Below, one piece after another: positions 1 to 64,000 of a DNA stretch of 64,000 nt. The stretch is taken from IMG/VR virus record IMGVR_UViG_3300013094_004547, positions 10,781 through 74,780 of that record. The stretch is one strand, 5' to 3'. The position numbers were made by a program, and so were the translations under genes. The notes beneath the pieces are model-generated. The model was not told the origin of the DNA. It saw nothing but the letters and a program-made list of their open reading frames with translations, and did not search any database. This DNA comes from a virus. Positions within the stretch are counted from its first letter, which is position 1. The number at the start of each line of letters is the position of its first letter.

Positions 1-180
1 GGTGCGCAGGCGCTCGCCGTCCCGGATGAGCGTGCCGTTCGGCGCGATCGGCGCGGCGGCGAGCAGGCTTGCCGTGCTCGGCCGGGGCGGCAGGTGCGGT
101 CGGCCGCGCGCAACACAGGGCACGGTGCTGGTCGCGAGGTGGAGGACGGCGACGATCGCCGCCAGTAGCAAGCAGCGCAT
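1..180 (-). CDS. Exported protein, partial (runs off the window): MRCLLLAAIVAVLHLATSTVPCVARG...
   Basis: ATG at 180 overlaps the RlpA-like stop (TGATG); hydrophobic signal-like N-terminus; translated by hand. Confidence 0.6.
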   Translation of the reverse strand, partial: MRCLLLAAIVAVLHLATSTVPCVARGRPHLPPRPSTASLLAAAPIAPNGTLIRDGERLRT

Positions 181-575
181 CAGTGCGCGTCCGCCACGCG
201 ACGGTCGAAGCCGACGATCTCCACCCGCACCCGGGCGAGGCCACAGGCTCGAAGCGCCCGACACGAACCGGACGACAGGTCGATCAGCCGGCCCAAGCGA
301 CGGTGCGGCCCGCGATCGTTTACCCGGACGATGATGCTCCGGCCGGTGGCCAGGTGCGTCACCCGCAGCCGGGTGTTGAAGGGGACGTCCCAGATCGCCG
401 CCGTCAGGCTCATCGGGCGGAAATGCTCGCCGTTCGCCGTCCGGCCGCTCTTGTTAATGCGGAAGATCTCCCGACCGTAGGTCGAGGCGATCCCCTCCCA
501 GGCATGGGCGGACGCGGGGGCGAGCAGCAGCGCGCAAGCGACGGCCGCCCGCAGCGCGAGGCGCTGCAGGAGCAT
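180..575 (-). CDS. rlpA: RlpA-like (DPBB) lytic transglycosylase with signal peptide
   Basis: GIASTYG, TANGE, LTAA, VRVNDRGP, RLIDLS motifs; AHA signal-peptidase site. Confidence 0.88.
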   Translation of the reverse strand: MLLQRLALRAAVACALLLAPASAHAWEGIASTYGREIFRINKSGRTANGEHFRPMSLTAAIWDVPFNTRLRVTHLATGRSIIVRVNDRGPHRRLGRLIDLSSGSCRALRACGLARVRVEIVGFDRRVADAH

Positions 576-597
576 GACGATCTCCGAGGTGCGGGGT

Positions 598-1032
598 TTA
601 GGCGGCCTGGCCCTTGACCGTACCGCGGATCACGAGGGGCCCGAACGTCACGGGCGAGGCCGGCTTGCCGACCTCGGTAACCCAGATCTCGTGCTGGTAG
701 AGACCGGTCGGCGGGAAGTCGGCCAGGTCCTGCGGGTCGATCGGCAGCACGACCATGAACCCGCCCTCGGGGTCGGGGACGACGGCGAGCACCTTTGTGA
801 AGGCGCCCGGCGTGTCGGCGATCCAGAACTGCGGGCCGAGCGGACGGCCGGCGGGCACCGGTCCGACCCACCACGCCGCGCTCGCGCCCGTGAGATCCGG
901 GCGTGGAGAGGGTGGCGCGGGCGACGGCGGATCGGGATCGCGGATCGGCACCGTGTAGATCGCCGGCGCACCCTGAAACACCATGATCCGCTGGTCGAGC
1001 GCCGGTCCGTTCGTCGGGACGGCGGTCGCCAT
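598..1032 (-). CDS. Putative virion adaptor protein (beta-rich, BppU-like)
   Basis: ATG 1032 just after the upstream stop; GLYQHEIWVT..VTFGPLVI pattern; tail context. Confidence 0.5.
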   Translation of the reverse strand: MATAVPTNGPALDQRIMVFQGAPAIYTVPIRDPDPPSPAPPSPRPDLTGASAAWWVGPVPAGRPLGPQFWIADTPGAFTKVLAVVPDPEGGFMVVLPIDPQDLADFPPTGLYQHEIWVTEVGKPASPVTFGPLVIRGTVKGQAA

Positions 1033-1034
1033 GG

Positions 1035-1322
1035 TCAGGCCGCCGCGGCGGGGGCGACAGGCGCGGCGTCGGCCGAAGCGTCCGTCACCAGCTCGGCGTA
1101 GCCCAACGCGATCAGCTTCGCCGCGCACTTGTCCGGCAGGCTCATCTCGGCGCCGTTCGGCACCTTCCAGACGGCGGAGAGGAGATCGGTGTCGGGGATC
1201 TCATGCGCGTCCGTCACCGGGCGGGACAGCGCCTTGGCCAGGTCGTTGAGCGGAACGGGCACGTCCGCCGCCTCGTAGACGAAGCGGTGCTCGATGCCCA
1301 TCGTGACGCGGACAGACTTCAT
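1035..1322 (-). CDS. Hypothetical phage protein
   Basis: GGAG RBS, GC3-biased codons, operon context. Confidence 0.7.
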   Translation of the reverse strand: MKSVRVTMGIEHRFVYEAADVPVPLNDLAKALSRPVTDAHEIPDTDLLSAVWKVPNGAEMSLPDKCAAKLIALGYAELVTDASADAAPVAPAAAA

Positions 1323-1390
1323 GAGTAATTCTCCGATGTCAGGATCAGCGCCGGAGGATCGGCGCCGAGTATTGCCGAATACGACTGCGA

Positions 1391-1972
1391 TCAGCCCGTG
1401 ACCGCGGACAGGCTGACGGTGACGTTTAAGCTGTCCCCGCTCTGCATCGTGCGCGCGGCCGCGAAGTCCGCCGCGCCGATGATCGTGTCGGTGGTCGAGC
1501 CCCTGGCGTTGCTGGTCGCCACGAAGGCGCCGGACACTGCGGTGTTGGCCGCATTGATCGCGAAGCTCGCCGGCGAGGCCGAGTTGTCGAGGGAGGCCGT
1601 GGTGGTGCCCGACACCGCGCCGAGCGTCAGCGTCGGCCGGTTGGCCGCCGCGTAGGCGGTGACCTCGGACCAGCCGGAGTGCGAGGCCGAGGTGTCGGCC
1701 TGGGCGATGGTGCCCGAGCCCTTCAGGCCGACGTAGAACGCGGCCGTGTAGGCGCTGCCCTTCCAGAACGTGGAGAGCATCAGCGCGAGGCCGGCGTTGG
1801 TGGTGAGGTTTTCGGCCTCGTCCTCCCAGAGCACCTTGCCGTCGCGGAAGCAGACGTACTTGTGCCGGACGATCGGGCGGAAACCGTGGGCAGCGAGCGC
1901 GCGCGCGACCATCTGGGCGCGCGACTCCACGTCGGCGACGCCCACGTCGCCGGTCAGCAGGTCCTGAAGCAT
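1391..1972 (-). CDS. Virion structural protein (fibre or filament subunit-like)
   Basis: NLTTNAG...FYVGL...WSEVTAY...RPT...SGDSLNVTV pattern of small phage structural proteins. Confidence 0.65.
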   Translation of the reverse strand: MLQDLLTGDVGVADVESRAQMVARALAAHGFRPIVRHKYVCFRDGKVLWEDEAENLTTNAGLALMLSTFWKGSAYTAAFYVGLKGSGTIAQADTSASHSGWSEVTAYAAANRPTLTLGAVSGTTTASLDNSASPASFAINAANTAVSGAFVATSNARGSTTDTIIGAADFAAARTMQSGDSLNVTVSLSAVTG

Positions 1973-1981
1973 GTCGGAGTC

Positions 1982-4573
1982 CTAGTGGCGCGTGGGGCCT
2001 TGCGGCATCAGCGTGAGCCGCATCGTGCCGGCGAGGGTGCGCTGTCCTAAGCGCCGGCCTTGGAGGGTGAGGGTGACGGTCCGGATGCCCCGGAGCTGCA
2101 GGGCTCCCGCGTAGGGATCCCCGGCCTGGAAGGCGGCGGTGAGCGCGGCCTGCGCGGCGAGTTGCGCCGCGGCCACGCCGCTGATGGTGGCCGCCGCGGT
2201 TTGGTCGAGCTGCGCCGTGAAGGCGAGGCTCGGCCCGGACACGCCGGTCGTCGCGGCAGCAAAGGTGGGGTCGACGGGCAGGTTCAGCGTGCCCGTGACG
2301 ATCAGGCCGCCGCTCGCCAGCACCCGGGTCTGGGCCTGGAAGGTCGTCCCGGCCACGGCGTTCAGGACCGCGTCGGCGCTCTGGCTCGCCGCCCCGGCCA
2401 GCGCGATCGCCGCGTTCGCCCCGAGCGCGCCGGACGCCTGTTCGCCAACTGAGGCCGCGAGGGCCGCCAGGGCGGCCTGCCCGCTCTGCGCGGCGGCCGC
2501 CTGCAGCGCCGACGCCGCGAGCACGACCGCAGAGGCGAAGGATTGCCCACCAACGCTGGCGCCCGCGCCAAGGGCCTCGCCGAGCGCCGCGGCCGCGACC
2601 GCCACGGCCTGCACCTGCGCGCCCTGGCCTTCGGCTTGGCCCACCGCCACCGCGCCGGCGTAAAGGCCCGCCGCCGCACCCGAGAGACCGAGCGCCGCGG
2701 GCAGCGGAGCGGATGCGCTCGCCTGGCCCGTCCCGGCCGCGGCCGCGAGCACCTGGGCGGTCAGCGCGATCGCCGCCGCGTAGGCCTGCGCGCCACCGGT
2801 GCCGGCGCCGGTGCCCAGGGCCTCGCCGAGCGCCGTGGCGGCGATCATCAGGGCCTGCGACCGGGCGGCGAGCGCGTCGGCCTGCGCCAGACCCACGGCG
2901 CCAGCGTAGGAGCCGGTGGCCGCGCCGGACTGGCCCGCCACCGCCGGCAGGGCGAGCGCAGCCGCGGCCGCGGCCGTCCCAGATGCCGCGGCGAGCGCCT
3001 GGCCCGCGAGGATGACCGCCGCGGCATAGGCCTGCGTGCCGCCCGGGCTTGCGGACGACCCGACGGCCTTCGCCAGCGCCGCGGCGGCGGCTAGGATCGC
3101 GGAGCTGCCGGCCGACTGGGCCAGCGCGTGGGTGAGACCCATCGGCACCTGCGCGGCGGTCTGTGCGGCGCTTGATGCCGCGGGCACGGTGGCCAGGTTC
3201 GCGGCGCCAGTCGTCGCGGTCGTAGCGGAGCCCGACGCCGTAGTTACGGTGGCGAGGTTCGTCGCACCGGTCGTCACTGCCTGCCCGGCCGATGTCGCGA
3301 CCGCCGAGGCGGCGAGCGCCATGGCCGAGGCGTAGGCCGCCCCGCCCGTGCCGGACGCGGCGGCGAGCGCCATCATCAGCGCGGCGCCCTGCGCGGCCGT
3401 GAGCGCACCGGTGTCGGTCAGGCCGGCGCCCTGAGCCAGCGCGAGCGCCGAGGCCGCGGTCAGGCCGCCCGATGCCGCCTCACCTGCGAGCGCCGCGAGC
3501 GTGAGCGTGGTCGATGCCGCGACCTTCGCCGAGCCCGTCAGGCCCGCGATCTCGGCGAGCGCCGCCGTGGCCGCCACGCGGACGGAGGGGGAACTGGCGA
3601 GCACGGCCGCCGCAGCAAGCGGGATCTGTGCGCCCGCCACGGCTGCGCCCGACGCCGTCGCCGAGCCGATAGCTGCGAGGGAGGCCGCGCTCACCCCGGA
3701 GAGAAGCGCCGCGTTCAAATGGGCCGGGGTGGCGGCGAGCGCGATGCTGGAGGCGTAGACCGCCCCGCCCGTCGAAACGGTCGGGGCGGCGGCCTTGTAT
3801 GGGTTGTCCGAGCTGATTTTCGCTTGCGTGCCCTGCCGCCAGTGCAGGATGCTCTCAAGCTGAAATTTCTCATCGGCCGTCAGAACTCGGTCCACGACGC
3901 CGATGGCGCCGGCCGAACACTTGGCCGCGTTGCAGTAGTTGTTGATCGTGTAGAAGACGCGGCCGCCCGTCGATCCGATCGAGGATTTCGTGCCGGTGCC
4001 GCTCGCCTCGACCACGCCGTTGACGCGCAGCTCGACCGCCACGCTGCCGGCCGTCGTATCGAGGGTCAGGATCGCGAGGCTCGGCCCCGCCGTGACGTCG
4101 CTCGTCCCGTGATAGCTGCCGGAGCCGCCCGCCCGGTCGGTGTACCACCAGTGCGGGCCGTCGTTGTTCCAACCGAACAGGTTCTCGACGCCGTCGCCGC
4201 CCTGGCCCCAGGACAGCAGGACCGAGTTGCCGCCGCTGTCGGGGGCGGCCTGGATGAGCGCGAAGATCGTCACGTCGCTCTGGCCGGTGGGCAGGCCTGA
4301 GACGTTCGAGAGATCGAGAAACTGCCCGCCATTCGTGACGACCGCGGGATTGCCGTTGAGGCCGGCCGTCGAATAGCTCGGCTGGTTTCCGGCGACCGGC
4401 ATCGAGGCGACGACGGGCGCGCCGCCGGGGCGCGCACCGCCGGCGACGGACTCGTCGCTCCACTGCGAGATCGAGCCGGCCGATTGCGTGATGGTGGATG
4501 CGTCGAACGGATCGTAGAACGCCGACAGGTCCGCCCCGAGGAGATCGCAGACCGTCTTGAGCCGCGCGCCCAT
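1982..4573 (-). CDS. Fibre-like protein: N-terminal LamG/ConA-like lectin domain plus about 600 aa Ala-rich repeat stalk
   Basis: YDPFDASTITQSAGSISQWSD, GLNGNPAV, LRVNG, DRVLTADE..LESIL motifs, then Ala/Gly/Ser repeats. Confidence 0.75.
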   Translation of the reverse strand: MGARLKTVCDLLGADLSAFYDPFDASTITQSAGSISQWSDESVAGGARPGGAPVVASMPVAGNQPSYSTAGLNGNPAVVTNGGQFLDLSNVSGLPTGQSDVTIFALIQAAPDSGGNSVLLSWGQGGDGVENLFGWNNDGPHWWYTDRAGGSGSYHGTSDVTAGPSLAILTLDTTAGSVAVELRVNGVVEASGTGTKSSIGSTGGRVFYTINNYCNAAKCSAGAIGVVDRVLTADEKFQLESILHWRQGTQAKISSDNPYKAAAPTVSTGGAVYASSIALAATPAHLNAALLSGVSAASLAAIGSATASGAAVAGAQIPLAAAAVLASSPSVRVAATAALAEIAGLTGSAKVAASTTLTLAALAGEAASGGLTAASALALAQGAGLTDTGALTAAQGAALMMALAAASGTGGAAYASAMALAASAVATSAGQAVTTGATNLATVTTASGSATTATTGAANLATVPAASSAAQTAAQVPMGLTHALAQSAGSSAILAAAAALAKAVGSSASPGGTQAYAAAVILAGQALAAASGTAAAAAALALPAVAGQSGAATGSYAGAVGLAQADALAARSQALMIAATALGEALGTGAGTGGAQAYAAAIALTAQVLAAAAGTGQASASAPLPAALGLSGAAAGLYAGAVAVGQAEGQGAQVQAVAVAAAALGEALGAGASVGGQSFASAVVLAASALQAAAAQSGQAALAALAASVGEQASGALGANAAIALAGAASQSADAVLNAVAGTTFQAQTRVLASGGLIVTGTLNLPVDPTFAAATTGVSGPSLAFTAQLDQTAAATISGVAAAQLAAQAALTAAFQAGDPYAGALQLRGIRTVTLTLQGRRLGQRTLAGTMRLTLMPQGPTRH

Positions 4574-4574
4574 C

Positions 4575-4964
4575 TTACACCTTGGCGATCAGGGTCGGAG
4601 GCGCCGGCCACCAAGAGGCGTCGGCCACTTCGACGGTCACGGTCGCGGGGATGCCCTGGGCCACGAAGGCGGCCACGGTGAGCGGCGGGATGGCGGTCGG
4701 CTGCAGCACGAACGTCGCGCCCGGCACAGCCTCACAGTGCCGCACGACCCACTTGCCGTCGCTGCGCTGCCTCGGCACGTCCCAGGTGAGCGTGCGGGCG
4801 GCGTCGGGCATCGCCGCGCCGTCGCTCGCCCTCTTGCCGATGATGGCGCCCTGATCGTCTACGCCGTAGCCTTGCGCGGCGTAGACCGTACGCGCCCGGG
4901 TATCGATCCCGTCGACGCAAGCCTGCGCGCTCGCCTGATTGGGGAATACGTAGTAGCGAGGCAT
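4575..4964 (-). CDS. Hypothetical protein (possible fibre chaperone)
   Basis: TLTWDVPRQRSDGKW motif; 1 nt from the LamG gene. Confidence 0.65.
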   Translation of the reverse strand: MPRYYVFPNQASAQACVDGIDTRARTVYAAQGYGVDDQGAIIGKRASDGAAMPDAARTLTWDVPRQRSDGKWVVRHCEAVPGATFVLQPTAIPPLTVAAFVAQGIPATVTVEVADASWWPAPPTLIAKV

Positions 4965-5025
4965 GCGTCGGGCTCCCGGCGAGCAGGGTCAGGGGCCAAT
5001 CAAGGCGCGGTCGGAACGGAGGGCG

Positions 5026-6597
5026 TCAGATCTCGCTGTCGAGCGTGACGAAGATGTTGCCCTGGGTGTTGATGCCGGTCACCGTCATAGACAGGGTGAC
5101 GTTGGTGGCATCGACCGAGACGACCAACGCGCTCGCCGAGGCGACCGACGCGCCGCCGGTCCCGACGGTCGAGACGCCGACCCGGAACTTCGTTGGCGGC
5201 ATCGCCAGACCGTGTGGGATCTGGAGATAGCCGCCGCCGTTCGCAGTGGCGTAGGTGCCGACCTTGGTCGAGCGCACCGAGCCGGCTTGCGCGCCGCCGC
5301 TGACCCGTAGCAGGCCCGTGCCCGGGGCTTGGTTGGCCGAGCCGACATCCACTGTGGCGAGCAGGCTCGAATTCGAGAACTCGATGGCGTGATCGGCACC
5401 GAAGCCATGCATGGTGTTGGCCGAGAACGTCGCCGTGATGCCCGGCACGAACTGCGCGGCCATGGATCCGAACGCGATCTCGTTGCCGATGATCTGCACG
5501 CCCAGGGCCTGAGCCCCGCCGACGCCGGCTATGTTCTGGATCGCCGGAGCGTTCGCGTTGACCGCGGAGATGTAATTCCCCTGGATCAGGACGCCCTGCA
5601 CCCCGGAATTGTTATAGCCAGCCGGCTCGAACCGGATCGCGCCCTTGGCCGACCCCTGATCGGCCATGTTGCCGATGACGCGCATCGACAGCCCCGAGGA
5701 GAGCGTCAGGAACGGACCGCCGGTGAGCACGCTCTCGTTGAGCGCGACGAGCGTCCCCTCCGGCCGAGCGGCAGACCCGTTGTCGCCGATCCAACCGCCC
5801 TGCCCCGTGCCGCCCATGTAGTTCCGGACGACTTGGCAATTGATGCTGATCAGGTTCGGGTCGGTTCGGATCTGTTGCCAAGTCAGCGCGTTGGGGCGCA
5901 GATTGGTGATGGAATTGTCGAAGACGTGATTGTTGGACCCAGTAAACCGGATCATCGGCGAAGCGTTGGTCGAATGGATCGCCGTCAGCGTGTTGCCGAA
6001 GACGTCGTTCGCTTGGCTGTTGAAATTGAATAACGAGCCCGATGGGCCGGTATGCGCGATCTTGAGGCCGTGGATCTTGGCGTTGTAGGTCGTGCCGACG
6101 AAGGTATCGACCGCAGCCGTCGTCGAGATCGAACCGCCGGTGCCGACGATTTCGACCTGGTCGACGTTGACCGACGTGTTGATCACGTAGCTCACGCCGC
6201 CGGGCGCGGCCGGCACGACGAGGGGGCGGTTGGCAGCGCGGGCTGCCGCGACGGCCTGGGTAAAGGCGGCCGACACGTCATTGCCAGCAGCTAGATCTGC
6301 GGCCGCCACAAAGCCGAGGACGCTGATGCCGTTGGCGACGGCGATGTCTGGAAGCTTCGGCGCGATCGGGGCGCCGGGCAGCGGAACGGTCAGGCCGCTG
6401 GCGTCGCCGTTCTTCGGCAGTAGGCCCGACAAGTCCTGGGTCGCGCCCGGGGCCCCCTTCTGCGCCGCGACGTAATCGGCGAGCGACCCGGTGTTGCCGA
6501 GCGCGAGCCACGCCTGATAGGCGCTCTGTCCGGTTTGCCCGGCCGGGCCGGCGACGAGGAGGATCGCGCCGGCGAGCGACGCGGTGCGGATTGCCAT
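5026..6597 (-). CDS. Tail spike / putative depolymerase with pectate-lyase-like beta-helix
   Basis: GQSAYQAWLALGNTGS head motif; ISVLGF..GNDVSAAFTQAVAAA..LVVPA beta-helix start; Asn/Ile ladders. Confidence 0.8.
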   Translation of the reverse strand: MAIRTASLAGAILLVAGPAGQTGQSAYQAWLALGNTGSLADYVAAQKGAPGATQDLSGLLPKNGDASGLTVPLPGAPIAPKLPDIAVANGISVLGFVAAADLAAGNDVSAAFTQAVAAARAANRPLVVPAAPGGVSYVINTSVNVDQVEIVGTGGSISTTAAVDTFVGTTYNAKIHGLKIAHTGPSGSLFNFNSQANDVFGNTLTAIHSTNASPMIRFTGSNNHVFDNSITNLRPNALTWQQIRTDPNLISINCQVVRNYMGGTGQGGWIGDNGSAARPEGTLVALNESVLTGGPFLTLSSGLSMRVIGNMADQGSAKGAIRFEPAGYNNSGVQGVLIQGNYISAVNANAPAIQNIAGVGGAQALGVQIIGNEIAFGSMAAQFVPGITATFSANTMHGFGADHAIEFSNSSLLATVDVGSANQAPGTGLLRVSGGAQAGSVRSTKVGTYATANGGGYLQIPHGLAMPPTKFRVGVSTVGTGGASVASASALVVSVDATNVTLSMTVTGINTQGNIFVTLDSEI

Positions 6598-6598
6598 C

Positions 6599-7267
6599 TC
6601 AAGCCTGCTCGATCTGCGCGGCGTTCGCGGTGTGGTGGATCAGGCCGTAGAAGGCCAGGACCGTCAGGCCCGTGGCGGGGTCGTTAGCCGTGATCGCGTA
6701 GGGATAACCCTCGGGCTTGACCGGCACCCGGGCCATGGTCGCGCGCGGCACAATCATAGCGAGCGTGCCAGCAGCGCCGCCATTGGCGATGGTCGGGTTC
6801 TGCCCGGCGCTCGTGGCCGCCACGGCGATCGACGCGGCACTCACCGACGCCCGCGCGTCCAGGTTGAAGACCAAGCCCGTGATGTCGAGCGGGGCGGGCA
6901 TCACCGTGATCGCGAAGCTGTCACCGACGACGAACGGCGTCGCGCCCTGGGTCAGGGTGAAGGTGATCCCGGCAGCGTAGAGCGGCAGCCCGACCACGCC
7001 CGAGGCCGTGACCGTCCCATCCGGCGCGGTGACGCTGATCCGGGGTAGCCCGAGGGCCACCGCCGTCACCGCGACCACGTGGGCGCCGTAGGGCGACCCG
7101 GCGGCGACCGATGCCACCGCGAGACCGCCGTTGCCGACGTTGTCGTCCCCGGCGCGCACGCCGCCAGTCGACGGCGTGCCGATCACCGGCAAGCCATCGA
7201 GCCAGTCGAAGATCTGCGTCGTGTCGAAATCGACCCGCTGCGGCTGGATCAGGGCGAGGTTCGACAT
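6599..7267 (-). CDS. Virion accessory protein
   Basis: GNGGL..SVTAPDG..GITFTLTQGATPFVVGDSFAITV module like the insert in some head-decoration proteins. Confidence 0.6.
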   Translation of the reverse strand: MSNLALIQPQRVDFDTTQIFDWLDGLPVIGTPSTGGVRAGDDNVGNGGLAVASVAAGSPYGAHVVAVTAVALGLPRISVTAPDGTVTASGVVGLPLYAAGITFTLTQGATPFVVGDSFAITVMPAPLDITGLVFNLDARASVSAASIAVAATSAGQNPTIANGGAAGTLAMIVPRATMARVPVKPEGYPYAITANDPATGLTVLAFYGLIHHTANAAQIEQA

Positions 7268-7344
7268 CGGTGCCAAGCCTCATACGGCATGAAAAAACAG
7301 CCCGGAGGGGGCGCGGTCGACCCGTGCGGGAGCCCGCAGTCGGA

Positions 7345-7884
7345 TCAGGCGGAGGGCGCCAGACCGGCGAACGCGGCATCGATGTCCGCGAAGGTCGTGA
7401 TCGTCGGCGGCCCGGCGTGAATGCCGGCATCGCACGCGTCCTCGGCGACGAAGCAGGCCTGGACGTGGGCGAAAACGGCGAGCGCCACCGCTTTGAGCTG
7501 GTCTGCCGAGAGATCGATCCAGCCGGAGGTCGCCTTGAACTTGACCGAGGCGACCCCGGACGCCTGCATCCCGGCGAATGCGTTGGCCACCATGGACTGG
7601 CTGTCCCGGTCGGTCGCCACGCGCACGCCTTTCACGTCGACGCCGCCGGTCTCGACGGCGTAGCGACGCGCGGCGGCGTACGCCACGAGGTCTGCCGCCG
7701 TGGCTACTGGCAGGACCGGAGCGGCGAAGGCGCCGCCGTCCCAGGTCCAGCCGAGCTTGGCCGCGCCCGCCGGATGGAAGCTCGCCGCGAGATCGGCCGA
7801 GAAACAGTCGATCGGCGCCAGGCCTTCAGGGGATGCCCATGCCTCGACGGCCACGCCATCCATCACGCGAAGGTAATCGGTCAT
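7345..7884 (-). CDS. DUF4376-like tail fibre assembly protein
   Basis: AARRYAVETGG..V.TDRDSQ..W..L..HVQACF.AE. Confidence 0.8.
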   Translation of the reverse strand: MTDYLRVMDGVAVEAWASPEGLAPIDCFSADLAASFHPAGAAKLGWTWDGGAFAAPVLPVATAADLVAYAAARRYAVETGGVDVKGVRVATDRDSQSMVANAFAGMQASGVASVKFKATSGWIDLSADQLKAVALAVFAHVQACFVAEDACDAGIHAGPPTITTFADIDAAFAGLAPSA

Positions 7885-7885
7885 T

Positions 7886-8779
7886 TCAGGCGTACTCCTC
7901 TACGATGACCATGCCCGGCGCGCCCGCCCCGCCGAGGTAGCCACCGCCGCTCGCCTGAGAGGATGCGCCGCTACCGCCGGAGCCAGCCGTGGCGGCGTCG
8001 GTTCCGTTGGCGCTGCTGGTGTAGACGCCGCCCGCAGCCGCCCCGACGTAGCTCTGGCCGCCGTTGCCGCTGGAGATGTTGGCCGAGCTGAAGGCGACTC
8101 CGTTGGCACCGGCGCCGCCGTTGCCGTTGTAGACGTTGCCGCCGACCCCCTGGCCGCCGACGCCGGCCGCATTGGAATAGGGCGAGTTGGCAGCCCCCGT
8201 GACGGTACCGCCCATCCCGCCGGTCGCCGATAGAAGGGACCCGAAAGAGGACGTGCCTCCGTTGTTGCCCGCCCCGCTGGCGGGCCCCTTCGGGCCGCCC
8301 GCGCCGACGGTGACCGCCACCCCGGCGAAGCCGCTGGCGATGTCGGAGATGGCCACGCCCCCGGCGCCGCCGCCGGCGCCGACTGCGAACTGCCCCGAAT
8401 TCGTCGCCGGGACGCCCGTTCCCGACCCGCCGCCGCCCACCGTGGTGATCCGCACTTTGTTGGTGCCGGCGGTCGGCGTGTAGGTCATGGTGCCGGGCGT
8501 CGAGAACACCCGGCGGGCGATCAGCGAGCCCTTGGCGTAGTTGTTCGTGACGTAGGTGGCTGCAGCGTTGCTCGCGAGCTTCGGGATCGCCTGGGACAGC
8601 TGCGTCAGATCGGTGTTCGTCGGGGTCAGCCCGGCGGCCACGATCGTGGCGACGATCTCGCGCTGAGGGTATTCGAGCCCCTCCGCGCACGGGATCGATC
8701 CGGCGGTGTTGGTCGCCGGATTGCCGTTGATGTAGCCAGCCGCCGGGTTCGTCTGATCGAAGGGCTTGTTGTAGATCAC
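7886..8779 (-). CDS. Tail fibre protein with glycine-rich domain
   Basis: YINGNP..GSIP..EYPQREIV..GLTP..DLTQLSQAI anchor; VGGGGSG...GAPGMVIVEEY. Confidence 0.85.
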   Translation of the reverse strand: MIYNKPFDQTNPAAGYINGNPATNTAGSIPCAEGLEYPQREIVATIVAAGLTPTNTDLTQLSQAIPKLASNAAATYVTNNYAKGSLIARRVFSTPGTMTYTPTAGTNKVRITTVGGGGSGTGVPATNSGQFAVGAGGGAGGVAISDIASGFAGVAVTVGAGGPKGPASGAGNNGGTSSFGSLLSATGGMGGTVTGAANSPYSNAAGVGGQGVGGNVYNGNGGAGANGVAFSSANISSGNGGQSYVGAAAGGVYTSSANGTDAATAGSGGSGASSQASGGGYLGGAGAPGMVIVEEYA

Positions 8780-8862
8780 GGGCGGACGCTCCGGACGCGC
8801 GCGGCCGCGCCCGAGCCGCGGACGCGGTCAGGTCAGGCCGTGCGATCGGTTGAGGGGCGGGG

Positions 8863-9657
8863 CTAGTAGAGCGGCACGCTTTCGGCCGGCAGCGGATCGC
8901 CGCCATGGTCGATGATGGTCAGCAGCGGGTCGGTGCCGCAGTGGTTCACGCCGGCCCGGAAGGGCACGTATTCCTGGTACTTCGGCGTGACGTTGGCGTA
9001 GTCGAACAGGATCTCGGTGTGCGCCGGCTTGTAGCGCCGGAACAGGCATTCGAGGTCCATGGCTTGGCTGAAGCGAACCATCGGATCGATGCCACACTGG
9101 CCGGCCCCGGCCCGAAACCATGAGATCCGGGATCCGAAGACCCGCACGGTCCAGTAGAACCGGATCTCGGGCGGGCCGACTTGCCAGCGGTATTGCTCGC
9201 CGTTGGTGCCAGTCGCCCGCGTGTCTCCACAGCGGGAGATCCCGGCCATGAACGGCGAGTACTCGACGATCCGGATGACGTAGCCCAGCCGTGAGGCGAC
9301 GTTGTAGAAGTAGGCCCGGCTCTGGCCACCCTCCGCGGTGATCCGTTCGATCAGCGCCAGGCGGCGCTCCTCAAGGGTGTACTGCTCCTGGACGCACGGG
9401 TCGGGCAGGCCAAAGGCACGCTCCCAGTCCGGCAGAAGCTCGGTGGTGAAGCGCGGGTCGAGCTCCAACTCCAGGAGGTCAGCCGCGCGCGGATCGACAA
9501 CTGCGCCCCAGATCTCGGCCTGCCCGCGCACGAGCCGCATCAGGTCGCCGTCGGGATCGCGCGACCACGCCTCGCCAGTGGGCAGCAAGCGCGCGAAGGC
9601 CTGCGCGTAATCATCGCCGTCGCGGCGGATGAAGCCGTCGCCTGATCCGCCGCTCAT
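8863..9657 (-). CDS. Mu gp48-like baseplate protein (YmfQ/DUF2313)
   Basis: LLPTGEAW, ELLPDWER..GLPD, GGQSRAYF, LEC..YKPAHT; ATG 9657 overlaps the gp47 stop. Confidence 0.9.
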   Translation of the reverse strand: MSGGSGDGFIRRDGDDYAQAFARLLPTGEAWSRDPDGDLMRLVRGQAEIWGAVVDPRAADLLELELDPRFTTELLPDWERAFGLPDPCVQEQYTLEERRLALIERITAEGGQSRAYFYNVASRLGYVIRIVEYSPFMAGISRCGDTRATGTNGEQYRWQVGPPEIRFYWTVRVFGSRISWFRAGAGQCGIDPMVRFSQAMDLECLFRRYKPAHTEILFDYANVTPKYQEYVPFRAGVNHCGTDPLLTIIDHGGDPLPAESVPLY

Positions 9658-10727
9658 GGATACGAGATCCCGCCGCCGGCGGCTTGCGCTAGGCTCGCCA
9701 TATGCCCGGGCGAGGCCATGACAGCGTCGGCGAAGTCGAGGTCGAAGTAGCCGTCGCCGACCACCTCGGAGATCGCCGCCGACACCCAGGCGGCGTAGAT
9801 CGTCTGGCCGGGGGCGGCGCGCTCCAGAAGCAGCAGCTGCAGCGCCGTCTCGATGGCGAGGCGCATCGACGGCGTGTCGTCGGATAGGTTGCGGATCGTG
9901 ATCCCGAGCCCCTGCGGGATCGGGGCGACCACGAAGAAGTCCTTCACGCAGACCGGCCGGACCGTGTCGAGGTAGGCCCGCACGTTCGCGACGTCGTCGT
10001 CGGTCGGGAGGCTGCCGTTGCCGGCGCGCAGCGCGTCGCACAGGAAGCGCACCACCACGGTGCCGATCCCCATGCCATTGGGGCTCGACCAGGCGCGGGT
10101 GACGCCCGGGACGGCGAGTGTCCACTGGATGTAGTCGTCGGCATCGCCGCCCATGGGCGGCCGGCGCAGGCGCAGCAGCACCCGGGTGCGGAGATCGTCG
10201 TCGCTCTCGGTGTCGGCCCCACCGTCGATCAGGACGACGGTCGCCTGCGCGTTGACGTTGGAGACCGCCACCGTCAGCGACAGCGGAGCGCCGGCGTCCC
10301 GGTTGCCGATCGCGCCGGCGGTCAGGCAGGTCACCGCAACCTCGGTCGCGGTCGCCGAGAGGTAGACGTCGGCCGCGGTCTGGTACTGGACGCCGTCCGA
10401 GGTCGCTAGGATTGACCCGGCCGACAGGAGCGTGCCCTTGACGCCAGTGAGCGCGATCGTGCCGGAGGCGAAGGTCGCCGCCTTGGGCCCGCCGAACAGA
10501 ATGTAGGCCCAGCGCAGCAGCCAGTCGCCCTCGGATTGATCCGGTAGCGCGTTCTTGGCGATGTAGGCGAGGTACTTCAGGTTCAGGAACGCGCCGCCGG
10601 CGTTCTGATCGGAGAGCACGCGCAGCGCGTTGTTCGGGACCGAGGCGTCGGCGCCCGGCAGGAACGCGGCCAAGTTATCGCGGTTCTGCCGGCGCACGCT
10701 CGGCAGGTCCGGCAGGTTGAACGGCAT
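9654..10727 (-). CDS. Baseplate J / Mu gp47-like protein
   Basis: GGADTESDDDLRTR, PPMGG..DY..W..VPGVTRAW, GTVVV. Confidence 0.93.
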   Translation of the reverse strand: MPFNLPDLPSVRRQNRDNLAAFLPGADASVPNNALRVLSDQNAGGAFLNLKYLAYIAKNALPDQSEGDWLLRWAYILFGGPKAATFASGTIALTGVKGTLLSAGSILATSDGVQYQTAADVYLSATATEVAVTCLTAGAIGNRDAGAPLSLTVAVSNVNAQATVVLIDGGADTESDDDLRTRVLLRLRRPPMGGDADDYIQWTLAVPGVTRAWSSPNGMGIGTVVVRFLCDALRAGNGSLPTDDDVANVRAYLDTVRPVCVKDFFVVAPIPQGLGITIRNLSDDTPSMRLAIETALQLLLLERAAPGQTIYAAWVSAAISEVVGDGYFDLDFADAVMASPGHMASLAQAAGGGISYP

Positions 10728-10800
10728 GGATCAGCCTCAGGCGCGCCGCGGGTGCGGCTTTCGGCGGGACGGCTTGGGCGATGGCGGGGGAAGGCGGGCG

Positions 10801-11325
10801 TCAGCCGATCGGCGCTGAGACGACGATCCCCTGCCATAGATCACTGAAGCGGAGATCGAGCAGCAGCTCGTCGCCCCGGTACATCACGATCGACGCCGCG
10901 ATCCGCTCGATGCCGGCGCGCACCACGGTGACGTCCAGCCGGGTCGCGATCTTCCGGTCCAGGAACGGCTGCAGCGCCTCACGGATATCGTCCTCGATCT
11001 GGACGGTGGTCGAGCCCTTGCGGGCGGCCACCCCGGTAATCGTGGTCCGGGAGCGCAGCCACAGCTTCGAGCCGATCGGCCAGCCGTCCCAAATCTCCTC
11101 CGCGTCGAGGTCGCCCCACCAGCCGCGGCGGTCGGCGTCTCTGCTGTCCGGGAGTTCGTCGTCTGGACCGGCGAGCGCGTCGGTCATCAGCGCGATCGTC
11201 ACCGCGGTGGCGAGCTCGTCCGAGGTGTCGAGCTGGCCCGCCGGCGTGAGCAGCAGGTTGAGGTCGACGGCCTGAAAGGGCTGGCCCGGGGCCGTACCCT
11301 TCGGTGCAATCCGCACATCCGTCAT
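10801..11325 (-). CDS. Mu gp46-like baseplate protein
   Basis: LATAVTIALMTD, RRGWWGD, IGSKLWL. Confidence 0.92.
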   Translation of the reverse strand: MTDVRIAPKGTAPGQPFQAVDLNLLLTPAGQLDTSDELATAVTIALMTDALAGPDDELPDSRDADRRGWWGDLDAEEIWDGWPIGSKLWLRSRTTITGVAARKGSTTVQIEDDIREALQPFLDRKIATRLDVTVVRAGIERIAASIVMYRGDELLLDLRFSDLWQGIVVSAPIG

Positions 11326-11335
11326 GTTGCGCTCC

Positions 11336-12385
11336 TCAGCCTGGGCCGCCGAAGCGCATCGACTTCGTCTGGCCCTGCACGAGCCGCTTCTGCGGCTCCA
11401 GGAAGTTCAGCGCCGGCCCGGCTTGGTCGGCCAGCCGCTGGAGCGTGCCCCGCAGGTTCGCGATCTGGCCGATCACCGGGTTCGCACCCGTGAGATGCGC
11501 GATCTGGTCCGTCAGCTCGGCAGCCTTCGCGGCGATCGCCGCCTCCGGACCGCCGCTGGCGTTCAGCGACGCCAGTTCGTCGACCAGGTCGTCGACCGCC
11601 GCGATAATTGGGTTGTTGGCGATCAGGCCGGCGATCTGCGCCTCGAGACCGGCGATCAAGCCCTCCAGGTTGCCCGAGAGAAGGCTGGCGAGCCCCGCGA
11701 GGTTCGGGTTCAGGAACCGCTGAAGCGCCTGCTCAACCTGCTCCTGCAAGTAGGCCTTCGCCTTGGCCTCAATCGCGGCCTCCATGGCCTTGAGGCCCGA
11801 CGGATCCTGATTGAGGATCGGCGCCAGCGCGGAAAGGCCGGGGATCTGCGTCTGCGCGATCTCCCGCAGCTTCGATGTCACGTCGAACAAGCCGTGGAGG
11901 TTCTTCTCCGCCTGCGCGACGCGGGCCGCGAGGCCCTTGAGCTGCTCGTTGAGCTCGAAATCTTTCGTGGCCGGTTTCGGGCCCGCCGTCACGGTGACCT
12001 TCTTGCCGGTGGTGTTGATGCCGTCCCGAGTGAGGTGGACGTGCTGCTTCTGGTCGTCGTGGTGGGCGCTCTCGCCCGGCTTCATGTTCTTCGGGCGGTG
12101 GCGCCGATCCGCGACGCTGATCACCACCGGATGATCCGGGCTGCCGCCGAGATACGTGACCAAGGCCTCGGCCTGGTTCTGCTCCTGGTCGGTGGGCACC
12201 AACGGCACGCTGGTGAACCCGTAGGGATGCCAGTGCTCGACGTTGGTCAGCATCCGGCCGAAGCGGGCCCGGACCGTGACCTCCTGCATCTTCGTCTGGT
12301 CGCTCGCCTGGACCAGCGTGCCGCGCGAGATGCCGAGGTAAACGCGCCGCGCGGCATCGTCGGTGTCCGAGCGCAGCGTGCTCAT
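11336..12385 (-). CDS. Mu gp45-like baseplate spike with long helical C-terminal extension
   Basis: VEHWHPYGFTSVP, DRRHRP..MKPGE..HDD. Confidence 0.88.
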   Translation of the reverse strand: MSTLRSDTDDAARRVYLGISRGTLVQASDQTKMQEVTVRARFGRMLTNVEHWHPYGFTSVPLVPTDQEQNQAEALVTYLGGSPDHPVVISVADRRHRPKNMKPGESAHHDDQKQHVHLTRDGINTTGKKVTVTAGPKPATKDFELNEQLKGLAARVAQAEKNLHGLFDVTSKLREIAQTQIPGLSALAPILNQDPSGLKAMEAAIEAKAKAYLQEQVEQALQRFLNPNLAGLASLLSGNLEGLIAGLEAQIAGLIANNPIIAAVDDLVDELASLNASGGPEAAIAAKAAELTDQIAHLTGANPVIGQIANLRGTLQRLADQAGPALNFLEPQKRLVQGQTKSMRFGGPG

Positions 12386-13494
12386 GTCGAGGACTCGGGC
12401 TGGGCGGGCGTCGGGTTGGTGCCGAAGAAGCCGTCCGACGTAGTCGCGTCCGGATGCTGGACGTTCCAGGCGGCTTGGTTGCGCAGGTCGATCGAGGCGG
12501 TGGTCTGCCCTTCCGGTGACTGCGCGTAGGTGTAGCCCCAGACCTTCAGGTCGAGCTGGCCCGAGTCCGTCGGGAACAGCATCGGCGATTTGACCGTCAC
12601 GAACTCGGACAGGTCCCAGAGATTACCGGCCGGGTTGAGCCAGCCCTGGTAGGCAAGGCTCACCTGCAGGCGGGACGCCTCGATCGCCTGCGCCTCCATG
12701 TTGGTGCGCAGCTGCAGTTCCTTCTGCGAGAGCGGCATCTCGGCGAGCACGTTGCGGGTCAAACCCGGGACGCCGTCTAAAAGCTTCGATTGTGCGGAGA
12801 TCTCCGAGGCCTTACGGCCGAACAGGCTGTCTGAGCCGGGCTGCTGGGCGTTGCCCTTGATGGCCGTGGCGAGCGGCATCTCTAAGCTGCAATTGCCCGA
12901 GAGGATGTTGACGCCTTCGGTGAAGACTAGGCTGCCACCAGTGGCCGACTTCGAGCCGGCCACGAGGTCACCGTTCGGCTCGGCCCAGAGCCAAAGGCCG
13001 CGCTGACGGCAGAGCCGCGAGATCGCGTCGAACGGCGTCTCCCCGTCGTGGATCACCACGTTCGGGAACGGCATGTTCCAGCCGTCCGGCCCGTTCTGGA
13101 CCTTGAACTTGAGCCCGTGCGGCTTCAGCAGTCGGTTGGCAATCGCGTCGATCGGGTAGCCGCGGAACTGACCGGTGCCGGCGTCGGCCGAGACCTTCGT
13201 CAGCGGGCCGGCCGCGCTGTAGCCAGAGATCTGCACCCCGTGGCGGTTGGCATCATAGGCCGCCTGTCGCCTCTCGATGAAACCGCCCTCGATGACGACT
13301 TGGCCGGCCATCGCGATGTCGATGCGCGTACCGGGAAACAGGCGCTGCTGGAATTTACCGCTCACCTCCGTGCAGGTGAGCGCGAACCGACGCATCCACC
13401 GCGTCTCGATATCTTGAGTGACCTGCACAGTCAGCCAGTCGCGGAAGGTGCCGCCGGTGGTGCGGACCTCGCAGATCAGATCAGAGCTGGGCAT
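12382..13494 (-). CDS. Mu gp44 (gpP)-like baseplate hub
   Basis: GETPFDAISRLCRQRG, EGVNILS, GW..GNLW. Confidence 0.88.
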   Translation of the reverse strand: MPSSDLICEVRTTGGTFRDWLTVQVTQDIETRWMRRFALTCTEVSGKFQQRLFPGTRIDIAMAGQVVIEGGFIERRQAAYDANRHGVQISGYSAAGPLTKVSADAGTGQFRGYPIDAIANRLLKPHGLKFKVQNGPDGWNMPFPNVVIHDGETPFDAISRLCRQRGLWLWAEPNGDLVAGSKSATGGSLVFTEGVNILSGNCSLEMPLATAIKGNAQQPGSDSLFGRKASEISAQSKLLDGVPGLTRNVLAEMPLSQKELQLRTNMEAQAIEASRLQVSLAYQGWLNPAGNLWDLSEFVTVKSPMLFPTDSGQLDLKVWGYTYAQSPEGQTTASIDLRNQAAWNVQHPDATTSDGFFGTNPTPAQPESST

Positions 13495-13497
13495 GGT

Positions 13498-14172
13498 TCA
13501 GGCGGATAGTGCCCGGCCCGAAGCCGGCATGAACAGCGGGTGGACCGTGTCGCGGTTCTCCGCGAGCAGCTCGTCCGCTCGCCCTGCGTCGCCGAACAAG
13601 CGGTTGGACAGCGTCAGCAGCGGCATGCGGGTCGCGAAGGTGTAGGGCACGATCCGCGGCAGCGGGCGCGCCCGGGTGTTGAGGTCGCGAACCGCGGCCC
13701 CGTGCATCGCCAGGATCGAGCGCCACACGGCGGTGTTGAACCGCCCGGCCGCGAAATCCTCGGCCGGAATGAAGGCGGCGTTCACGCGCGCCAGTGCCGC
13801 GTCGATATCCTGGCGGCTCGTGAAGGCGGCGGCCGCGAGAATGCGGGTCATCTGGGCCAGAGCGAACACGGCCGCAGTCTGCGCGACACGCTGCACCGGC
13901 AGGTCAATTGCCGTGACGGCTTGCGCCTCTTGCCGAACCCGATCCATGCCGGCGAAGGTGGCGCCGGCCGTGGTCGCCGCCCGATAGCAGGCCAGCAGCG
14001 GCGGACCGAAGGTGCCGGCCTGAACCTGATCGACCGCATCGGCCGAGAGGGCGCCGCAGAGCTGACGGAGAGTCGCCCCATCCTGGCTCGATGCGTCGAC
14101 GCCCGAGGCCAATAGAGCGTCGAGGACGGCCTGCAGAGCCGCGACGGCGATACGGCGCTGCGCGAAGGTCAT
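13498..14172 (-). CDS. Mu gp43 DNA-circularisation-like protein, C-terminal half
   Basis: PLLTLSNRLFGDAGRADELLAEN..HPLFMP. Confidence 0.85.
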   Translation of the reverse strand: MTFAQRRIAVAALQAVLDALLASGVDASSQDGATLRQLCGALSADAVDQVQAGTFGPPLLACYRAATTAGATFAGMDRVRQEAQAVTAIDLPVQRVAQTAAVFALAQMTRILAAAAFTSRQDIDAALARVNAAFIPAEDFAAGRFNTAVWRSILAMHGAAVRDLNTRARPLPRIVPYTFATRMPLLTLSNRLFGDAGRADELLAENRDTVHPLFMPASGRALSA

Positions 14173-14178
14173 GCAGCT

Positions 14179-14652
14179 CTAGCTCCAATCGTCGGCGGTG
14201 CCGGCAGACAGCGCGGCGGCGTTCTCCGCATCAAGCGCCGCGGCCAACGCATTGGCCTGCGTGTTGTCGGTCGAAGCGGCTGCAATCCCGCCACTGGCAT
14301 CGACGAACGCCATCTCGAAGTAGGCGATGCCGCCCTCTTCCTTGCGTTCAGCTCGCGGACCGAACTCGCAGCGCATGAACATGCGCCCGAGGATCGGGAG
14401 GATGAGGCTGCCCCCGCCTTCGCGGTTGAGGGCGCGCTCCAGCGCGTCGGCCTGATTGTTGTAATCATCGCCAATCACGTAGCCCGAGACGGTGACCCGG
14501 GTGACACGCTTGCCCAGGTCCTCGTCGAGGGAGCGGTCGCCCTTCGCGAACTCATAGGTGAAGCCGCGCCGCCCGTTGGTCCGGGAGTTGGCCGCGAGCT
14601 TGAACGGCACGCCCCGGTACGAGGCGGGGCGGAGATCGTCACGCCAGGACAT
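14179..14652 (-). CDS. Mu gp43 DNA-circularisation-like protein, N-terminal domain
   Basis: MSWRDDLRPASYRGVPF..GRR..YEF..EDLG. Confidence 0.92.
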   Translation of the reverse strand: MSWRDDLRPASYRGVPFKLAANSRTNGRRGFTYEFAKGDRSLDEDLGKRVTRVTVSGYVIGDDYNNQADALERALNREGGGSLILPILGRMFMRCEFGPRAERKEEGGIAYFEMAFVDASGGIAAASTDNTQANALAAALDAENAAALSAGTADDWS

Positions 14653-14695
14653 CCAGTGACCTCGACAAGCCCCAGGCGGGGGGTAGGTTGCGCGG

Positions 14696-15106
14696 ATGCG
14701 ACACGCCTCGATCGCCCTCGCCGTTGGTTCGGCCCTGTCGATGACGGGACCTGCAGCAGCACAGATGCCTCAGTCCGACGCGCTCCGGTTGGTGGGCGAT
14801 ATCCGTTGGGTCGGCGGTAACTGCCCGGCCTTACGGGTGGATTATGCGGCGACGCAGCGCTTCATGGACCGGACCGGGCTGATCAACGCTTTCAGCCCTG
14901 ACAGCCCCACGCAGCCCTACCTGGCCCAGCACGATCGACAGCTCGACGAGGGGCTGAAGGCTGTCGGCACGGAAACGATGTGCCAGTCCCTGCTGGACAA
15001 GTATCGGCCCACCGGCCTGCTCATCATCCGATCCGCCCCCGAAATCGAAGACCTCAACAGAATGAGGTCGACGAACGGGGGTGGGCCGGTAACGCCTCTG
15101 AAATGA
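14696..15106 (+). CDS. Exported accessory (moron) protein, antisense inside the tail operon
   Basis: Signal peptide ending AAA-Q, two Cys, opposite strand. Confidence 0.7.
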   Translation: MRHASIALAVGSALSMTGPAAAQMPQSDALRLVGDIRWVGGNCPALRVDYAATQRFMDRTGLINAFSPDSPTQPYLAQHDRQLDEGLKAVGTETMCQSLLDKYRPTGLLIIRSAPEIEDLNRMRSTNGGGPVTPLK

Positions 15107-15109
15107 CCC

Positions 15110-17605
15110 TCAGGCCTGCGCCATGCTCATCTGCGACTTGCCGTGGGAGACCGTGGTGTCGCCGAACAGATCGCTCATGTCCGCCTTCACCTGGGTCCCA
15201 GGCGGGCCGTCTACCTTGATGTGCAGGGTTCCGTTCTTGCTGCCCCCGGGCCCCGTCGGCTTGCCCACGGGGCTGTCGTCAGCCCGAGCCTTGCCCGCCG
15301 GCGGATCGCCCGCGTAGGCGTTCGGCCCAGCCCGATACCCCTTCGGGAACTGGAAGTGCGGGACGTCCTTGAACTTCTTCCAGTCGCCGCCCCACTCCAC
15401 CGGGATCCCGGCTTCCTCGGAGGCCTGCCGCATCGCGCGGTTGATCTCCTCGTACTTCTTGCGGTCGAGGTCGCCCACCGCCGGATCGCCGTCCGCCCGC
15501 ACATCGACCGCGCGGCCCTTCAGGTGCTCGCTGTCCATCGTCTTGGACCAGCCGCGGCGGACCATCTCGCGCTGGCGCTCCAACGTGCGCAGGCCCTCGT
15601 GGATGTGGAACTTGACCTTGCTGAGCTGCTGGGCCCGCTTCAGCACCTTGATCAGGTCAGCGTTCACACCCCGGCCGTCGGTCGGATCCGGGGCACCCTC
15701 GGCCTCTGGGGCCTCAGGTTCCGACGAAAGCGGGCCCGAAGATCCGGCCAGTGGGCCCACACTGGCGACGGCCCCGGCCCCTTTACCGAAACCCTGGATC
15801 TCAGCGAGGCGCTTTCTGATCGTCCCGAAGTATCGCGTGCCGGCGGTGCCGAACCCGTCGCGCCCCACCCGCCCGGACTCCAGATAGCCGAGCGCACCGA
15901 CGATGCGCCCCTGTCCTCGACCGGCGCCCTGATTGTGGGCGTAGCCGAGGATCTCCAGCTTCTTCTCGGGCGACATCCCCCGGTAGGCGGCGCTATTGCT
16001 CTCCAGGAACTTGTGGTGCTCCAGCGTGTAGCGCTCCATGAAGCGCTCCTGCATGGCCTTGTCGCCGAGGAACTGCGCGCGCGTGGGCGGCGCTTCACCG
16101 AGCTGCCGCGCGGTCTGCGCGATCTCCCTGGGTCCGAACTGGTAGCGCCCGGAGAACCGACCGCCGGACCCGCCAACCTGCTCGTAGCGCTTGCCCTCGA
16201 TGTCGGTCAGGCCCTCGCGGTAGGCACTCCACTGCGCATCGTTGATGCCCACCGCCCCCTTCAGGTCGTTGGCCTCGTAGGGGATGCCGACCGGACCCTT
16301 CTTGCCACCGCCGCGACTGTCGATCGCCCCCCTGCTACCGAACGGCCGACCGCGGATACCCTCGCCGAGATCCGGAGCGGCAGGTACGTCACGTGCCCCG
16401 CCGCCTGAACCGCCGCTGACGCCACCGCCCGAACCGCCGCCGGACCCACCGGTCGGGCTGCCATAAGCCGGGATCGCAGAGCCGGCACCCGTGGAACCGA
16501 AGCCGCCCCAGGCCGCCTTCTGGATCAGCGACCCGCCGCCACCCGTGGAACCGCCGAAGCTCGACGGGCTGACGCTCGCGCCGCCCGGCTGCTCGCGCAG
16601 CTTACGGATCTCGTCCGTCAACCGCTGCATCTCGGCAGCCAGCGCATCGCGCTTCTTTTGCGTTTCCGCCGCGCCGGCCTCGTCACCGTTCATGCGCTTT
16701 CGCGCGATGCTCTCGTCGAGGACGTCGAGCTGGCGCCGGATCTGATCCTGACGCTCGCGGGCCGGTGCGGCCTTCCGCTCCTGTTCCGCTCCTTCGAGAA
16801 CCTTGTCGGCGCCCTCCAGCAGCGGACCCAGGGTCTTAAGCTTCAGGTTCTCCCACCGGTTGTGCATCCGGTTGAGGTTTTGCTCGAAGCGCTCGGCCGC
16901 CTCCAGAATTGACTTATCGAGCGTGCCGAGTTCGGCCTGCAGCTTCGCCACTGCCTCGCGGATCGGACCGTTCAGGCTGCTGGCCACGATCCCGATATCA
17001 GGCGTGCCGAACAACAGCATCGACACACGGGCGCGCTTCTGGGGGTCCGGAACGCCACGCAGGCCTTCCATGGCCCGCTCGATTGCGGCCTCCATGTTCG
17101 GGGCGTTCACGAGGTCCTCGGCGAGCTTGCCGAGGTTCATGTTCTTCAACTCGCCGTAGGCCTGCCCCCAGCGCTGGCGCAGATCGACCATGTTGCCGGC
17201 GAACTGGTTGATCGCGCCCTTCATCGTCTCAGCCGAGACGCCGGCCTTGCCGCCAAGCTCCGATAAGGTTCTCAGTTCGTTGGCCGTCAGCCCGATCTGG
17301 CGGGCCATCTGGCTCAGATCGCGGGTCGAGCCCGAGAAGCCCTTCAGAGCCGTGACGACGCCGGCGACGGACAGAGCGGCCCCAAACCCGCCGAAGCCGA
17401 TCTTCGATAGGATCGGCTCAAAGCCACCCAGGACTCCGCGAACCTTCGAGATCTCCTCGCGCGCGACGCCCCAGTCCTTTTTCCAGGTCGCCCCGTGCTT
17501 GGCGGTTTCATCACCGACCTGCTTCAGGCTCTTCTGGAGCTTGGACAGAGGCCCGGTGAACTGGTCCTCGACGGTGGCGACGATTTTGAGCTTGTCGTCA
17601 GCCAT
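15110..17605 (-). CDS. Tape measure protein with lysozyme-like and M15 peptidase domains
   Basis: Helical N-terminus; IE..GRYQFG; EGLRT..RQ, SEHLKGRAVD, WGGDW..DVPHFQ. Confidence 0.88.
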   Translation of the reverse strand: MADDKLKIVATVEDQFTGPLSKLQKSLKQVGDETAKHGATWKKDWGVAREEISKVRGVLGGFEPILSKIGFGGFGAALSVAGVVTALKGFSGSTRDLSQMARQIGLTANELRTLSELGGKAGVSAETMKGAINQFAGNMVDLRQRWGQAYGELKNMNLGKLAEDLVNAPNMEAAIERAMEGLRGVPDPQKRARVSMLLFGTPDIGIVASSLNGPIREAVAKLQAELGTLDKSILEAAERFEQNLNRMHNRWENLKLKTLGPLLEGADKVLEGAEQERKAAPARERQDQIRRQLDVLDESIARKRMNGDEAGAAETQKKRDALAAEMQRLTDEIRKLREQPGGASVSPSSFGGSTGGGGSLIQKAAWGGFGSTGAGSAIPAYGSPTGGSGGGSGGGVSGGSGGGARDVPAAPDLGEGIRGRPFGSRGAIDSRGGGKKGPVGIPYEANDLKGAVGINDAQWSAYREGLTDIEGKRYEQVGGSGGRFSGRYQFGPREIAQTARQLGEAPPTRAQFLGDKAMQERFMERYTLEHHKFLESNSAAYRGMSPEKKLEILGYAHNQGAGRGQGRIVGALGYLESGRVGRDGFGTAGTRYFGTIRKRLAEIQGFGKGAGAVASVGPLAGSSGPLSSEPEAPEAEGAPDPTDGRGVNADLIKVLKRAQQLSKVKFHIHEGLRTLERQREMVRRGWSKTMDSEHLKGRAVDVRADGDPAVGDLDRKKYEEINRAMRQASEEAGIPVEWGGDWKKFKDVPHFQFPKGYRAGPNAYAGDPPAGKARADDSPVGKPTGPGGSKNGTLHIKVDGPPGTQVKADMSDLFGDTTVSHGKSQMSMAQA

Positions 17606-17783
17606 CCTCGTCCTCGCGTGGAGCGGGGCGCGGCATCAGCGCCAGGGTGCGGGCCATCAGGTGGGTCACGGTCGCCGCCGGCATCGCGGCCGGCGGATCG
17701 CGGAACGGCCACGCGTGGAACGCGAGGCCTAGGCGGAGGCAGTCGTCGACGGCATCGGCGGCAGGGCCGCCCACACGAAAAAA
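17598..17783 (-). CDS. -1 frameshift extension of the chaperone (gpE+E' / gpGT-like)
   Basis: T-TTT-TTC at 17777-17783; the -1 frame stays open to a TGA at 17598 overlapping the tape-measure start. Confidence 0.8.
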   Translation of the reverse strand, partial: FFRVGGPAADAVDDCLRLGLAFHAWPFRDPPAAMPAATVTHLMARTLALMPRPAPREDEDG

Positions 17784-18070
17784 CGGCTGAGGATGGTCCC
17801 CAGCTGCAGGATGTCACGGGCGCCGATCTTCATCAGCACCGGCGGCGGCGTTGCGGACAGGCTGGCGACAAGCGGGAAGAACTGGTCTGCCGACAGCCCT
17901 TCCAGGAGGCCGAATTTGAGGACCTCCTCGCCGGTGGGCTCGCGCAGGATCAGCACCTGCAGCGTGTCCTGGCCGACGACGATGGGCTTGGCGAGCGGAT
18001 GCTCCAACGGCCAGGAGATCTCGCGCGGGTCGCGGGCGGGGGGCACGGTATCCGTCATCGTAGCGCTCAC
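17729..18070 (-). CDS. Tail assembly chaperone (Mu gp41 / P2 gpE-like)
   Basis: L..PI..LILREPTG; lies between tube and tape measure. Confidence 0.85.
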   Translation of the reverse strand: MSATMTDTVPPARDPREISWPLEHPLAKPIVVGQDTLQVLILREPTGEEVLKFGLLEGLSADQFFPLVASLSATPPPVLMKIGARDILQLGTILSRFFVWAALPPMPSTTASA

Positions 18071-18426
18071 AGCTCGTCACAGGAGAGGCCGCGCCACTCG
18101 ACGGCGACCTTGCCGTCGGCGGTGCCGATCTCGTGCGCGCCAGCCGACCACGCGCTGGACAGGACGTAGTTCTTGCCGTTGGCGAGCTGGGCGGTGACCG
18201 TGATGTCCGTCATCGCGTCGAGTTCCGCGACGGAGAGGCCATCGGTCGTCGACAGGTCGGCCTTGATGAAGGGCACGAGCTGGGTCTCGATGAAGCCGTG
18301 GGGGCCGTCCTGGCCAGCCACGGACTCGCGCTTGATCCGCGAGGGCGAGACGATCAGGCCGCCGCGCAGATCGTACATCTTGCCGGCCGCTGTCAGGTAG
18401 GCGGTACCGGCGAACCTCTGACCCAT
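18067..18426 (-). CDS. Tail tube protein (Mu gpM-like)
   Basis: RFAGTAYL, RESVAGQDGPHGFIE..PFI, VTAQLANGKNYVL..AW. Confidence 0.92.
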   Translation of the reverse strand: MGQRFAGTAYLTAAGKMYDLRGGLIVSPSRIKRESVAGQDGPHGFIETQLVPFIKADLSTTDGLSVAELDAMTDITVTAQLANGKNYVLSSAWSAGAHEIGTADGKVAVEWRGLSCDEL

Positions 18427-18438
18427 GATCAGGCCTCC

Positions 18439-18467
18439 AAAGAAAAACCCGCCACGAGGGGCGGGTC
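18439..18467 (-). terminator. Rho-independent terminator-like hairpin between sheath and tube
   Basis: ACCCGCC-N6-GGCGGGT followed by TTTTCTTT. Confidence 0.6.
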
Positions 18468-18493
18468 ATGTTGCGGACGGGGTGGAGGACCGA

Positions 18494-20020
18494 TCAGGTG
18501 CCGGAGGCGCTGAGCGGGAATTGGAGGCGGAACTGTGCCTTGATGTTCAGTCTCCGCAGCTGGTTCACCACGTCCGGCGGATCCAGGATCTCGACCGTAT
18601 TCGGCTCGGTGTTCGAGCGGGTGACCGACAGGTTGGCAATGTAGAGATCAGCGTTCTCGACGAGCCCGTCCGTCTCCATATCCCGATACTCGGAGACCAT
18701 CTCGGCCTTGATCATCAGTGGCGTGACGATCGGCTTGCCGGCGCCGAACTTCGTCCCGTCGTTGGCGAGCGCACACCGCGGATACTTGCTCGTCAGTGCC
18801 TGCCGAACGCGGGTGTAGCGCTCATCGAGTGTGGCGAGCGTCGTCACCAACTCGTAGGCGTTGTCGGCCTGGCCGTAGCTGTTCTTCTGGTAGTTCGTCT
18901 GCTCGCGCAGGATGATCGGTTGGTTGGTCGAGCCGCCGTAGACGTCGGTCCCCTGGATCGCGATGCCGACCTGCGCGAGCGAATTCAGCTGCGCCTTGTT
19001 CCAGCGGTAGTCCGCCGGCGCCGGCAGCACGCCGATCAGCGGCAGCGTCTGGAGGGGCTGCGCCGCGTAGGCGTTGATCGAGAAGGCCGCGGCAGCGGTG
19101 TAGGCGGCGGTCCACTCCCAGCTTGGGGACGGCGACTGCTGCTCGAAGCCCATCGTGGAGATCAGCGCCGAGTTGTTCGACTGACCCCACAAGAAGGTTT
19201 CGGCGTAGAGGCCGCGGCGCGCCGAGAAGATCTGACCGTAGCTCTGGCGGTACGGGCCCCAGCGCCCGGAGTCGGTGAAGCCGTATTCCTGGTCCCACAC
19301 CGCGTATGAGCCGCTGTCGTGGAAGCCGAGGCCGACGAACTTGAACGGCCGGTCGAGGAGCGCCGCGATCGCGTTGGTGAAGTCCGGCGTCCCGGTCCCG
19401 CCAGCGAGCAGATTATTGATCGGGTATGTCAGCGCGAGACCGGCCGGCAGGGCTTCCCCGCCGTAGGTGCCGAGGTAGCTGTCGAGTACCGTCACGCTGT
19501 TGCCGGTCAGCCCCTTCCACTTGGCCGTGAGCGTCACGACGGCGCCAGCGGCCGATGCGGTAACCGGCAGGTCCGGGGTCGCGGCGATCGCCGCGGCGAT
19601 CTTAGCGGCCACCGTGGCGGTGGTGTCGGCCGAGACGATCGCGACCTGCAGCTTCTGGCCGGCGATGTAGAGCGGGAGGGTGCCCGCCACTGACGGCGCA
19701 GCGGTGACCGTGATCGTGCCGGTGGCTGCGACGCCGGCGGCCGGCTCTGAGATCGGCAGGCAGATGATCGGCACGCTGGTGACGCCCTTGAAGGCCGTCT
19801 TGAACATGCGCGCGAGCATGGAGCCGGCGCCGAACTGCGCGTCGGCGTCGTTGTTCGTGCCGCAGGCCACCGCGACGTTCGGCTTGGCGGCAGCTCCGGT
19901 GAGGAGATGCCCGACGAGCAGGATCCACTTTGGCGAGACCGGGGTACCGGCCTGCGAGGGATCCATCTGAACGTTGGGGCCCGGGAGCTTGTAGTTGTCC
20001 GGGATCGTGGTGATGCCCAT
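18494..20020 (-). CDS. Tail sheath protein (Mu gpL-like)
   Basis: FGAGSMLARM, LTAKWKGLTGN, PLQTLPLIG, TNYQKNSYG..D, PPDVVNQLR. Confidence 0.95.
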   Translation of the reverse strand: MGITTIPDNYKLPGPNVQMDPSQAGTPVSPKWILLVGHLLTGAAAKPNVAVACGTNNDADAQFGAGSMLARMFKTAFKGVTSVPIICLPISEPAAGVAATGTITVTAAPSVAGTLPLYIAGQKLQVAIVSADTTATVAAKIAAAIAATPDLPVTASAAGAVVTLTAKWKGLTGNSVTVLDSYLGTYGGEALPAGLALTYPINNLLAGGTGTPDFTNAIAALLDRPFKFVGLGFHDSGSYAVWDQEYGFTDSGRWGPYRQSYGQIFSARRGLYAETFLWGQSNNSALISTMGFEQQSPSPSWEWTAAYTAAAAFSINAYAAQPLQTLPLIGVLPAPADYRWNKAQLNSLAQVGIAIQGTDVYGGSTNQPIILREQTNYQKNSYGQADNAYELVTTLATLDERYTRVRQALTSKYPRCALANDGTKFGAGKPIVTPLMIKAEMVSEYRDMETDGLVENADLYIANLSVTRSNTEPNTVEILDPPDVVNQLRRLNIKAQFRLQFPLSASGT

Positions 20021-20026
20021 CGCGGC

Positions 20027-20272
20027 TTAGCCCTGATGCTCGGTGGCGGCGGGAGCGCCGGCGGGCGCGGCGGAGGCGGCGGCGGACGCGCCGCTGTCGT
20101 GCAGGTCCTCCAGGAGGCGGATCGTGCCGTCCCGGGCGAGCGCGAACGTGAACTGGTCGGCCGGCCACCGGGCGGTACCGTCGCCCTCGAAGCCGGTCCC
20201 CGACGGGAAGTGCTTGAGCGCGCGGAAGCGCGCCTCGGTCGCCTCGACGGCGACCGTGGTTTCACCGGCCAT
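20027..20272 (-). CDS. Small tail-associated protein (Mu gp38/DUF2635 position)
   Basis: WPADQFT..RDGTI; directly before the sheath. Confidence 0.6.
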   Translation of the reverse strand: MAGETTVAVEATEARFRALKHFPSGTGFEGDGTARWPADQFTFALARDGTIRLLEDLHDSGASAAASAAPAGAPAATEHQG

Positions 20273-20309
20273 GGCTGTGTCCTCGGAGGTAGGAGCGGCG
20301 CAGGCCGGC

Positions 20310-20900
20310 TCAGGTCGTGGGGATGTCGATCGTCAGAGCGATCGGCGGCGTGCCCGGGCCGGCGCCGGCGGGGCGGGCGGTGATCCGCACGTGCTCCAGC
20401 ACGTCGTCGAGGTCCGGATCGTATGCGGTGCGGAACACGAAGGTCATCTCGACCCGCCCCTCGGCGAAGTAGCTGGCGCCCTCCTGCGGGAAGAGGCGGC
20501 CGCGGCGGACCTTGGTCACCGCTTCGAAGAGCGGGTAGCGCTCTGGGTCGTCGAACGCCTTCGACGGGTCGATGCCCCGCACGAAGGTCGGATCCTGCAG
20601 GAGCCGCTTGCGGATGCCGTTCGTGGCCGTGTCGAGCTGCTCGTCGAGCTCCTCGGGCGGCGCGTATCCGACGCAGTACGAGATCCCGATCGTGACCTCG
20701 TTCATGAACCGGGGCTGGCCCTGGTTGGCCTCGTCCTCGGGACTCTCCAGCTCGTCGGCGATGACGACCAAGAGGGCGGGGAGCTCTTCCTCCTGGAGCT
20801 GCGGCCGGACCTGGCGGCGGAAGCCGTTGACCGGCAGCCAGTCTTGGCCCGAGAGGCGTTCGATGATCGCCTCACGGATCTTGGTGGCCTCGGACGACAT
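20310..20900 (-). CDS. Putative tail completion/terminator protein
   Basis: IREAIIERL, ELPALLV; neck-gene position. Confidence 0.65.
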   Translation of the reverse strand: MSSEATKIREAIIERLSGQDWLPVNGFRRQVRPQLQEEELPALLVVIADELESPEDEANQGQPRFMNEVTIGISYCVGYAPPEELDEQLDTATNGIRKRLLQDPTFVRGIDPSKAFDDPERYPLFEAVTKVRRGRLFPQEGASYFAEGRVEMTFVFRTAYDPDLDDVLEHVRITARPAGAGPGTPPIALTIDIPTT

Positions 20901-21253
20901 CAGGCCCCCTTGGGCTTTCTCTTGAGGGTGATCGTCGCCCCGCCCTGGCCGTCTGGGTCAACGTCGTCGATCCAGAGCGTGCCCTCGTCCGGATAGAAGC
21001 CGGCGGCGGGCACCTGGATCTGCATCTGCGGAACTGGCCGGACGGGCCAATCGGCCAGACGGATGCCCAGGGTGATCGCGGTCGAGTTCAGACTCCCGCC
21101 GCTTTCGACCGCCACATCGACGTTGCGCACCGACCAGACGCCCGTGGCTTGGAACGGCGGCCTGGTCGGCCGCGAGGCCAGCGGCGTCACCGTCACCGGG
21201 CGTCCGAACGCGGTGATGCCGGGCCCGAGCGCCAGGGCGGCGAAGTCGATCAC
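20900..21253 (-). CDS. Head-tail joining protein (lambda gpFII-like)
   Basis: FGRPVTVTP, LGIRLADW, IDDVDPDGQGG. Confidence 0.75.
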   Translation of the reverse strand: MIDFAALALGPGITAFGRPVTVTPLASRPTRPPFQATGVWSVRNVDVAVESGGSLNSTAITLGIRLADWPVRPVPQMQIQVPAAGFYPDEGTLWIDDVDPDGQGGATITLKRKPKGA

Positions 21254-21528
21254 GCGGCGACCGGCTTCGCGGGGGCCTTGCCGGCGGGCTTGGCGTCTGC
21301 CGCTGGCTCCTCGTCCGGGATCTCCTCCAGGACCTCGCCGCCAAAGCGCGCGATGATCCGGTCGGCCTCGTCCGCGTCGAGGGTCACTTCCTCGCCGGCC
21401 TTCCTATGCGCGATCCCGCGCGAGGCGGGCACAAGCACGGTGCCGGCCGCGTCGCGCACCTCGGCGACGTCGTGATCCGGATCCTCGACGCCGAGGGCGA
21501 TCTTGGTGACGATGGTCTTCTTCGGCAT
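21250..21528 (-). CDS. Small head-associated protein (gpFI position)
   Basis: AGEEVTLD..EADRI; after the capsid gene. Confidence 0.6.
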   Translation of the reverse strand: MPKKTIVTKIALGVEDPDHDVAEVRDAAGTVLVPASRGIAHRKAGEEVTLDADEADRIIARFGGEVLEEIPDEEPAADAKPAGKAPAKPVAA

Positions 21529-21540
21529 GGCGGTCTCTCG

Positions 21541-22500
21541 CTATTCGGCCGCCATCGCCTTGGCAGCCCGGCGCCGTTCCATGGCGGCCTGGAAGGAGAC
21601 GCGTCGGCGCTCGACGGCCTCTGGTGTCTGTTTGCGACCCATCATCGCGAGGCGCTGCTTTTCGCGCTGCTCGAGCGATTTGGGCTTGCCCTTGTGTGCC
21701 TGCGAAGAGGCGATCTTTGCCGCGTCTGAGCAGGGCTTCCCCTTCCGCGCAAGAGACATCGCCTCACATTGTTCAGCGGTCCGCTTCTTCCCTGTGTTTG
21801 CGGCCGCGGCTTTTGCGACCCATTCAGGGAGAGATTTGCGTCCGGCCTGCCTCGCGCGAAGTCTTTCTCGCATCTCCGGCGTGCATATGCGCCCAAGACT
21901 GTTCTTGTTGCCACGCTGTGCTTCGGAGAACCGGGCGCGCTGCTCTGTAGTGCGCTTCTTCCCGCGGTTGGCTTCCGCAGCCCTAGCGACAACCCCTGGA
22001 GATCGAGGCCTACCGAGATTGAGGTCCCGCAGCTTAGCCCTGGTCTCCTCGCTCACGGGATGGCCCATGAGAGACCGGCTAACTGCGGCCGAAATCTTAG
22101 CTTGGAGTTCTGGGTCGCGGCCGCTGGCTCCCTCGCCACCGTCCGTGCCGTTGACGAGCGAACCCGCAGGTCGCCGGCCGTACAACGCGATCAGTTCGCG
22201 CTCGACAGAGAAGGCTTCAGCGTCGGTCAGTCCCTCCTGGACCTTCCGAACCGTTATTCGGCCTGTCCCTTCCCGTCGATCCTTCTGGATCATCCGATAA
22301 AGGATCTTGTTATGTCCGGTTGCGGATGCGTGTCGGAGCCAGCGCTTGCCGCAACCCTTCCCGATGTACACCGGGATCTCGTCGCGGCTGTACTGGTAGA
22401 CGTAAAAATTTCGCCTGCCACTTTCAGCGTCGATCACGCGGGCGGTCCTCTCGCCAGTATGATTAGGGGCCGAGGTCGTTTGCGGCGACTTCGGCCCCAC
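21541..22500 (-). CDS. Free-standing GIY-YIG homing endonuclease with NUMOD3 repeats (start uncertain)
   Basis: FYVYQY..VYIGKG..R..E..LVNGTDGGEG, then repeated SEETRAKL-type units; lower GC. Confidence 0.85.
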   Translation of the reverse strand: MGPKSPQTTSAPNHTGERTARVIDAESGRRNFYVYQYSRDEIPVYIGKGCGKRWLRHASATGHNKILYRMIQKDRREGTGRITVRKVQEGLTDAEAFSVERELIALYGRRPAGSLVNGTDGGEGASGRDPELQAKISAAVSRSLMGHPVSEETRAKLRDLNLGRPRSPGVVARAAEANRGKKRTTEQRARFSEAQRGNKNSLGRICTPEMRERLRARQAGRKSLPEWVAKAAAANTGKKRTAEQCEAMSLARKGKPCSDAAKIASSQAHKGKPKSLEQREKQRLAMMGRKQTPEAVERRRVSFQAAMERRRAAKAMAAE

Positions 22501-22548
22501 ATCAAACTAACGCGAACCCTTCGACGATCCACCTAGTGTTAAGACGTC

Positions 22549-23598
22549 CTATCGGACCGTCGCGCAGAACGTTGCGTCAACCCAGCCCAATACGGGAAGT
22601 GGCGCAGACTGTGTCATCAAATATTCAGCCGACGGATCCTCGCTGATCCAGTTCTTCGGGAAGCGCGGCATGGCGCGCAGCGCGCGCACGTCCTGGATGG
22701 CGCCGTAGAGGCGGGTGCCCTGCGCGCCGACCGGATCCAGCATCATGCAGGTGTAGTCCGGCATGAACTGCGTGACGTTGCCGGCATCGTCGGTGAAGTA
22801 CTGCTGGTAGACCCAGAACTCGAACTCACCGGTGTCGCCGAGGTACTTCGCCTCGCGACCGACGCCGCCGACCACGACGCCGCCGAGATCGACGTTGCCC
22901 TTGGTCTGGCGGAACGAGTTCATGATCTGCTGAATGCCGGGCGACTTGACCAGCAGGTTGCCGGCCAGCGGATCCAGCACCACCACGCTCGGGTGGAAGC
23001 CCGAATTCTTCTGCACCGTCGCGGCGGACGTGCGCAGGAAGTCGAGCGCGTCGACGCCGGTCTCACCCCAGCGCGCGCCACCGGTCAGCGCCACGGTGTG
23101 GTTCGGGTTGCGCTGCAGGTCGACCGCGGTGCGCTGCGGATAGTTCGGGCCGGAAAGCACGAGGCCGCCGGTCTGCACCAGCTGGCAGGCCATCAGCTCC
23201 TCGTGGCGGGTGATCTGGTCGTCCTGGATCTTGAGCGTGTCCATGACGATCATGGCGCGGCGCTCCTCGGGGGAGAATTCGCCGAGCAGGCGCTCGCCGG
23301 GCCGGCGCCGCAGCATGCGGTTGGGCTCGATAACGTGCTTGGGCTTCACGTAGCCGGGCACGAGGCTCGCGGCGTTGAAGCCGCGCAGGCGCTCGGGCTG
23401 GCCGACGTCGCCGGGATGGACCAGAGGAGCGAGGCGGCGGGCGCGCTCGACCTTGTCGAAGTAGACCTCCTCCGTCTCGAACTGCTGCTCCATGCCGAAC
23501 GCAAGGTTCCACAGGAACGGGTTCGGGCGGTCGATTACGCCGTACGCGCCGAGCAGGAACGCGGTGGAGTAGACGGAGGCGTCGGTTTGGTTGGCCAC
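22549..23598 (-). CDS. Major capsid protein (lambda gpE family)
   Basis: RRLAPLV, PGYVKPK, E.MA.Q..G, YGAIQD, EDPS..LMTQSAPLP. Confidence 0.95.
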   Translation of the reverse strand: MANQTDASVYSTAFLLGAYGVIDRPNPFLWNLAFGMEQQFETEEVYFDKVERARRLAPLVHPGDVGQPERLRGFNAASLVPGYVKPKHVIEPNRMLRRRPGERLLGEFSPEERRAMIVMDTLKIQDDQITRHEELMACQLVQTGGLVLSGPNYPQRTAVDLQRNPNHTVALTGGARWGETGVDALDFLRTSAATVQKNSGFHPSVVVLDPLAGNLLVKSPGIQQIMNSFRQTKGNVDLGGVVVGGVGREAKYLGDTGEFEFWVYQQYFTDDAGNVTQFMPDYTCMMLDPVGAQGTRLYGAIQDVRALRAMPRFPKNWISEDPSAEYLMTQSAPLPVLGWVDATFCATVR

Positions 23599-23672
23599 GG
23601 GCGGTTCTCCAAAAGAGAAGGGCGCCCGAGGCGCCCTGTGTCAGTCCGGATTGTTGCGGGGGCGGCGTGCGG

Positions 23673-24056
23673 TCAGGCGACCGCGCCGACGGAGCGAATG
23701 AAGATGTCCCGGCCGGCGATGCGGAAGGCGTCGTCCAGCGTCTGGATCGTCCAGGAGGCGTCGATCGGCATGACCTCGCCTGCGAACTCGCCGGTCTCGT
23801 AGCCCTTCACCCGGACGTCGGCGGCGCTGGCGTCGACCTCGAAGGTCAGGATGTGCGTGGGGACCTGGGAGCCGTCCGAGGCGGTCTTGACGCTCGGGAT
23901 GTACTTGTCGGTGGCGGTCACGCGCCCGAGCGGGGTGCCTCGCTTAAGAGGCACGCCGGGGGCATTGGCGCCCGAGGCGATCACGAGCGAGCGCGTGGCG
24001 CGCGGGAAGTCGCCGGCGTAGAGCGCAGTCGGGTGGAAGTTCGAGAAGACGGTCAT
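23673..24056 (-). CDS. Head decoration protein (lambda gpD family)
   Basis: LKRGTPLG, ASDGSQVP..IL, Y.TGEF. Confidence 0.9.
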   Translation of the reverse strand: MTVFSNFHPTALYAGDFPRATRSLVIASGANAPGVPLKRGTPLGRVTATDKYIPSVKTASDGSQVPTHILTFEVDASAADVRVKGYETGEFAGEVMPIDASWTIQTLDDAFRIAGRDIFIRSVGAVA

Positions 24057-24137
24057 TCGGGCGGGTCCTCTGGATGGCCGCCTTCAGGCCGGCCGCGTCG
24101 GATGGGCGGCACGCGGTTGCCCGCGCGCCCGGCAGGA

Positions 24138-24821
24138 TCAGTTCTTCTTCGGATCGGGCTTGCCGCCGAGGCGACGGAAGAAGGCCGCGCCCTCCTCGAC
24201 CTCGCGCTGGAAGGCGGCCTTCGAGCCGGAACGGGCGACATCGCGGCCGATTTCCTCGGTGCCGTTGCCGGCGAGGGTCTCATTGCCGCGGGCCTCCTGC
24301 TTCTTCAGCATCCGCTCGAGCAGGATCTCGCCGAAGCGCTTGGACGAGGTGCCCTGATTGATGTGCTTGCGCCCGAGCTTGGGCAGGCCGGCGCGCTCGG
24401 CCATCTCGGTGATCCGGGCGGAGCGGACGCGCTCGGCCTTCACCGCAGCTTCGGCAGCGCGACGGGCGGCCTTGGCGCCGTTGGCGGCGCGCTCGGCTTC
24501 TTCCTCGTCGGCATCCTCGTCGTCGCCGTCGCCACGATCCTCGTCGTCGCCAGCGTCGTCGTCGGCATCCCGCTCGTCGTCACCATCGGCATCGCCGTCC
24601 TTCTTGCCCTCGTCGCCGGTGCTCACCTCGTCCTCGTCCTCGTCGCGGTCGGCCTCGTCCTCATCTTCGGACTCCTCCGCATCGCGCTTGGCGCGCTCGG
24701 CGGCGGCGCGGCGGGCTTCCGCCTGGCGCTTCTTCTCGGCCTCGATCTCGGCCGCGGACTTGCTGCTGCGGTTGCCCTTCGGGGCGGACTTGGCGGGGGA
24801 CTTACCGGTGCGGTTGGCCAT
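24138..24821 (-). CDS. Nested in-frame scaffolding protein (lambda Nu3-like internal start MANRTGKS)
   Basis: CAGGAG-ACCACC-ATG inside the protease frame; D/E-rich tract; AERVR..I. Confidence 0.6.
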   Translation of the reverse strand: MANRTGKSPAKSAPKGNRSSKSAAEIEAEKKRQAEARRAAAERAKRDAEESEDEDEADRDEDEDEVSTGDEGKKDGDADGDDERDADDDAGDDEDRGDGDDEDADEEEAERAANGAKAARRAAEAAVKAERVRSARITEMAERAGLPKLGRKHINQGTSSKRFGEILLERMLKKQEARGNETLAGNGTEEIGRDVARSGSKAAFQREVEEGAAFFRRLGGKPDPKKN

Positions 24822-25580
24822 GGTGGTCTCCTGGGCGGCCGTGGACTTCGTCCTGGAGGCCGTGCTGCGGGTCACGATCAGGCAGGAGGAGCGGGCCAGC
24901 GCCTCGCCCTCGTCGCCCTCTGCGGATCGGATCTGTGAGCCGGCATCGGCCGGCACGGGGACGGCGCTGATCTCCAGCGGCTCCCAGTCGACGACGTCGT
25001 GGCGGGCGACACTGCCGTCGTCGGCCTCGGTCTTGACCACCTTGTGCAGCCAGTACCCGACCGAGATGTTGCGGATCACGCCCTCGCGGATCTTCTGCAC
25101 GGTGTCGGCGACGCCGGGGGCGGCCGAGAGCAGGATCGTCGCGATGCCGCGCCCGTCCTCGATCTTGGCGGTGCCGGGCACCACCGCGCCGATGACGTTG
25201 TCGAGGCAGTGGGTCGCGTGGGTGTCGACGAAGGCCGCGCCCGCGTTCAGGCGATCGAGCCGGACCGCGCCCGGCTCCATCGAGAGGACCTCGTCGTACT
25301 CCTCACCGTCCCACCACGAGAAGCGGCGAACGCTCGCCCCCGTGCTCCAGACGATCTCGACCGTGTTGGCTTTGGCGTCGAAGCTTTCCGGGCGCACGCT
25401 GGCGTCCCGGTGCACGGGCGGCAGCCGCACCACGTTGTCGTCGCTCGAGCCGGACGAGCGCTGCCCGGTTCGGGCGGGAGAGCTCCGGCTCGTCCCCGGG
25501 GCTGATCTCCCGGTCCGGTTGCTGGAGGCCGGCGACGTTCGTGACGCGCGGGTCGGAGTCGAGGACAATGCCGAGGTCAT
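24138..25580 (-). CDS. Prohead protease (HK97-like) fused to an acidic scaffold; true start uncertain (about 25433-25580)
   Basis: TVEIVWSTG, LDRLNAGA.FVDTH, NISVGY, DWEPLEISAVPVPAD. Confidence 0.88.
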   Translation of the reverse strand: MTSALSSTPTRASRTSPASSNRTGRSAPGTSRSSPARTGQRSSGSSDDNVVRLPPVHRDASVRPESFDAKANTVEIVWSTGASVRRFSWWDGEEYDEVLSMEPGAVRLDRLNAGAAFVDTHATHCLDNVIGAVVPGTAKIEDGRGIATILLSAAPGVADTVQKIREGVIRNISVGYWLHKVVKTEADDGSVARHDVVDWEPLEISAVPVPADAGSQIRSAEGDEGEALARSSCLIVTRSTASRTKSTAAQETTMANRTGKSPAKSAPKGNRSSKSAAEIEAEKKRQAEARRAAAERAKRDAEESEDEDEADRDEDEDEVSTGDEGKKDGDADGDDERDADDDAGDDEDRGDGDDEDADEEEAERAANGAKAARRAAEAAVKAERVRSARITEMAERAGLPKLGRKHINQGTSSKRFGEILLERMLKKQEARGNETLAGNGTEEIGRDVARSGSKAAFQREVEEGAAFFRRLGGKPDPKKN

Positions 25581-26958
25581 CGCACTTGGTGTTCCAGTCG
25601 TTGATCTCGTCGAGCACGTCGTCCGGGTTGCGCCCGGTCTCCGACACCACGTCCTGGTAGGAGCGGATGCCGGTACGCATCGCGAGCTGGGCTGCCTGGG
25701 CGTCCGCCATCGGGTCGACCCACTCGAATTTCGGGGGCGCCCACTGCACGGGGATCACGGGCTCGTCGATCACGCCCGCGAGGAACGCGATCTCGCACCA
25801 CCATTCCCAGATCGGCTGGAGGGCCAGCTGGATCAGGATGTGCCACTGGATGGTGCGCAGCAGGCGGCGGAACTCGACGAGGCCGCCGCGCATGGAGCTG
25901 AAGTTGACTTTGGAGAGGTCGTTGGAGACCAGCTCGTAGGGCACGCGGTAGCCGGCCGCGATCGTCTGCAGCTGGCTGACTTTGTATTCGCCGTAGCCAC
26001 CGACCGCATTCGGGGCGTTGAATTTGATGTCCTTGCCGCCGCGCAGGCGGGCGATCATGCCTGGCTCGAACTTCTCGTAGACCGAGCCGTCGGCCGCCAG
26101 GACCTGGGGCGCGATCGACTCGTCCTCGGCGTCCTCGGCGTCGACGACGAAGCCGGCGATGCACGCCTCGGTGCGCTTGCGGGTGATCTCCGCGAGCTCG
26201 TAGTCGGCGAGCAGCTGCAGGTTCTCGATCGCAGGCGTGCCCCAGGGGACGCCGCGCGTCTGGGTCCGCTGCAGCTCGTAGACGTGCAGCACCTCGTCGG
26301 CCGGCACTGGTGCCGAGACGGTCGGCTCGCCGGTGTTGATCCAGAGGTTGCCCGGGTGCTGCGGGTAGAGCCAGTAGGCCGACCGCTTGCGGGTCTTGAT
26401 GTCGACCTCGACGCCCTGGATCGCGATCGTCCCGGGTGTCAGCATCCCGTTGCGGGCCGGGTCGCCGAAGTCGGCTTCGAGGAGCTGCAGCTCCAGCGGC
26501 ACGTCGCCGGTACCGATCTTCTTGCGCAGGCGCTTGCGGACCAGGACCTCGCCGCCCTCGATCATCTCGCGGCAGAGCAGCGTCTGCAGGCCGTAGAAGT
26601 CGAGCTGGCCAGCCGCGTCGCACCGGAACGACCAGCGCTCGAAGGCCTCGCGGATCCGCTTGTCCTTCGCCTTGTTGCCGGTCACCGGGCGGGGGACGAT
26701 GCCCTCGCCGACGATGTTCGAGACGAGCGACGCGACCGCCTTGGCCGCGTACGGGTTGTTCCGGACGAGGTAGCGGGACCGGTCGCGCAGCGTGCGCGCG
26801 CTCCCGAAGATCTCGGTGTCCGCCGACGCGAACCGCGTCAGCCACGGCTCGCGCAGGCGCGTCGAAGCGGCGGCATCGTAGCTGCGGGCCATCTTGCCCG
26901 GGATGCCGCGCTCGGGGCGCGGCGCTGGCCCGGGGGCCGCCTTCCTGAGGGCGGCCAT
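25303..26958 (-). CDS. Lambda-family portal protein
   Basis: LRDRSRYLVRNN, GEVL, LQLLEAD, QTRGVP, DLSKVNFSS.R.G, WVDP. Confidence 0.95.
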   Translation of the reverse strand: MAALRKAAPGPAPRPERGIPGKMARSYDAAASTRLREPWLTRFASADTEIFGSARTLRDRSRYLVRNNPYAAKAVASLVSNIVGEGIVPRPVTGNKAKDKRIREAFERWSFRCDAAGQLDFYGLQTLLCREMIEGGEVLVRKRLRKKIGTGDVPLELQLLEADFGDPARNGMLTPGTIAIQGVEVDIKTRKRSAYWLYPQHPGNLWINTGEPTVSAPVPADEVLHVYELQRTQTRGVPWGTPAIENLQLLADYELAEITRKRTEACIAGFVVDAEDAEDESIAPQVLAADGSVYEKFEPGMIARLRGGKDIKFNAPNAVGGYGEYKVSQLQTIAAGYRVPYELVSNDLSKVNFSSMRGGLVEFRRLLRTIQWHILIQLALQPIWEWWCEIAFLAGVIDEPVIPVQWAPPKFEWVDPMADAQAAQLAMRTGIRSYQDVVSETGRNPDDVLDEINDWNTKCDDLGIVLDSDPRVTNVAGLQQPDREISPGDEPELSRPNRAALVRLERRQRGAAAARAPGRQRAPGKLRRQSQHGRDRLEHGGERSPLLVVGR

Positions 26959-26959
26959 G

Positions 26960-27199
26960 CTAGTACCCGCCGTAGCCCGACCCGCGGGTCCGGTAGCCGT
27001 TCGAGAAGCCCGCCACGCCGGCGACCGCGCGGCTCTGGCCGTTGGCCTTGGCCTGCTGCCGCTTCAGGTAGGCGATGACCTGGATCATCTCCTTGAAGGA
27101 GCGATACGAAGCACTCTTGCCTTCGTAGGCCACCGACAGGACGCCCTGCGCGAGCGCGGCCTCCATCGCCGCGATCTGCGCCGTGTGGTCTACAGCCAT
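26960..27199 (-). CDS. Head completion protein (gpW-like)
   Basis: ALAQGVLSVAYEGKSASYRS; between terminase and portal. Confidence 0.85.
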   Translation of the reverse strand: MAVDHTAQIAAMEAALAQGVLSVAYEGKSASYRSFKEMIQVIAYLKRQQAKANGQSRAVAGVAGFSNGYRTRGSGYGGY

Positions 27200-29232
27200 G
27201 ACGAGCGCCTGATCCGGGGTGCAGCCGCGGCGGGTGCCGGCGGCGGTGGTGGCGGTGCGGGCCGCGGCGCCGGAGCTGGAGCTGCGGGTGCAGCCGGGGC
27301 GGCGTCGGCGATCGGAAGAGCCTCGTCGGGCTCCTCGGCGGCTGCGCCCGTGTTGGAGCGTTCGGGCGCGTCGGGCATCTTGCCCAGCGCCACGTACCGG
27401 CGTGACTGGCTCTGGAGCCCGCAGACGGCCGCGTAGGCGTAGACGAAGCACACGCCGGCCTCGTGAGCGGCCTTCGGCTTCGCCCACTCGGTGTAGCCGA
27501 GCCGCTGATGCACCACGAGCTTCTCGCGGGTGAGCTGCTCGAAGTACTCGGCGTCGATCGGGCGCGAGCCGGCGGCCGGGACCAGCGGGAAGTGGACGTG
27601 CCGCGGTCCCGGCTCGATCACGGTCAGCGAGCCGTAGGCGAAGTCGCGGGCGGCGTTGCCGCCGATCATGTACCAGGACGAGCCGAGCTTCGTGGACGCG
27701 AGCCGCGGCCAGACCTTGGTGCGGCTGCCGCGCGCCTCGTTCTTGCCCTTGATCGCCCACACCCGGCGCTTCCGGCGCTCGGTGCAGAACGCGTAGACCT
27801 CGGACGTATGGTGGCCGCCGGAGTCGATGGCGGCCGCCTTCACGCGCAGCTCGGTCCCGTCCCCCTTGCGGAAGGTCCGCTTCAGGAGCGCGTCGAGCGC
27901 CTTCCAGACACCGGGCTCGGCCGGGTCGCCCATGAGCACGAAGTGGCCGATCAGGGCGCATTCCAGCCCCGGGCCCCAGCCCCAGACCGCCGCCTCGACA
28001 CGCCCGTTGGCGCCGGACTGAACGTCGCCGCCCAGCGTCAGGAAACTCACGAAGTCCGGGACCTCGGCACCGTACTCGCCCCGCCGGTCGAGGAAGGCGG
28101 ACGGCTCGATCTCCTGACCGAAGGTCTGCCGATGGACGCGGCCGAGGACGTTGTTGTTGAACGTCTGGACCTTGCCGGCCGGGTCGGTCAGCGCCTCCAG
28201 CCATTCTTGGACGATCATCGTCCAGGCGGCGTTCGCGTTGAGCGACATGCCGGTCCAGAGGTGGAAGCCGGCGTGAGGCGTCTTCGGAGTGGCGGTCGGC
28301 TGCCAGACGCCGCGGGCGTCCATCCAGGCCTTGCGGGCCTCGTCTATGATGCAGCCGCAGGTGCCCTGGTACCAGACGGACTTGAGCGAACCGTCGGGGC
28401 CGAGGTCGTACTTGATCCCGTGGGTCGTGCCCTTGCCGCCCCAGTCGAGGTACTGCAGCTCCTTGCACTGCGGGCATGGCACGAAGTAGCGCCGCTGGTC
28501 GGAGGCGAGCCAGCGCTGCCAGATCCGGCTGGTCGACTCTAACAGCGGCGTCGAGCCGACGATCTGCTTGCGGTTGTAGAAGGTCTCGCCGCGGGTCCAG
28601 AACAGCTTGAGCTTGTCGCCCTGGCTGCCCGCGCCCGGCGTCCAGCCGTCGGCGTCGAGCTCGTCACCGATCTGGAAACGGGCGGAGTAGCGCCGGAACG
28701 CGTCGTCGGCCGCCGCGCCCACGATGCGCACGAGCGCGCCGTTCGAGAGCTGGAAGAACCGATTGCTATCCTGTTTCTCGCCGCGCCGGACCGGGCGGAT
28801 CATCCGCGCCAGCACCGGGGTTTCGCGCAGCATTGGCGCGATCTCGGTGGCGCCAAACTCCTCCGCGTCGCCCATCACCGGCTGCGCCAGTGCGCACAGC
28901 GTCGGATCCTGGTGGAGGTGGTACCCGATCGCGAGGGTCGCGCAGCGCGAGTAGCCGACGCGCGCCGCCTTCAGGACGGAGACGAGCGGGATCTCCGGAT
29001 CGCAGAACGCGTCCATGAGGCCGCGCTGGTAGCCGTAGAGGGTGACCGGACCGCTCTCGGCCCCGGTCGACTTCGGGATCCGCCCGTATCGCTCGGCCCA
29101 CTCCGAGCCGCTCATGCGCGGCTTGAAGGCAAGGGCGTCGTCGAACAGGGCGTCGAGGGACCGGCGCGCGGCCTCGTGCCCGGCGGGGTACTCACCCCTC
29201 CGGTGCTGGCTGATCCTCTCCGCTGGTGTCAT
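27190..29232 (-). CDS. Terminase large subunit (lambda gpA family)
   Basis: KAARVGYS, DELD, GSTP, SDQRRYFVPCPQC, GGDVQ, IDSGG, WAIKG. Confidence 0.96.
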   Translation of the reverse strand: MTPAERISQHRRGEYPAGHEAARRSLDALFDDALAFKPRMSGSEWAERYGRIPKSTGAESGPVTLYGYQRGLMDAFCDPEIPLVSVLKAARVGYSRCATLAIGYHLHQDPTLCALAQPVMGDAEEFGATEIAPMLRETPVLARMIRPVRRGEKQDSNRFFQLSNGALVRIVGAAADDAFRRYSARFQIGDELDADGWTPGAGSQGDKLKLFWTRGETFYNRKQIVGSTPLLESTSRIWQRWLASDQRRYFVPCPQCKELQYLDWGGKGTTHGIKYDLGPDGSLKSVWYQGTCGCIIDEARKAWMDARGVWQPTATPKTPHAGFHLWTGMSLNANAAWTMIVQEWLEALTDPAGKVQTFNNNVLGRVHRQTFGQEIEPSAFLDRRGEYGAEVPDFVSFLTLGGDVQSGANGRVEAAVWGWGPGLECALIGHFVLMGDPAEPGVWKALDALLKRTFRKGDGTELRVKAAAIDSGGHHTSEVYAFCTERRKRRVWAIKGKNEARGSRTKVWPRLASTKLGSSWYMIGGNAARDFAYGSLTVIEPGPRHVHFPLVPAAGSRPIDAEYFEQLTREKLVVHQRLGYTEWAKPKAAHEAGVCFVYAYAAVCGLQSQSRRYVALGKMPDAPERSNTGAAAEEPDEALPIADAAPAAPAAPAPAPRPAPPPPPPAPAAAAPRIRRSSWL

Positions 29233-29791
29233 CGACGGTGACGCGCTCCCCGAACCACCGCGCCGCGATCTCCTCGCGTGCGGCCTTGAAGGCGCGGTTC
29301 GTCTCCGCGCGCACCATCCCCTCGATCTCGGGGGCGCTGGTGATCGTCGTGGCCCGGGCCGCGATCTTGGCGGCCATGTTCGACAGGCCGGTCTTCAGGA
29401 CCTGGCAGAAGGTCGAAAGGTCGTTGACCGCGTCGTGGCGCGAGACGACCGTCTTCAGCGCCTCGTCTGCGTCGATCTCCGCGCGGATGGCGTTGGCCAC
29501 CGCGCGTCGGCGGTCAGCCTCTTCCTTGGTGATCTGCCCAGCCTCGCCCTGGCAGCTCGCCACCGCGTTCTGCACGGCGCGGGACATGCGCCACTCGACC
29601 ACTTCGGAGAGCGACAGCTCCCACTCGATGCCACGGTCCCGGTCGGCCCGTTGGATGACCGGGCACCCGTCGTCGATCCACTTCGAGACGGTGTTGCGAT
29701 GGACGTCGAGCAGCGCCGCGATCCGCATCAGGCTGAAGGGCCCGCGCAGGTTTTCGACGCTGCCCGGCGAGGGGGGTGCTGATGCTGCCAT
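29192..29791 (-). CDS. Terminase small subunit (Nu1-like)
   Basis: wHTH IAALLDVHRNTVSKW..GCP..W...V.EW followed by coiled coil. Confidence 0.88.
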   Translation of the reverse strand: MAASAPPSPGSVENLRGPFSLMRIAALLDVHRNTVSKWIDDGCPVIQRADRDRGIEWELSLSEVVEWRMSRAVQNAVASCQGEAGQITKEEADRRRAVANAIRAEIDADEALKTVVSRHDAVNDLSTFCQVLKTGLSNMAAKIAARATTITSAPEIEGMVRAETNRAFKAAREEIAARWFGERVTVDDTSGEDQPAPEG

Positions 29792-29823
29792 CGATTTCAA
29801 AAATTCTCAGAGGGTGAACCAGT

Positions 29824-29868
29824 GGGGTCCGAATTCCCCTCACCGCCACCCCCCTCCCGGAAGGACCC
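29824..29868 (-). other. Putative cos region with lambda cosQ heptamer GGGTCCT
   Basis: GGGTCCT (29862-29868) then TCCGGGAGGGGGGTGGCGGTGAGGGGAATTCG, just upstream of the small terminase. Confidence 0.65.
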
Positions 29869-29958
29869 TGGATTTGGCCAGGGTGGGGGCAGGGGTCGGC
29901 CCATGGGGCCGGATGGTCCTCTCGTCGCCTGCGCGGGCCGCCGGCGGCCCCGAGCGGA

Positions 29959-30702
29959 TCAACCCTTCCGGCGCACGTCGTTGACGACGAACCGCTCCCA
30001 GCCCGCCCGGAAGTGCTTCCGGTAGGCGACGGGCACCACGGCGCCCGCCTTCTCGTAGTAGGGGAACCGCTTCGAGTAGCTGACGCCCTTCACGAACAGG
30101 AAGATCGGGACCGCAAACTTGTCCTTCTGCAGGTAGATGCCGTTCGGCGCCTTCCCGTGGTCGCGGAAGACGACGTACTCGACGTTCCGCCCGGCGTTCC
30201 GGCGCTTTGAGCGCGCGGTGGTGTTCTGATGCCGGTCGGACTGGGCGCCGACCGCCGAGAGCATGCGGGTAATGAAGGCGCCCGACACGTTCCCGTTGCC
30301 GTCGCGCGGGCAGCGCGTGCTGGGCACGGCGAACTCGCCCGCGAGCATCAGACCCTTGCGGATCAGCAGGACCTCGAACCGCTTGTGGCGGCGTGTGCCG
30401 CCGGCGACCTGCGGGCCCAGATACTTCCAGGCCGGGATCGAGCCGTTGCCTTCCTTAAAGCCGAGCTCCGCCTGGAGGCGTCGCTTCGTGGCTGGCCGGA
30501 CCATAAGGCTGTTGAGCGTGAAGTTCGACGGCTGGTCGAACACAGACCGCATGGTCTCGCGCTCGGCCTCGCGGGCATCCTTCATCGCGTTGGTCAGCGC
30601 GAAGGCAGCGACGAAGGGGACTTGCTTGGCGGCGCGCCCGACGGCCTCGGCCTTCAGACCGAACTCGCTGGCATCGAGCTTGAGCACCGGCTCACCGTCC
30701 AA
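29959..30702 (-). CDS. Conserved phage protein upstream of cos (possibly gpZ-like neck/tail protein)
   Basis: QVPFVAAFALT, VFDQP..FT, PATK..L, YL.PQV.GG.R..KRFE. Confidence 0.7.
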   Translation of the reverse strand: MDGEPVLKLDASEFGLKAEAVGRAAKQVPFVAAFALTNAMKDAREAERETMRSVFDQPSNFTLNSLMVRPATKRRLQAELGFKEGNGSIPAWKYLGPQVAGGTRRHKRFEVLLIRKGLMLAGEFAVPSTRCPRDGNGNVSGAFITRMLSAVGAQSDRHQNTTARSKRRNAGRNVEYVVFRDHGKAPNGIYLQKDKFAVPIFLFVKGVSYSKRFPYYEKAGAVVPVAYRKHFRAGWERFVVNDVRRKG

Positions 30703-30765
30703 CGGTGATGGTCTTCACCTTGCCCGAGACAGGGTCGAGGATCGTCAGCGTCTGGGCGGCCATGG

Positions 30766-31035
30766 TCAGCAGGCCTGCATCGGTTGCGGAACGTTGCGGG
30801 CCTGCTGCACCAGGCGCGTGGCCGGGCGCTCGACCGTGAGCTCGGCGGCGTTGTCGAGGACCAGGACGGTCACGTCCTGGACGCCGGCGGCCGCACACAT
30901 GCGGATCAGATCGTCCTGCCAGCGCGCGGCCGTGGCCGGCTGCAGCTTCTGGGACGTGCGCAGCACCAGGATATCGCCGTGACGGACCTCAAGGCGATCC
31001 AGCTGGCGATCGAGATCTTCGGACAAAAGGTTCAC
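30766..31035 (-). CDS. Hypothetical protein coupled to the recombinase
   Basis: GTGA overlap with the recombinase stop; LEVRHGDILVLR. Confidence 0.65.
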   Translation of the reverse strand: MNLLSEDLDRQLDRLEVRHGDILVLRTSQKLQPATAARWQDDLIRMCAAAGVQDVTVLVLDNAAELTVERPATRLVQQARNVPQPMQAC

Positions 31036-31880
31036 CGGACTATGCGGGCGTGGCTGCCCGGGCGGTTGACGTGGGTCACGGCGCCGTCCGTCACGAAGAC
31101 GTACTCGACCTTGCCCGAATATACTTGGTTGTTGAGCAGGTAGCTCACGTTCGAAGGCCACCAGCGCTTGCCCTTCGGCGACGGCACGCCGTCGGCGTTC
31201 AGGCCGTCGGCGATCGCCTTGAGGGTCCGGCCGGCACCGTTCTCGTCGAAGATCCGGCGCACGATCGGCGCACGCTCGACGTCGATCAGCAGGCCGCCCT
31301 TCCCATCCGACAGGTAGCCGTACGGGATGACACCGCCGGCGAACCCGCCGCGGCCGGCCTTCTGCATCCGGCCACCTTTGGTGCGCTCAATGATGACCGA
31401 ACGCTCCTGCTCGGCCATTGCCGAGAGGACGCCGAAGATGAGCTTGCCCGAGGGCGAGCCCGTGTCGATCGCCTCGGTGACCGAGCGGATTGTCACGCCG
31501 TGCATCGTGTCGAGCTCAGCCGACGTGGTGACCGCCAGGGCGATGTTGCGCGCCAGGCGGTCGAAGCGTTTCACCAGCAGCACGCTGAAGCGCCGATCGG
31601 CGGCGAGCTGCAGGACTTGGCTGAAGCCTGGCCGCTCGGCCGGCTTCACCGTTCCGGAGACCCCGGGGTCGGCCAGGACCTGGACGAGGTCGAGGCCGAC
31701 GGCCGTGGCGTAGGCGCGGATCGCCTGCTCCTGCTCGGGCAGGCTGTTGCCGCGCTGGGCCTGCTCGTCTGTCGACACCCGAAGGTAGCCGACGGCGAGC
31801 GCACGGACCTCCTCGCGCTCGGCCGCCTGGACAGCATTCCTACGGAGCGCGCGCCGGGCGCGGGCGCTACTTGCAGCCAC
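31032..31880 (-). CDS. Serine recombinase (resolvase catalytic domain plus recombinase domain, no zinc ribbon)
   Basis: GYLRVSTDEQ, D.GVSG..RPG, DRLAR, E.ER..I.ERT..G, PYGY, IA..LN..G, L.N.VY.G. Confidence 0.93.
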   Translation of the reverse strand: MAASSARARRALRRNAVQAAEREEVRALAVGYLRVSTDEQAQRGNSLPEQEQAIRAYATAVGLDLVQVLADPGVSGTVKPAERPGFSQVLQLAADRRFSVLLVKRFDRLARNIALAVTTSAELDTMHGVTIRSVTEAIDTGSPSGKLIFGVLSAMAEQERSVIIERTKGGRMQKAGRGGFAGGVIPYGYLSDGKGGLLIDVERAPIVRRIFDENGAGRTLKAIADGLNADGVPSPKGKRWWPSNVSYLLNNQVYSGKVEYVFVTDGAVTHVNRPGSHARIVR

Positions 31881-32174
31881 CCGCAAACCCCTGTTTTTGC
31901 TAGCGTTTTTCTGACGCCCGAGCGCCAATTACTACATCTCAAGAGGTCTAGAAATTGGCCGGTTTGGCGCGCGGTTTGGACGGGCTTGGGCTCGATCCAA
32001 TAAGTTGACGGAACCACGTCCGACGACCACCGCGAGCCGCCGGTTCGCGGTCCCGGAGTAGCGCGATTTATTAACAACCAGGGACGGCCCAGCGCGAAGC
32101 GTAAAAATTTATAGGTCTGCTTCGCGGCGACTTATCGGCGGTAGGGCACTATCGCGCTGCTCTAGGAGTAGCCG

Positions 32175-32576
32175 ATGTTCCCTTTTCGCAAAGCCCTCGT
32201 CGCAGCCGCTTTCACCGCGCTGATCCCATCGCCGGTCCTATTCGCCCAAGCTGATCAGGGTCGGCCCGCTTCGACCTCTGATGTGGCGACGCCTAGTCGG
32301 GCGTATCCGCTGCGCGTGGAAAGCACGATGGCCATCAACATTCCCGTAACGGCCGGCGCGGGTACCGAGGAGCAGGTTAAACAGATCGCCGTCGCTCGCG
32401 CCTACCTGTATCAGGCAGCGGCTCAAGATTGCGAAAACCTGAAGCAAGCCTTCAAAGCGGAGTGCCGGTTGCTGAATGTGCGGGTGAACAGCAACGTTCA
32501 GTCGAGGGGATCGTCAGGCGAGACGATGTTCATCAACGTCCAGTCCTCGTACGAGGTGATGATCCGTCCGAACTGA
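32175..32576 (+). CDS. Exported accessory (moron) protein
   Basis: AGGAG RBS, signal peptide, C-x10-C, AT-rich upstream region, opposite strand. Confidence 0.75.
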   Translation: MFPFRKALVAAAFTALIPSPVLFAQADQGRPASTSDVATPSRAYPLRVESTMAINIPVTAGAGTEEQVKQIAVARAYLYQAAAQDCENLKQAFKAECRLLNVRVNSNVQSRGSSGETMFINVQSSYEVMIRPN

Positions 32577-32671
32577 TGGGCAGCGCTATACAGGCTTGAG
32601 AGCGTTCGCACCTTAAGCGGCAAATGCTCGGGCAAAGCCCAATGCGAACCGGCGGTACCAGGCGCGGAGCA

Positions 32672-32818
32672 TCATTCGTCCCGCAGGATCCGGCCCCACT
32701 CGGCGAGCAGGGCCATCGGCAGCTGGTAGTTCGCCTCGATGATAAGGGTCGCTGCGGCCGCGTAGATGCCGATCAGGGACCAGAGATCGAGGTGAGCCGG
32801 CGGGTCAGAGCGCGTCAT
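32672..32818 (-). CDS. Small hydrophobic protein (48 aa)
   Basis: MTRSDPPAHLDLWSLIGIYAAAATLIIEANYQ..., translated by hand. Confidence 0.45.
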   Translation of the reverse strand: MTRSDPPAHLDLWSLIGIYAAAATLIIEANYQLPMALLAEWGRILRDE

Positions 32819-33209
32819 CGCCAATCAGGTCCTCGACGATCGCATCGCGCTCCGCGTCCGACTCCGCGAGCTGGAAGAGGTGCAGCTCCGTAGCGCGGTC
32901 GGACCGGGCCCAGTCGAGCGCCTCCCACATGGCGCCGCGATGGCCTGCTCCGACGATGCGGGCAAGGCCGCCATCACCGCGACGAACCGCCAGGAATACG
33001 GCGCCCGGCGCATCGACTGCGACAGCCTGCACGAGCGTGAAGACGGCAACGAGGTAGCGACGGCCCGACACCCCACGCCATGCGGACAGGGCGACTGTCG
33101 ACGATCGCGTCGAGGTAAGCCGTTCCTCACGGACTTCCGGGCGGGCCTTTCGATCACTCCCGATGCGGGAGAGTTCGTTCGACCAAGCGAGGCGTCTGCG
33201 CGAACTCAT
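32805..33209 (-). CDS. Hypothetical protein (AWRGVSGRRY motif)
   Basis: ATGA-coupled; WRG.SGRRY and ELHL..LA...R..I..DL. Confidence 0.7.
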   Translation of the reverse strand: MSSRRRLAWSNELSRIGSDRKARPEVREERLTSTRSSTVALSAWRGVSGRRYLVAVFTLVQAVAVDAPGAVFLAVRRGDGGLARIVGAGHRGAMWEALDWARSDRATELHLFQLAESDAERDAIVEDLIGDDAL

Positions 33210-33409
33210 GACCGCGACCCGCACACAACCTTGGTGTAGCGGCCGTCGCCAAGGAGACGATCCCGGGCAACGCTCGTCTGGCCGGCCATCATGCAAGCGA
33301 AGACGGAGGGCGTCTTCACAGTGATGACGTCGAGGGCAGTGTCGCGCTGGCAATCGGGCTGCGCGATCGAAGCGGCACACACCAGGATCAGGGCGAAGAC
33401 CGTGTTCAT
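33206..33409 (-). CDS. Small exported Cys-rich protein
   Basis: LILVC..PDC..TALDV..ACMMAGQ..YTKVVC. Confidence 0.7.
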   Translation of the reverse strand: MNTVFALILVCAASIAQPDCQRDTALDVITVKTPSVFACMMAGQTSVARDRLLGDGRYTKVVCGSRS

Positions 33410-33612
33410 GCGGTATTCCCCAGGGTGAGAGCGGCGACTAGGACGCAGGCGGCAAGCGCAAAGTGAAGGGCGGCGATCAGCAGGACGTCGCGGAACGACG
33501 TCTCGGCCGAGCGGCGCGGGTGGTGGGCATCGAGGCCGGCGATCGCGATCAGCAGCACCAGCGCCACCGCGATGAACGGGATGGGCGCGAGGCTCATGAT
33601 CGGGTCGTCCAT
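33406..33612 (-). CDS. Small two-TM membrane protein (holin-like topology)
   Basis: Two hydrophobic helices; coupled to the next gene. Confidence 0.55.
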   Translation of the reverse strand: MDDPIMSLAPIPFIAVALVLLIAIAGLDAHHPRRSAETSFRDVLLIAALHFALAACVLVAALTLGNTA

Positions 33613-33613
33613 C

Positions 33614-33769
33614 TCAGCGGCGCGCGTCCTTGGTCGGAAACAGCGCCGCGCACAGCGCCACGACCAGGGCGATCGCCAGGACCTGCGCTGTCAGCGGCGA
33701 CAGGCAGACCGGCGGCACGAACGGCGCGATGCTCTCGGGCGTGGCGACGTCGAGGATGAGGCCATCCAT
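33614..33769 (-). CDS. Small membrane protein (51 aa)
   Basis: MDGLILDVATPES..AQVLAIALVVALCAALF. Confidence 0.5.
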   Translation of the reverse strand: MDGLILDVATPESIAPFVPPVCLSPLTAQVLAIALVVALCAALFPTKDARR

Positions 33770-33770
33770 G

Positions 33771-33971
33771 TCAGGATCCTTGCGTCACGCCGAAACAGCG
33801 CAGCGCCTCGTCGGCCGAGAGCTTGGCGATCGGTCCTGAGACGACGCCGAGTTTGGCCGGGCCGGCGAACAGTTCGCGCTCGCCGCGGTAGACCGTCGGC
33901 TCGGCCACCGAGGCTGGCGCGATCCGCAGGCCGAGCAGAATGCCCAGTCGGGCGGCGAAGCGGGCGATCAC
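33771..33971 (-). CDS. Hypothetical protein
   Basis: GTGA-coupled to the upstream ORF. Confidence 0.45.
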   Translation of the reverse strand: MIARFAARLGILLGLRIAPASVAEPTVYRGERELFAGPAKLGVVSGPIAKLSADEALRCFGVTQGS

Positions 33972-34348
33972 AACCGCCACGCCTGCATCACGGCGCGTGC
34001 ATGCTCGCGCTGCTCGTCGACGAAGTGATCGCGGAACACGGGCAGGCTGAGGCCACGCACCATGGCGCGCTCGTCGGCCATGCTCGGGGCAGCGACGACG
34101 CGTGTGGCGTCGGCTATCTCGCTCCCGCGCAGGTCGCGGATCAGATCCCGGAAGACGCCGATCATGGTGGGCGAATGGACGACGACCACCGCACCGCCCT
34201 TCGGCAGGCTCATAATCATGCGATGGGTCCGACCGGACCGGCGCTTCTCGCCCGCGGACGGCTTGCCGGCGTCCAGGCGCTCGGACGCAGAGTAGCCCCG
34301 CGCATCCGCGGCGACGCCGACGCGCAGAGGTGTGTCCTGAAAAAGCAC
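33968..34348 (-). CDS. Hypothetical phage protein
   Basis: RRSGRT.RM..LPKGGAVVVVH..RGL..PVF.DH. Confidence 0.65.
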   Translation of the reverse strand: MLFQDTPLRVGVAADARGYSASERLDAGKPSAGEKRRSGRTHRMIMSLPKGGAVVVVHSPTMIGVFRDLIRDLRGSEIADATRVVAAPSMADERAMVRGLSLPVFRDHFVDEQREHARAVMQAWRL

Positions 34349-34527
34349 TCAGATCACCACGATGACGAGGGTGCCGAAGCTCACCCGGGAATAGTCTCCG
34401 GAGACGCGGGCGCGCAGGCTCTCGGCCCGACGCCGGAGCTCCGGTGTGCAGGCCGTGCAGGCGAGGGCCGCGTCGCACATCGCGACGGTGGCGAGGCGCT
34501 GGCGAAGCGACATGGTCGGTCCAAATG

Positions 34528-34550
34528 AAAAACCCCGCGCGATGGCGGGG
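34528..34550 (-). terminator. Rho-independent terminator
   Basis: CCCCGC-N6-GCGGGG-TTTTT. Confidence 0.6.
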
Positions 34551-34576
34551 CGTAGGTCGGAGTATCGGGCCGGGTG

Positions 34577-34843
34577 TCAGACGCGGATGACGCGTGCGGT
34601 CCTGGTGCGCTCACGGTGGCGCAGGACGGCGGTAGGATCGGGAGGTCGCGCACGGCGGGCCGGACCGGGTTCGTGGCCCGGCCAGCTGCCGGTCAGATCC
34701 CGATAGAGGCGCCGGGCATGGTCGCGGATCTCGTCGCGGTCGGCGACGTAATCTTCCTGGGTGTGACGGTGACTCGGGGCGCGCAACCGGTCCGCCAGGA
34801 GGCAGAGGCCGTGCAGGCGCTCGACGATGTCGCGTTCGGTCAC
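34577..34843 (-). CDS. Hypothetical protein
   Basis: ERL..L.LLADRLRAP; GC3 bias. Confidence 0.6.
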   Translation of the reverse strand: MTERDIVERLHGLCLLADRLRAPSHRHTQEDYVADRDEIRDHARRLYRDLTGSWPGHEPGPARRARPPDPTAVLRHRERTRTARVIRV

Positions 34844-35048
34844 GGCCGCGGATCCGTCATGGGAGCGAGCCTACCAAGAATTGGACCGCTTTGGGAGCGG
34901 ATGGAACAGGTGCGGGCCGGGGCTACAGCTTCAACCACTGCCACGGAGGCAGTTGCGGGTCTTTCAGGCATCCTGGCTGGCCGGCTTACTGAGATGCCTT
35001 GTTCACGGGACGAGGCCCGCCGCACCATCTCGCATGGGCCGCAGCCCG

Positions 35049-35087
35049 AAACGACGAAGGCCCCGGCGGGTGTCCGCCGAGGCCTTC
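35049..35087 (-). terminator. Terminator-like hairpin after the methyltransferase
   Basis: GAAGGCC.CGGCGG-ACAC-CCGCCG.GGCCTTC. Confidence 0.55.
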
Positions 35088-35130
35088 TAGAATTTCGCAG
35101 GGTCCGAACTACCGCAAGCCGTTCTCCCGG

Positions 35131-35913
35131 TCAAGCTCCATTCCCGCCGGATTGCGTCGCGGGAGTCCGCATGGCCACGAGCATGGTGCGCCCTTGCTGT
35201 TGGTAGTAACCATTCTCCATTGAGGTGCGGATGTCGTTGCCGAGCATGTCATATTGCTCGTAGATCATGTCGAAGCCGCACTCTTTGAGCGTCTGGATCA
35301 GCGCAGGCTTCGTGGGCCAGAACGACCGCTTATTGCTCCACGACGTCCACTTGTGCTCTTCGAGCTTCGAGGTGTCGTCAAGATCGTGTTCGTGCAGCCA
35401 GCGACCGGGTAGACCTTCATTCTCCGTCAGTGGAGAGAGATTGAACATGGTCTCGTCTTGATCCGTCGCGAAGTGCGTGTGCAGGATGATTACGTCCCTG
35501 ACGCACCGGGACATTAGCCTAATGAATTCAGCTGGCTTATCGAGATGGTAGAGCAGCCCGCAGCAAAACGCGGCATCGAAGGTGCCATGTGCGGATAAAC
35601 TCCAAACGTCGTCATTAATGAAGCCGACGTCGCTCGTGCCTGTGCCCTCCTTGACGTGCAGGCAGTTCTCGAAATTGGATTGGCGCACCTCGATCCCGGT
35701 CGCCCGCATCCCGGCGCGGGCAAACTCGATCGTGTAGCCACCTTCGAGGCAGCCGAGATCAACGATGGTGCGGCCCACCAAGTCGTGTCCGTAGAACAGG
35801 CGGAGTGATCGGAGTGCCGCCTGGGTCCACGGACTATCCGCAATGAGCCAGCCCGCTTCAGGCAACGTCTCCGAACCGTCCGCCAGCCGGATGTTGTGCG
35901 CGGTGAAGCTCAT
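35131..35913 (-). CDS. Class I SAM-dependent methyltransferase, accessory gene
   Basis: IVDLGCLEGG, GIEVR, FD..FCCGLLYHL..P; GGAGG RBS; lower GC. Confidence 0.88.
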   Translation of the reverse strand: MSFTAHNIRLADGSETLPEAGWLIADSPWTQAALRSLRLFYGHDLVGRTIVDLGCLEGGYTIEFARAGMRATGIEVRQSNFENCLHVKEGTGTSDVGFINDDVWSLSAHGTFDAAFCCGLLYHLDKPAEFIRLMSRCVRDVIILHTHFATDQDETMFNLSPLTENEGLPGRWLHEHDLDDTSKLEEHKWTSWSNKRSFWPTKPALIQTLKECGFDMIYEQYDMLGNDIRTSMENGYYQQQGRTMLVAMRTPATQSGGNGA

Positions 35914-35995
35914 AGATCCTCCCGAATGCCCGCCGATGTATCTGCGTCGCGGGCTTCGGGGCCACCGTACCCGTCTCAGAGCATGACGGAAATGT

Positions 35996-36931
35996 TCATG
36001 CGGTCCGTTCGCTCGGCGGTGTCCAATCCCGTGGGTCGATCTTCCGAACCGGTGAGGCGCGGAGCGGAGCGGCGCGGCGCCCAGCGACCCGGTGGTTCCT
36101 CTCGATGTGCCGGCGGGGGCGAAGGTTTGGCAACGGCACACGCTCCTCTTCCACCCGCTCCACCCAGGGTGCGATCGACGCCTTTGGCGGCAGGACTTCG
36201 ATGCTGGTGAGGAACTGAAGTGCCGGCACGAGGTAGACGAGCGCGGCGTGCCAGTAGGCGTAGCGCAGTTGCTCCTCGACCACTTCTGTCCCGGTACGGG
36301 TGTAGTTCAGCTTACAGAACAGGCCGGTGTCGCGGCTGTCGCCCTTCGAGGTCGCGATCTCGTCGTGGCTGGTGAACCACGGCTTGCCGTCCGGGCCCTC
36401 ACCGCAGGGCGTGTGTACGGTCCGCCAGAGCGTGATCTTGCCGTTGTCCGACATCGCCGGCTCGACTTCGATGCCGCTCCCGACCCCGGGAGGCCTGCGG
36501 ATCGCGGCCGTCACGAGCCAGGATGGCGTCGCATACATCGCGGCCGAGGTCATCACCCCGAGGTCGGCCTTGCCGCGCAGGTTGAACTGGATGGGATAAG
36601 GCGTGAGGTCGAGCGGGCAGGTGGCCGAGCCGGCGGCCGCCTTTTGCAACGTCTCGCTCAAGACCTGAAGGTGTGCCTCGATCGTGATGGCGTCCGGATG
36701 GGGATCGCCCATCGCCGGCGGCATGCCAGGCTCACGGCTCCAGTTGTCGACCGGTCCACCCATCGCGACCATGCGCCAGACCGGGTCAGACGCGCACCGA
36801 GGGCCGCGGATCGGGCTGTCCGCCCGGCGCTTCGGCAGTTCGTCGCGGATCGCCCAGCGCAGCGCCTCCTCGATCGTCATTTTTCGGCGCTTGCCTGCGC
36901 CTAGGGTGGTGCTCTGCTTCGTTGCCGGCAC
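35996..36931 (-). CDS. Hypothetical protein in late-regulator (Q-like) position
   Basis: IEEALRWAIRDELPK, PHPDA, Y..WH.AL..L, APW; position before the late genes. Confidence 0.6.
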   Translation of the reverse strand: MPATKQSTTLGAGKRRKMTIEEALRWAIRDELPKRRADSPIRGPRCASDPVWRMVAMGGPVDNWSREPGMPPAMGDPHPDAITIEAHLQVLSETLQKAAAGSATCPLDLTPYPIQFNLRGKADLGVMTSAAMYATPSWLVTAAIRRPPGVGSGIEVEPAMSDNGKITLWRTVHTPCGEGPDGKPWFTSHDEIATSKGDSRDTGLFCKLNYTRTGTEVVEEQLRYAYWHAALVYLVPALQFLTSIEVLPPKASIAPWVERVEEERVPLPNLRPRRHIERNHRVAGRRAAPLRASPVRKIDPRDWTPPSERTA

Positions 36932-37006
36932 GGTGGGTCCCCAATGCTGTGCCGGTTCGAAGTAAAGCGGCAGCCTGGACTTGGTCCAATCCCGTCGCTG
37001 ACACTG

Positions 37007-37420
37007 TCAAGATGCTGAGTTGCCCCTCGTAGAACTTTCACGATCGACGCGTGTCTTGGCCGCGGCGATGCGCTCACATCCCCGCTTCCTACGGCGATGA
37101 AAGGTCCGCTCAGACCAGCCGCAAGTGAGGCACCACTCGGCGATCGACGCCTCGATATCCCCGCCATCCGCTCGAATGCGCGACCACGTAATCACGGCCG
37201 TCAGCTCGTCGGTGCCCTTACCGAGAACGGTGCGGGCGAAGGCAAGGATGTCGAAGGTGGCGCTCGGGCGGTTCACATCCACCGGCGACAACGCGTTGCC
37301 GGGCTTGGCCAGGATGGCGAGGCCCTGCCGCAGCTCGCGCATCGGGGTGAGGAGCCAGCGCTCCACGTCTTTGATCGTCCAGGGCTCTGGCGGATCGGGA
37401 CCTTCCGGGCGAAACGACAT
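37007..37420 (-). CDS. Putative transcription regulator with C-terminal HTH
   Basis: WTIKDVERWL; SIAEWC...GWSERTFHRRRKRG.ERIA. Confidence 0.65.
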   Translation of the reverse strand: MSFRPEGPDPPEPWTIKDVERWLLTPMRELRQGLAILAKPGNALSPVDVNRPSATFDILAFARTVLGKGTDELTAVITWSRIRADGGDIEASIAEWCLTCGWSERTFHRRRKRGCERIAAAKTRVDRESSTRGNSAS

Positions 37421-37455
37421 CGGGCCTGAGAACGCGGCCCAAACTGCCGCTTCCC

Positions 37456-37470
37456 GTTCCTACCATGTTC
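37456..37470 (-). promoter_or_regulatory. Alphaproteobacterial LexA (SOS) box
   Basis: Exact GAAC-N7-GAAC on minus, 35 nt upstream of ATG 37420. Confidence 0.75.
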
Positions 37471-37542
37471 CGGATCACGAAAGCGTGGCCGCTGCGACAT
37501 CGTGGGTGGCTCGCGTGCGTCGGGCTCCTGCCCCCCTCTGCC

Positions 37543-37942
37543 CTAGTAGCCGTGAGGGCCAGGCCGCACGGGACGCCAGTGTGTCGGCAGTTCATCCATG
37601 CTGAAATCCGTTCCGGAGTTGGGGCCGCCATAGGTACAAAATGACCACGCGCCCGGATCGTCGGCTGCGGCGTGTGGGTCCTGATACGCCCGCGCCAGCT
37701 CGGACATTCCGTTGCCGCGCTCGCCCCGCTCGAAATAGAATTCGACGTATTCCCCACTGCGGATAGGTGGCGAACGGCTCCCAAGAGTTTGCGATTGCTT
37801 CGAGTATATCCTCGGCCGCGTCGTTTGCTCCGATCAGGCCGCCGCTCGCGCCTTCGGAACAGTTGAGCTTGATCGCTGCAATGATCGCGGTTTTCAGGTC
37901 CCTTGTCCGTTCCCTTATGATGCTGGCGGAGTTCCCGTCCGC
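37543..37942 (-). pseudogene. Frameshifted DUF551-like phage gene remnant
   Basis: WEPFATYP in one frame, SGEYVEF...PTHWRPV in the next; no clear start. Confidence 0.45.
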
Positions 37943-38188
37943 CTACGTAGCGCCCTCGTCCAGGTCGTTTCCGTTGTGCTCGGCGATCCGCTGATGCTCG
38001 TCACCGGTAGCGAAGATGACGATGTCGCCCGGACCGATGTCCCGGCGGGCCCGACGGTCCCACCGGCGGTGGATGAACCGAGGGCCGCCAAAGATCCGGA
38101 AGGCGTTCCAGTAGCGGTCGTCGCGGAAGCCGACGTAATGAACGCAGCGGGGCGGAGGTCCGGATTTAATCTGCGTTTCAAAAAACAT
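37943..38188 (-). CDS. Hypothetical phage protein
   Basis: VHYVGFRDDRYWNA.RIFG.P.FIHRRWD.RA. Confidence 0.7.
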   Translation of the reverse strand: MFFETQIKSGPPPRCVHYVGFRDDRYWNAFRIFGGPRFIHRRWDRRARRDIGPGDIVIFATGDEHQRIAEHNGNDLDEGAT

Positions 38189-38202
38189 TCCAGGGCATCA
38201 GC

Positions 38203-38892
38203 CTATCGCTGACCCAACTGCGTATCAATTGCCGCGAGAAGTTTATGAATATCATCACTTCTCGAAACGGCCTGCGCTATACTGAGCAATTCGTACGAGA
38301 CTGGATCATGTGATTTTAGAGATCCACCGTTGCCTCCGATTTTGACGAAGGTCATCAGGTCGTCTAATGCCATGTAGGCTTCGTCGTCTTTTTTCCTTTT
38401 TCGATCAAGGTGTGCGCCACCTTTTTTGTGTGCCACGAATGATATTATTTGGTGTCGTTTGATTGATTTGCCTTTTACAATTGCGGAAGTTGAGTCTTTA
38501 TACTCGTGCAGGGGAAATTCTTTCATGGGCGGCCCGGCCTTGGCTTGGCGAGCTATCTCGTCTGGCGTCATGGCGCGCGGCAGATGTCGGAATGCGGCTA
38601 TCCGCATCCCTCCGTATTCGCCACCCCCGGCAAATATGAAATCATCTGGGTCGGCATTCACGACATCGAGTCGAATGGATTTTATGATAGGAGCACCCTT
38701 AAGCACGCCTACGTTTTTCCAAGCCTTTATGAGCAAGTCGTCGTTGATAAGTAGCCGCATCTGAACGCTCAGGCGTCGCAGGGCATCAAAATCAGGATCA
38801 CCTCTGGTTACCTCATTAATAAATCGAAGATCCGAGGCTACCGTCGTCAGCAGCTCGACATCAATCGACGCTTCGGTGCCGAGCTTAGTCAT
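38203..38892 (-). CDS. AT-rich accessory protein, defence candidate
   Basis: Sharp GC drop; LR.LS..MR.L, FVAHKKGGAHLD. Confidence 0.7.
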   Translation of the reverse strand: MTKLGTEASIDVELLTTVASDLRFINEVTRGDPDFDALRRLSVQMRLLINDDLLIKAWKNVGVLKGAPIIKSIRLDVVNADPDDFIFAGGGEYGGMRIAAFRHLPRAMTPDEIARQAKAGPPMKEFPLHEYKDSTSAIVKGKSIKRHQIISFVAHKKGGAHLDRKRKKDDEAYMALDDLMTFVKIGGNGGSLKSHDPVSYELLSIAQAVSRSDDIHKLLAAIDTQLGQR

Positions 38893-39084
38893 GCGAACCC
38901 TACAAGGAAGATACTTCGTAAAAACGGGGTGAAGTTGATTGCCGCTTCGCAGAAGCCCCAAGCTGGGTCATTCCGCCAAGTGCCGTTTAACAAACGAGAT
39001 GATCGTCCGGGTCGGCAAAAGCGGGATCAGGAAGCCGCGGATGCTCATACTAATTGCTGACGGGCTTACGCCCATCACCGCCTT

Positions 39085-40536
39085 CTACTGAACTCGCACA
39101 ACCCTCGCGGCCTCGTCCAGGGCGTAGCGCGGCGGCCGCGCGTCATTTGGGATCACCCGCGCCATGCTGAACCCCTCTCGCGCAGCTACTTCCTGGATCG
39201 CGTAGGCGTGGTTCAACCCGCGGTTCTGCTGCACCACTGCGTCGATGGCCTGAAAAAAGTCGGCAGAGACGAGCCCGGAGGGCGTGTCTCCGGCGGCGAG
39301 ATCCCGGCGGAAGGCGTTCCCCTTGGCCTGCTCGACGATGCCGACCAGCATGGCGCCGTTGACGATGTCGGACAGGCGGACGAAGGCCGGACCCTGATCG
39401 GTGGCGAGCTGGGCGACGATCTGCTCGGGGGCGAAGACGGCGTTGGCGGCGAGCATGGCGAACTCCCCCCGGGCCCATTCGACCGGCGTCGGCCGGTAGG
39501 GCTCGCCGGTCACGCTCATCTCACCCACCGACGGCTCGCCGAAGCTGGCTATCGTCGGGGTCGCCAGCGGCACATCAATGAGCGCGCGTTCCATGATCAT
39601 GGCCGCGGCCACTCGCGTCGGCCGCTCGACCCGGATCTTCCGGTCGATCCGACCATCGCGCAGGATCGCAGCGTCGATCGCTTCTGGACGGTTGGTCGCC
39701 AGGATCACTAGCGCGCCCGAGTCCTCGATTCCGTCCATCTCGGTCAGGAAGGTCGCGACGTTCGACGCCTGGAACCAGGTTGCGCGGCCCTCACGGCTGG
39801 GCAGGATCGCGTCGGCCTCGTCGATAAACACCACGAGCGGATGGCCGTGCAGCGCCTTATAGGCCCGCGCATACGCGAAGATGTCCCGGATCATCCGCTC
39901 GGTCTCGCCGACCCAGCCGCTCTGAAGCTCGGGCGCCTTGATCGACATGAACGAGGCCGCCTTCGCCCCGTGCAGCTGGGCGAGCACGGAAGCGGCCGCC
40001 TTGCCGAACATGGTCTTGCCGCAGCCTGGCGGTCCGTAGAGGAGCACGCCCTTCGTCGGCTTCTTGCCGTAGTGTCGGTAGAGATCGGCGTGGCGGACCG
40101 GATGCTCGATCGCCTCGACCAGGTGGGCGCGGGCGGTATCGTTGCCGATCACGTCGTCCCATGCCACGCCCGGTGTGGCCGTCAGCAGGTACTTGGCGAC
40201 GGGTCCGCGCAGGCGCTGCTCGTCCTCGTCCGCCTTTGAACGCGCCCTTCCCGGCATCTCGACCCTGCCGATGCCAGCGTACTGGTCCTTGCCGATGTGG
40301 ACCGTGAACTCCCCGCTGAACGGATTTCCAACCATCTCGCGCACCGCCTTCTCCATGTCGACCATGATCTCTTCGCTGGTCTTGTTCGGCCATTTGCTGC
40401 GCGCGGGATCGACGGCGTTCGTGGCGGCCTCCCCCTCGAAGGTGAAGTCGACGATGTCCCGTTCGCGCTTCCCGGTGCTGCGGCCGATGTCCTCGAACGG
40501 GCTGCGGGAGCCCGGCGGTCTGCGATCGCGCGTCAT
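39085..40536 (-). CDS. AAA+ ATPase resembling the actinobacterial proteasome ATPase ARC/Mpa
   Basis: KGVLLYGPPGCGKT, IKAPEL..WVGETER.IR.IF, VFIDEAD, ATNRPEAIDAAILRDGRIDRKIRVERP, NGAMLVGIVEQAK; GAGGAGG RBS. Confidence 0.9.
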   Translation of the reverse strand: MTRDRRPPGSRSPFEDIGRSTGKRERDIVDFTFEGEAATNAVDPARSKWPNKTSEEIMVDMEKAVREMVGNPFSGEFTVHIGKDQYAGIGRVEMPGRARSKADEDEQRLRGPVAKYLLTATPGVAWDDVIGNDTARAHLVEAIEHPVRHADLYRHYGKKPTKGVLLYGPPGCGKTMFGKAAASVLAQLHGAKAASFMSIKAPELQSGWVGETERMIRDIFAYARAYKALHGHPLVVFIDEADAILPSREGRATWFQASNVATFLTEMDGIEDSGALVILATNRPEAIDAAILRDGRIDRKIRVERPTRVAAAMIMERALIDVPLATPTIASFGEPSVGEMSVTGEPYRPTPVEWARGEFAMLAANAVFAPEQIVAQLATDQGPAFVRLSDIVNGAMLVGIVEQAKGNAFRRDLAAGDTPSGLVSADFFQAIDAVVQQNRGLNHAYAIQEVAAREGFSMARVIPNDARPPRYALDEAARVVRVQ

Positions 40537-40679
40537 CAGTGCACTTCCTCCTCGTGGCTCTTTGGCACCGGCACGCGCAGCCCGATCCGGCGGGCGAGCT
40601 CGTCGCTGATCAGCAGGCGGCCCCACATGGCCTGGCCGCGTCCCTGGGCTTCGGTCCGCGCGGAGAGATCAGACATCAT
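40536..40679 (-). CDS. Short ORF or remnant (47 aa) coupled to the ATPase
   Basis: TGATG overlap with the ATPase start. Confidence 0.4.
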   Translation of the reverse strand: MMSDLSARTEAQGRGQAMWGRLLISDELARRIGLRVPVPKSHEEEVH

Positions 40680-41493
40680 CGATCATCTCTCCGTACCGCT
40701 CTGTTCTGAATTCCCGTTCGGCGAGATCGAGTTCGATGCGCGGCGCTCGGTTCGCCGACAGAGGGGGACGGGCCAACTTCCCGGCGCGTTCAAGCGCGCC
40801 GCTGCAGGTCGCGCAAAGCAGGTTCACAACCTCATTCCCGCCCAACAAGTCGAACTGGCTATGGACGTAAGATAATCCTTCGCGCTCTGGACAAACTTCG
40901 CACGTCAGCTTTCCTCGGGCTTCCAGCATCAGCGACTCTGCATAGCTGCGCTGCCCCCTCCATTCTGGCGTGGCGAGATATTCTGTGTAGGTCATCCGCG
41001 CGAGAACTTGCCGACGCTCTTCCTTCTCACGGTCGCGCAGGTTCCACTCCACTTTGCGCTGTTCGGACACAGCGTCTTCGCAAGCCGGGCAGATGAAACG
41101 GTAGCCTTCAGCCCATCGCTGTTCGTTGTTTGCGGCCCGCTTCAACACATCGCTCATCATCGAACGGCTAGTAATTGGTAGATTTTCACTGCATCGGTCA
41201 CAGGAGATGCCGATAGAAACGCCTTTTGAATGCCGAAGCATTAACGATGAAGATGGCTTTCCTACTGTAAGCAGAGCTAACTGGTTCGCGCTCGCCTCGG
41301 GTGCGTACCAGTAGGCGTAGACGGCCGCTCTCAGCCGGTCGGAAGGATCGGTGACCTCGGCTAGCGCATCGACCTTGAGCGCTAGCCGCTGCCTCGCTTC
41401 AGCCAGCTCCGCGGCGACTCGCGCCTCCAGCAGGCGCAGATCGTCTGCTGCGTCCATAATCGCATCGAGTTCGGGGCTGGTCGGACGATCCAC
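40669..41493 (-). CDS. Lower-GC zinc-finger protein with degenerate HNH-like C-terminus
   Basis: CDRC, CPAC, YTEYLATPEW, CEVC..H..LLCATC. Confidence 0.7.
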   Translation of the reverse strand: MDRPTSPELDAIMDAADDLRLLEARVAAELAEARQRLALKVDALAEVTDPSDRLRAAVYAYWYAPEASANQLALLTVGKPSSSLMLRHSKGVSIGISCDRCSENLPITSRSMMSDVLKRAANNEQRWAEGYRFICPACEDAVSEQRKVEWNLRDREKEERRQVLARMTYTEYLATPEWRGQRSYAESLMLEARGKLTCEVCPEREGLSYVHSQFDLLGGNEVVNLLCATCSGALERAGKLARPPLSANRAPRIELDLAEREFRTERYGEMIDDV

Positions 41494-41560
41494 GGCGCTC
41501 TCCTGAACGAAGCTTCTGTCAGCGGTCAGACTATGCCGCCCGCACTACGAGGTCTGGGCG

Positions 41561-42742
41561 TCACGCCGCCTCGGTCGCCGGCGGGAACGGGGCCGGCATG
41601 TAGGCACCGAGCCCGCTCGCCAGCGACATCCACCGGGGCTTCACGTCGAGCTCGGCGAAGTAGGCCTCCCACGCGGCGCCCTCGTCCGAATCGGCGAGCA
41701 CGAAGTGGGTGCAGCCGCTCGGCCACTGGCCGCGGCGGACCTGGTCCATGCCGGCGGCGTTGCGGGCGGCGAACAGGTCCGTCGCGGGCGCGCTGGGAGG
41801 TCCGGCTGCCGCTGCCGGTCCAGCTCCGCCGGACGAGGGAGCGCCGTTGCGCCAGAGCCCGCGCTCGAACCATCGGTGCAGCGCCCGGGCTTGGCTGCGA
41901 TGCTGGGCACGGGTCCGCGCCTCGACGGCCGCGGCGTGAATCGCCCGCTCCTGGTCGGCGGGGTCGAGCGCCGCGAACAGCGCCACCGCCCGGGGGCGGT
42001 CCGCCGCGAGTCGCCCGCTCTCGGGGTAGGCCGCCCAGAGGCGCTCGAATCGCGCTGCGGTTTCAGGCGGCACCGCGGGCGGCGCTGCCCCCCGGCAGCC
42101 CTGCGACGGTCGGGGCCGGCGTTCGGCTCCTCGTTCGGGCCGATTCCCGATCCAGGCCTCCCGTTCGGAGATCCGTTCCTCCTCCAGCGAGCGCGTCCCC
42201 CCGCTGGCGGGGGGATAAAGGGGGGAGAATCCCTTGGTAGAATCTAGTTCTAAGTAGGCGGTCGGGTTTACCGACTCCGGTTCACCCGACTCCGGTTCAC
42301 CCGTCGACGGCTCACCCGGAGTCGGTAAACCCGACTCCGGTGGAAGTCCTACCGCGGTCGGAAAACCCGACTGCGGTAGAGATGCAACAGTGGGTGTTTC
42401 GCCCTCCGACGGCGATGCCTTATCTGGCTCGTCCAGGACGATGTACTCGACGCCGCCGAATGACCCGCGCCCGGTCCGCGCCTCCTCGCGCTGGACCCAT
42501 CCGCTGGCGATCAACTCCCGCATGATCCGCTGCATCTGCTCGCGGCCCATGGGCTTGCGCGCGTCGCCGCTGCCGGTGCCGAACCGGCGGCGCAGGTGCT
42601 CCTGGGAGATATTCCAGTCGTCGGGACGCGAGCGCAGGTAGCAGAGCAACCCGAGGGCATCGAGCGCCAGGTCCTCGTCGCGGAACACGTCGTTCCGGAT
42701 CGTCGTGAAATCTCGATTGTGGCGTCGGCGTATGATCGTCAT
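41561..42742 (-). CDS. Phage replication initiator (N-terminal wHTH)
   Basis: DFTTIRNDVFRDEDL..ALGLLCYL.SRPDDW, ELIASGW, FERLWAAYP; internal iterons. Confidence 0.85.
   Translation of the reverse strand: MTIIRRRHNRDFTTIRNDVFRDEDLALDALGLLCYLRSRPDDWNISQEHLRRRFGTGSGDARKPMGREQMQRIMRELIASGWVQREEARTGRGSFGGVEYIVLDEPDKASPSEGETPTVASLPQSGFPTAVGLPPESGLPTPGEPSTGEPESGEPESVNPTAYLELDSTKGFSPLYPPASGGTRSLEEERISEREAWIGNRPERGAERRPRPSQGCRGAAPPAVPPETAARFERLWAAYPESGRLAADRPRAVALFAALDPADQERAIHAAAVEARTRAQHRSQARALHRWFERGLWRNGAPSSGGAGPAAAAGPPSAPATDLFAARNAAGMDQVRRGQWPSGCTHFVLADSDEGAAWEAYFAELDVKPRWMSLASGLGAYMPAPFPPATEAA
42235..42380. repeat. Replication-origin iterons (CCG-N3-CGG, about 15-bp period) with AT-richer flank
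   Basis: About seven CCGACTCCGGTTCA-like units at 42270-42380 beside TAGAATCTAGTTCTAAGT. Confidence 0.8.
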
Positions 42743-43091
42743 GGCGGGCGCCTTCTTCAGGCAAGGCTGGAGCGCTTGGCCGCGAAGCCGGTCAGGGCTC
42801 GGGCACAATGAGATCCGGCGTCAGAATCGCTGGGTCAGCGCGACGTCGGGTCGGCGGAATAGTCGGGATCTCGCGGCGCAGACCGAGCCGTCAGCCTCCG
42901 CCGAAAAGGACGGCGTCTGGAGACGGCAGCTCAGGACCTGCGGAGGGCCGGATCTCGTCCGGACCGGGCGGCATCAGTCGGGCACGAGGCGGGGACCTGA
43001 CGCAGGGCGCGCGAGGATCAATGGGGCCTCGCGCGGGGGGGCCGCGGGGCAGGGGCCAGAGCTGCTGGATCATGGCGTCAGCGCTCCGGGA

Positions 43092-43550
43092 TCAGGCGGC
43101 GATCGTGGAGCCAGCGACAGGCGCATCGGGCTGCTGTGCGGCCGTCGGGGCGGGCGCTGCGCCGGTCGCGCCAATCCCAGTCGCGGGATCGGGCAGCAGC
43201 GCAGCGGCGGTAGCGCTGGAGCTGGAGGTGTCCGCCGCTGCCCCCGTGGCCGTGCCGTCCGCGCTCGCCGGCGCGAGCTTGGCGAGGATCGCGTCCGTGC
43301 TGGCGATCGACGCGTCGAGCTCGGTCGTGTCGATCGCCGCCGGCGCGGCCGTGGCCAGGGTCTTCAGCATGTCGCTGTGCGCCTTCTGGGTCTCGAAGAC
43401 GCCGACCAGGACCTCGGCGATGACGGCGTTCTGCGCCTCGATCCGGGCGACCGATGCTTCGATGCTCATGAGCTTGCCTGTGAGGTCGCCGAGGAAGGCC
43501 CGGATGGACGGGCGACCGCGTCCGAACGGGGAGAGGGAGAGGAGGCCCAC
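43092..43550 (-). CDS. Hypothetical coiled-coil protein
   Basis: GC3 bias; operon context. Confidence 0.6.
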   Translation of the reverse strand: MGLLSLSPFGRGRPSIRAFLGDLTGKLMSIEASVARIEAQNAVIAEVLVGVFETQKAHSDMLKTLATAAPAAIDTTELDASIASTDAILAKLAPASADGTATGAAADTSSSSATAAALLPDPATGIGATGAAPAPTAAQQPDAPVAGSTIAA

Positions 43551-43553
43551 CGC

Positions 43554-43928
43554 TTAAGCCTGCGGGGACGGGATGGCCGGGGCGGCAACCGCGAGGGCGG
43601 GATCGATGCCGGTGGCGGGCTCGGGAATCGCAGGTGCGGGCACGGCGGCCGCGCTCGCGCCGATACGCGGCGTCCCGCCCGGACCCTGGTCCGGGCCAAG
43701 GAGATCGAGTCGCCGCAGCGTGTCGGCTTGGCGGGCACCGGCCAGCGCCAGGCAGTCGATGATGCCGAGGTTGTTGAGCCGAATGGCAGCGGAGGTCGCC
43801 GAGGTGTTGAGCTCCAGCGCGTCGTTCTTGATGCGCAGGTCCTGGATGATGTCGGCCAGCAGCTCCTCGAGCTTTCGACCCGTCGGGTTGCCGGCCGACA
43901 TCAGCACCTTGGTGGTGGGCGTGCTCAT
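43554..43928 (-). CDS. Hypothetical phage protein
   Basis: VLMSAGNPTGRKLEELL..DL..KN; GAGG RBS. Confidence 0.75.
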   Translation of the reverse strand: MSTPTTKVLMSAGNPTGRKLEELLADIIQDLRIKNDALELNTSATSAAIRLNNLGIIDCLALAGARQADTLRRLDLLGPDQGPGGTPRIGASAAAVPAPAIPEPATGIDPALAVAAPAIPSPQA

Positions 43929-44051
43929 CGATGACCTCGGGAGGGTTGCCGCGCGCAGGCGGAGGGGCGGCCGGGAGAGGCCGTGAATCGAGTCGCAGCT
44001 GGAGTCTGGCGGGAGTCGGGGCCGCTCTGCGGCCTGCTCCCGGGCGCCACG

Positions 44052-44585
44052 TTAGGCGTCCGGTCCGGGTGACGCCGGCAGCGTCGGGGGTTCAGTCGTG
44101 TTACCGAGCTGATCACGAAGCGGGCATTCGAAGTCACACCACTCCGACCCCGCGTTTATGCAGGTGCCGTTGCCGGTCTGGCCGCAGTCGTCGGCCGGGT
44201 CATAGTCGTCCGGCTCGTCGTTCCAGTCGTCGGGTTCGGGATAGTCGAGGTCGTGCTCGTCCATCTCGGCTTGGAGGCGCTGGGTCTGACGCCCCTTGCA
44301 CGCCCCGCACACGCGGTAGGTTAGCCCGCTCAGCCCTTCGTCGTAGCAGCGTGTCCAGACGAGGTCGGTCACGTTGGCTTTGCACCAGTCACAGGTGCCG
44401 CTGTGCGCTTCCTCGGTCGCCTCGTAGGCACGATCCGCCTCCAGGCACTCCTGGCACATGAGGATCGTCTCGCAGCCGAAGCTGTCCGTCTCGCCCTGGA
44501 TGTTGGCGATGGCCGAGCGCTCGGGGTGCTCGTCGCACCTCGCGCCATCGGGTAGCGGGTGGCGGCGTCCGGGTAAGCCGCTCAT
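44052..44585 (-). CDS. Cys-rich conserved phage protein
   Basis: CDEHPER..QGETDSFGCE..MCQEC, CDWC, Y.VC..C. Confidence 0.8.
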   Translation of the reverse strand: MSGLPGRRHPLPDGARCDEHPERSAIANIQGETDSFGCETILMCQECLEADRAYEATEEAHSGTCDWCKANVTDLVWTRCYDEGLSGLTYRVCGACKGRQTQRLQAEMDEHDLDYPEPDDWNDEPDDYDPADDCGQTGNGTCINAGSEWCDFECPLRDQLGNTTEPPTLPASPGPDA

Positions 44586-45444
44586 TCGGCCGCCTCGCTC
44601 ATCGCGGGCGGAGCGGCGTACAGATTCGTGAAGTCCGGCCGGGCGAGCCGCTGAAAGGCCTCGCCGTAGGGGGGGTACGAGCAGGCACGCACCAGGTCAT
44701 AGAAGCCCTCCGGCTTCTCGCTGTTGGCGCCCACCGGCCAATCGTGATCGGTCCGGGTCGAGCGGGCGGCTGACCGCGTCTTCAGCTCGCCCCGCACGGC
44801 GAAGATCACCTGCTCGGTCGTGTTCCGGAAGTAGCGGCCGAGGCCGAGATCCCTCTTCGTCCAGGTGTGGAGCGTCTTGTGCTGGAAGCCCCAGGCCGGG
44901 AGCAGGTTGAGGGCGAGCCCGATCGTGTTGTTGGTCGCCCAGAGGTAGAGGTGGCAATTGTCCTCGGCCCAGGATTCGACGGGCATCGCCGCGATGTCGG
45001 CGATCGACATGGTCGCGTAATCGTGCCCGCTGGATTCGGAGATGTTGTCCTCCTGCCAGGGCGGATCGAACACGAGGGTGCGAAAACGGCCTTCGACCGG
45101 AGCGAGGTCCAGAATCCGGATCTCGTCGCGCATGCGCAGGAGCTTGGTGTGCGGGCCGTCGACGCGGCCCTTGGCGTCCATCTCGGCGAGCAGCGGCCGA
45201 ACCGGTCCGGATCGGCCGCGGCCGCCTCGCACACGTCCATGATCTTCCGGAGCTGCCGGCCGGAGATGTCAAACCGGCGCCCGATTGCGTCCAGCGTCAG
45301 GGAAGGGCGTGAAACTTTCACGACCTTGAGGCCGCCCTTGCCGCCCGCCGCCATGCGATCGCGCGCCGCCTCCTGCTCCTTGTCCAGGAGGGAGCGGGCC
45401 ATCGTGTCGATCTCGCTGGGGACGAAACGCAAAGCGCCCGGCAT
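44582..45444 (-). pseudogene. MT-A70 family N6-adenine methyltransferase with a 1-nt frameshift near 45195
   Basis: DPPW, Y.TMS, LYLW.TN, WGF, W.K..GLG.YFR..TE, S.KP; N-terminal half in the adjacent frame. Confidence 0.85.
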
Positions 45445-45547
45445 CAGGCTTCCCTGGAGGGGTGACGGAGTACGAGTGGAGGCGCGCGAGTGAGCGCGCC
45501 GGGACGTCATGCCGACGTGAAACCAGGCATGAGCGACTGGGCCGCCA

Positions 45548-45748
45548 TCAGACGAACCCCCGCCGCAGCGGTACGCGCAGGGCCTTCTCGGCCGCCCGAC
45601 CCTCGCGTCGCGCCTGCCACCGCAGAGCGATGAGCAGCCCGAGCTGGACCGGCGCCGTGAGCAGCGCGGCGAAGCTCGGATGCACCATGATCGCGGTTAC
45701 GACGACGACCGCGATCAGGAGCCAGAGGGAGAGAGAGCGGGCGGCCAT
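45548..45748 (-). CDS. Small two-TM membrane protein
   Basis: Two hydrophobic segments and a basic tail. Confidence 0.6.
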   Translation of the reverse strand: MAARSLSLWLLIAVVVVTAIMVHPSFAALLTAPVQLGLLIALRWQARREGRAAEKALRVPLRRGFV

Positions 45749-45749
45749 G

Positions 45750-45956
45750 TCAGCGCTCTCCCGCCGCGCTGAAGCCGCGGATGCAGTGCGAATCCCCGTT
45801 CGCCCCGCTCACGACGATCACGGTGCCACCGCCGCGGATGCAGGCCTCGCGCAGGGCCGTCTCCTGCAACGAGCAGGAGTTCGCGGCCCAGGCGATGATG
45901 CCGACGATCGCGACGGCCGCGGCCCCGACGGAGAGGGTGTGGAGGACGTCCATCAC
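45750..45956 (-). CDS. Small membrane-anchored Cys protein
   Basis: One TM; ACIRGGG..HCI. Confidence 0.6.
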   Translation of the reverse strand: MMDVLHTLSVGAAAVAIVGIIAWAANSCSLQETALREACIRGGGTVIVVSGANGDSHCIRGFSAAGER

Positions 45957-45960
45957 AGCC

Positions 45961-46848
45961 TCAGTTCTGAGGCTGGGCGATCGCCTGGATCTGCGGCTTG
46001 GCGGCCGTGAAGGCGCGCAGCAGCTGATCGTAGGCGCGCTCGTTGGCGTTCACCCAGGGCAGCGCGGTGACGAACAAGGCGTCGACCGCGATGGTGTCGA
46101 GGGTCTTGGTGCCGAACACGAGGCCGCCTGGCTGGATTCGCGGGTACGTGCCGGCCGGGATCTCGCCGTAGCCGTAGACCGGCTGGCCGCGGGCATCCTT
46201 GGCCGAGCCCACCATCTCGCGGTCGTCGGAGCGGACGAGCACCACGCGGTCCCCTTGAGCCTGGGCGTCGTTCTTGATGAACGACGCGTTGAGCGCGCCG
46301 ACCCACAGGGCGCACTGCACCTGGCTGCCGTCGGCGACGGCCGAGAGCGCCCGCACGCCCGAGCGGGTGTCGACGTTCACCGGCCCGAAGCGCTTCTTGT
46401 CGGCAAGCGCGAACGCGTCCCACGTGGTGCGGCCGCCCGAGCCGTCGGGGCCCACCGCCACCGTGGTGGCCTTGCCGAGGTCCGTGATCCGCGAGACCCC
46501 AGCGGCCCGGTTGCACAGCAGGTGGACCTGCTCCTGGTAGAGCACGCCGGCCCGCTCGATCGTGGAGAGCGCGGCCGCGTTCTTCGAACTGTAGACCAGC
46601 AGCGCGTCGGACTGGACGAAGGCGCCGTCACACTGCCCGGCGGTGATCTTGTCCAGGTTGTCGAGCGAGCCCTGGGTCGGGACCACCTCGAGCTTCAAGC
46701 TTCCGGCCTTGCTCTTCAGGATGTGGCCGGCCCGGAAGTAGTTGCCGGATTCGGAGCCGGTGCAGAGGCGGAAAGCCGGCGGCTCGGCCGCGAGGGCGGC
46801 AGAGGAACCGGCGAGGACGAAGGCGAGGGCAGCGAGCGAAGCGCGCAT
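45961..46848 (-). CDS. TAXI-family TRAP solute-binding protein
   Basis: Signal peptide; TGSESGNYF, TQGSLDNL, AFVQSDA, LYQEQVHL, VAVGPDGSGG, IPAGTYP. Confidence 0.9.
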   Translation of the reverse strand: MRASLAALAFVLAGSSAALAAEPPAFRLCTGSESGNYFRAGHILKSKAGSLKLEVVPTQGSLDNLDKITAGQCDGAFVQSDALLVYSSKNAAALSTIERAGVLYQEQVHLLCNRAAGVSRITDLGKATTVAVGPDGSGGRTTWDAFALADKKRFGPVNVDTRSGVRALSAVADGSQVQCALWVGALNASFIKNDAQAQGDRVVLVRSDDREMVGSAKDARGQPVYGYGEIPAGTYPRIQPGGLVFGTKTLDTIAVDALFVTALPWVNANERAYDQLLRAFTAAKPQIQAIAQPQN

Positions 46849-46857
46849 GGACGTGAC

Positions 46858-47055
46858 TCAGGCTCCGGGTGGTGGGTGGAGGTCGGTGTGCTGGCCGCGC
46901 GACCAGAGGCGCGGGTCCCATTCCCGGGCTCGCGTCTGCAGGCGGCGGGAGCAGGCCAGGATCGGCGTCGCGATCCAGCCGATCGCCAGGAACGGCACGG
47001 CCAAAGCCTGAAGGCACGCGGCGAGCCCGCGTAGGACGAAGGCGGCTGCGATCAT
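46858..47055 (-). CDS. Small hydrophobic protein
   Basis: ATGA-coupled. Confidence 0.5.
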   Translation of the reverse strand: MIAAAFVLRGLAACLQALAVPFLAIGWIATPILACSRRLQTRAREWDPRLWSRGQHTDLHPPPGA

Positions 47056-47480
47056 CGCCCGCCCCAGACTTCAGCGAGCTGCTGCCGGATCGTGGCTGCC
47101 TGACGCTCCAAGCGCGCCTGCCGGCAGACGCGCGCCGCCTCCTGCAGGGAGGCCGGCGACGCGTCCGGATTCACGAACACGAACAGCTCGGGCCCGTAGA
47201 CCTCGATCAGCCGGTGGTACGTGTTGCCCGACGGCGATGACGTACCGGACAGCCACTTCTCGACCGTCTTGGCCGAGATCTGTGTGTCTGCCTCGATGCA
47301 GGCGGCGGTCTTCTGCGGGTGGATCGTCCGCAGGAACTCGGCGATGCGCGCGCCGAAAATCTGGGGTTCGAGTACCCCAAGGTTTCGGAAGACTCCCTCA
47401 GATCTTCGCACGGGATTCCTCGATGCTGTGGGCATCGAGGAGCGGCCAATCGGGCCGGTCGGAAAAAGCGAGGCGGTCAT
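47052..47480 (-). CDS. HTH protein in CII-like position
   Basis: FLR..HP.KTA..I..TV.KWL..S.P..LI..YGPEL. Confidence 0.7.
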   Translation of the reverse strand: MTASLFPTGPIGRSSMPTASRNPVRRSEGVFRNLGVLEPQIFGARIAEFLRTIHPQKTAACIEADTQISAKTVEKWLSGTSSPSGNTYHRLIEVYGPELFVFVNPDASPASLQEAARVCRQARLERQAATIRQQLAEVWGGR

Positions 47481-47791
47481 TGATCGTCCCTCGCGAGGAG
47501 GTCGACGGAACGATGATCGAGGTCACGCGCCAGCGCTTGGAGGCTGATGGGCGCGTGAGACACGGCAGGGGCGGTCCGCGTGATGCGGGCCGCCTCGACG
47601 TTTGGGAGCTGGGCTGCGGATGCCCAGTGCAGCAGGAAGAAGCCGGTCCCCGCCACCAGCAGCCATGCGGCTATGCGGGCGCACGGCTGGCCGACAGCGC
47701 GATCCGCACGGTTGATATGGCCAAGCTGCGCGAACAGCGCGGCCCAGACGGCAGCCTCGACGCACAGGATCGGCGAGAGCCAACCGGGCAT
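47477..47791 (-). CDS. Two-TM membrane protein
   Basis: GGGAGG SD 6 nt before the ATG; two hydrophobic segments. Confidence 0.6.
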   Translation of the reverse strand: MPGWLSPILCVEAAVWAALFAQLGHINRADRAVGQPCARIAAWLLVAGTGFFLLHWASAAQLPNVEAARITRTAPAVSHAPISLQALARDLDHRSVDLLARDDQ

Positions 47792-47808
47792 CAGGCGCCT
47801 CCCGCGGT

Positions 47809-47881
47809 TGGCACCGCTGGGAGGAGACGAGCCCCCGGAGCTTGGTTTTGGAGACCGGCCCGCGCCCACACGCTCAGCAAT
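47809..47881 (-). ncRNA. tRNA-Trp-like element (73 nt, CCA anticodon, encoded 3' CCA; degenerate)
   Basis: Acceptor ATTGCTG/CAGCGGT plus G-CCA; GGT-CTCCAAA-ACC anticodon arm; GGGGG-CTCGTCT-CCTCC T-arm; shortened D-arm. Confidence 0.65.
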
Positions 47882-48163
47882 TGGGTGCTGTCTCTCCAGC
47901 TGTCACCGCTCATAGGTTGCTTCGGCTGCGGTTCCCGGCAGTGGGCCGTACTCCCACTCTCAGACGCCCCATCGGGCGAATTACTGCCCGGCACGAAGCC
48001 GGGACCGGAGGCCGAGGTCAGGCCGTCGCCATCACCCGTCGCTTCCGGCACGACCTTCTCAACGGACTGGCTCGGAAGGGCCGTCGCCCAGTCCCCACCG
48101 TCGCCCTGGTCGCCTCGGGCCGCTCTTGCCGCGCCATCGCGCGTATCTGGTTCTTCGTCCTCC

Positions 48164-48227
48164 AAAGGCGGCCGGAGCCCGAAGGCCCCGGCCAAGTCCA
48201 GGGAGGAAACGCCCACCATGGGGCATC
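48164..48227 (-). ncRNA. MmgR/suhB (alpha-r8)-like small RNA
   Basis: GATGCCC..GGGCGTT stem, TTTCCTCCCT-GGACTTGG core, C-UUCG-G capped hairpin. Confidence 0.7.
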
Positions 48228-48369
48228 TCCGGTCGGCGGACGCCATACCGACGGCCGGAGCTGGGGCGACGCGCTTGCCGGAGGCTCGCGATGCGTCGAA
48301 GCTGTGAGGATGGAGAGTCGGGTTGGGGCCCGACTCTCCTCGCGACCACCCATGCAGTTGGAGGCGACC

Positions 48370-48615
48370 ATGAGCGACCGCGATCTGCGGGCGAGGATCG
48401 ACGACTTGGAGGCCGAGATGATCGCACAGCGGTTCGCCGTGCACGCGATCATCGACAGCCTCAGGGCCATGCCGGACGATCAGCAGTTCAAGGACATCCA
48501 CTACCACGCGATGGGCAATCTGGCCGTCTCGCTGGCAGACAAGCCGATCTGGCCGGCGGCCAAGAAGGCCTTGGAGCTGATCTTCAGAGAAGCGATCCCC
48601 GACGAAAACCATTAG
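48370..48615 (+). CDS. Small antisense accessory protein
   Basis: GGAGG RBS; GC3 bias. Confidence 0.7.
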   Translation: MSDRDLRARIDDLEAEMIAQRFAVHAIIDSLRAMPDDQQFKDIHYHAMGNLAVSLADKPIWPAAKKALELIFREAIPDENH

Positions 48616-48917
48616 GCCGCCCCCGCCTTTGCTTCGGCCAAGAGCTGGCAGAGGCGGTTATTCAGCGCCTGTGCCTCGTCGAGTGTGAGGGAGAGGCGGC
48701 GCCACGAGTTCTCCACGGGAGCGTGGCCCGTGCGGAAGGCCGTCAGCTCGTGCTCCATCACCGTGATGCGACGGGCATAGGGGTCGTAGGTCGCCTCGAT
48801 CCACGACTCGCAATCGGTCACGCTGGTGGTGCGGAAGCGTCGGCGAAAGCCGGTGGCCGTGGCCTCGTGGTCAAGGCATTCGACGCGCTCGTCGCGGATG
48901 AGGTCGGAGCCGGACAT
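48612..48917 (-). CDS. Hypothetical early protein
   Basis: TGATG-coupled to cro. Confidence 0.65.
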   Translation of the reverse strand: MSGSDLIRDERVECLDHEATATGFRRRFRTTSVTDCESWIEATYDPYARRITVMEHELTAFRTGHAPVENSWRRLSLTLDEAQALNNRLCQLLAEAKAGAA

Positions 48918-49135
48918 CAGGCAGCAGCCCCCTCGGTGGGGGCGGCGTCGCGAACCCAGTCACGAAGGCCAACCGAGCCCTGGGTGACTTCTTCGATGCG
49001 GATGGCGACTTCGATCGAGGGGCCACGCTCTCCGTACTTCAGCTTCCGAATGCCATGCGCAGTGATCCTGCCGACGCGCTTCGCCATGGCGAAGTCGTCG
49101 AGGTTCTCGGAGCGCATGTAGTCGATGAGCCTCAT
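48917..49135 (-). CDS. cro: Cro-like HTH regulator
   Basis: MRLIDYM, GERGPS..A.RIEEVT.G.V..DW; divergent from cI. Confidence 0.85.
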   Translation of the reverse strand: MRLIDYMRSENLDDFAMAKRVGRITAHGIRKLKYGERGPSIEVAIRIEEVTQGSVGLRDWVRDAAPTEGAAA

Positions 49136-49143
49136 ACCCCACA

Positions 49144-49230
49144 GAATTGCCCTCAAAGGGAAAGAACGTCAACCCCTACAAGGGGAAGGACGCGCGGCGC
49201 TTAGATGCTCCATCAATCCCCTTATGGGGA
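49144..49230. promoter_or_regulatory. OR region: three CCC(C)T-N3-(A/G)GGG operators plus pR
   Basis: CCCTCAAAGGG 49150-60, CCCCTACAAGGGG 49173-85, TCCCCTTATGGGGA 49217-30; TTGACG -35 on minus at 49167-72. Confidence 0.8.
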
Positions 49231-49922
49231 ACAGCTTACGAGCGCTGCGAACAAAGCGAGGCTGGACGCACGATCAGGCGGCGTCCGAGATGGGTGTTTC
49301 GCGCGGCCAGTTCATTAAGCTTGAGCGCGGGGAGCGGGGGCTGACCGAGCGAACAATTGCGCTCGCGGCCAAGGCGTTTGGCGTGCCTAGGGCCGAAGTC
49401 ATCGAAGACGGCATAGCAGGGGACGTTCGGACGGTAACGCCTGCGGCGCCGCCGACATCCAACGTGCGTATATCGGACAGCGATGTTGGCTTGAGTCTCG
49501 CCAAACTAAAGGGGCCACGCGACGTACCGGTCCTCGGTACCGGTGTCTGCGGGGATGATGGCGACTTCCGCTTCAACGGCGAGACGATCGATTACGCGCC
49601 GCGGCCGCCCGGCATCGAGGGCAAGAAGGATGTGTTCGTCGTTTACGTCGTCGGCGACAGCATGGCCGAGCGCTACGAGGACGGCGATCCGCTCTACGTC
49701 GACCCTCACCGCCGCCCGAAGCCGCGGGACATCGTCATCGTCGAGCTGAAGGCGCCGAGCGATGGCGAGCCAGGCAGCGCATTCGTGAAGCGTCTCGTGC
49801 GCCGGGCCGGCGGCAAGATCGTCGTTGAGCAGTTCAACCCGCCCAAGGAGCTCGTCTTCGATGAGGATGAGGTGGCGCGGCTGCACCGTGTCATACCATG
49901 GATCGAGCTGATCGGGATGTGA
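49224..49922 (+). CDS. cI: CI-like repressor (XRE HTH plus S24 autoprotease)
   Basis: LRALR..RGWT..KLERGER.L; VCG cleavage site; VGDSM; FVKRL. Confidence 0.93.
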   Translation: MGNSLRALRTKRGWTHDQAASEMGVSRGQFIKLERGERGLTERTIALAAKAFGVPRAEVIEDGIAGDVRTVTPAAPPTSNVRISDSDVGLSLAKLKGPRDVPVLGTGVCGDDGDFRFNGETIDYAPRPPGIEGKKDVFVVYVVGDSMAERYEDGDPLYVDPHRRPKPRDIVIVELKAPSDGEPGSAFVKRLVRRAGGKIVVEQFNPPKELVFDEDEVARLHRVIPWIELIGM

Positions 49923-50455
49923 TGGTCATGCCCCAGTCCTTGGTCGTCGCCGCCTCTGCTGCTGTTCTCATCTGTGCCGTTTGTGGGACCGCGGACGCTA
50001 AGGACGGGCACGGCCTGAACCTCGACAAGCCGGGCCTGATAGATGCCGTCGCCAGTGCTCTCTACCCATACCAGGCACAGGAGAGCTTCACGCGAGTCGA
50101 CGACGAAACTGTCCTCGTTGAGATAATGAGCGGCTTCATTTTGCAACTGCAGAAACTGCCGAGCCGCGATTGTGCGTTCCAGTCTCGTAAGTTGAATGAG
50201 AGCAATCCAGTCATCCAGCAATACAATTTCGACCAGCTGACCGGGGCGTATCGCACCACGAGCGCTGGTGGAACCACCAACATCTTGTTCGAGGGCGAAG
50301 GTGCCTGGTGCGACAAGGGCAAGAATGGCCCGCAGTGCTGGAACTCGATCCACGTCCCCGTCTACGGCCTGAATGATAGCCGCAAGGTCATGCGGGCCAT
50401 GGCCTTCATCCAACAGAACTTCTGTCCTCAGGCGAAACCGGGGAGGCCGTTCTAA
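49922..50455 (+). CDS. Exported Cys-containing protein co-transcribed with cI
   Basis: TGATG coupling; signal peptide; lower GC. Confidence 0.75.
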   Translation: MVMPQSLVVAASAAVLICAVCGTADAKDGHGLNLDKPGLIDAVASALYPYQAQESFTRVDDETVLVEIMSGFILQLQKLPSRDCAFQSRKLNESNPVIQQYNFDQLTGAYRTTSAGGTTNILFEGEGAWCDKGKNGPQCWNSIHVPVYGLNDSRKVMRAMAFIQQNFCPQAKPGRPF

Positions 50456-50715
50456 TGACCGAGCTCCAGCCCTTCCGCCCCGACAAGGCCGCCGACCTCC
50501 AGCTCGGCGAACTCCACACAGATTTCATCCTGCCGATCTGCCTGCCGGATCCCGAGCTGCAGGTCGGGGATGCCCTGGCCGTCCTGGTGGTGACCACCGT
50601 GGAAGGGCACCGGGTGGGGTTGCCGATCGGGGTGAATGCGCTGGAGCACCTGCGGGTGGTCGTGGAGGCGGGACTTCTGTTGCGGCAGGCGCCGGAAGAG
50701 GGTGTGGCCCAGTGA
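50455..50715 (+). CDS. Hypothetical protein
   Basis: TAATG coupling. Confidence 0.6.
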   Translation: MTELQPFRPDKAADLQLGELHTDFILPICLPDPELQVGDALAVLVVTTVEGHRVGLPIGVNALEHLRVVVEAGLLLRQAPEEGVAQ

Positions 50716-50733
50716 AACCCAAGCGTTCACGCC

Positions 50734-51597
50734 ATGGCCACGCCCATGCTTGAGAGGCTTCGGAACTCTTACAAGCGCACCAAGGATGCAAACAGCCATT
50801 ACTCGGTTCTCAACAACGCGTATCAGGTGTTAGTATGGGGTTTAAGCCTTGCTGGCGTTTCAGGATCCCTTGCAGGTTTTGTGTTTTCTCACATCAGTAA
50901 TTTCTGGAGCGAGTACGGCTTGGCGGGCTCAATCGCCGTCGGGCTTGTCTTTTTCTTCGCAGCAGGACTGATTGGGTCGTTTCTAGCCCTTGTCGCAGCC
51001 ATCGGCGAGGCTCGGAGCTCAAGCCACCAAGACACGCAACGTAGATCCGAAGTCACGCAGGTGCCTCTGGTAAGCTCGCCGGCGCGCGCTCCGAGATTTA
51101 CAGACACCATGATGATAGCTGCTGGAATTGGCGCCGATGCTCCCGAGTTCAGAGCATCTTTCGGCAGGAATGGTAGAAATTCTACTATTTATCTACGATA
51201 TAGTTACTTCATAAGCGGATTTGGAGGGGCGGAATGGTCAGCTCCTGCAACTCTGACACTCTCGACCATTGATAGGTACATAAAAGGCGAGATCATAAGC
51301 GTGCCAATCGCTGCCTCAGTTGAAACTCCGGAGGGCCTTAGGTGGTTTTTTGGTACTGACCCTGAGCTCCAGAACGGCTTCCCGCGACGCATGATTGGCC
51401 CGAATATGTACTATCGAGGCTGCGTTATGATCGTCTCGGCCGACGACCAAACTGAGCAGTGTTTTTTCATTGGCGAAAGTACTTCGATGGACGTGAAACC
51501 GAAGATAATTGGCGAACATATGTGGGAATTTGCTCGCGATCACAGTAGAGATGATACCGAGAACGGTAGCGTCGAAGCATTGTTTGTTGATCGCTAA
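50734..51597 (+). CDS. AT-rich two-TM membrane protein (exclusion or defence candidate)
   Basis: Two N-terminal TMs, beta-rich C-terminal domain, low GC. Confidence 0.72.
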   Translation: MATPMLERLRNSYKRTKDANSHYSVLNNAYQVLVWGLSLAGVSGSLAGFVFSHISNFWSEYGLAGSIAVGLVFFFAAGLIGSFLALVAAIGEARSSSHQDTQRRSEVTQVPLVSSPARAPRFTDTMMIAAGIGADAPEFRASFGRNGRNSTIYLRYSYFISGFGGAEWSAPATLTLSTIDRYIKGEIISVPIAASVETPEGLRWFFGTDPELQNGFPRRMIGPNMYYRGCVMIVSADDQTEQCFFIGESTSMDVKPKIIGEHMWEFARDHSRDDTENGSVEALFVDR

Positions 51598-51603
51598 CGC
51601 TTA

Positions 51604-51990
51604 CCTCAGAACGGCAGCTGATCCGCCAGCCCCGGCGGCACCTCTCCGAAGATCGCCGACGCCATGGCGCGTCCATTGCCTCTATTGTGGCCTCCCGCGG
51701 CAAATCCGTTAGCCGGCTCACGTGATCAAGCCGAAGCTCAGAGCCTTCCTCGTGGCCGTCACCCAGCGGCGCGAAGCCGCGCGTGTCTATGCTGTGTTGG
51801 CGGCGACGCCGGACGAGGCGCTGGGGGCAGTTGCGCTGGTGGCGGTACCGCGGGCGACGCTGGAGATCGTCGGCGGCCTGTCACGTGACACCGCGCGGCG
51901 CCTCCACCTGAAGCCAGGCGAACTGCGCATCGTGTAATAGCCTCAGAACGGCAACTGATCCGCCAGGCCCGGCGGCACCTTCCCGAAGAT
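51604..51990. repeat. 50-bp imperfect direct repeat (51604-51653 and 51941-51990)
   Basis: About 46/50 identical; both copies encode IFGxVPPGLADQLPF* on minus. Confidence 0.85.
51722..51937 (+). CDS. Hypothetical protein
   Basis: VYAVLA..EAL..V, IVGGLS..L.LKPGE. Confidence 0.65.
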   Translation: MIKPKLRAFLVAVTQRREAARVYAVLAATPDEALGAVALVAVPRATLEIVGGLSRDTARRLHLKPGELRIV

Positions 51991-52209
51991 GGCCAGCGTG
52001 ATCGGCTCTCCACCGTCGTCGTAATCCGGGTCCACGACCGTGCGGGTGAAGGCGGCCGCGCCGATGGCTCGGCCGAGGCGGACCTTCTCTTCGGCAATCC
52101 TGCAGGCCTCCGCGGCCCCTTTGCAGTACAGGAAGCTGCCTTGCGCCAGCCGGCCTTTCACCAAGACGAACAGCTGGACACTATGGGCTACGATCGGCTG
52201 TAGGGACAT
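51943..52209 (-). CDS. SOS-operon protein ending in DQLPF
   Basis: AGGAGG RBS; GAAAF.R..DPD..G..I..FG.VP. Confidence 0.75.
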   Translation of the reverse strand: MSLQPIVAHSVQLFVLVKGRLAQGSFLYCKGAAEACRIAEEKVRLGRAIGAAAFTRTVVDPDYDDGGEPITLAIFGKVPPGLADQLPF

Positions 52210-52231
52210 CGAACCGCCTCCTGTCGCTGAA

Positions 52232-52471
52232 TTAGATTTGGCCTCGTTCAACTAGACGCAGCGTAACGTTGCGACCCCCGCCGCCTTGTGCCTCACAGAC
52301 ATGGCATCGAAATCGACTGCCGAGCGCCTGTACGGTGCGAAATCCCTGCCGCTCCGCGGCTCTTACTTTGAAACTTGGCCAGTATGACTTACGGCCGCAA
52401 TCCTCACAGTGGATGTAGATCCCAATCACGTCCGCAAGCTCGGACGTGAAGTCTCGCGGCAGGGCTCCCAT
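52232..52471 (-). CDS. Small zinc-ribbon protein, LexA-controlled
   Basis: CEDC and CHVC; LexA box upstream. Confidence 0.75.
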   Translation of the reverse strand: MGALPRDFTSELADVIGIYIHCEDCGRKSYWPSFKVRAAERQGFRTVQALGSRFRCHVCEAQGGGGRNVTLRLVERGQI

Positions 52472-52486
52472 CCGGGCCTCATATTT

Positions 52487-52501
52487 GTTCCTGTTGTGTT
52501 C
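52487..52501 (-). promoter_or_regulatory. Alphaproteobacterial LexA (SOS) box
   Basis: Exact GAAC-N7-GAAC on minus, 15 nt upstream of ATG 52471. Confidence 0.8.
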
Positions 52502-52598
52502 TCATGCTGCGACCAGAACGCGACGCGAGTCGAGCCGGTTTCCTCGGCATCTGTGGACAAATGTGGATAAGCGCTACGCTACTTGGGGAAGTGCATTA

Positions 52599-52640
52599 CC
52601 CTAATAGGGGTTGACATAAGTGCCCCTCAGAGGGGAATAT
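52599..52640 (+). promoter_or_regulatory. pL promoter with two OL operators
   Basis: TTGACA 52611-16, GAATAT 52635-40; CCCTAATAGGG 52599-609 and CCCCTCAGAGGGG 52623-35. Confidence 0.82.
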
Positions 52641-52824
52641 CAGCTCTACGCTTCTCGCGATGGAGCTGCCCCGGTGCTCACAGCCTATCTCGTCCACCTC
52701 CAGCACGCTCCGGCGGCCATCCAGGTCGCCAGCTGCCTGCTCGGCTCCCTCAGCATATTCGCCGCGTGCTTCGCCCCGTGCATGATCGCCGATCACGTCT
52801 CCGCCTACCGCGCGAGCCGCTGAC

Positions 52825-53103
52825 ATGGCCGCCCTGCTTCCCCGCGGCACTCGTATCGGCCACCCTCGTGCTGACGGCTCCCTAATCCCCGGCACCATCC
52901 TCGGTCCCGCCTTCGGCAAGGGCTTCTATCGCGCCGAGCTGAGGGGCGAGGGCGGTCCTCGGATCGTCTGCCTCCACGTCGACGAGGTCGTGGTCGAGCC
53001 GGTCTTCGCGAACCTGCGCACTGCGGCGGTGGCCCTGCGCGATCTCGACCGGCGTGCCGCCCCGGCGGTTCAGCCGCGCCGCATGGGCGTGAGGGCGTTC
53101 TGA
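52825..53103 (+). CDS. Hypothetical early protein
   Basis: GC3 bias; coupled to the HNH gene. Confidence 0.65.
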   Translation: MAALLPRGTRIGHPRADGSLIPGTILGPAFGKGFYRAELRGEGGPRIVCLHVDEVVVEPVFANLRTAAVALRDLDRRAAPAVQPRRMGVRAF

Positions 53104-53516
53104 TGCGCGCCCTCCGGATGAACTTCCCCAGTCGGATCCGCGAGGCTGCGCTCGATCGGGCCGAAGGCCGCTGCGAGCACGTCGACCCCGAGGGCAACCG
53201 CTGCCCCTGCGCACTCCATCCGGGGCATTACGAGTTCGCCCACATCGTCGCCGACCGCATGGGCGGACGCCCGACGCTGGACAACTGCGCCGTCTGGTGC
53301 ACGCCCTGCCACCGTGCGGCATACGCCGCCGACGCGGCCAAGATCGCAAAGCAGCGCCGCGTCGAGAAGCGCGAGCGCGGCTCCAAGGCGCCGTCCCGCC
53401 CGATGCCGGGCTCGACCTTCTTCCGGACCTCACGCGGCATGGATGGGCAGGTGCGTGATCGCGCCACCGGCGCCGTCCTGCCCCGCCGCGGCTCGATCGA
53501 CGTGAGGGACCTGTGA
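53103..53516 (+). CDS. HNH-family protein
   Basis: RAEGRCE, EFAHI, GG.PTLDNC..C.PCH. Confidence 0.82.
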   Translation: MRALRMNFPSRIREAALDRAEGRCEHVDPEGNRCPCALHPGHYEFAHIVADRMGGRPTLDNCAVWCTPCHRAAYAADAAKIAKQRRVEKRERGSKAPSRPMPGSTFFRTSRGMDGQVRDRATGAVLPRRGSIDVRDL

Positions 53517-54055
53517 TGGCCGCCGCCCCGATGTTCGGCGGGCTGCCGCTCGCCCACGCGCCGATCGTCTCAATCCCCGCGCTGACGCACTACAGCTCGA
53601 GTCCGGTGCGCCGCATCTATTCCGTGGCCCAGCAGCCTCGGCCGCACTTCAAGCCGCACGGGCTGTGGGTGTCGGTTGATGCCGGCAGCTTTAGCTGGCC
53701 CGACTACGTCGAGTCCGGATGGTTCGATCACACCTATCGGCTGCGGGTCGTCCATGACGTGCGCCTCGAGGCCAAGGCGCGGATCCTGTTGATCGCGACC
53801 GTCGCGGATTTCGACGCGTTCGCCGGTCAGTACGGGCGCACCGAGCCCGTCGTCCCGTCCGACTATCACATGTACATCGACTGGCGGGCGGTGGCTGAAG
53901 CCTATCAAGGCATCGTCATCGCGCCCTACCGATACGATCGCCGGTTCGATGGCGGCCTCTGGTACTACCCCTGGGATTGCGCCTCCGGCTGCATTTGGGA
54001 TGCGGACGCGATCGCCGCGATCACGGTGCGCTCGTTTGCGCAGAGGGTCGCCTGA
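53513..54055 (+). CDS. Conserved phage hypothetical protein
   Basis: KPHGLWVS, IDW..VA..Y.GI.IAPY, WYY.WDCASGCIW. Confidence 0.75.
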   Translation: MMAAAPMFGGLPLAHAPIVSIPALTHYSSSPVRRIYSVAQQPRPHFKPHGLWVSVDAGSFSWPDYVESGWFDHTYRLRVVHDVRLEAKARILLIATVADFDAFAGQYGRTEPVVPSDYHMYIDWRAVAEAYQGIVIAPYRYDRRFDGGLWYYPWDCASGCIWDADAIAAITVRSFAQRVA

Positions 54056-54324
54056 TGGTCGCCCGCGCCCGCCGTCAGCCGGCGCCCGACCCGGCGCCCG
54101 TCGTTGCCCCGGTCAGCCCCGAGTTCGGCGCCTATCGCCTGGACGATCTCGGCTTCTGCCGCTGCCGGTTCCCGACCGCTCTGGTTAAGGGCAAGCACCG
54201 CTTCTGCGGCAAGCCGACGACGATCGACGCCTCCAACCGTCACGGCTCCTGGTGCGACGAGCATCGGGCGGTCGTGTTCATGCCGAAGCCGGTGATCGCC
54301 GCTCGCAAGGCGGGGAGGGCATGA
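54055..54324 (+). CDS. GcrA C-terminal-domain-like protein
   Basis: LDDL...CRFP...FCGKP...SWCDEH..VF matches the GcrA L.L..C.WP..FCG..YC..H..Y pattern. Confidence 0.72.
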   Translation: MVARARRQPAPDPAPVVAPVSPEFGAYRLDDLGFCRCRFPTALVKGKHRFCGKPTTIDASNRHGSWCDEHRAVVFMPKPVIAARKAGRA

Positions 54325-54812
54325 TGGCCAGCCTCCGCCCCACTCTTACACCCAGTCCCAGCCCCGCGCTCCGTCAGGCCCGTGTGGCCGCCTTCAACGC
54401 CGCCTATCCGGTCGGCGCGCCGATCCTGGTGTGGATCGGCAAATTCCGGGACGGCCAGCCGGTCGCGACGGAGGTCGAGGCGCCAGCCCGCTGCGCCGGC
54501 AAGACCGGCCCGATGGTGTGCGTGCGCGATCACGGCTGGATCGCCTTGACCCACGTCTTCCACCGCACTGTCCCAACTGAGCAGCGCGAGCTGTTCCTCG
54601 ACGCCCGCCGGATCGAGGTGGAGAGCGCCGAGCTGCGGGTCGCGCCCGCCGTCGCCGAAGGCCTGCGGCTGGCCGCGGCCGCGCGTCGGACCAGCGCTGG
54701 CGAGCTCGCCTGCCGGATCGTCGAGCTCGTGGTCCGCGAAGGGCTCGTCGACGCCGTCCTGCAGGACGGTGCTGAGATTGCGGCGCGCCGCCGCTACGGG
54801 GAGGCTGCCTGA
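54321..54812 (+). CDS. Hypothetical protein
   Basis: FNAAYPVG..V..IALTHV domain plus GLVDAVLQD module. Confidence 0.7.
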   Translation: MMASLRPTLTPSPSPALRQARVAAFNAAYPVGAPILVWIGKFRDGQPVATEVEAPARCAGKTGPMVCVRDHGWIALTHVFHRTVPTEQRELFLDARRIEVESAELRVAPAVAEGLRLAAAARRTSAGELACRIVELVVREGLVDAVLQDGAEIAARRRYGEAA

Positions 54813-54813
54813 C

Positions 54814-55095
54814 ATGCCCCACGCCAAGGAGCATCCGCTCGCCGGCCGCCGCGTCGTCCCCGACGCCCAGACCGGCGCTGCCCTCTACGTCATCGATTGG
54901 CTCGATCGCCTCCCCAGCGCTGGCTACCTGCTGAGAGCCGGCAATCCGGTAGGAGACGCCTTCCGCCGCCGCATCGCGGGCCTCGATCTGCACGTGTCGG
55001 GCGCCGTGCTCGCCCATGCCGCCCCCGGCGTCGCCCTCATCCACCACGCCGAGCTGCCGTCCTATGATCCTGTGCCAGTCGGGGTGATCTCGTGA
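54814..55095 (+). CDS. Hypothetical protein
   Basis: GGAGG RBS; HPLAG..Y.IDW.DR. Confidence 0.65.
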   Translation: MPHAKEHPLAGRRVVPDAQTGAALYVIDWLDRLPSAGYLLRAGNPVGDAFRRRIAGLDLHVSGAVLAHAAPGVALIHHAELPSYDPVPVGVIS

Positions 55096-55454
55096 GCGAC
55101 CGCGCCTTCCTGGGCGTCCTCGCCCATCTCGATCCCCGGGCCCCCGGCCAGACCATGCTGGTCACGGTCGCCCTGCCGCGTGGCGAGTGCGACGCCGTCG
55201 TGAAGGCGCTCGGCGCGCCGGACCCGGATCTTGGCGCCCACGTGGCGCTGCTGCCGTGCCTGCGCCCGGATCACCCCCGGAGCGATGACGAGGCGGTGCT
55301 GCTCGCTGCCCTCAGGACCGCCAACCGCCTGCTCACCGCTGGCCGGGTCCGCCTAACGCCGGAGCTGCTGCACGAGCTCGGTGCGATCGGGCGCCCCCGC
55401 ACACGCCGCGATTTCACCCAACCCCCACCCGCACGTCCGGAGGCGCTGCGCTGA
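55092..55454 (+). CDS. Hypothetical protein
   Basis: GTGA coupling. Confidence 0.55.
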   Translation: MSDRAFLGVLAHLDPRAPGQTMLVTVALPRGECDAVVKALGAPDPDLGAHVALLPCLRPDHPRSDDEAVLLAALRTANRLLTAGRVRLTPELLHELGAIGRPRTRRDFTQPPPARPEALR

Positions 55455-55684
55455 TGGCCTACGACCTCGTCAAACAGACTCACCCGGGCGCGCCCGCTGT
55501 GGTCGGCGCCCGTGTGGTCGAGCGCCTATCCGGGCGCCTCGGTACGATCGCCCCGCCGCGGGCCGGGCTCACCGGCGTCGGCGTCCAGTTCGACGGCCGC
55601 TTCGGGGTCGTCGACTGCCCGCCCGAGCGGATCCGGTACGCAGCCCCGCCGCCGGCGGCCTCCCAGACTTGGAGCGCCCGATGA
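55454..55684 (+). CDS. Hypothetical protein
   Basis: TGATG coupling; VGARV..G.I..V.FDG. Confidence 0.6.
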   Translation: MAYDLVKQTHPGAPAVVGARVVERLSGRLGTIAPPRAGLTGVGVQFDGRFGVVDCPPERIRYAAPPPAASQTWSAR

Positions 55685-55941
55685 GGGCCGCCCCCTCCCG
55701 ATCCTCGCAGCTGCTCGACCAGCTCGCCATCACCCTCGGCGTGCCGGTCAAGACCTTCGCCGCACAGACCACGTTCGCGCCCAGCAATGCCAGCGTCGAA
55801 CAGGTCGCTGCGCTGTTGGTCGACTTCGACGGCTGGCGCTTGGCCGTCGCCTTCGAAGCGCTGCCCCCGCAGTTTCGACGTTCGCTCGCCGACATCGCCG
55901 ATGCGCTCATCGCTTCCACCGCATCGAAGGATGCCGCGTGA
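55681..55941 (+). CDS. Truncated XRE-regulator-like protein
   Basis: LDQLAITLGVPV..F, G.RL..AF..L..RR.L..IA. Confidence 0.55.
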   Translation: MRAAPSRSSQLLDQLAITLGVPVKTFAAQTTFAPSNASVEQVAALLVDFDGWRLAVAFEALPPQFRRSLADIADALIASTASKDAA

Positions 55942-56258
55942 TGTCCATGCGCGATTGCCTTCGGCATCCGGTCTCCGGCGAAACCTACGCGAGCCTGCGC
56001 CTGCGAGCCCGGGCCATGCGCGCCGACGGCTGCACCGTCGCGAGCATCATGGCCGCCCTCGGCGTCAGCAAGCCGACGGCGTGGAAATGGCTCCGCGACC
56101 TACCGTGCCACGCCAAGGTGACGCGAGCGAACCGAAGGGCCGCGGACGAACTCCGCCGCATCTACCCGAAGGGTACGCATGCGTATGTCGCGAAGATGGT
56201 GCGCGCGGGGATCCCCCCGGCGACGCGGATCCAGCTCGCACGAGAGGCCGCCCGGTGA
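55941..56258 (+). CDS. HTH protein
   Basis: ARAMRADG.TV.SI.AALGVSK.TA.KWL. Confidence 0.7.
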   Translation: MSMRDCLRHPVSGETYASLRLRARAMRADGCTVASIMAALGVSKPTAWKWLRDLPCHAKVTRANRRAADELRRIYPKGTHAYVAKMVRAGIPPATRIQLAREAAR

Positions 56259-56446
56259 CCGGCCGCGCCGCGCCCCTCGGCATCGCCATGGCGGTCCTCG
56301 TCCTGTTCCTGGTCCTCGGGATCGTCCTCATCCCGTGGCTGGACGAGCTGCTGCGGGAGGCGATCGCGCGGAAGGACGCGGCCGAAGCAGCCGCCAACGA
56401 CAACGCAAGGGCTGCGGCCCGAAAGCCGGAAAGGCAGATCGGATGA
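56255..56446 (+). CDS. Small single-TM protein
   Basis: IAMAVLVLFLVLGIVLIPW. Confidence 0.6.
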   Translation: MTGRAAPLGIAMAVLVLFLVLGIVLIPWLDELLREAIARKDAAEAAANDNARAAARKPERQIG

Positions 56447-56874
56447 GCGCATCCCCGCACAACCTCAGCCGCGAACAGGTAATCGCCCTTCTCGAAGAGT
56501 GTGACACGCTACGCGAGCACGTGCGCCAGCTCGAGGAGGCGCTCGCGCCGACGATCGTGCTCCCGAAGGCCTGGCGCCTGACGACTACCGAGGAGCGGTT
56601 CATCCGCGCCATCCGGGCTGTGGGCCCGAACGTCCTGCACCGCGAGCGCGGTCTGCTCGCGCTCTACGGCATGTGGGACGAGGTACCTGACCAGAAGATC
56701 GTCGACGTCTGGGTCCACAAGGTCCGGACGAAGCTGCGCCACGCCCAGGCACAGATCACGATCGAGACCGTGTGGGGCCGTGGCTGGCGGATGACGGCCG
56801 AGAGCTGTGCCCGGTTCGACGCGATCGTTGCGGTTGACCGGGCACGGTGGGCTTCCGGCGAGAGGGCGGCATGA
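56443..56874 (+). CDS. Receiver-less OmpR-type winged helix resembling the CtrA DNA-binding domain
   Basis: LT..E, LYG..DE.P..KIVDVWVHKVRTKL, IETVWGRGW. Confidence 0.82.
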   Translation: MSASPHNLSREQVIALLEECDTLREHVRQLEEALAPTIVLPKAWRLTTTEERFIRAIRAVGPNVLHRERGLLALYGMWDEVPDQKIVDVWVHKVRTKLRHAQAQITIETVWGRGWRMTAESCARFDAIVAVDRARWASGERAA

Positions 56875-57233
56875 TGGCACGCCTCGGCCAGCATCAGCTG
56901 GAATCCCTCATGTCGGTAGCCTCGCCGACCATGCTCATGGTGACGCCAGGCAAGGTCGAGCGCGGGCTCGTGGCGGCCGGCCTGCTGGTCGAGCGCCGAG
57001 TGTTCGGCCCGCCGCTGCCCGGCAAGCCCCTGTGCGGTGCCGTCGGCATCTCGGCCGCGGGCCTCCGCCGGCTTGCCGACGAAATGGATGCCGGACGGGT
57101 CGCGAACGCCTTGGAGCACTGGGCGCGCGTGGCGGCCGAGCGGCGGCAGGCTCGCGAGCGCCGCGAGGCGTCGTGCGATCCGGCGACCGGGCGGGCGTTC
57201 GGGGAGCGGGTGAGCGCGGGGGAGTGGGTATGA
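56871..57233 (+). CDS. Hypothetical protein
   Basis: ATGA coupling; I.AAGLR.LADEMDAGR. Confidence 0.65.
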   Translation: MMARLGQHQLESLMSVASPTMLMVTPGKVERGLVAAGLLVERRVFGPPLPGKPLCGAVGISAAGLRRLADEMDAGRVANALEHWARVAAERRQARERREASCDPATGRAFGERVSAGEWV

Positions 57234-57277
57234 GCGGGCCTCTCAATGTCACAACAAGCCATTCCACCTGCTCAGTA

Positions 57278-58111
57278 TCAACTGCGACTTTGCTCGAAAA
57301 ATCGGTCCCGCTCATTCTGCATGATGATTGCCTCTTTACTCAAAATCTCGATGGACTTGGCGTAAATGCGATCCATGGCAGCAAAGATTTCATTGTCAAA
57401 GTAAAAAGATCCGTTTGTTTGCTGGATAGATCGAGCGTCATCATCGATAAGTGCCTTAAGTTCGTCAGATGCGGAACGGTGCGCAGACAAAATGTCGGCT
57501 GCGCAGACCCAGATATCTTGGCCAGCCTGCTGGAAAGATGGTCCGCCGAGCCCCCGAGCAATCTCATCGGTCATCTTACCAAGGCAGTCATCGAATGCAT
57601 CGATGCGCAAAATGTATTGCCGCAGACTATCTTTAAATACAGTAAGATTTCGAGGGGACATTTCCCCAAAGTGCTTTTGCTCCGAAATCTCGCCAGCCCT
57701 GGCAAAAGTGAACTGCGAAACTTTAAACATGTCGGAGTTCAGGCTTTCGAGAGCGGTGGCGGATCTAAACGCCTTGATTGCACTTTCGGTTCTCTGATCC
57801 AAAATTGGAAGTATTGCTATAGAACTTTGTCTAATACCGACGGAAATTTGCTCATCTGCTTTGTCAATTTGTCTGCGGATACCTATCCAGGCAATTCCAG
57901 CTGCGATCAAGGCTGCTACGGCACCAATCAAGGTCTGGTAGCGATTCAGCCAAAACTCGGTGCAGGCGAGGGCACCGGTCCCGATAGGCCTCATGCCTGG
58001 ATCATTGGCTCGATCAAGAGCTGCGCCACACAAGTGCGCTCCGCTCAGCAGCACGACTGCCAAAAGGACAACCGCCACCGCGCCCAGGCGCAGCTGTGTG
58101 TGCGTCGTCAT
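57278..58111 (-). CDS. AT-rich membrane-anchored helical accessory protein
   Basis: Signal/TM; EFWLNRYQTLIG..A.IAA.I..IRRQI; antisense to pL. Confidence 0.72.
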   Translation of the reverse strand: MTTHTQLRLGAVAVVLLAVVLLSGAHLCGAALDRANDPGMRPIGTGALACTEFWLNRYQTLIGAVAALIAAGIAWIGIRRQIDKADEQISVGIRQSSIAILPILDQRTESAIKAFRSATALESLNSDMFKVSQFTFARAGEISEQKHFGEMSPRNLTVFKDSLRQYILRIDAFDDCLGKMTDEIARGLGGPSFQQAGQDIWVCAADILSAHRSASDELKALIDDDARSIQQTNGSFYFDNEIFAAMDRIYAKSIEILSKEAIIMQNERDRFFEQSRS

Positions 58112-58163
58112 CCTGCCCCCGTCGTTCTCTTCACACCCACCACAGTAGCAGTTGAGTAGCCCC

Positions 58164-58364
58164 ATGGCCGACAGCACGATCACGCGCGAGATGATTGAAG
58201 CGGCCGCTGCGGCGATCGCCAATGCCCGGGGCGGCCGACGCGGTGCTCCCGAGATCGTCAACGTTCTCGACATCCTGCCGGAGAAGTTGCTGGCGGAGGT
58301 AATGGAGGACGCCGAGGCCGCGCTGAAGGCCGCCCTCGCGACGGGAGCCGCCCGCCATGGCTGA
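58164..58364 (+). CDS. Hypothetical protein
   Basis: ITREMIEAAA..A.AAL.AAL. Confidence 0.65.
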   Translation: MADSTITREMIEAAAAAIANARGGRRGAPEIVNVLDILPEKLLAEVMEDAEAALKAALATGAARHG

Positions 58365-58578
58365 GACCTTCACCGCCGCCGACCTCGCCGCTTGTGCCGA
58401 GCGCGAGCTGGTCCAGCGCCTTCGAGCCTACCCTCGATGGGTCGAGGCCAAGCGGATGACGCAGGCGCTCGCCGACCGTCAGACCGCGCTCATGCAGGCT
58501 ATCGCACGCAAGCTGCGCGCGGAGGCTAATGCCGAGGGTGCGAAGGGGGATCTGTTCGACGGGGAGGTGCACCCATGA
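58357..58578 (+). CDS. Hypothetical phage protein
   Basis: C.EREL..R..YPRWV..RMT..AD..M.AI. Confidence 0.75.
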   Translation: MAETFTAADLAACAERELVQRLRAYPRWVEAKRMTQALADRQTALMQAIARKLRAEANAEGAKGDLFDGEVHP

Positions 58579-58808
58579 TCGGCCGCACGTACCTCGAAAA
58601 GGGCGCGCCCGTCCGCGTTCTGATCCGCTGGGGCCTGACCAGTGCCGGTGCCTGTGCACCGATCGGCCCGCTCAACGACTGTAGCTGGAGCAAGCGGGGC
58701 GCCCCGCGCAACGTCCTGATCGAGCGCCAGGACGGCAGCCGGGTCGTCCGGCCGTTCCGTGGCCTGCGTAAGCTGCCGGAGGTGAGCCGTGAAGGAGCGT
58801 CATTCTAA
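58575..58808 (+). CDS. Hypothetical phage protein
   Basis: GRTYLE.G.PV..PRNVLIER.DGS.VVRPFRGLR. Confidence 0.75.
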   Translation: MIGRTYLEKGAPVRVLIRWGLTSAGACAPIGPLNDCSWSKRGAPRNVLIERQDGSRVVRPFRGLRKLPEVSREGASF

Positions 58809-59049
58809 GGTGAATTTCACCCGCACAAAATCTGCCGATCGCTCCACCACTCGGCAGCGGTTTCGGATTTGGATCGACATCGCGATCAGAAGAAACTCAT
58901 CTGGAAGGCGGTTCGCATCTGAAAGCTCGACCCGCGCTTCTCGAAACCCTTCGAGCTTCGCCAGGCAGTCAACGATGCGGATCGGATCCCCCAAAAGTCG
59001 CAGATGCGACTTTGAAGCCAACCCGCGGTTTCAAAGGATCGGTCGGCAT
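58800..59049 (-). pseudogene. PilZ-like gene with one extra G in a G5 run (58988-58992)
   Basis: Removing one G joins MPTDPLKPRVGFKVASATF to GDPIRIVDCL..ARVEL..LPDEF..CRVVERS..V.F. Confidence 0.65.
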
Positions 59050-59264
59050 GCAATCTCTGCGTGAAACTATGTTGCAACAGTCTATGCATGCCATGACGGA
59101 ACTGAAACAGTTCTATTGCGAATATCTGCTTGATTTTTCGACTTGCGACACACGGCCACTCGTCGCGGATTGCATTCTAAATATTCTTTTAGATTGTGCC
59201 CGCGCCCAAAGTAGCCCGCTCGACATCCCGAAAGCGGCATGAGTGCGATAAGCCGTTGGCCGCC

Positions 59265-59516
59265 TTAGAAAGTGAATATCAGTTCGATCTTCCGGCCCCG
59301 CTGCCAGGCAACTCGGCAACGTTGGTTGATGTACAGCCCTGTCGAAACCAAGCGCAAAAGCCCAAACGGCATTATTTGGGGTTCGACTTCGATCATTGCG
59401 CCGGCCTTACCTAGATCCCAAACTAGGCAATCGTGGCATTCTTCTGGATCCCCAAAATATATTTGCCCTGTTTTCAACGCCGTTTGGCGCGCGTCTTCTT
59501 TGTTTCGTTCAGCCAT
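59265..59516 (-). CDS. Stand-alone PilZ-domain protein
   Basis: R..ALKTGQIYF, DCLVWDLGKAGAMIEV, RCRVAWQRG..I...F. Confidence 0.78.
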   Translation of the reverse strand: MAERNKEDARQTALKTGQIYFGDPEECHDCLVWDLGKAGAMIEVEPQIMPFGLLRLVSTGLYINQRCRVAWQRGRKIELIFTF

Positions 59517-59624
59517 AAAACGCCCTTGGACTGGTAAATAGGGTTCTAAATAGAGAGCAATTTTTGTCGCATTAAGTTCCGAATTTAATTTGCTGCTTGT
59601 AGCTGGTCCCATTGGAGAAGCGAT

Positions 59625-60230
59625 ATGAGCGCCACCGCCCTCGCCACCCTCGACCTGTTCGGCGTGCCATTCGCCGACACCATCGCCCGTTCGGCCAACC
59701 TGTCCCGGTGCGGCGCCTACCGCTTCACGCTGACCCGCACCTGGTCGAGCGAGGGTGGCCACGTCTGCTTCATCGGGCTGAACCCGAGCACGGCCGACCA
59801 CCGGCAGGACGACCAGACGGTTCGCCGCTGGATCCACTTCGCCTGGTCCTGGGGCTACGGCGGGTTCACCGCGGTCAACCTCTACCCGCTGCGCACCCCG
59901 TCGCCGCCCGAGTGCCGGGCCTGGGCGCAGTACATGGACAACGGCCCGGATTGGTACGCGCGGGACCGCATCCACTTCAACAACCTGCCGGTCCTCTTGC
60001 GCGAGGCGAAGGCAGCCGCGCTGGTGGTCGCTTGCTGGGGCGCCGGCGCTTGGGACCCCGAATTCGTCGACCACGTGCTCGAGGAAATCACCACCGGCGA
60101 GGCGCCATGGCCCGATGTCCACTGCTTCGGGCTGACGGCTGACGGCGCGCCGCTGCACCCGATGGCGCGAGGGCGGTCGCGGATCCCGGATCACGCACGG
60201 CCAGTGATGTGGAAGGAAGGCTCCCGATGA
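59625..60230 (+). CDS. DUF1643 family protein
   Basis: SRCGAYRFTLTRTW, FIGLNPSTAD..DD.T.RR, VNLY, VVACWG, P.HP. Confidence 0.9.
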   Translation: MSATALATLDLFGVPFADTIARSANLSRCGAYRFTLTRTWSSEGGHVCFIGLNPSTADHRQDDQTVRRWIHFAWSWGYGGFTAVNLYPLRTPSPPECRAWAQYMDNGPDWYARDRIHFNNLPVLLREAKAAALVVACWGAGAWDPEFVDHVLEEITTGEAPWPDVHCFGLTADGAPLHPMARGRSRIPDHARPVMWKEGSR

Positions 60231-60748
60231 TCGCCCCCGACCCCGGCCGCACGGCCTACGAAGCTCGCTTCGCCGACTGCCGCCCGCGCGAGTTTGACCC
60301 GTGGGACAGCCTGGAGCCGGAGGTTAAGGCGATCTGGGCGCGGGTAGAGGTGGCGAGCCGCGTCGGCGGCGCGGTCTACACGGGCGACACCCGGCAACTG
60401 CACGCCGACCTGCTCATGGCGGCCGACGAGCTCGCCCGCATGGCGGCTCATGCCATAACGCCCGGACCGAAGGGCGCCGTCTGGGTCGAAAGCCCGGACC
60501 TGCTCATCGCCCTGTACCGGAACGCTGCGATCGCTTTGGCGACCGCCGATCGGGACAGCAGCGAATACGCTGACGCCATGAACGCGCGCATGGAAGACGC
60601 GGTGATATTCGAGCGCCTCCTCATCGCCTTCCACGACGCGATCCGCCGGCCGCTCGGCGTCACGCCGGACAGCGGGGCCGAGTTCTACGACCCGCGGATG
60701 GCGGACGAGGCGGAGGCGCGGCTGGCGCAGGGTGGGCGGACGGCATGA
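60227..60748 (+). CDS. Hypothetical protein
   Basis: ATGA coupling; FHDAIRRP.GV.PDS. Confidence 0.65.
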   Translation: MIAPDPGRTAYEARFADCRPREFDPWDSLEPEVKAIWARVEVASRVGGAVYTGDTRQLHADLLMAADELARMAAHAITPGPKGAVWVESPDLLIALYRNAAIALATADRDSSEYADAMNARMEDAVIFERLLIAFHDAIRRPLGVTPDSGAEFYDPRMADEAEARLAQGGRTA

Positions 60749-61218
60749 GCGCGACCGCCGATCAGATCATCCAGCAAAGGTGGAAGCGCATGTTCGTCGT
60801 GTTCGACCTGGACGGCACGCTCGCCCTGACCGAGCACCGCGCGCACTTTCTGAACCGGCCCGGTCGCGAGAAGGACTGGCGCGGGTTCTACGCCGCCTGC
60901 GATCGGGACGAGCCCTGCCACCCGATCATCCGCACGCTGCTGGCGCTCGACGCGACCGGCGCCGAGGTCGAGATCTGGTCCGGCCGGTCCGACGAGGTGA
61001 AGGACAAGACCACCGCGTGGCTGGCTGAGCAGGGGCTGGGGCACATCCTAATCCGGACGCGGGCTGCCGGCGACCACCGCCCCGACACGGTGCTGAAGGC
61101 CGAATGGCTGGACGAGGGCCGGAAGCCGGATCTGATCTTCGAGGACCGAGCGAGCGTCGTCGCCATGTGGCGGGCGCGCGGGTTCGTGGTGTGCCAGGTC
61201 GCGCCGGGGGAGTTCTGA
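60745..61218 (+). CDS. HAD phosphatase resembling the 3'-phosphatase domain of polynucleotide kinase
   Basis: FDLDGTLA, SGR, R..D.RPD..K, FEDR..VV.MWR..G..CQVA.G.F. Confidence 0.88.
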   Translation: MSATADQIIQQRWKRMFVVFDLDGTLALTEHRAHFLNRPGREKDWRGFYAACDRDEPCHPIIRTLLALDATGAEVEIWSGRSDEVKDKTTAWLAEQGLGHILIRTRAAGDHRPDTVLKAEWLDEGRKPDLIFEDRASVVAMWRARGFVVCQVAPGEF

Positions 61219-61697
61219 TGAACCGCCGCTACGCCGCCCCCACGTCGGTCCCGATGGACCGTAGCATCTCTGAGATCCGGACCACAGTCCGGCGCTACGG
61301 AGCCAGCGAGTTCGCTCACATGGAAAGCGACACGCAGGCCGCGATCCACTTCACCATGCGCGGCCGGCGGATCCTGTTCCGGCTCGCGATGCCGGACCCG
61401 AAGGCGGCCGAGTCCACGAAGACCGAGACGGGCAAGCCTCGCTCGGCCAGCGTCGCCGAGGCCGCGTGGGAGCAAGCCTGCCGCTCGCGCTGGCGGGCGC
61501 TCGCTTTGGTGATCAAGGCGAAGCTCGAGGCCGTCGAGGTCGGCATCGTGGTATTCAAGGACGAGTTCCTCGCCAACACGGTCCCGCCGGGCGCGAGCGT
61601 TACCTTCGGCGAAGCTGTACGCGAGAACATGCGGCTGGCCCATGAGAAGACAGCGCTGACGCCGCTGCTGCCGTATCTGGGAGGGGCAAATGGGTGA
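61218..61697 (+). CDS. Conserved phage protein
   Basis: YA..T.V..RS..EI..YGA..F, WRAL.L.IKAKLEAVE.GI..F..EFL. Confidence 0.8.
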   Translation: MNRRYAAPTSVPMDRSISEIRTTVRRYGASEFAHMESDTQAAIHFTMRGRRILFRLAMPDPKAAESTKTETGKPRSASVAEAAWEQACRSRWRALALVIKAKLEAVEVGIVVFKDEFLANTVPPGASVTFGEAVRENMRLAHEKTALTPLLPYLGGANG

Positions 61698-61908
61698 AGC
61701 GGTGCAGCCCCTGGCTTACCGACCGAAAGACGCGGCGACTGTGCTCGGCGTGAGCCGCTCTACGATCTACCAGATGATCGCCGACGGACAGCTCGTGGCG
61801 CGGAAGCTGGGCACAGCGACGGTGATCCCTCACTCCGAACTGGCGCGCGTGCTCGACGGAGCGGCCTTATCCGCGGCCACGAAAGCCGCCCAGGCATCCA
61901 TCAAGTGA
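61690..61908 (+). CDS. xis: Excisionase-like HTH protein
   Basis: AATVLGVSRSTIYQMI..G.L..KLG; next to the integrase. Confidence 0.82.
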   Translation: MGEAVQPLAYRPKDAATVLGVSRSTIYQMIADGQLVARKLGTATVIPHSELARVLDGAALSAATKAAQASIK

Positions 61909-63053
61909 CGGCGCTTCTGCAGAGCGTCGCCGCGGCGATAGGCTCGCTCAGTCTCATCGCCGACGAGGTGCGCGAGCGCGGCCTCTGCCAACTCGCTTGA
62001 GAAGTCGGTTTCCTCGGTCACCCAGTCCCGGAACGAGGACCGGAATCCATGCACAGTGTAGCCGTTCGAGTCGGCGCCGCGCAGGAACATCGCCAGGGTC
62101 ATATCCGACAGCGGCGTGCCGACCCGCGACGGGAACACCAGATCGCCCGGCTTCGCGCCGTCAGGCCGCACCGAAGACAGGATCGCGAGCGCTGGCACGG
62201 TGAGCGGTACCCGGTGCTGCCGGCCGCCCTTCATGCGCTCGGCCGGGACCGTCCAGAGCGCACCCGCCATGTCGATCTCGCCCCAGATCAGCCCGCGCGT
62301 CTCTCCGGATCGCGCCGCCGTCAGGATCGTGAAGCGCAGCGCCAGCGAAGAGAAGCTCGTGCGCCCTGCCGCGATCGCCGCGTAGAACGCCGGCACCCCG
62401 AGATAGGGCATCGCCTTGTGATGGCCCCGGGTCAGTTTGCGGGACTGCGGTAGGAGCACGTCGAGGTGGCCGCGCCAGCGCGCAGGGTTCTCGCCCGTCC
62501 GGTGGCCGCCGACCCGGGCCGCGTCCAGCACGCGCTCGATGCGGCCGCGAATCCGCCGCGCCGTCTCGGCCTTCTCGTGCCACATCGGCCGGAGCACCGC
62601 GAGGACGTCATCGGTTCCGATCCCTGCCACCGGCAAGCTCCAGAGGCTCGCGGCCTGGACCTCGAGCGTCTGCCGCCACTGCGCGCGGTGGGACTCGTTC
62701 CGCCACGTCTTCTCACGGTCGGCCATGTAGGTCAGGGCAACGTCGGCGAATGTGACGGGCGCCGGCGGGGCAGGGGGCGCCGCTGCTGCGGCCTTCGCCT
62801 CGATCGGGTCGATGCCATCGGCGATCTGCGCACGGGCCGCCGCGGCCAACTCGCGGGCCCGGGCCAGGGAAACAGCACCGAGCGAGCCGAGGCCCATCTC
62901 GCGTCGCCGGCCCGGCATCCGGTACAGCATAACCCAGCGCTTCGACCCGCTGGGCTCGATGGAGAGGTAGAGGCCGCCGCCGTCGGCGTGCCGGCCCGGC
63001 TCCGTCAACGTCTGGACCTTACGCGCCGAGAGCCGATTAATCTCGCGCGCCAT
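61830..63053 (-). CDS. int: P4-type tyrosine integrase with N-terminal arm-binding domain
   Basis: DGGGLYL, MGLG, TAARSGE, RMK..HRVPL, HGFRSSF, LAH, AY.R. Confidence 0.96.
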   Translation of the reverse strand: MAREINRLSARKVQTLTEPGRHADGGGLYLSIEPSGSKRWVMLYRMPGRRREMGLGSLGAVSLARARELAAAARAQIADGIDPIEAKAAAAAPPAPPAPVTFADVALTYMADREKTWRNESHRAQWRQTLEVQAASLWSLPVAGIGTDDVLAVLRPMWHEKAETARRIRGRIERVLDAARVGGHRTGENPARWRGHLDVLLPQSRKLTRGHHKAMPYLGVPAFYAAIAAGRTSFSSLALRFTILTAARSGETRGLIWGEIDMAGALWTVPAERMKGGRQHRVPLTVPALAILSSVRPDGAKPGDLVFPSRVGTPLSDMTLAMFLRGADSNGYTVHGFRSSFRDWVTEETDFSSELAEAALAHLVGDETERAYRRGDALQKRRHLMDAWAAFVAADKAAPSSTRASSE

Positions 63054-63057
63054 CCCG

Positions 63058-63092
63058 CCCCACCATTTACCCCACCAGCTACCCCACCATTT
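63058..63092. repeat. Three 12-bp-period CCCCACCA repeats (likely integrase arm-type sites)
   Basis: Copies start at 63058, 63070 and 63082, between int and the att core. Confidence 0.65.
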
Positions 63093-63207
63093 GCCGGCGA
63101 TTGCAGCGGATGGCGGCGGACACCGATGGAATGTGTGGCGGCCAACGGCCTATGATCGCAAGGGAAAAACGACAGCCACGGACGCCGGCGGATCGAACTT
63201 CGACAGA

Positions 63208-63221
63208 CACCCCTTCCGCCA
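63208..63221 (+). other. Putative attR core: tRNA-Ser-like 3' end CACCCCTTCCGCCA
   Basis: Looks like the T-stem/acceptor/CCA end of a tRNA-Ser with no upstream tRNA body; about 150 bp from int. Confidence 0.7.
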
Positions 63222-63462
63222 GCATTCTGCTTAGCTTCGAGCGCCACGATGGGCGCTGCGATCAGGGCTCGCGGCCCGGCAATCCATGCTCGTCAGTCGA
63301 AGCGGCGCGAACGCGTTACGTTCGTGAGCATGCCCTCAGCGGACGGATAGCGCCGTATCAGAGGCCTCGCTCCGGAAATGCCTGGCCGTTCGAGGCCGAA
63401 CGTGACATTTTTGCTGTCTGCAAACGCGTAGGCGAATCGATCAGAGGCAATAGAGCGGCGCC

Positions 63463-63777
63463 TCAAGCGCTGTGTCGACGCTGGCGGACCTTCGGCGCGG
63501 GCGATGTTTTTTCCCTGTGGCGAACCGCATTTCGAAGGGCCGCAACCATGAGTTCGGTCTGCGATTCCAGTACACGCTGGCTGCGATCGTGCCGAGTTGT
63601 TCGCCAAGCCATCAGAAACCCGATGAAGGCCGCCGATAGGCTCGCCACGAAGGGGGCGGTGAACACAGCAACCAGAGTTCCGTACGGCATCAAGATGATC
63701 ACGCTGGCGATCCCTGTGCCGATTGCGACCGCTAACAGAACGATCATCGGAACGTCACTCCTAAAGTCGATGACCAC
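63463..63777 (-). CDS. Two-TM hypothetical protein outside the prophage
   Basis: L.PYG..VA..APF.AS..A..G.L.A; beyond att. Confidence 0.65.
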   Translation of the reverse strand: MVIDFRSDVPMIVLLAVAIGTGIASVIILMPYGTLVAVFTAPFVASLSAAFIGFLMAWRTTRHDRSQRVLESQTELMVAALRNAVRHREKTSPAPKVRQRRHSA

Positions 63778-64000
63778 CTGAGCGGGGTCACCGTATCTTC
63801 CTACAGGATTTTTGGTTAATCCGATTGCAATGCGGATGCTTTCGGCTGGGGTAAGCGCCAGATCTCCCTCCGATCAGTTGTCGTCCGGATACTGACCCGT
63901 CATTCCATAACGTGGGCTGAGTTTCGCATGCGAGCCACGTTGGGAACGATACTTGGTCACGTCGGAACGTACCACATACCATCGCAGCGGTCCGATGCTC

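Follow-up and report, generated by a model that had tools for sequence, protein, structure and literature searches.

A diverged, probably decaying compact tRNA-Trp gene in a phage early operon, with a 3' strand predicted to pair with the Shine-Dalgarno sequence of the next ORF

Gene content of the early region

The DNA analyzed here, called the window below, is a stretch of 64 kb from an IMG/VR virus record (IMGVR_UViG_3300013094_004547) that is 74.8 kb long and has a CheckV completeness of 95%. The region of interest belongs to a temperate phage and is its early operon on the cro side. Homologs of its 142-aa early protein were found at 11 loci in the genomes of Methylobacterium, Methylorubrum and Hansschlegelia, and the phage was placed in Methylobacterium. 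The features discussed below are the following.

49125-49922, plus strand: S24/HTH CI-like repressor
48917-49156, minus strand: Cro-like HTH gene, divergent from the repressor
47809-47881, minus strand: diverged, probably decaying copy of a compact phage-type tRNA-Trp(CCA) gene (from the sequence, ARAGORN-called homologs and a family model)
47798-47824, minus strand: stable 11-bp hairpin, present in the MFE structures of 121-nt and 112-nt contexts
47595-47808, minus strand: lineage-specific segment with the Shine-Dalgarno (SD) arm, the start codon and the 2-TM coding part (from blastn synteny and pairwise alignment)
47477-47791, minus strand: 104-aa ORF with the buried SD (from the ORF list)
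47481-47600, minus strand: conserved leader of the 142-aa gene, with 78-82% DNA identity across related loci
47052-47480, minus strand: 142-aa early gene, the marker used to find related prophages (from the ORF list)

The Cro-like gene is followed by a 101-aa ORF, by about 800 nt in which no minus-strand gene is convincing, and then by the tRNA-like element, after which come the 104-aa ORF, the 142-aa ORF and the genes for a TAXI-type binding protein and a methyltransferase. Searches of Pfam and PHROGs returned no family for the 104-aa, 142-aa or 101-aa proteins, and the label "CII-like", which a first-pass annotation had attached to the 142-aa gene, found no support in them. The tRNA-like element sits within the early transcript region as a single gene and is not part of a tRNA cluster.

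Structure and detection of the tRNA-like element

Positions 47881-47809 of the minus strand form a 73-nt cloverleaf with the anticodon CCA, in agreement with the first-pass annotation. The acceptor stem (AUUGCUG/CAGCGGU) consists of 7 bp, two of which are G.U, and all of its pairs are standard. The element possesses A1-U72, the discriminator G73, an encoded CCA and the anticodon loop CUCCAAA, which is the same as the loop of the host tRNA-Trp. The D arm is compact, with a 4-bp stem and a 4-nt loop, A8 is the single linker, and the anticodon stem is extended. The T-loop reads CUCGUCU rather than UUCGACU, with C54 at 47831 and U58 at 47827.

ARAGORN called no tRNA gene in the entire 64-kb window, where a pseudo-tRNA score had been expected. 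In Rfam, the element was unmatched at the gathering score, and no match to the tRNA clan was obtained at E<=10 across 47300-48700. Taken alone, the 73 nt did not fold better than shuffled sequences (z +1.74), and their MFE structure differs from the cloverleaf. We also considered that the element might be an attP site or a 3' fragment of a tRNA gene; this reading was rejected because all 73 nt, including the 5' acceptor strand, are present and because relatives hold intact copies at the same early-operon position.

Homologs in phages and bacterial genomes

None of the 11 loci recovered through the 142-aa protein contains 47601-47930. When 146 Methylobacterium genomes were searched with 47600-47960, two matches were obtained, and both of them stop exactly at the CCA. 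The match in genome G043 covers 47960-47809 with 88% identity and belongs to a syntenic prophage, and the match in G023 covers 47876-47809 with 78% identity and starts, as a compact tRNA, 25 nt past the stop codon of a cro-like gene. ARAGORN called both as tRNA-Trp(CCA) of 73 nt with the anticodon at position 31. A search with the pattern of the D arm and anticodon arm revealed 14 further metagenomic loci and one viral locus. At most of the metagenomic sites ARAGORN called a tRNA-Trp, and most of these loci lie within arrays of 7-29 tRNAs, attributed to large phages; in the arrays where the compact gene is called, no other tRNA-Trp is listed, as in L037, which has 29 tRNAs. The compact type is also found in two cultured phages, Streptomyces phage phiHau3 (JX182369), where it is annotated as "tRNA-Trp", and Bradyrhizobium phage BDU-MI-1 (KY940711), where it is annotated as "tRNA-Pseudo-CCA". 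In addition, a covariance-model search detected three more divergent variants of 71-75 nt in other Methylobacterium genomes, one of which adjoins a tRNA-Met gene. Three other searches were negative: blastn of a phage collection with 47000-49200 gave no match, a scan of viral contigs for the exact tRNA 3' end (CTCCTCCCAGCGGTGCCA) found none, and 401 genomes at the family level, searched with 47770-47900, gave only short, chance-like matches that proved unrelated on inspection.

The host tRNA-Trp is a normal 77-nt tRNA encoded at a separate locus and scores 67.5 bits on RF00005. Intact compact relatives, which ARAGORN does call, reach only 28-33 bits in Rfam and appear there as tRNA-Sec-like. 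The compact architecture is thus poorly scored by standard tools, and it is widespread in phages of Alphaproteobacteria and Actinobacteria; a limited literature search did not find it described. As judged from their sequences, these comparisons showed that the window element is a homolog of a genuine family of phage-borne compact tRNA-Trp genes. The proposal that it is a purpose-built tRNA mimic gives way to a diverged copy of such a gene.

Covariation and a family model

An alignment of 16 members was used to examine the fold, and 97% of its cells are paired. Double changes were observed at 12-13 pairs, values that none of 500 shuffles reached and that collapsed in slid controls. The double-change pairs comprise 6 of the 7 in the acceptor stem, 3-4 in the anticodon stem and 3 of the 5 in the T stem. 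The family also keeps the further pairs 21:45, 22:44 and 23:43, the last of which is CG in 12 members, GC in 2 and UA in 2. In the Bradyrhizobium copy the D stem covaries from GCGC/GCGC to GCCA/UGGU in the register 9-12/17-20. Members share an acceptor stem of 7 bp and, after A8 as the only linker, a D stem of 4 bp closed by a 4-nt GYGG loop; the anticodon stem is extended and bulged, the variable loop is nearly missing, and the T arm is canonical. These findings illustrated that the compact tRNA-Trp family is a structured RNA under selection.

A family covariance model (R1, from alignment A4) was built without the window copy. With this model the window copy scored 79.0 bits (E 7.7e-19) over model positions 1-73, corresponding exactly to 47809-47881 on the minus strand. 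Trained members scored 89-101 bits and family members outside the training set 73-78 bits, compared with 41.7 bits for the host tRNA-Trp and less than 37 bits for other tRNAs. Homology to ARAGORN-called tRNA-Trp genes, together with this score from a model that had not seen the window, confirmed that the cloverleaf is beyond chance.

The window copy shares with the family the acceptor stem, G73, CCA, the anticodon loop and the compact D arm, which carries a G.U pair from C12U and is accompanied by a C.A mismatch at 25:39. What it lacks is the canonical T-loop UUCGAYU, in which T54 is invariant and A58 nearly so among the 15 relatives of alignment A2 and both are invariant in A4, as well as detection by ARAGORN and Rfam. 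The shrunken D arm and the non-canonical T-loop had both been observed correctly in the first-pass annotation; as signs of mimicry they do not hold, because the D arm is the family norm and the T-loop is a defect of one lineage.

Derived changes in the window copy

We compared the window copy with its nearest relative, that of G043, and found six differences within the tRNA, none of which is compensatory. C3U, C12U and C44U each convert a G-C pair to G.U, U25C produces the C.A mismatch in the anticodon stem, and T54C and A58U fall at T-loop positions that are conserved in all 15 aligned relatives. At least four of the six arose in the window lineage and affect columns where the other 15 members show no variation or almost none; G043 has no change of this kind. 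The acceptor stem, G73, CCA and anticodon loop are intact in the window copy, and three of the stem changes are wobble-conservative. The energy of the cloverleaf is -23.4 kcal/mol in the window and -34.4 kcal/mol in G043, so that it is about 11 kcal/mol weaker; it is the MFE structure in G043 and no longer so in the window.

T54 and A58 form the reverse-Hoogsteen pair of the T-loop in the canonical tRNA fold. Public sequencing runs were compared at the contig level. In run X2, from the same lake metagenome, a minor variant contig that spans 47789-47897 has the canonical T54 and A58; three of its ten differences, given for the plus strand, are 47827 A>T, 47831 G>A and 47839 A>G. In run X3, which is independent and dates from 2025, the mutated form was unchanged over 47400-48021, indicating that the mutated sequence is stably maintained. 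Comparison with the relatives indicates that the C54/U58 T-loop is a derived defect of the window lineage and that the window element is a damaged member of the phage-encoded tRNA genes.

Divergence from G043 amounts to 6 of 73 positions (8%) in the tRNA versus 13.5% in the flanks. Because the tRNA is no more diverged than its flanks, relaxed selection was deduced from which sites had changed and not from the rate. By our own count, the chance that six random changes would include both T54 and A58 is about 0.006. This double change is improbable under neutrality, and adaptive remodeling, or selection for a new role, is therefore possible. Overall, the changes suggest that the window copy has lost its function as a tRNA.

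An alternative is that the phage still possesses a working tRNA-Trp, in which case the hairpin described below would be an incidental by-product of an insertion junction with little regulatory effect. The 79-bit score of the copy is near those of genuine members held out of training (73-78 bits), the identity-relevant A1-U72, G73, CCA and anticodon are intact, and a mismatch at 25:39 is tolerated in three other members. The order of transcription also favors the cloverleaf, which could form and be processed before the 3' arm of the hairpin is made, so that some tRNA function or processing may survive. However, T54 and A58 are both changed, all six changes relative to G043 are destabilizing, the cloverleaf has lost its place as the MFE structure, and neither ARAGORN nor Rfam recognizes the gene. 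We regard a fully working tRNA as improbable.

A stable hairpin containing the SD sequence of the 104-aa ORF

The 3' half of the element can also be folded with the nucleotides immediately downstream. The 5' arm of this 11-bp hairpin, CCUCCC(A)GCGGU (47824-47813), is made up of the two tRNA strands that form the 3' sides of the T stem and the acceptor stem, the loop is GCCA (47812-47809), and the 3' arm, ACCGCGGGAGG (47808-47798), holds the SD sequence GGGAGG (47803-47798), which a 6-nt spacer separates from the ATG at 47791-47789. Since the hairpin uses both of these tRNA strands, the cloverleaf and the hairpin are mutually exclusive. Both the burial of the SD and the mutual exclusion, which had been read from the letters at first pass, were borne out.

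The energy of the hairpin, -20.7 kcal/mol, places it in the top 0.066% of 18,278 29-nt windows taken from both strands of the 64-kb window. In a 112-nt context, the MFE was -54.6 kcal/mol with the hairpin versus -41.2 kcal/mol when the cloverleaf was enforced, a cost of 13.4 kcal/mol, and the SD bases were paired with a probability of >0.98. Because any SD placed beside a T stem containing CCUCC gains 5-6 bp for free, a null test of the junction was run, in which 138 real SD-bearing upstream regions of 17 nt, drawn from the window phage and its relatives, were joined to the tRNA end. Their mean energy was -10.7 kcal/mol, and only the native region reached -20.7 kcal/mol. Thus, a stable stem beside the start codon is predicted to enclose the whole SD, and this is beyond chance.

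Two other readings of the palindrome were rejected. It lacks, on either strand, the U tract that would follow an intrinsic terminator, and it is unique in the window, which is at odds with a repeated DNA site such as a REP element, an operator or an att-like sequence. In a limited literature search, we came across no case in which the 3' strand of a tRNA acts as anti-SD for the gene that follows.

We also weighed the possibility that the element acts in trans, either as a decoy for a host anticodon nuclease aimed at tRNA-Trp, as the first-pass annotation had suggested, or as an immunity RNA of the P4 CI/P1 C4 type, excised by RNase P and pairing with targets in the phage. A known role of phage tRNAs is to counter defences that target tRNA (PMC10264068, PMC11555353), and the window element combines an anticodon loop identical to that of the host tRNA-Trp with a position in the early transcript. 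However, no repeated complementary targets were found in the 64-kb window, where scattered GC-rich matches of 10-12 nt occur at about the level of chance, and the parallel with P4 CI and P1 C4 fails on this point. Moreover, the family's intact members belong, as usual components, to tRNA sets used for decoding, the 3' half of the element is predicted to be locked in cis, and no nuclease partner was identified. An action in trans appears very improbable.

A lineage-specific segment between the tRNA and the leader ORF

The 5' arm and loop of the hairpin (16 nt) are identical in G043. None of the related loci recovered (L002-L012, G043 and G023) has the SD arm, nor do the regions upstream of the small-ORF homologs. 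In G043, the conserved leader begins 11 nt after the tRNA CCA, and 47595-47808 has no counterpart. The underlying blastn comparison, against L023, gave two synteny blocks, 46863-47594 and 47809-48268, and the segment was likewise unmatched in L002-L012. As the 3' arm lies in these approximately 214 nt that have no counterpart in the syntenic prophage, the hairpin is lineage-specific.

The N-terminal portion of the 104-aa ORF, approximately 63 codons, corresponds to a small Trp-rich protein with 2 TM segments, and it continues in frame into the conserved leader ORF. The same fusion is seen in P0002, a relative of 104 aa that is 70% identical. Stand-alone homologs of the 2-TM peptide, of about 58 aa, were found in 34 of the 146 Methylobacterium genomes, and their upstream regions are unrelated; scans of viral-contig proteins with the small ORF and with P0002 recovered no relatives. 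The leader itself shows 78-82% DNA identity where the 142-aa protein is only about 43% identical. It contains a GGGCGG/CCGCCC hairpin and a CCUC/GAGG hairpin, the second of which lies over the SD of the 142-aa gene (GAGGGA). In related loci the leader is read as a short ORF lying upstream, which shares its frame with the window ORF, and its stop codon overlaps the next ATG in all of them, just as the TGA of the 104-aa ORF overlaps the ATG of the 142-aa gene (ATGA).

Because the 142-aa gene has its own SD, any effect of the hairpin on it would pass through translational coupling, for which the overlap conserved in all related loci provides a route. The only direct target would be the 104-aa ORF. 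Gating of the downstream operon, as proposed at first, would narrow to this ORF, and it is not plausible that the hairpin gates the other genes of the operon.

Another proposal was that the two folds form a two-state riboregulator, in which the tRNA-like fold and the SD hairpin would alternate through a tRNA-binding factor or through processing nucleases (RNase P, 3' trimming), switching on the small ORF and, by way of the ATGA overlap, the next early gene. RNase P recognizes the acceptor/T minihelix, G73 and CCA. These determinants remain in the window copy and the two folds truly exclude each other, so such a switch is physically possible; the stability of the hairpin far beyond chance, the fusion of the small ORF to a leader whose stop overlaps the next ATG, and the persistence of the arrangement in two independent runs are all in keeping with it. 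However, a hairpin favored by about 13 kcal/mol looks more like a fixed lock than like a balanced switch, and the mutations weaken the tRNA further, which is the opposite of what a balanced switch would need. The absence of the SD arm from all related prophages and small-ORF homologs and the separate SD of the 142-aa gene also count against the switch, and we consider it unlikely.

A possible history of the junction

Our preferred explanation, which we hold to be fairly probable, is that the element is a degenerating phage tRNA-Trp gene whose 3' half now serves as a constitutive anti-SD for the small ORF. The ancestor would have carried an intact tRNA-Trp gene in its early operon, like those in G043 and G023. 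A small 2-TM coding segment of about 200 nt may then have been inserted, in frame, between the CCA end of the tRNA and the leader ORF, and the new junction would have brought with it, or evolved, the SD arm complementary to the 3' strands of the T stem and acceptor stem. Pairing of this arm would compete with tRNA folding, and the hairpin is predicted to win over the cloverleaf. The tRNA, released from selection, would have gathered mutations that weakened its fold and altered its T-loop. The order given here, with the hairpin before the decay, is tentative.

Under this explanation, the hairpin would keep the SD of the small ORF paired and would probably restrain initiation at the 47791 ATG constitutively. 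It may also slightly dampen the translationally coupled 142-aa gene. The folding predictions thus point to translational repression of the small ORF.

Quite unlikely, in our view, is the possibility that the tRNA-Trp was exapted as a translational gate coupled to tRNA maturation. If so, the SD of the small membrane-protein/leader ORF would be locked by the tRNA 3' strand in the unprocessed early transcript, and it would be freed by tRNA folding and cutting by RNase P or at the 3' end, or else by a tRNA-recognizing factor. The small ORF would then be turned on, together with the next early gene through the conserved ATGA coupling, and the double change of T54 and A58 would represent adaptive tuning and not decay.

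What appeared to be an exotic tRNA-mimic riboswitch is thus, under the preferred explanation, mostly ordinary, namely a phage tRNA gene in decay following the insertion of a small gene downstream of it. The junction shows that a tRNA T-stem strand containing CCUCC can be recruited as a ready-made anti-SD, and it suggests a simple way for genes of structured RNAs to turn into regulators of translation in cis. In addition, one GenBank record calls a gene of the compact type a pseudogene, and the family deserves biochemical study.

Comparison with known systems

The closest counterparts of the element are the tRNA-Trp genes of phiHau3 and BDU-MI-1, which are likewise phage-borne and share with it the 73-nt architecture, the sequences of the D arm and anticodon arm, full-length alignment and a single covariance model. 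Unlike them, the window copy has T54C, A58U and weakened stems, stands alone in a temperate early operon and not in a tRNA cluster, and has its 3' strand paired to an SD. It also resembles tRNA pseudogenes and decaying phage tRNA genes, with uncompensated changes at otherwise invariant positions and a sequence that tRNA finders miss. However, the changes number only six, the acceptor, anticodon loop and CCA are untouched, and the 3' half has a plausible new role in cis.

The t-elements of plant mitochondria are tRNA-like structures that lie beside mRNAs and act as processing signals, with ends that were mapped experimentally (PMC1920247). The window element is similarly a tRNA-like structure in a polycistronic mRNA beside a coding region and could be cut by tRNA-processing enzymes, but t-elements are organellar and have mapped ends, whereas the window element derives from a phage tRNA-Trp.

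The P4 CI and P1/P7 C4 RNAs are antisense immunity RNAs that are processed by RNase P and act in trans on repeated targets. Like them, the window element is a small structured RNA within an early transcript of a phage; RNase P might free it, and it pairs with a ribosome-binding region. Its only complementary partner, in contrast, is the adjacent SD arm in cis, and it has no similarity to them in sequence or in Rfam.

Finally, in the mRNAs of phages and bacteria, SD-sequestering hairpins serve as translational operators that act in cis as anti-SDs. The window hairpin is of the same form, with a very stable local stem that lies shortly before the start codon and takes in the entire SD in its 3' arm. 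It differs from these operators in being lineage-specific and in having, as its anti-SD strand, the T-stem and acceptor strand of a tRNA.

Small RNA and spacer upstream of the tRNA

Three features lie on the upstream side of the tRNA-Trp gene of the phage:

window 48155-48231, minus strand, MmgR/suhB-like sRNA (Rfam RF00519)
window 47882-48155, minus strand, spacer of about 270 nt separating the sRNA from the tRNA
window 48370-48615, plus strand, possible 81-aa gene located between the sRNA and the 101-aa ORF and running antisense to the early transcript

In the RF00519-like sRNA of the window, the anti-SD core UUUCCUCCCU is single-stranded and the terminator hairpin carries UUCG. Against the Rfam gathering score of 41 bits, the window copy falls below at 38.6 bits, and the copy in the syntenic prophage of the Methylobacterium genome G043 lies above at 43.4 bits. 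The core of the sRNA (48170-48222) forms a conserved island with 85-92% identity in 7 of the 11 related prophage loci, where the flanks are unrelated. A near-copy with a 2-nt deletion was also present on a 3.8-kb high-depth contig of the independent 2025 sequencing run X3, and this near-copy is probably a gene of the host itself.

The spacer is strongly similar to the G043 prophage and free of indels, with approximately 93% identity across window 47929-48130. No convincing ORF was found within it; it contains several local stems and is possibly a structured non-coding portion of the early transcript. The 81-aa candidate matched no Pfam or PHROG family.

Small protein and leader downstream of the tRNA

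Two further features occupy the downstream side:

window 47600-47791, minus strand, 2-TM protein family of about 58 aa (also in the loci L047-L056)
window 47481-47600, minus strand, leader of the 142-aa gene (also in the related loci L002, L006-L008, L010 and L011, at about 3880-4004)

The 2-TM family, whose motif resembles LSLWAAYWAAxFAQxAHLR...GVGA...ARIAG, occurs in 34 of 146 Methylobacterium genomes; neither Pfam nor PHROGs has a family that matches it. In the window, the copy lies directly 3' of the tRNA-Trp gene, and its first 56 codons include 4 Trp codons. This combination is probably a coincidence, because homologs of the 2-TM protein exist elsewhere without the tRNA.

Conservation is higher in the leader, at 78-82% DNA identity, than in its 142-aa gene, at approximately 43% protein identity. 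Within the leader, a GGGCGG...CCGCCC hairpin presents a start codon in its loop, and the TGA of a short ORF always overlaps the ATG of the 142-aa gene (ATGA). The SD of that gene is covered by a CCUC/GAGG hairpin, whose outer pairs show compensatory variation in G043 and the related locus L008. Judged from these sequence features, the leader looks like an upstream-ORF coupling device.

Compact tRNA-Trp architecture

The compact gene and a partial copy were located as follows:

L021, L022, L025, L033-L046, L062, L063, L066 and L068 (loci), compact tRNA-Trp(CCA)
L040 (locus) 2217-2288, minus strand, 5' half only of the compact pattern (D arm and anticodon arm)

In L040, the 5' half is followed by unrelated sequence, and a separate tRNA-Trp call lies approximately 330 nt away; the partial pattern is possibly a remnant of recombination or of an att site.

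Compact tRNA-Trp(CCA) has a wide distribution across phages of both Alphaproteobacteria and Streptomyces. A8 is the sole linker, the D stem has 4 bp with a loop of 3-4 nt, the anticodon stem is extended and covarying, the variable loop is nearly absent, and the T arm is canonical. The gene scores just 28-33 bits in Rfam, where it matches as tRNA-Sec-like, and in one GenBank record it carries a pseudogene label; in arrays of up to 29 tRNA genes, it is the sole tRNA-Trp listed by ARAGORN. In its core, the gene is similar to tRNA-Pyl and tRNA-Sec, whose cores are likewise compact.

Follow-up and report, generated by a model that had tools for sequence, protein, structure and literature searches.

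A mosaic of candidate non-coding RNA modules in the early operon of a Methylobacterium-type temperate phage

Described systems and the setting of the locus

The P4 CI RNA and the c4 RNA of P1/P7 are immunity RNAs processed by RNase P from tRNA-like folds, and some phage tRNA genes, such as those of T4, form clusters whose transcripts also include small stable RNAs. Processive antitermination elements that invite comparison are nutR-tR1 and the terminated pR′ leader (6S RNA) of lambda and the put RNA of HK022; antitermination systems of this kind are defined either by boxA and boxB together with an N protein, or by twin put stem-loops upstream of the terminators that are overridden, in both early operons. 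The prophage small RNAs DicF and IpeX are, like AsxR and AgvB, phage-specific or antagonists of host small RNAs, the latter two being prophage anti-sRNA sponges according to work cited in a passage of PMC12559287. A family that closely resembles part of the present locus is alphaR8 (RF00519; 'suhB'/MmgR in Sinorhizobium meliloti, SisA-D in Caulobacter crescentus), the members of which repress their targets through the seed UUUCCUCCCU with Hfq (PMC12559287; PMC7143759). These targets were mapped only recently (PMC12559287), and no paper tying alphaR8 to prophages was found in the literature.

The locus considered here was recognised in a window comprising the whole 64,000-nt stretch of viral DNA analysed, and is defined as follows.

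47795-48345, minus strand: studied interval of about 550 nt in the early operon of a temperate phage of Methylobacterium type

Pfam and PHROG assignments placed cI-like S24/HTH and Cro-like genes upstream of the interval; on its downstream side, the same strand carries TAXI, MT-A70 and structural genes. A preliminary description had assigned the interval to the pR early transcript, and a location downstream of a cro-like gene in a cI/Cro early operon was indeed confirmed; however, a plus-strand gene for an 81-aa protein intervenes between the early genes and the region, so that continuity of a pR transcript into the latter is not assured. Promoter and terminator scans of 47000-49600 returned no promoter-like site and no canonical intrinsic terminator, the sole terminator-like site being located within a 104-aa ORF, and no Rfam family matched the whole window at gathering thresholds. 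Folded as a whole, the 551 nt gave a z-score of −2.85 for the minus strand against −1.55 for the plus strand, and it is minus-strand transcription, with associated RNA ends and processing, that we infer. Short contigs spanning 48120-48298 and 48127-48355 were recorded in two sequencing runs, the RNA status of which was guessed, and were not counted as evidence of expression.

Nearly all of the hairpins listed in the preliminary description were located on the minus strand, including a perfect 11-bp stem, and several of them are conserved by compensatory changes in relatives. The accompanying proposal of one processed locus fared differently because relatives differ in which of its parts they contain: the sRNA unit alone was found in about 12 phages, the sRNA unit plus a structured block in eight sequences, a module of hairpins plus a tRNA-like element in two, and the 5′ 100 nt in the window only. 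As judged by these comparisons, the 550-base stretch is a mosaic rather than one cassette, and three RNA modules are indicated, namely a copy of the host alphaR8/MmgR sRNA, a folded RNA some 190 bases long and a tRNA-Trp gene in decay. To the full reading, according to which independently inherited non-coding RNA modules stand in a row on the minus strand of the early operon of this phage, we assign an even chance of being correct.

The 5′ flank and the alphaR8-family unit

The features at the 5′ end of the interval, together with the adjoining gene, are as follows.

48339-48329 / 48322-48312: perfect 11-bp inverted repeat with a 6-nt spacer (−23.4 kcal/mol, z −5.55)
48298-48293 / 48272-48267, minus strand: CGACGC/GCGTCG hairpin, present in the window only
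48227-48260, minus strand: CUCCGG-CC-GUCGG...CCGAC-CCGGAG hairpin, directly upstream of the sRNA unit
48370-48615, plus strand: 81-aa gene, a real gene overlooked in the preliminary description

Among the relatives aligned, the segment 48240-48345 is unique to this window: the 11-bp palindrome has no counterpart in any of them, and the CGACGC/GCGTCG hairpin could not be aligned in prophage G041 or in L035-type relatives. The hairpin at 48227-48260 has a wider history, its outer stem surviving in G041 by way of a U-A to U-G change, while L035-type relatives carry another hairpin in its place. Evidence that the 81-aa gene is genuine includes a GC3 of 0.95, a GGAGG sequence 7 nt upstream of the ATG, and a protein product with three homologues at 60-91% identity; neither a single-protein query nor alignment A1 revealed relatives of the gene among viral or genome contigs. 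It is convergent with a 101-aa early gene, the stop codons of the two overlapping, and the palindrome ends 12-30 nt upstream of both of its candidate start codons. The first 100 nt, palindrome included, are best explained as part of this opposite-strand gene module and not of the RNA string.

The sRNA unit that follows has a more readily recognised organisation.

48155-48231, minus strand: alphaR8/MmgR-family sRNA unit (RF00519, 38.6 bits, E 5e-6, full model 1-77)
48224-48211, minus strand: 5′ stem-loop of the sRNA
48209-48200, minus strand: seed UUUCCUCCCU, an exact anti-Shine-Dalgarno 10-mer
48193-48170, minus strand: GC-rich terminator-type hairpin
48166-48164, minus strand: U-tract of only 3 U

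The MmgR-like unit proposed in the preliminary description was matched to the expected Rfam covariance model and has an exact seed, which occurs once in the 64 kb, albeit at a score below the RF00519 gathering score of 41 bits. Eight related phages carry copies at this position that scored 41.8-46.8 bits, all above the cut-off, and the window sRNA is accordingly classed with them in a phage subgroup of RF00519 in which it alone falls slightly short of the threshold. It has the same layout of stem-loop, seed and GC-rich 3′ hairpin as the described alphaR8 RNAs, but differs from them in being embedded in a phage early operon where theirs are separate loci on the chromosome, in having no recognised promoter, and in a distinct terminator stem followed by 2-4 U instead of 6-8 U. 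Alignment with five chromosomal host copies gave a similar picture, in that the 5′ stem-loop (GCCC...GGGC) and the seed were common to all, whereas the terminator stem was distinct in phage and the U-tail was 2-4 U in phage copies versus 6-7 U in the host copies. The window U-tail is very short for an Hfq-type sRNA, and the terminator scan did not call the hairpin at 48193-48170.

Several chromosomal alphaR8 copies are present in the host genus, and the core alphaR8 motif was found in at least 119 IMG/VR contigs, which suggests that phage-borne alphaR8 may be common and not a curiosity. In phage L148, an alphaR8 unit is located just downstream of a gene annotated by PHROG as 'antiterminator'.

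The reading that fits these features best is of an sRNA with a leaky terminator followed by a structured leader. The sRNA hairpin would serve as a leaky stop comparable to lambda tR1, and transcripts that stop at it would yield the sRNA, the seed of which, probably with Hfq, would pair with ribosome-binding sites of the GGGAGG type. Candidate targets would be the host mRNAs controlled by the host alphaR8 paralogues (carbon uptake, storage), and perhaps phage mRNAs.

The conserved structured block

Downstream of the sRNA unit, the consensus fold generated with RNAalifold is composed of the following elements.

47960-48147, minus strand: structured RNA block of 188 nt (model R1, alignments A4/A6)
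48143-48130, minus strand: hairpin
48113-48050, minus strand: arm A, capped by GGC-GACG-GCC
48049-48004, minus strand: arm B, capped by GGC-GACG-GCC
48003-47987, minus strand: CCCGGC-UUCGU-GCCGGG hairpin, stem kept in 8 sequences, loop variable
47977-47966, minus strand: hairpin
48104, 48087, 48042 and 48029, minus strand: four copies of GCGACGG

The block, which corresponds to no Rfam family, is present in eight phage or prophage sequences, and its two arms, each of some 50-60 nt, are related. Between 56 and 60 pairs were predicted, with 97.8-98.8% of cells paired and 5-6 pairs changed on both sides; none of 500 shuffles matched the observed pairing or covariation score, slid controls paired at 29-50%, and the alignment-shuffle z-score was −3.16. 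G-U pairs occupied 36 of 448 paired cells, one such pair being retained after a C-to-U change in the stem at 48003-47987. On these data, drawn from eight closely related sequences and with the signal concentrated in two helices, the block appears to possess a covariation-backed conserved secondary structure with no protein-coding constraint. 'Further pair types' did not exceed the shuffles (450/500), and variation was enriched only about 2-fold in unpaired columns (p 0.07).

One helix of the preliminary description, GGACTGG/CCAGTCC, was rejected as a conserved element since its 5′ arm is replaced in relatives with no compensating change; a covarying apical helix around GGC-GACG-GCC is supported in its place. 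Model R1 detected the block in two of 146 Methylobacterium species genomes, both hits being known prophages, and gave no significant match in 39 other loci. Weak 55-nt blastn matches to the block were also observed in other genomes.

A protein-coding explanation, centred on a 273-aa ORF (47791-48612, minus strand) or another long overlapping ORF, can claim that the 273-aa frame is open across the block in seven of seven aligned sequences, that GC content at the three codon positions (about 0.75/0.60/0.78) weakly resembles that of coding sequence, and that both indels in the flanks, where conservation is lower, have lengths divisible by three. Against this must be set a pN/pS of 1.03 in the 273-aa frame itself, the failure of that ORF to match Pfam or PHROG, a GC3 far under the 0.85-0.95 of the real genes of the phage, and an N-terminal third that lies antisense to the real 81-aa gene, as its shadow; furthermore, two antisense frames are as open, as expected at 70% G+C. 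The translated frame, open in all relatives, is a Gly/Asp-rich polypeptide of low complexity. Across all six frames of the block, pN/pS ranged from 0.85 to 1.7 in seven aligned sequences, and the preliminary description's own proviso, that an overlapping reading frame might be what is conserved, was accordingly not borne out. Variable columns were distributed 10/12/12 by codon phase, and GC3 periodicity was absent over 47800-48340. The stretch is non-coding, and with pN/pS close to 1 the coding interpretation of the block was rejected, any protein product of the region being exceedingly improbable.

It is also unlikely that the block acts as DNA, the GCGACGG repeats and palindromes serving as iterons or operators and the RNA fold being incidental. 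The four GCGACGG copies fall within 82 nt on one strand, which across the window has roughly one copy every 2.2 kb; for GGCGACGGCC, 6 copies were counted in the window where 1.25 would be expected, the two arms resemble a tandem duplication (p ~0.02), and the stability of single-sequence folds is unremarkable, neither half of the block being more stable than its shuffles (z −0.2 and −0.6). However, changes at the variable positions on either side of the second repeat compensate each other such that base pairs are preserved, C-to-U changes opposite G (A6 columns 100 and 146) maintain G-U pairs on the minus strand only, and the consensus energy is −92.6 kcal/mol on the minus strand versus −78.5 kcal/mol on the other, an advantage of 14 kcal/mol. 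Nor is there an AT-rich unwinding element nearby.

A further alternative, which we regard as rather doubtful, holds that the interval has no function of its own but is mosaic junction debris made up of recombination scars, a dead tRNA and a captured sRNA fragment, in which hairpins arise by chance at 70% G+C and conservation reflects recent horizontal exchange. The decay of the tRNA-like copy and the hot-spot character of the junction that follows the block, at which three different inserts occur, would be consistent with such an origin, as would the z-scores near 0 of the half-block folds, the narrow distribution, and the wide variation in conservation that neighbouring modules also display. 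By way of contrast, the divergence of the block (0.05-0.10) is 3-6 times below that of synonymous sites in an ORF about 100 nt upstream (0.28-0.34) in the same genome pairs, the compensatory and wobble-preserving changes and the alignment-level z-score described above would be unexpected of debris, and the sRNA unit maintains the same position in about 12 phages in which the flanking protein is just 42-70% identical. Some of the conservation of the block could nevertheless result from recent mosaic exchange, given that protein identity for the nearby TAXI gene likewise reaches 92-95%.

With a conserved RNA thus the preferred reading of the block, it would form a structured leader, or a platform for protein binding, on transcripts that read through the sRNA hairpin, and it may set the transcription or translation that reaches a small ORF and the coupled 142-aa early gene. 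The block shares with lambda nutR and HK022 put a location where cro-side genes give way to the next early genes, and its two identical GGC-GACG-GCC hairpins, loosely reminiscent of boxB or put stems, could bind a protein or the polymerase. Unlike those systems, the hairpins are downstream, not upstream, of the terminator-type hairpin, and neither sequence nor Rfam similarity was detected. Of the four GGCGACGGCC copies elsewhere in the window, none is on the plus strand within 50-62 kb, the course of the leftward operon, where it might mark a second, nutL-like site, and the surroundings of the copy at 33241 do not match the block. The block may have a role in antitermination.

The tRNA-Trp relic, the downstream insertion and their significance

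The 3′ part of the interval and the sequence beyond it contain the following.

47809-47957, minus strand: module of hairpins and a degenerate tRNA-Trp(CCA)
47941-47957, minus strand: GUGGG-AGUACGG-CCCAC hairpin, shared only by G041 (stem identical, loop changed)
47887-47932, minus strand: long-loop ACCGC...GCGGU hairpin, then GCUG-GAGAGA-CAGC, shared only by G041
47809-47881, minus strand: degenerate tRNA-Trp(CCA) gene
47798-47824, minus strand: CCUCCC-A-GCGGU / ACCGC-GGGAGG hairpin (−23.5 kcal/mol, z −2.69)
47594-47808, minus strand: 215-nt insertion, in this window only

The GCUG/CAGC stem (47900-47887) is replaced by GCCG/CGGC in G041, a compensatory change, and at the same junction other relatives hold a different hairpin module of 132 nt. 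The 'tRNA mimic' of the preliminary description proved to be 75% identical over its full length to a Streptomyces-phage tRNA-Trp (E 3e-4), and its G041 counterpart was called as tRNA-Trp(CCA) by ARAGORN at default settings, with an Rfam score of 28 bits that is below the cut-off. Like other phage tRNA genes it lies beside further non-coding RNAs, and it has a discriminator G, an encoded CCA and an acceptor stem of 7 bp (two G-U), with a T stem of 5 bp. The D-arm is shrunken in both copies; the window copy has also lost two stem pairs, its anticodon stem has three of five pairs (four of five in G041), and its T-loop is a non-canonical CUCGUCU instead of the canonical UUCGACU present in G041.

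The window element was not called by ARAGORN at default, being detected only at 90% thresholds at which random sequence gives 4.6 hits per 64 kb, and Rfam tRNA models gave no hit over 47790-47960 at E<=10, leaving it without covariance-model support. Since both methods failed, the window copy is probably not a working tRNA. A pattern scan of viral contigs did not find the exact tRNA-like pattern, and among the 18-20-mer matches returned by genome and metagenome scans, four of five and 28 of 31 were dismissed as chance. Comparison of 47590-47960 with Methylobacterium genome G001 gave chance-level matches only, which argues that the element is not a recent copy of the G001 tRNA-Trp. Where the tRNA is intact, tRNA-processing enzymes would be expected to cut the precursor at this point.

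It is at this element that the one-locus proposal can be weighed, namely that the whole 550 nt is a single processed regulatory RNA locus for immunity or antitermination, in which the anticodon loop forms a kissing contact with the terminator foot of the sRNA. Every element is on one strand with no genes between, the position resembles lambda nutR/tR1, and a tRNA-like element beside small structured RNAs in a temperate-phage early leader recalls the immunity RNAs that P4 and P1 obtain through RNase P processing. The loop CUCCAAA (47853-47847) is indeed complementary to UUUGGAG (48166-48160) in the window; yet both parts are present in just one relative, G041, whose foot sequence is CCGGGAG. 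The 7-nt match is therefore not conserved and is probably due to chance. The separate inheritance of the modules weighs against a single locus, as most phages with the sRNA and the block do not have the tRNA-like element, the window-specific 5′ 100 nt adjoin an opposite-strand gene, and the tRNA copy of the window has accumulated changes that degrade its structure. Nothing points to the RNA-based immunity that was originally suggested; by contrast with P4 and P1, this phage has neighbouring genes for a LexA-type cI repressor and a Cro-like protein, and the presence of this pair leaves such immunity unsupported. A single processed locus is consequently very improbable, and the mosaic of independently inherited modules is retained as the preferred reading.

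The 215-nt insertion contributes the start codon (47791), the Shine-Dalgarno sequence and the first 65 codons by which the small ORF (about 36 codons in relatives) is extended to 104 aa. In the hairpin at 47798-47824, which is absent from G041, the 3′ half of the decayed tRNA-like element is predicted to pair with the Shine-Dalgarno sequence of this newly created 104-aa ORF.

Runs of hairpins in DNA of 70% G+C call for comparative data before they are read as one machine, and the comparative data assembled here split the present run into modules of different histories. In the 188-nt block we see a candidate for a new structured RNA at a defined and genetically tractable position in an early operon, and one short enough to be probed directly by mutation. 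The sRNA unit resembles DicF and IpeX in that a small RNA of a temperate phage could enter host post-transcriptional networks, but differs from these and from AsxR and AgvB in being a homologue of a core host sRNA family; because it shares the host seed, it would be a mimic of a host regulator rather than a sponge. More speculatively, and with only tentative confidence, it may be proposed that alphaproteobacterial phages widely carry alphaR8 units as a leaky-terminator leader checkpoint and as a host-sRNA mimic that reprogrammes the alphaR8 regulon (carbon uptake, storage), coupled in this lineage to a new folded RNA of 190 nt acting as a platform for read-through or processing, or as an Hfq/sRNA sponge. 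The alphaR8 family is among the most widespread sRNA families of the Alphaproteobacteria, and a phage copy with the same seed would represent viral mimicry of a host sRNA, as against the sponging already known from enterobacterial prophages.

Position of the region and its flanking genes

The region studied (47795-48345, minus strand) lies in a 74.8-kb IMG/VR virus record of 67% G+C and an estimated completeness of 95%, in which the minus strand, starting from a Cro-like gene, carries genes for a TAXI binding protein and for an MT-A70 methylase ahead of those for terminase, portal and tail, and is therefore the lytic early direction. A GC-frame plot gave third-position G+C values of 0.85-0.95 on either side of 47800-48340 and no such signal within it, the coding signal on the right flank being that of a plus-strand rather than a minus-strand gene.

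Genes flanking the region
49125-49922 (+): LexA-type HTH/S24 repressor gene, facing the Cro-like gene
48917-49156 (-): Cro-like HTH gene
48370-48615 (+): 81-aa gene; GC3 0.95; Shine-Dalgarno GGAGG 7 nt before the ATG; three homologues
from 47791 (-): 104-aa ORF on the left flank

The plus-strand frame at 48370-48615 is a real gene, with homologues of 60-91% identity in Methylobacterium sp. D48H and two metagenome assemblies (n = 3), and a weak match to PHROG 5305 as its only family match. It is convergent with a 101-aa early gene (48612-48917, minus), the two stop codons overlapping, and early transcription must therefore cross it antisense before reaching the region. The preliminary description had placed the region inside the early transcript and had overlooked this intervening gene, to whose promoter or leader the 5' 100 nt of the region, palindrome included, more probably belong. 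Elsewhere in the window, a stretch of ~2 kb (31930-33970), bounded by a gene ending at 31928 and another starting at 34348, yielded, in a GC3-filtered list, no ORF bearing the GC3 signature usual for this phage, and has one motif match at 33241.

All of the motifs previously described were recovered where they had been placed. The perfect 11-bp stem at the 5' end was far more stable than its shuffles (z -5.55), and for the whole 551 nt the fold had a z of -2.85 (minus strand) vs -1.55 (plus strand). Neither Rfam at gathering thresholds nor ARAGORN at default settings gave a match anywhere in the window.

Modular inheritance and the tRNA-Trp-like element

The relatives derive from Methylobacterium genomes and prophage calls. 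With the downstream 142-aa gene and exact 18-21-mers as anchors, homologous intervals were located in IMG/VR contigs L035, L038, L040, L041 and L048, the 1.1-kb metagenome contig L087, and the Methylobacterium genomes G001 and G041, the prophage of G001 being the same as L038.

Modules in the window and its relatives
48345-48240 (-): alignable with no relative, except for partial similarity to G041 from ~48268
48238-47958 (-): common to all these relatives at 83-90% identity (core >93%)
47957-47809 (-): the tRNA-like element, preceded by two or three small hairpins; window and G041 only
47808-47594 (-): 215-nt insertion; window only
47477-47594 (-), L035:4885-5003 and equivalents: small ORF
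L040:4747-4878, L087:980-1110 (approximate): 132-nt hairpin module of lower G+C; no Rfam match
L035:4356-4547, L040:4224-4415 and equivalents: 63-aa two-helix membrane ORF

In L035-type phages the conserved folded block (47960-48147) is followed directly by the homologue of window 47594 onward, while L040 and L087 carry at this same junction the unrelated 132-nt module, one stem of which has undergone a compensatory change from G-C to C-G (GUCUGU/ACAGAC vs GUCUCU/AGAGAC); the junction is a hot spot of small insertions. Four further phages (L036, L037, L039 and L042) have the sRNA unit (48155-48231 in the window) alone, upstream of the 142-aa homologue. L035-type relatives have the 63-aa membrane ORF ahead of this unit, where the window has the 81-aa gene; a pN/pS of ~0.6-0.8 in most pairs places that ORF under weak constraint.

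In the relatives, the stop codon of the small ORF (~36 codons) overlaps the start of the 142-aa early gene (ATGA), an arrangement that suggests translational coupling, and the string of RNA elements would therefore precede a coupled early gene pair; the 142-aa protein itself gave no Pfam or PHROG match. The last 39 codons of the relatives' small ORF share 60-67% identity with the C-terminal end of the window's 104-aa ORF. In the window the ATG of the small ORF has been lost (now ACG) and the frame joined to a new N-terminal part of 65 codons that includes hydrophobic segments.

For 47881-47809, ARAGORN called a tRNA-Trp(CCA) only once its thresholds were set to 90%, a setting at which the window yielded nine calls vs 4.6 per 64 kb of random sequence, and such a call alone therefore means little. 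A tRNA ancestry for the element is nevertheless likely. Along the full length of the Streptomyces-phage tRNA-Trp it is 75% identical, and its G041 counterpart (only 28 bits in Rfam) was called by ARAGORN at default; this counterpart has the canonical UUCGACU as its T-loop, C3 paired with G70, and four pairs in the anticodon stem. Compared with G041, the window copy has C54, U58, C28-A42, U3-G70 and U12-G, every change weakening the cloverleaf, while the D-loop is of 4 nt in both; the window element may thus be read as a phage tRNA-Trp gene whose copy here is decaying. One further hairpin concerns its 3' half:

47798-47824 (-): 11-bp hairpin CCUCCC-A-GCGGU / ACCGC-GGGAGG; -23.5 kcal/mol, z -2.69

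This hairpin joins the 3' half of the element to the Shine-Dalgarno (GGGAGG) of the 104-aa ORF, and owes its existence solely to the 215-nt insertion specific to the window, which created that ORF; G041 lacks the pairing. The kissing pair formerly proposed between the anticodon loop CUCCAAA and UUUGGAG at the foot of the sRNA terminator is likewise not kept in G041, where the foot reads CCGGGAG.

The 188-nt folded block

The block matches no Rfam family. Its pN/pS values of 0.85-1.7 over all six frames, together with the distribution of variable columns by codon phase (10/12/12), ruled out a protein-coding role: the one frame open in all sequences would specify a Gly/Asp-rich polypeptide in which nearly every nucleotide change alters an amino acid, and the overlapping reading frame envisaged as the alternative is not what has been conserved. 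In the same genome pairs the block diverges at 5-10% of positions vs 28-34% at synonymous sites of the 63-aa membrane ORF ~100 nt upstream; these mosaics contain other strongly conserved modules as well, TAXI being 92-95% identical at the protein level.

RNAalifold predicted a hairpin, two arms (A, 48113-48050; B, 48049-48004) each capped GGC-GACG-GCC, a 6-bp hairpin with a varying loop (UUCGU, GUCAU, AUCAU or AUCGU), and a 4-bp hairpin, its loop varying too. Among the eight close relatives sampled, paired cells amounted to 98.8% (7 sequences, 60 pairs) and 97.8% (8 sequences, 56 pairs), slid controls being 29-50% paired, and none of 500 shuffles reached the observed pairing or covariation score. 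Pairs changed on both sides numbered 6 and 5 respectively, levels attained by 4/500 and 10/500 shuffles, and covariation was concentrated in arm B and the apical part of arm A. The pairing GGACTGG/CCAGTCC did not survive this comparison, its 5' arm being replaced in relatives without compensation, whereas the adjoining apical helix covaries (GGGC/GCCC, GCUGC/GCAGC, UACGGC/GCCGUA, GAUGG.GGC/GCC.CCAUC). Further pair types did not exceed shuffles, variation in unpaired columns was only 2-fold enriched (p 0.07), and single-sequence folds of half-blocks were unremarkable.

As to strand, column-shuffled alignments gave z -3.16 for the minus vs -2.77 for the other strand, with consensus energies of -92.6 vs -78.5 kcal/mol. 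G-U cells numbered 36/448, and several single changes preserve pairs on the minus strand only: C to U opposite G at columns 100 and 146 of the eight-sequence alignment, and G-U to A-U at 112/133. Four copies of GCGACGG within 82 nt, and an arm A to arm B alignment better than shuffles (p ~0.02), suggest that the arms may have arisen by internal duplication; the same repeats could, less probably, have a role at the DNA level. A functional RNA is the somewhat more probable reading of the block, a covariance model of which found only the two known prophages among 146 Methylobacterium species genomes and nothing in the other loci searched.

The probable alphaR8 sRNA unit and its carriage by phages

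The unit at 48231-48155, previously likened to MmgR, fell short of Rfam's gathering thresholds, but in E-value mode gave a full-model match to RF00519 (suhB/MmgR; alphaR8) of 38.6 bits (E 5e-6; cut-off 41). Copies at the same position in relatives scored 41.8-46.8 bits, over the cut-off, and in Methylobacterium G001 five chromosomal copies reached 57-76 bits and the prophage copy 45 bits. Phage and host copies have in common the 5' stem-loop and the core GUUUCCUCCCU..GACUU, while the terminator stem of phage copies is distinct (GCCGGGGCC-UUCG-GGCUCCGGC) and their U-tail weak, with 2-4 U vs 6-7 U in host copies. Homology to alphaR8 is very probable, and by sequence the window unit would belong, with a score a little under the cut-off, to a phage-borne subgroup of this family. 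Another G001 copy just over the cut-off (G001:C57:80834-80914; 42.5 bits), with a different terminator, is possibly a second copy carried by a mobile element.

In Caulobacter, SisA acts through the 10-mer seed, with Hfq, to repress its targets, and MmgR needs this seed for its effect on polyhydroxybutyrate storage (PMC12559287; PMC7143759). Its short tail, and its place within an operon, point to the phage unit as a possible leaky stop. Minus-strand early transcripts would reach the unit, where part would stop at the weak terminator to yield an sRNA mimicking host alphaR8 regulators through the common seed; the remainder would enter the folded block, acting as a leader or binding platform ahead of the small ORF and 142-aa gene, and tRNA-processing enzymes would cut the precursor wherever it continues into an intact tRNA. 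We consider the chances of this combined model to be evenly balanced.

A pattern scan found the alphaR8 core GGGCGTTTCCTCCCNNGACTT in at least 119 IMG/VR contigs (loci L137-L216 and further), and of 14 loci sampled, 9 passed RF00519, scoring 54-69 bits. The neighbours of some copies are head or tail genes, and one copy follows a PHROG 'antiterminator' gene at a distance of 161 nt; the longest downstream T run was 2-4 in 75/120 copies among the matches listed. A literature search found no paper linking alphaR8 to prophages. With the caveat that prophage calls may include host flanks, it looks common for phages to carry this host sRNA family, a finding unreported as far as searched.
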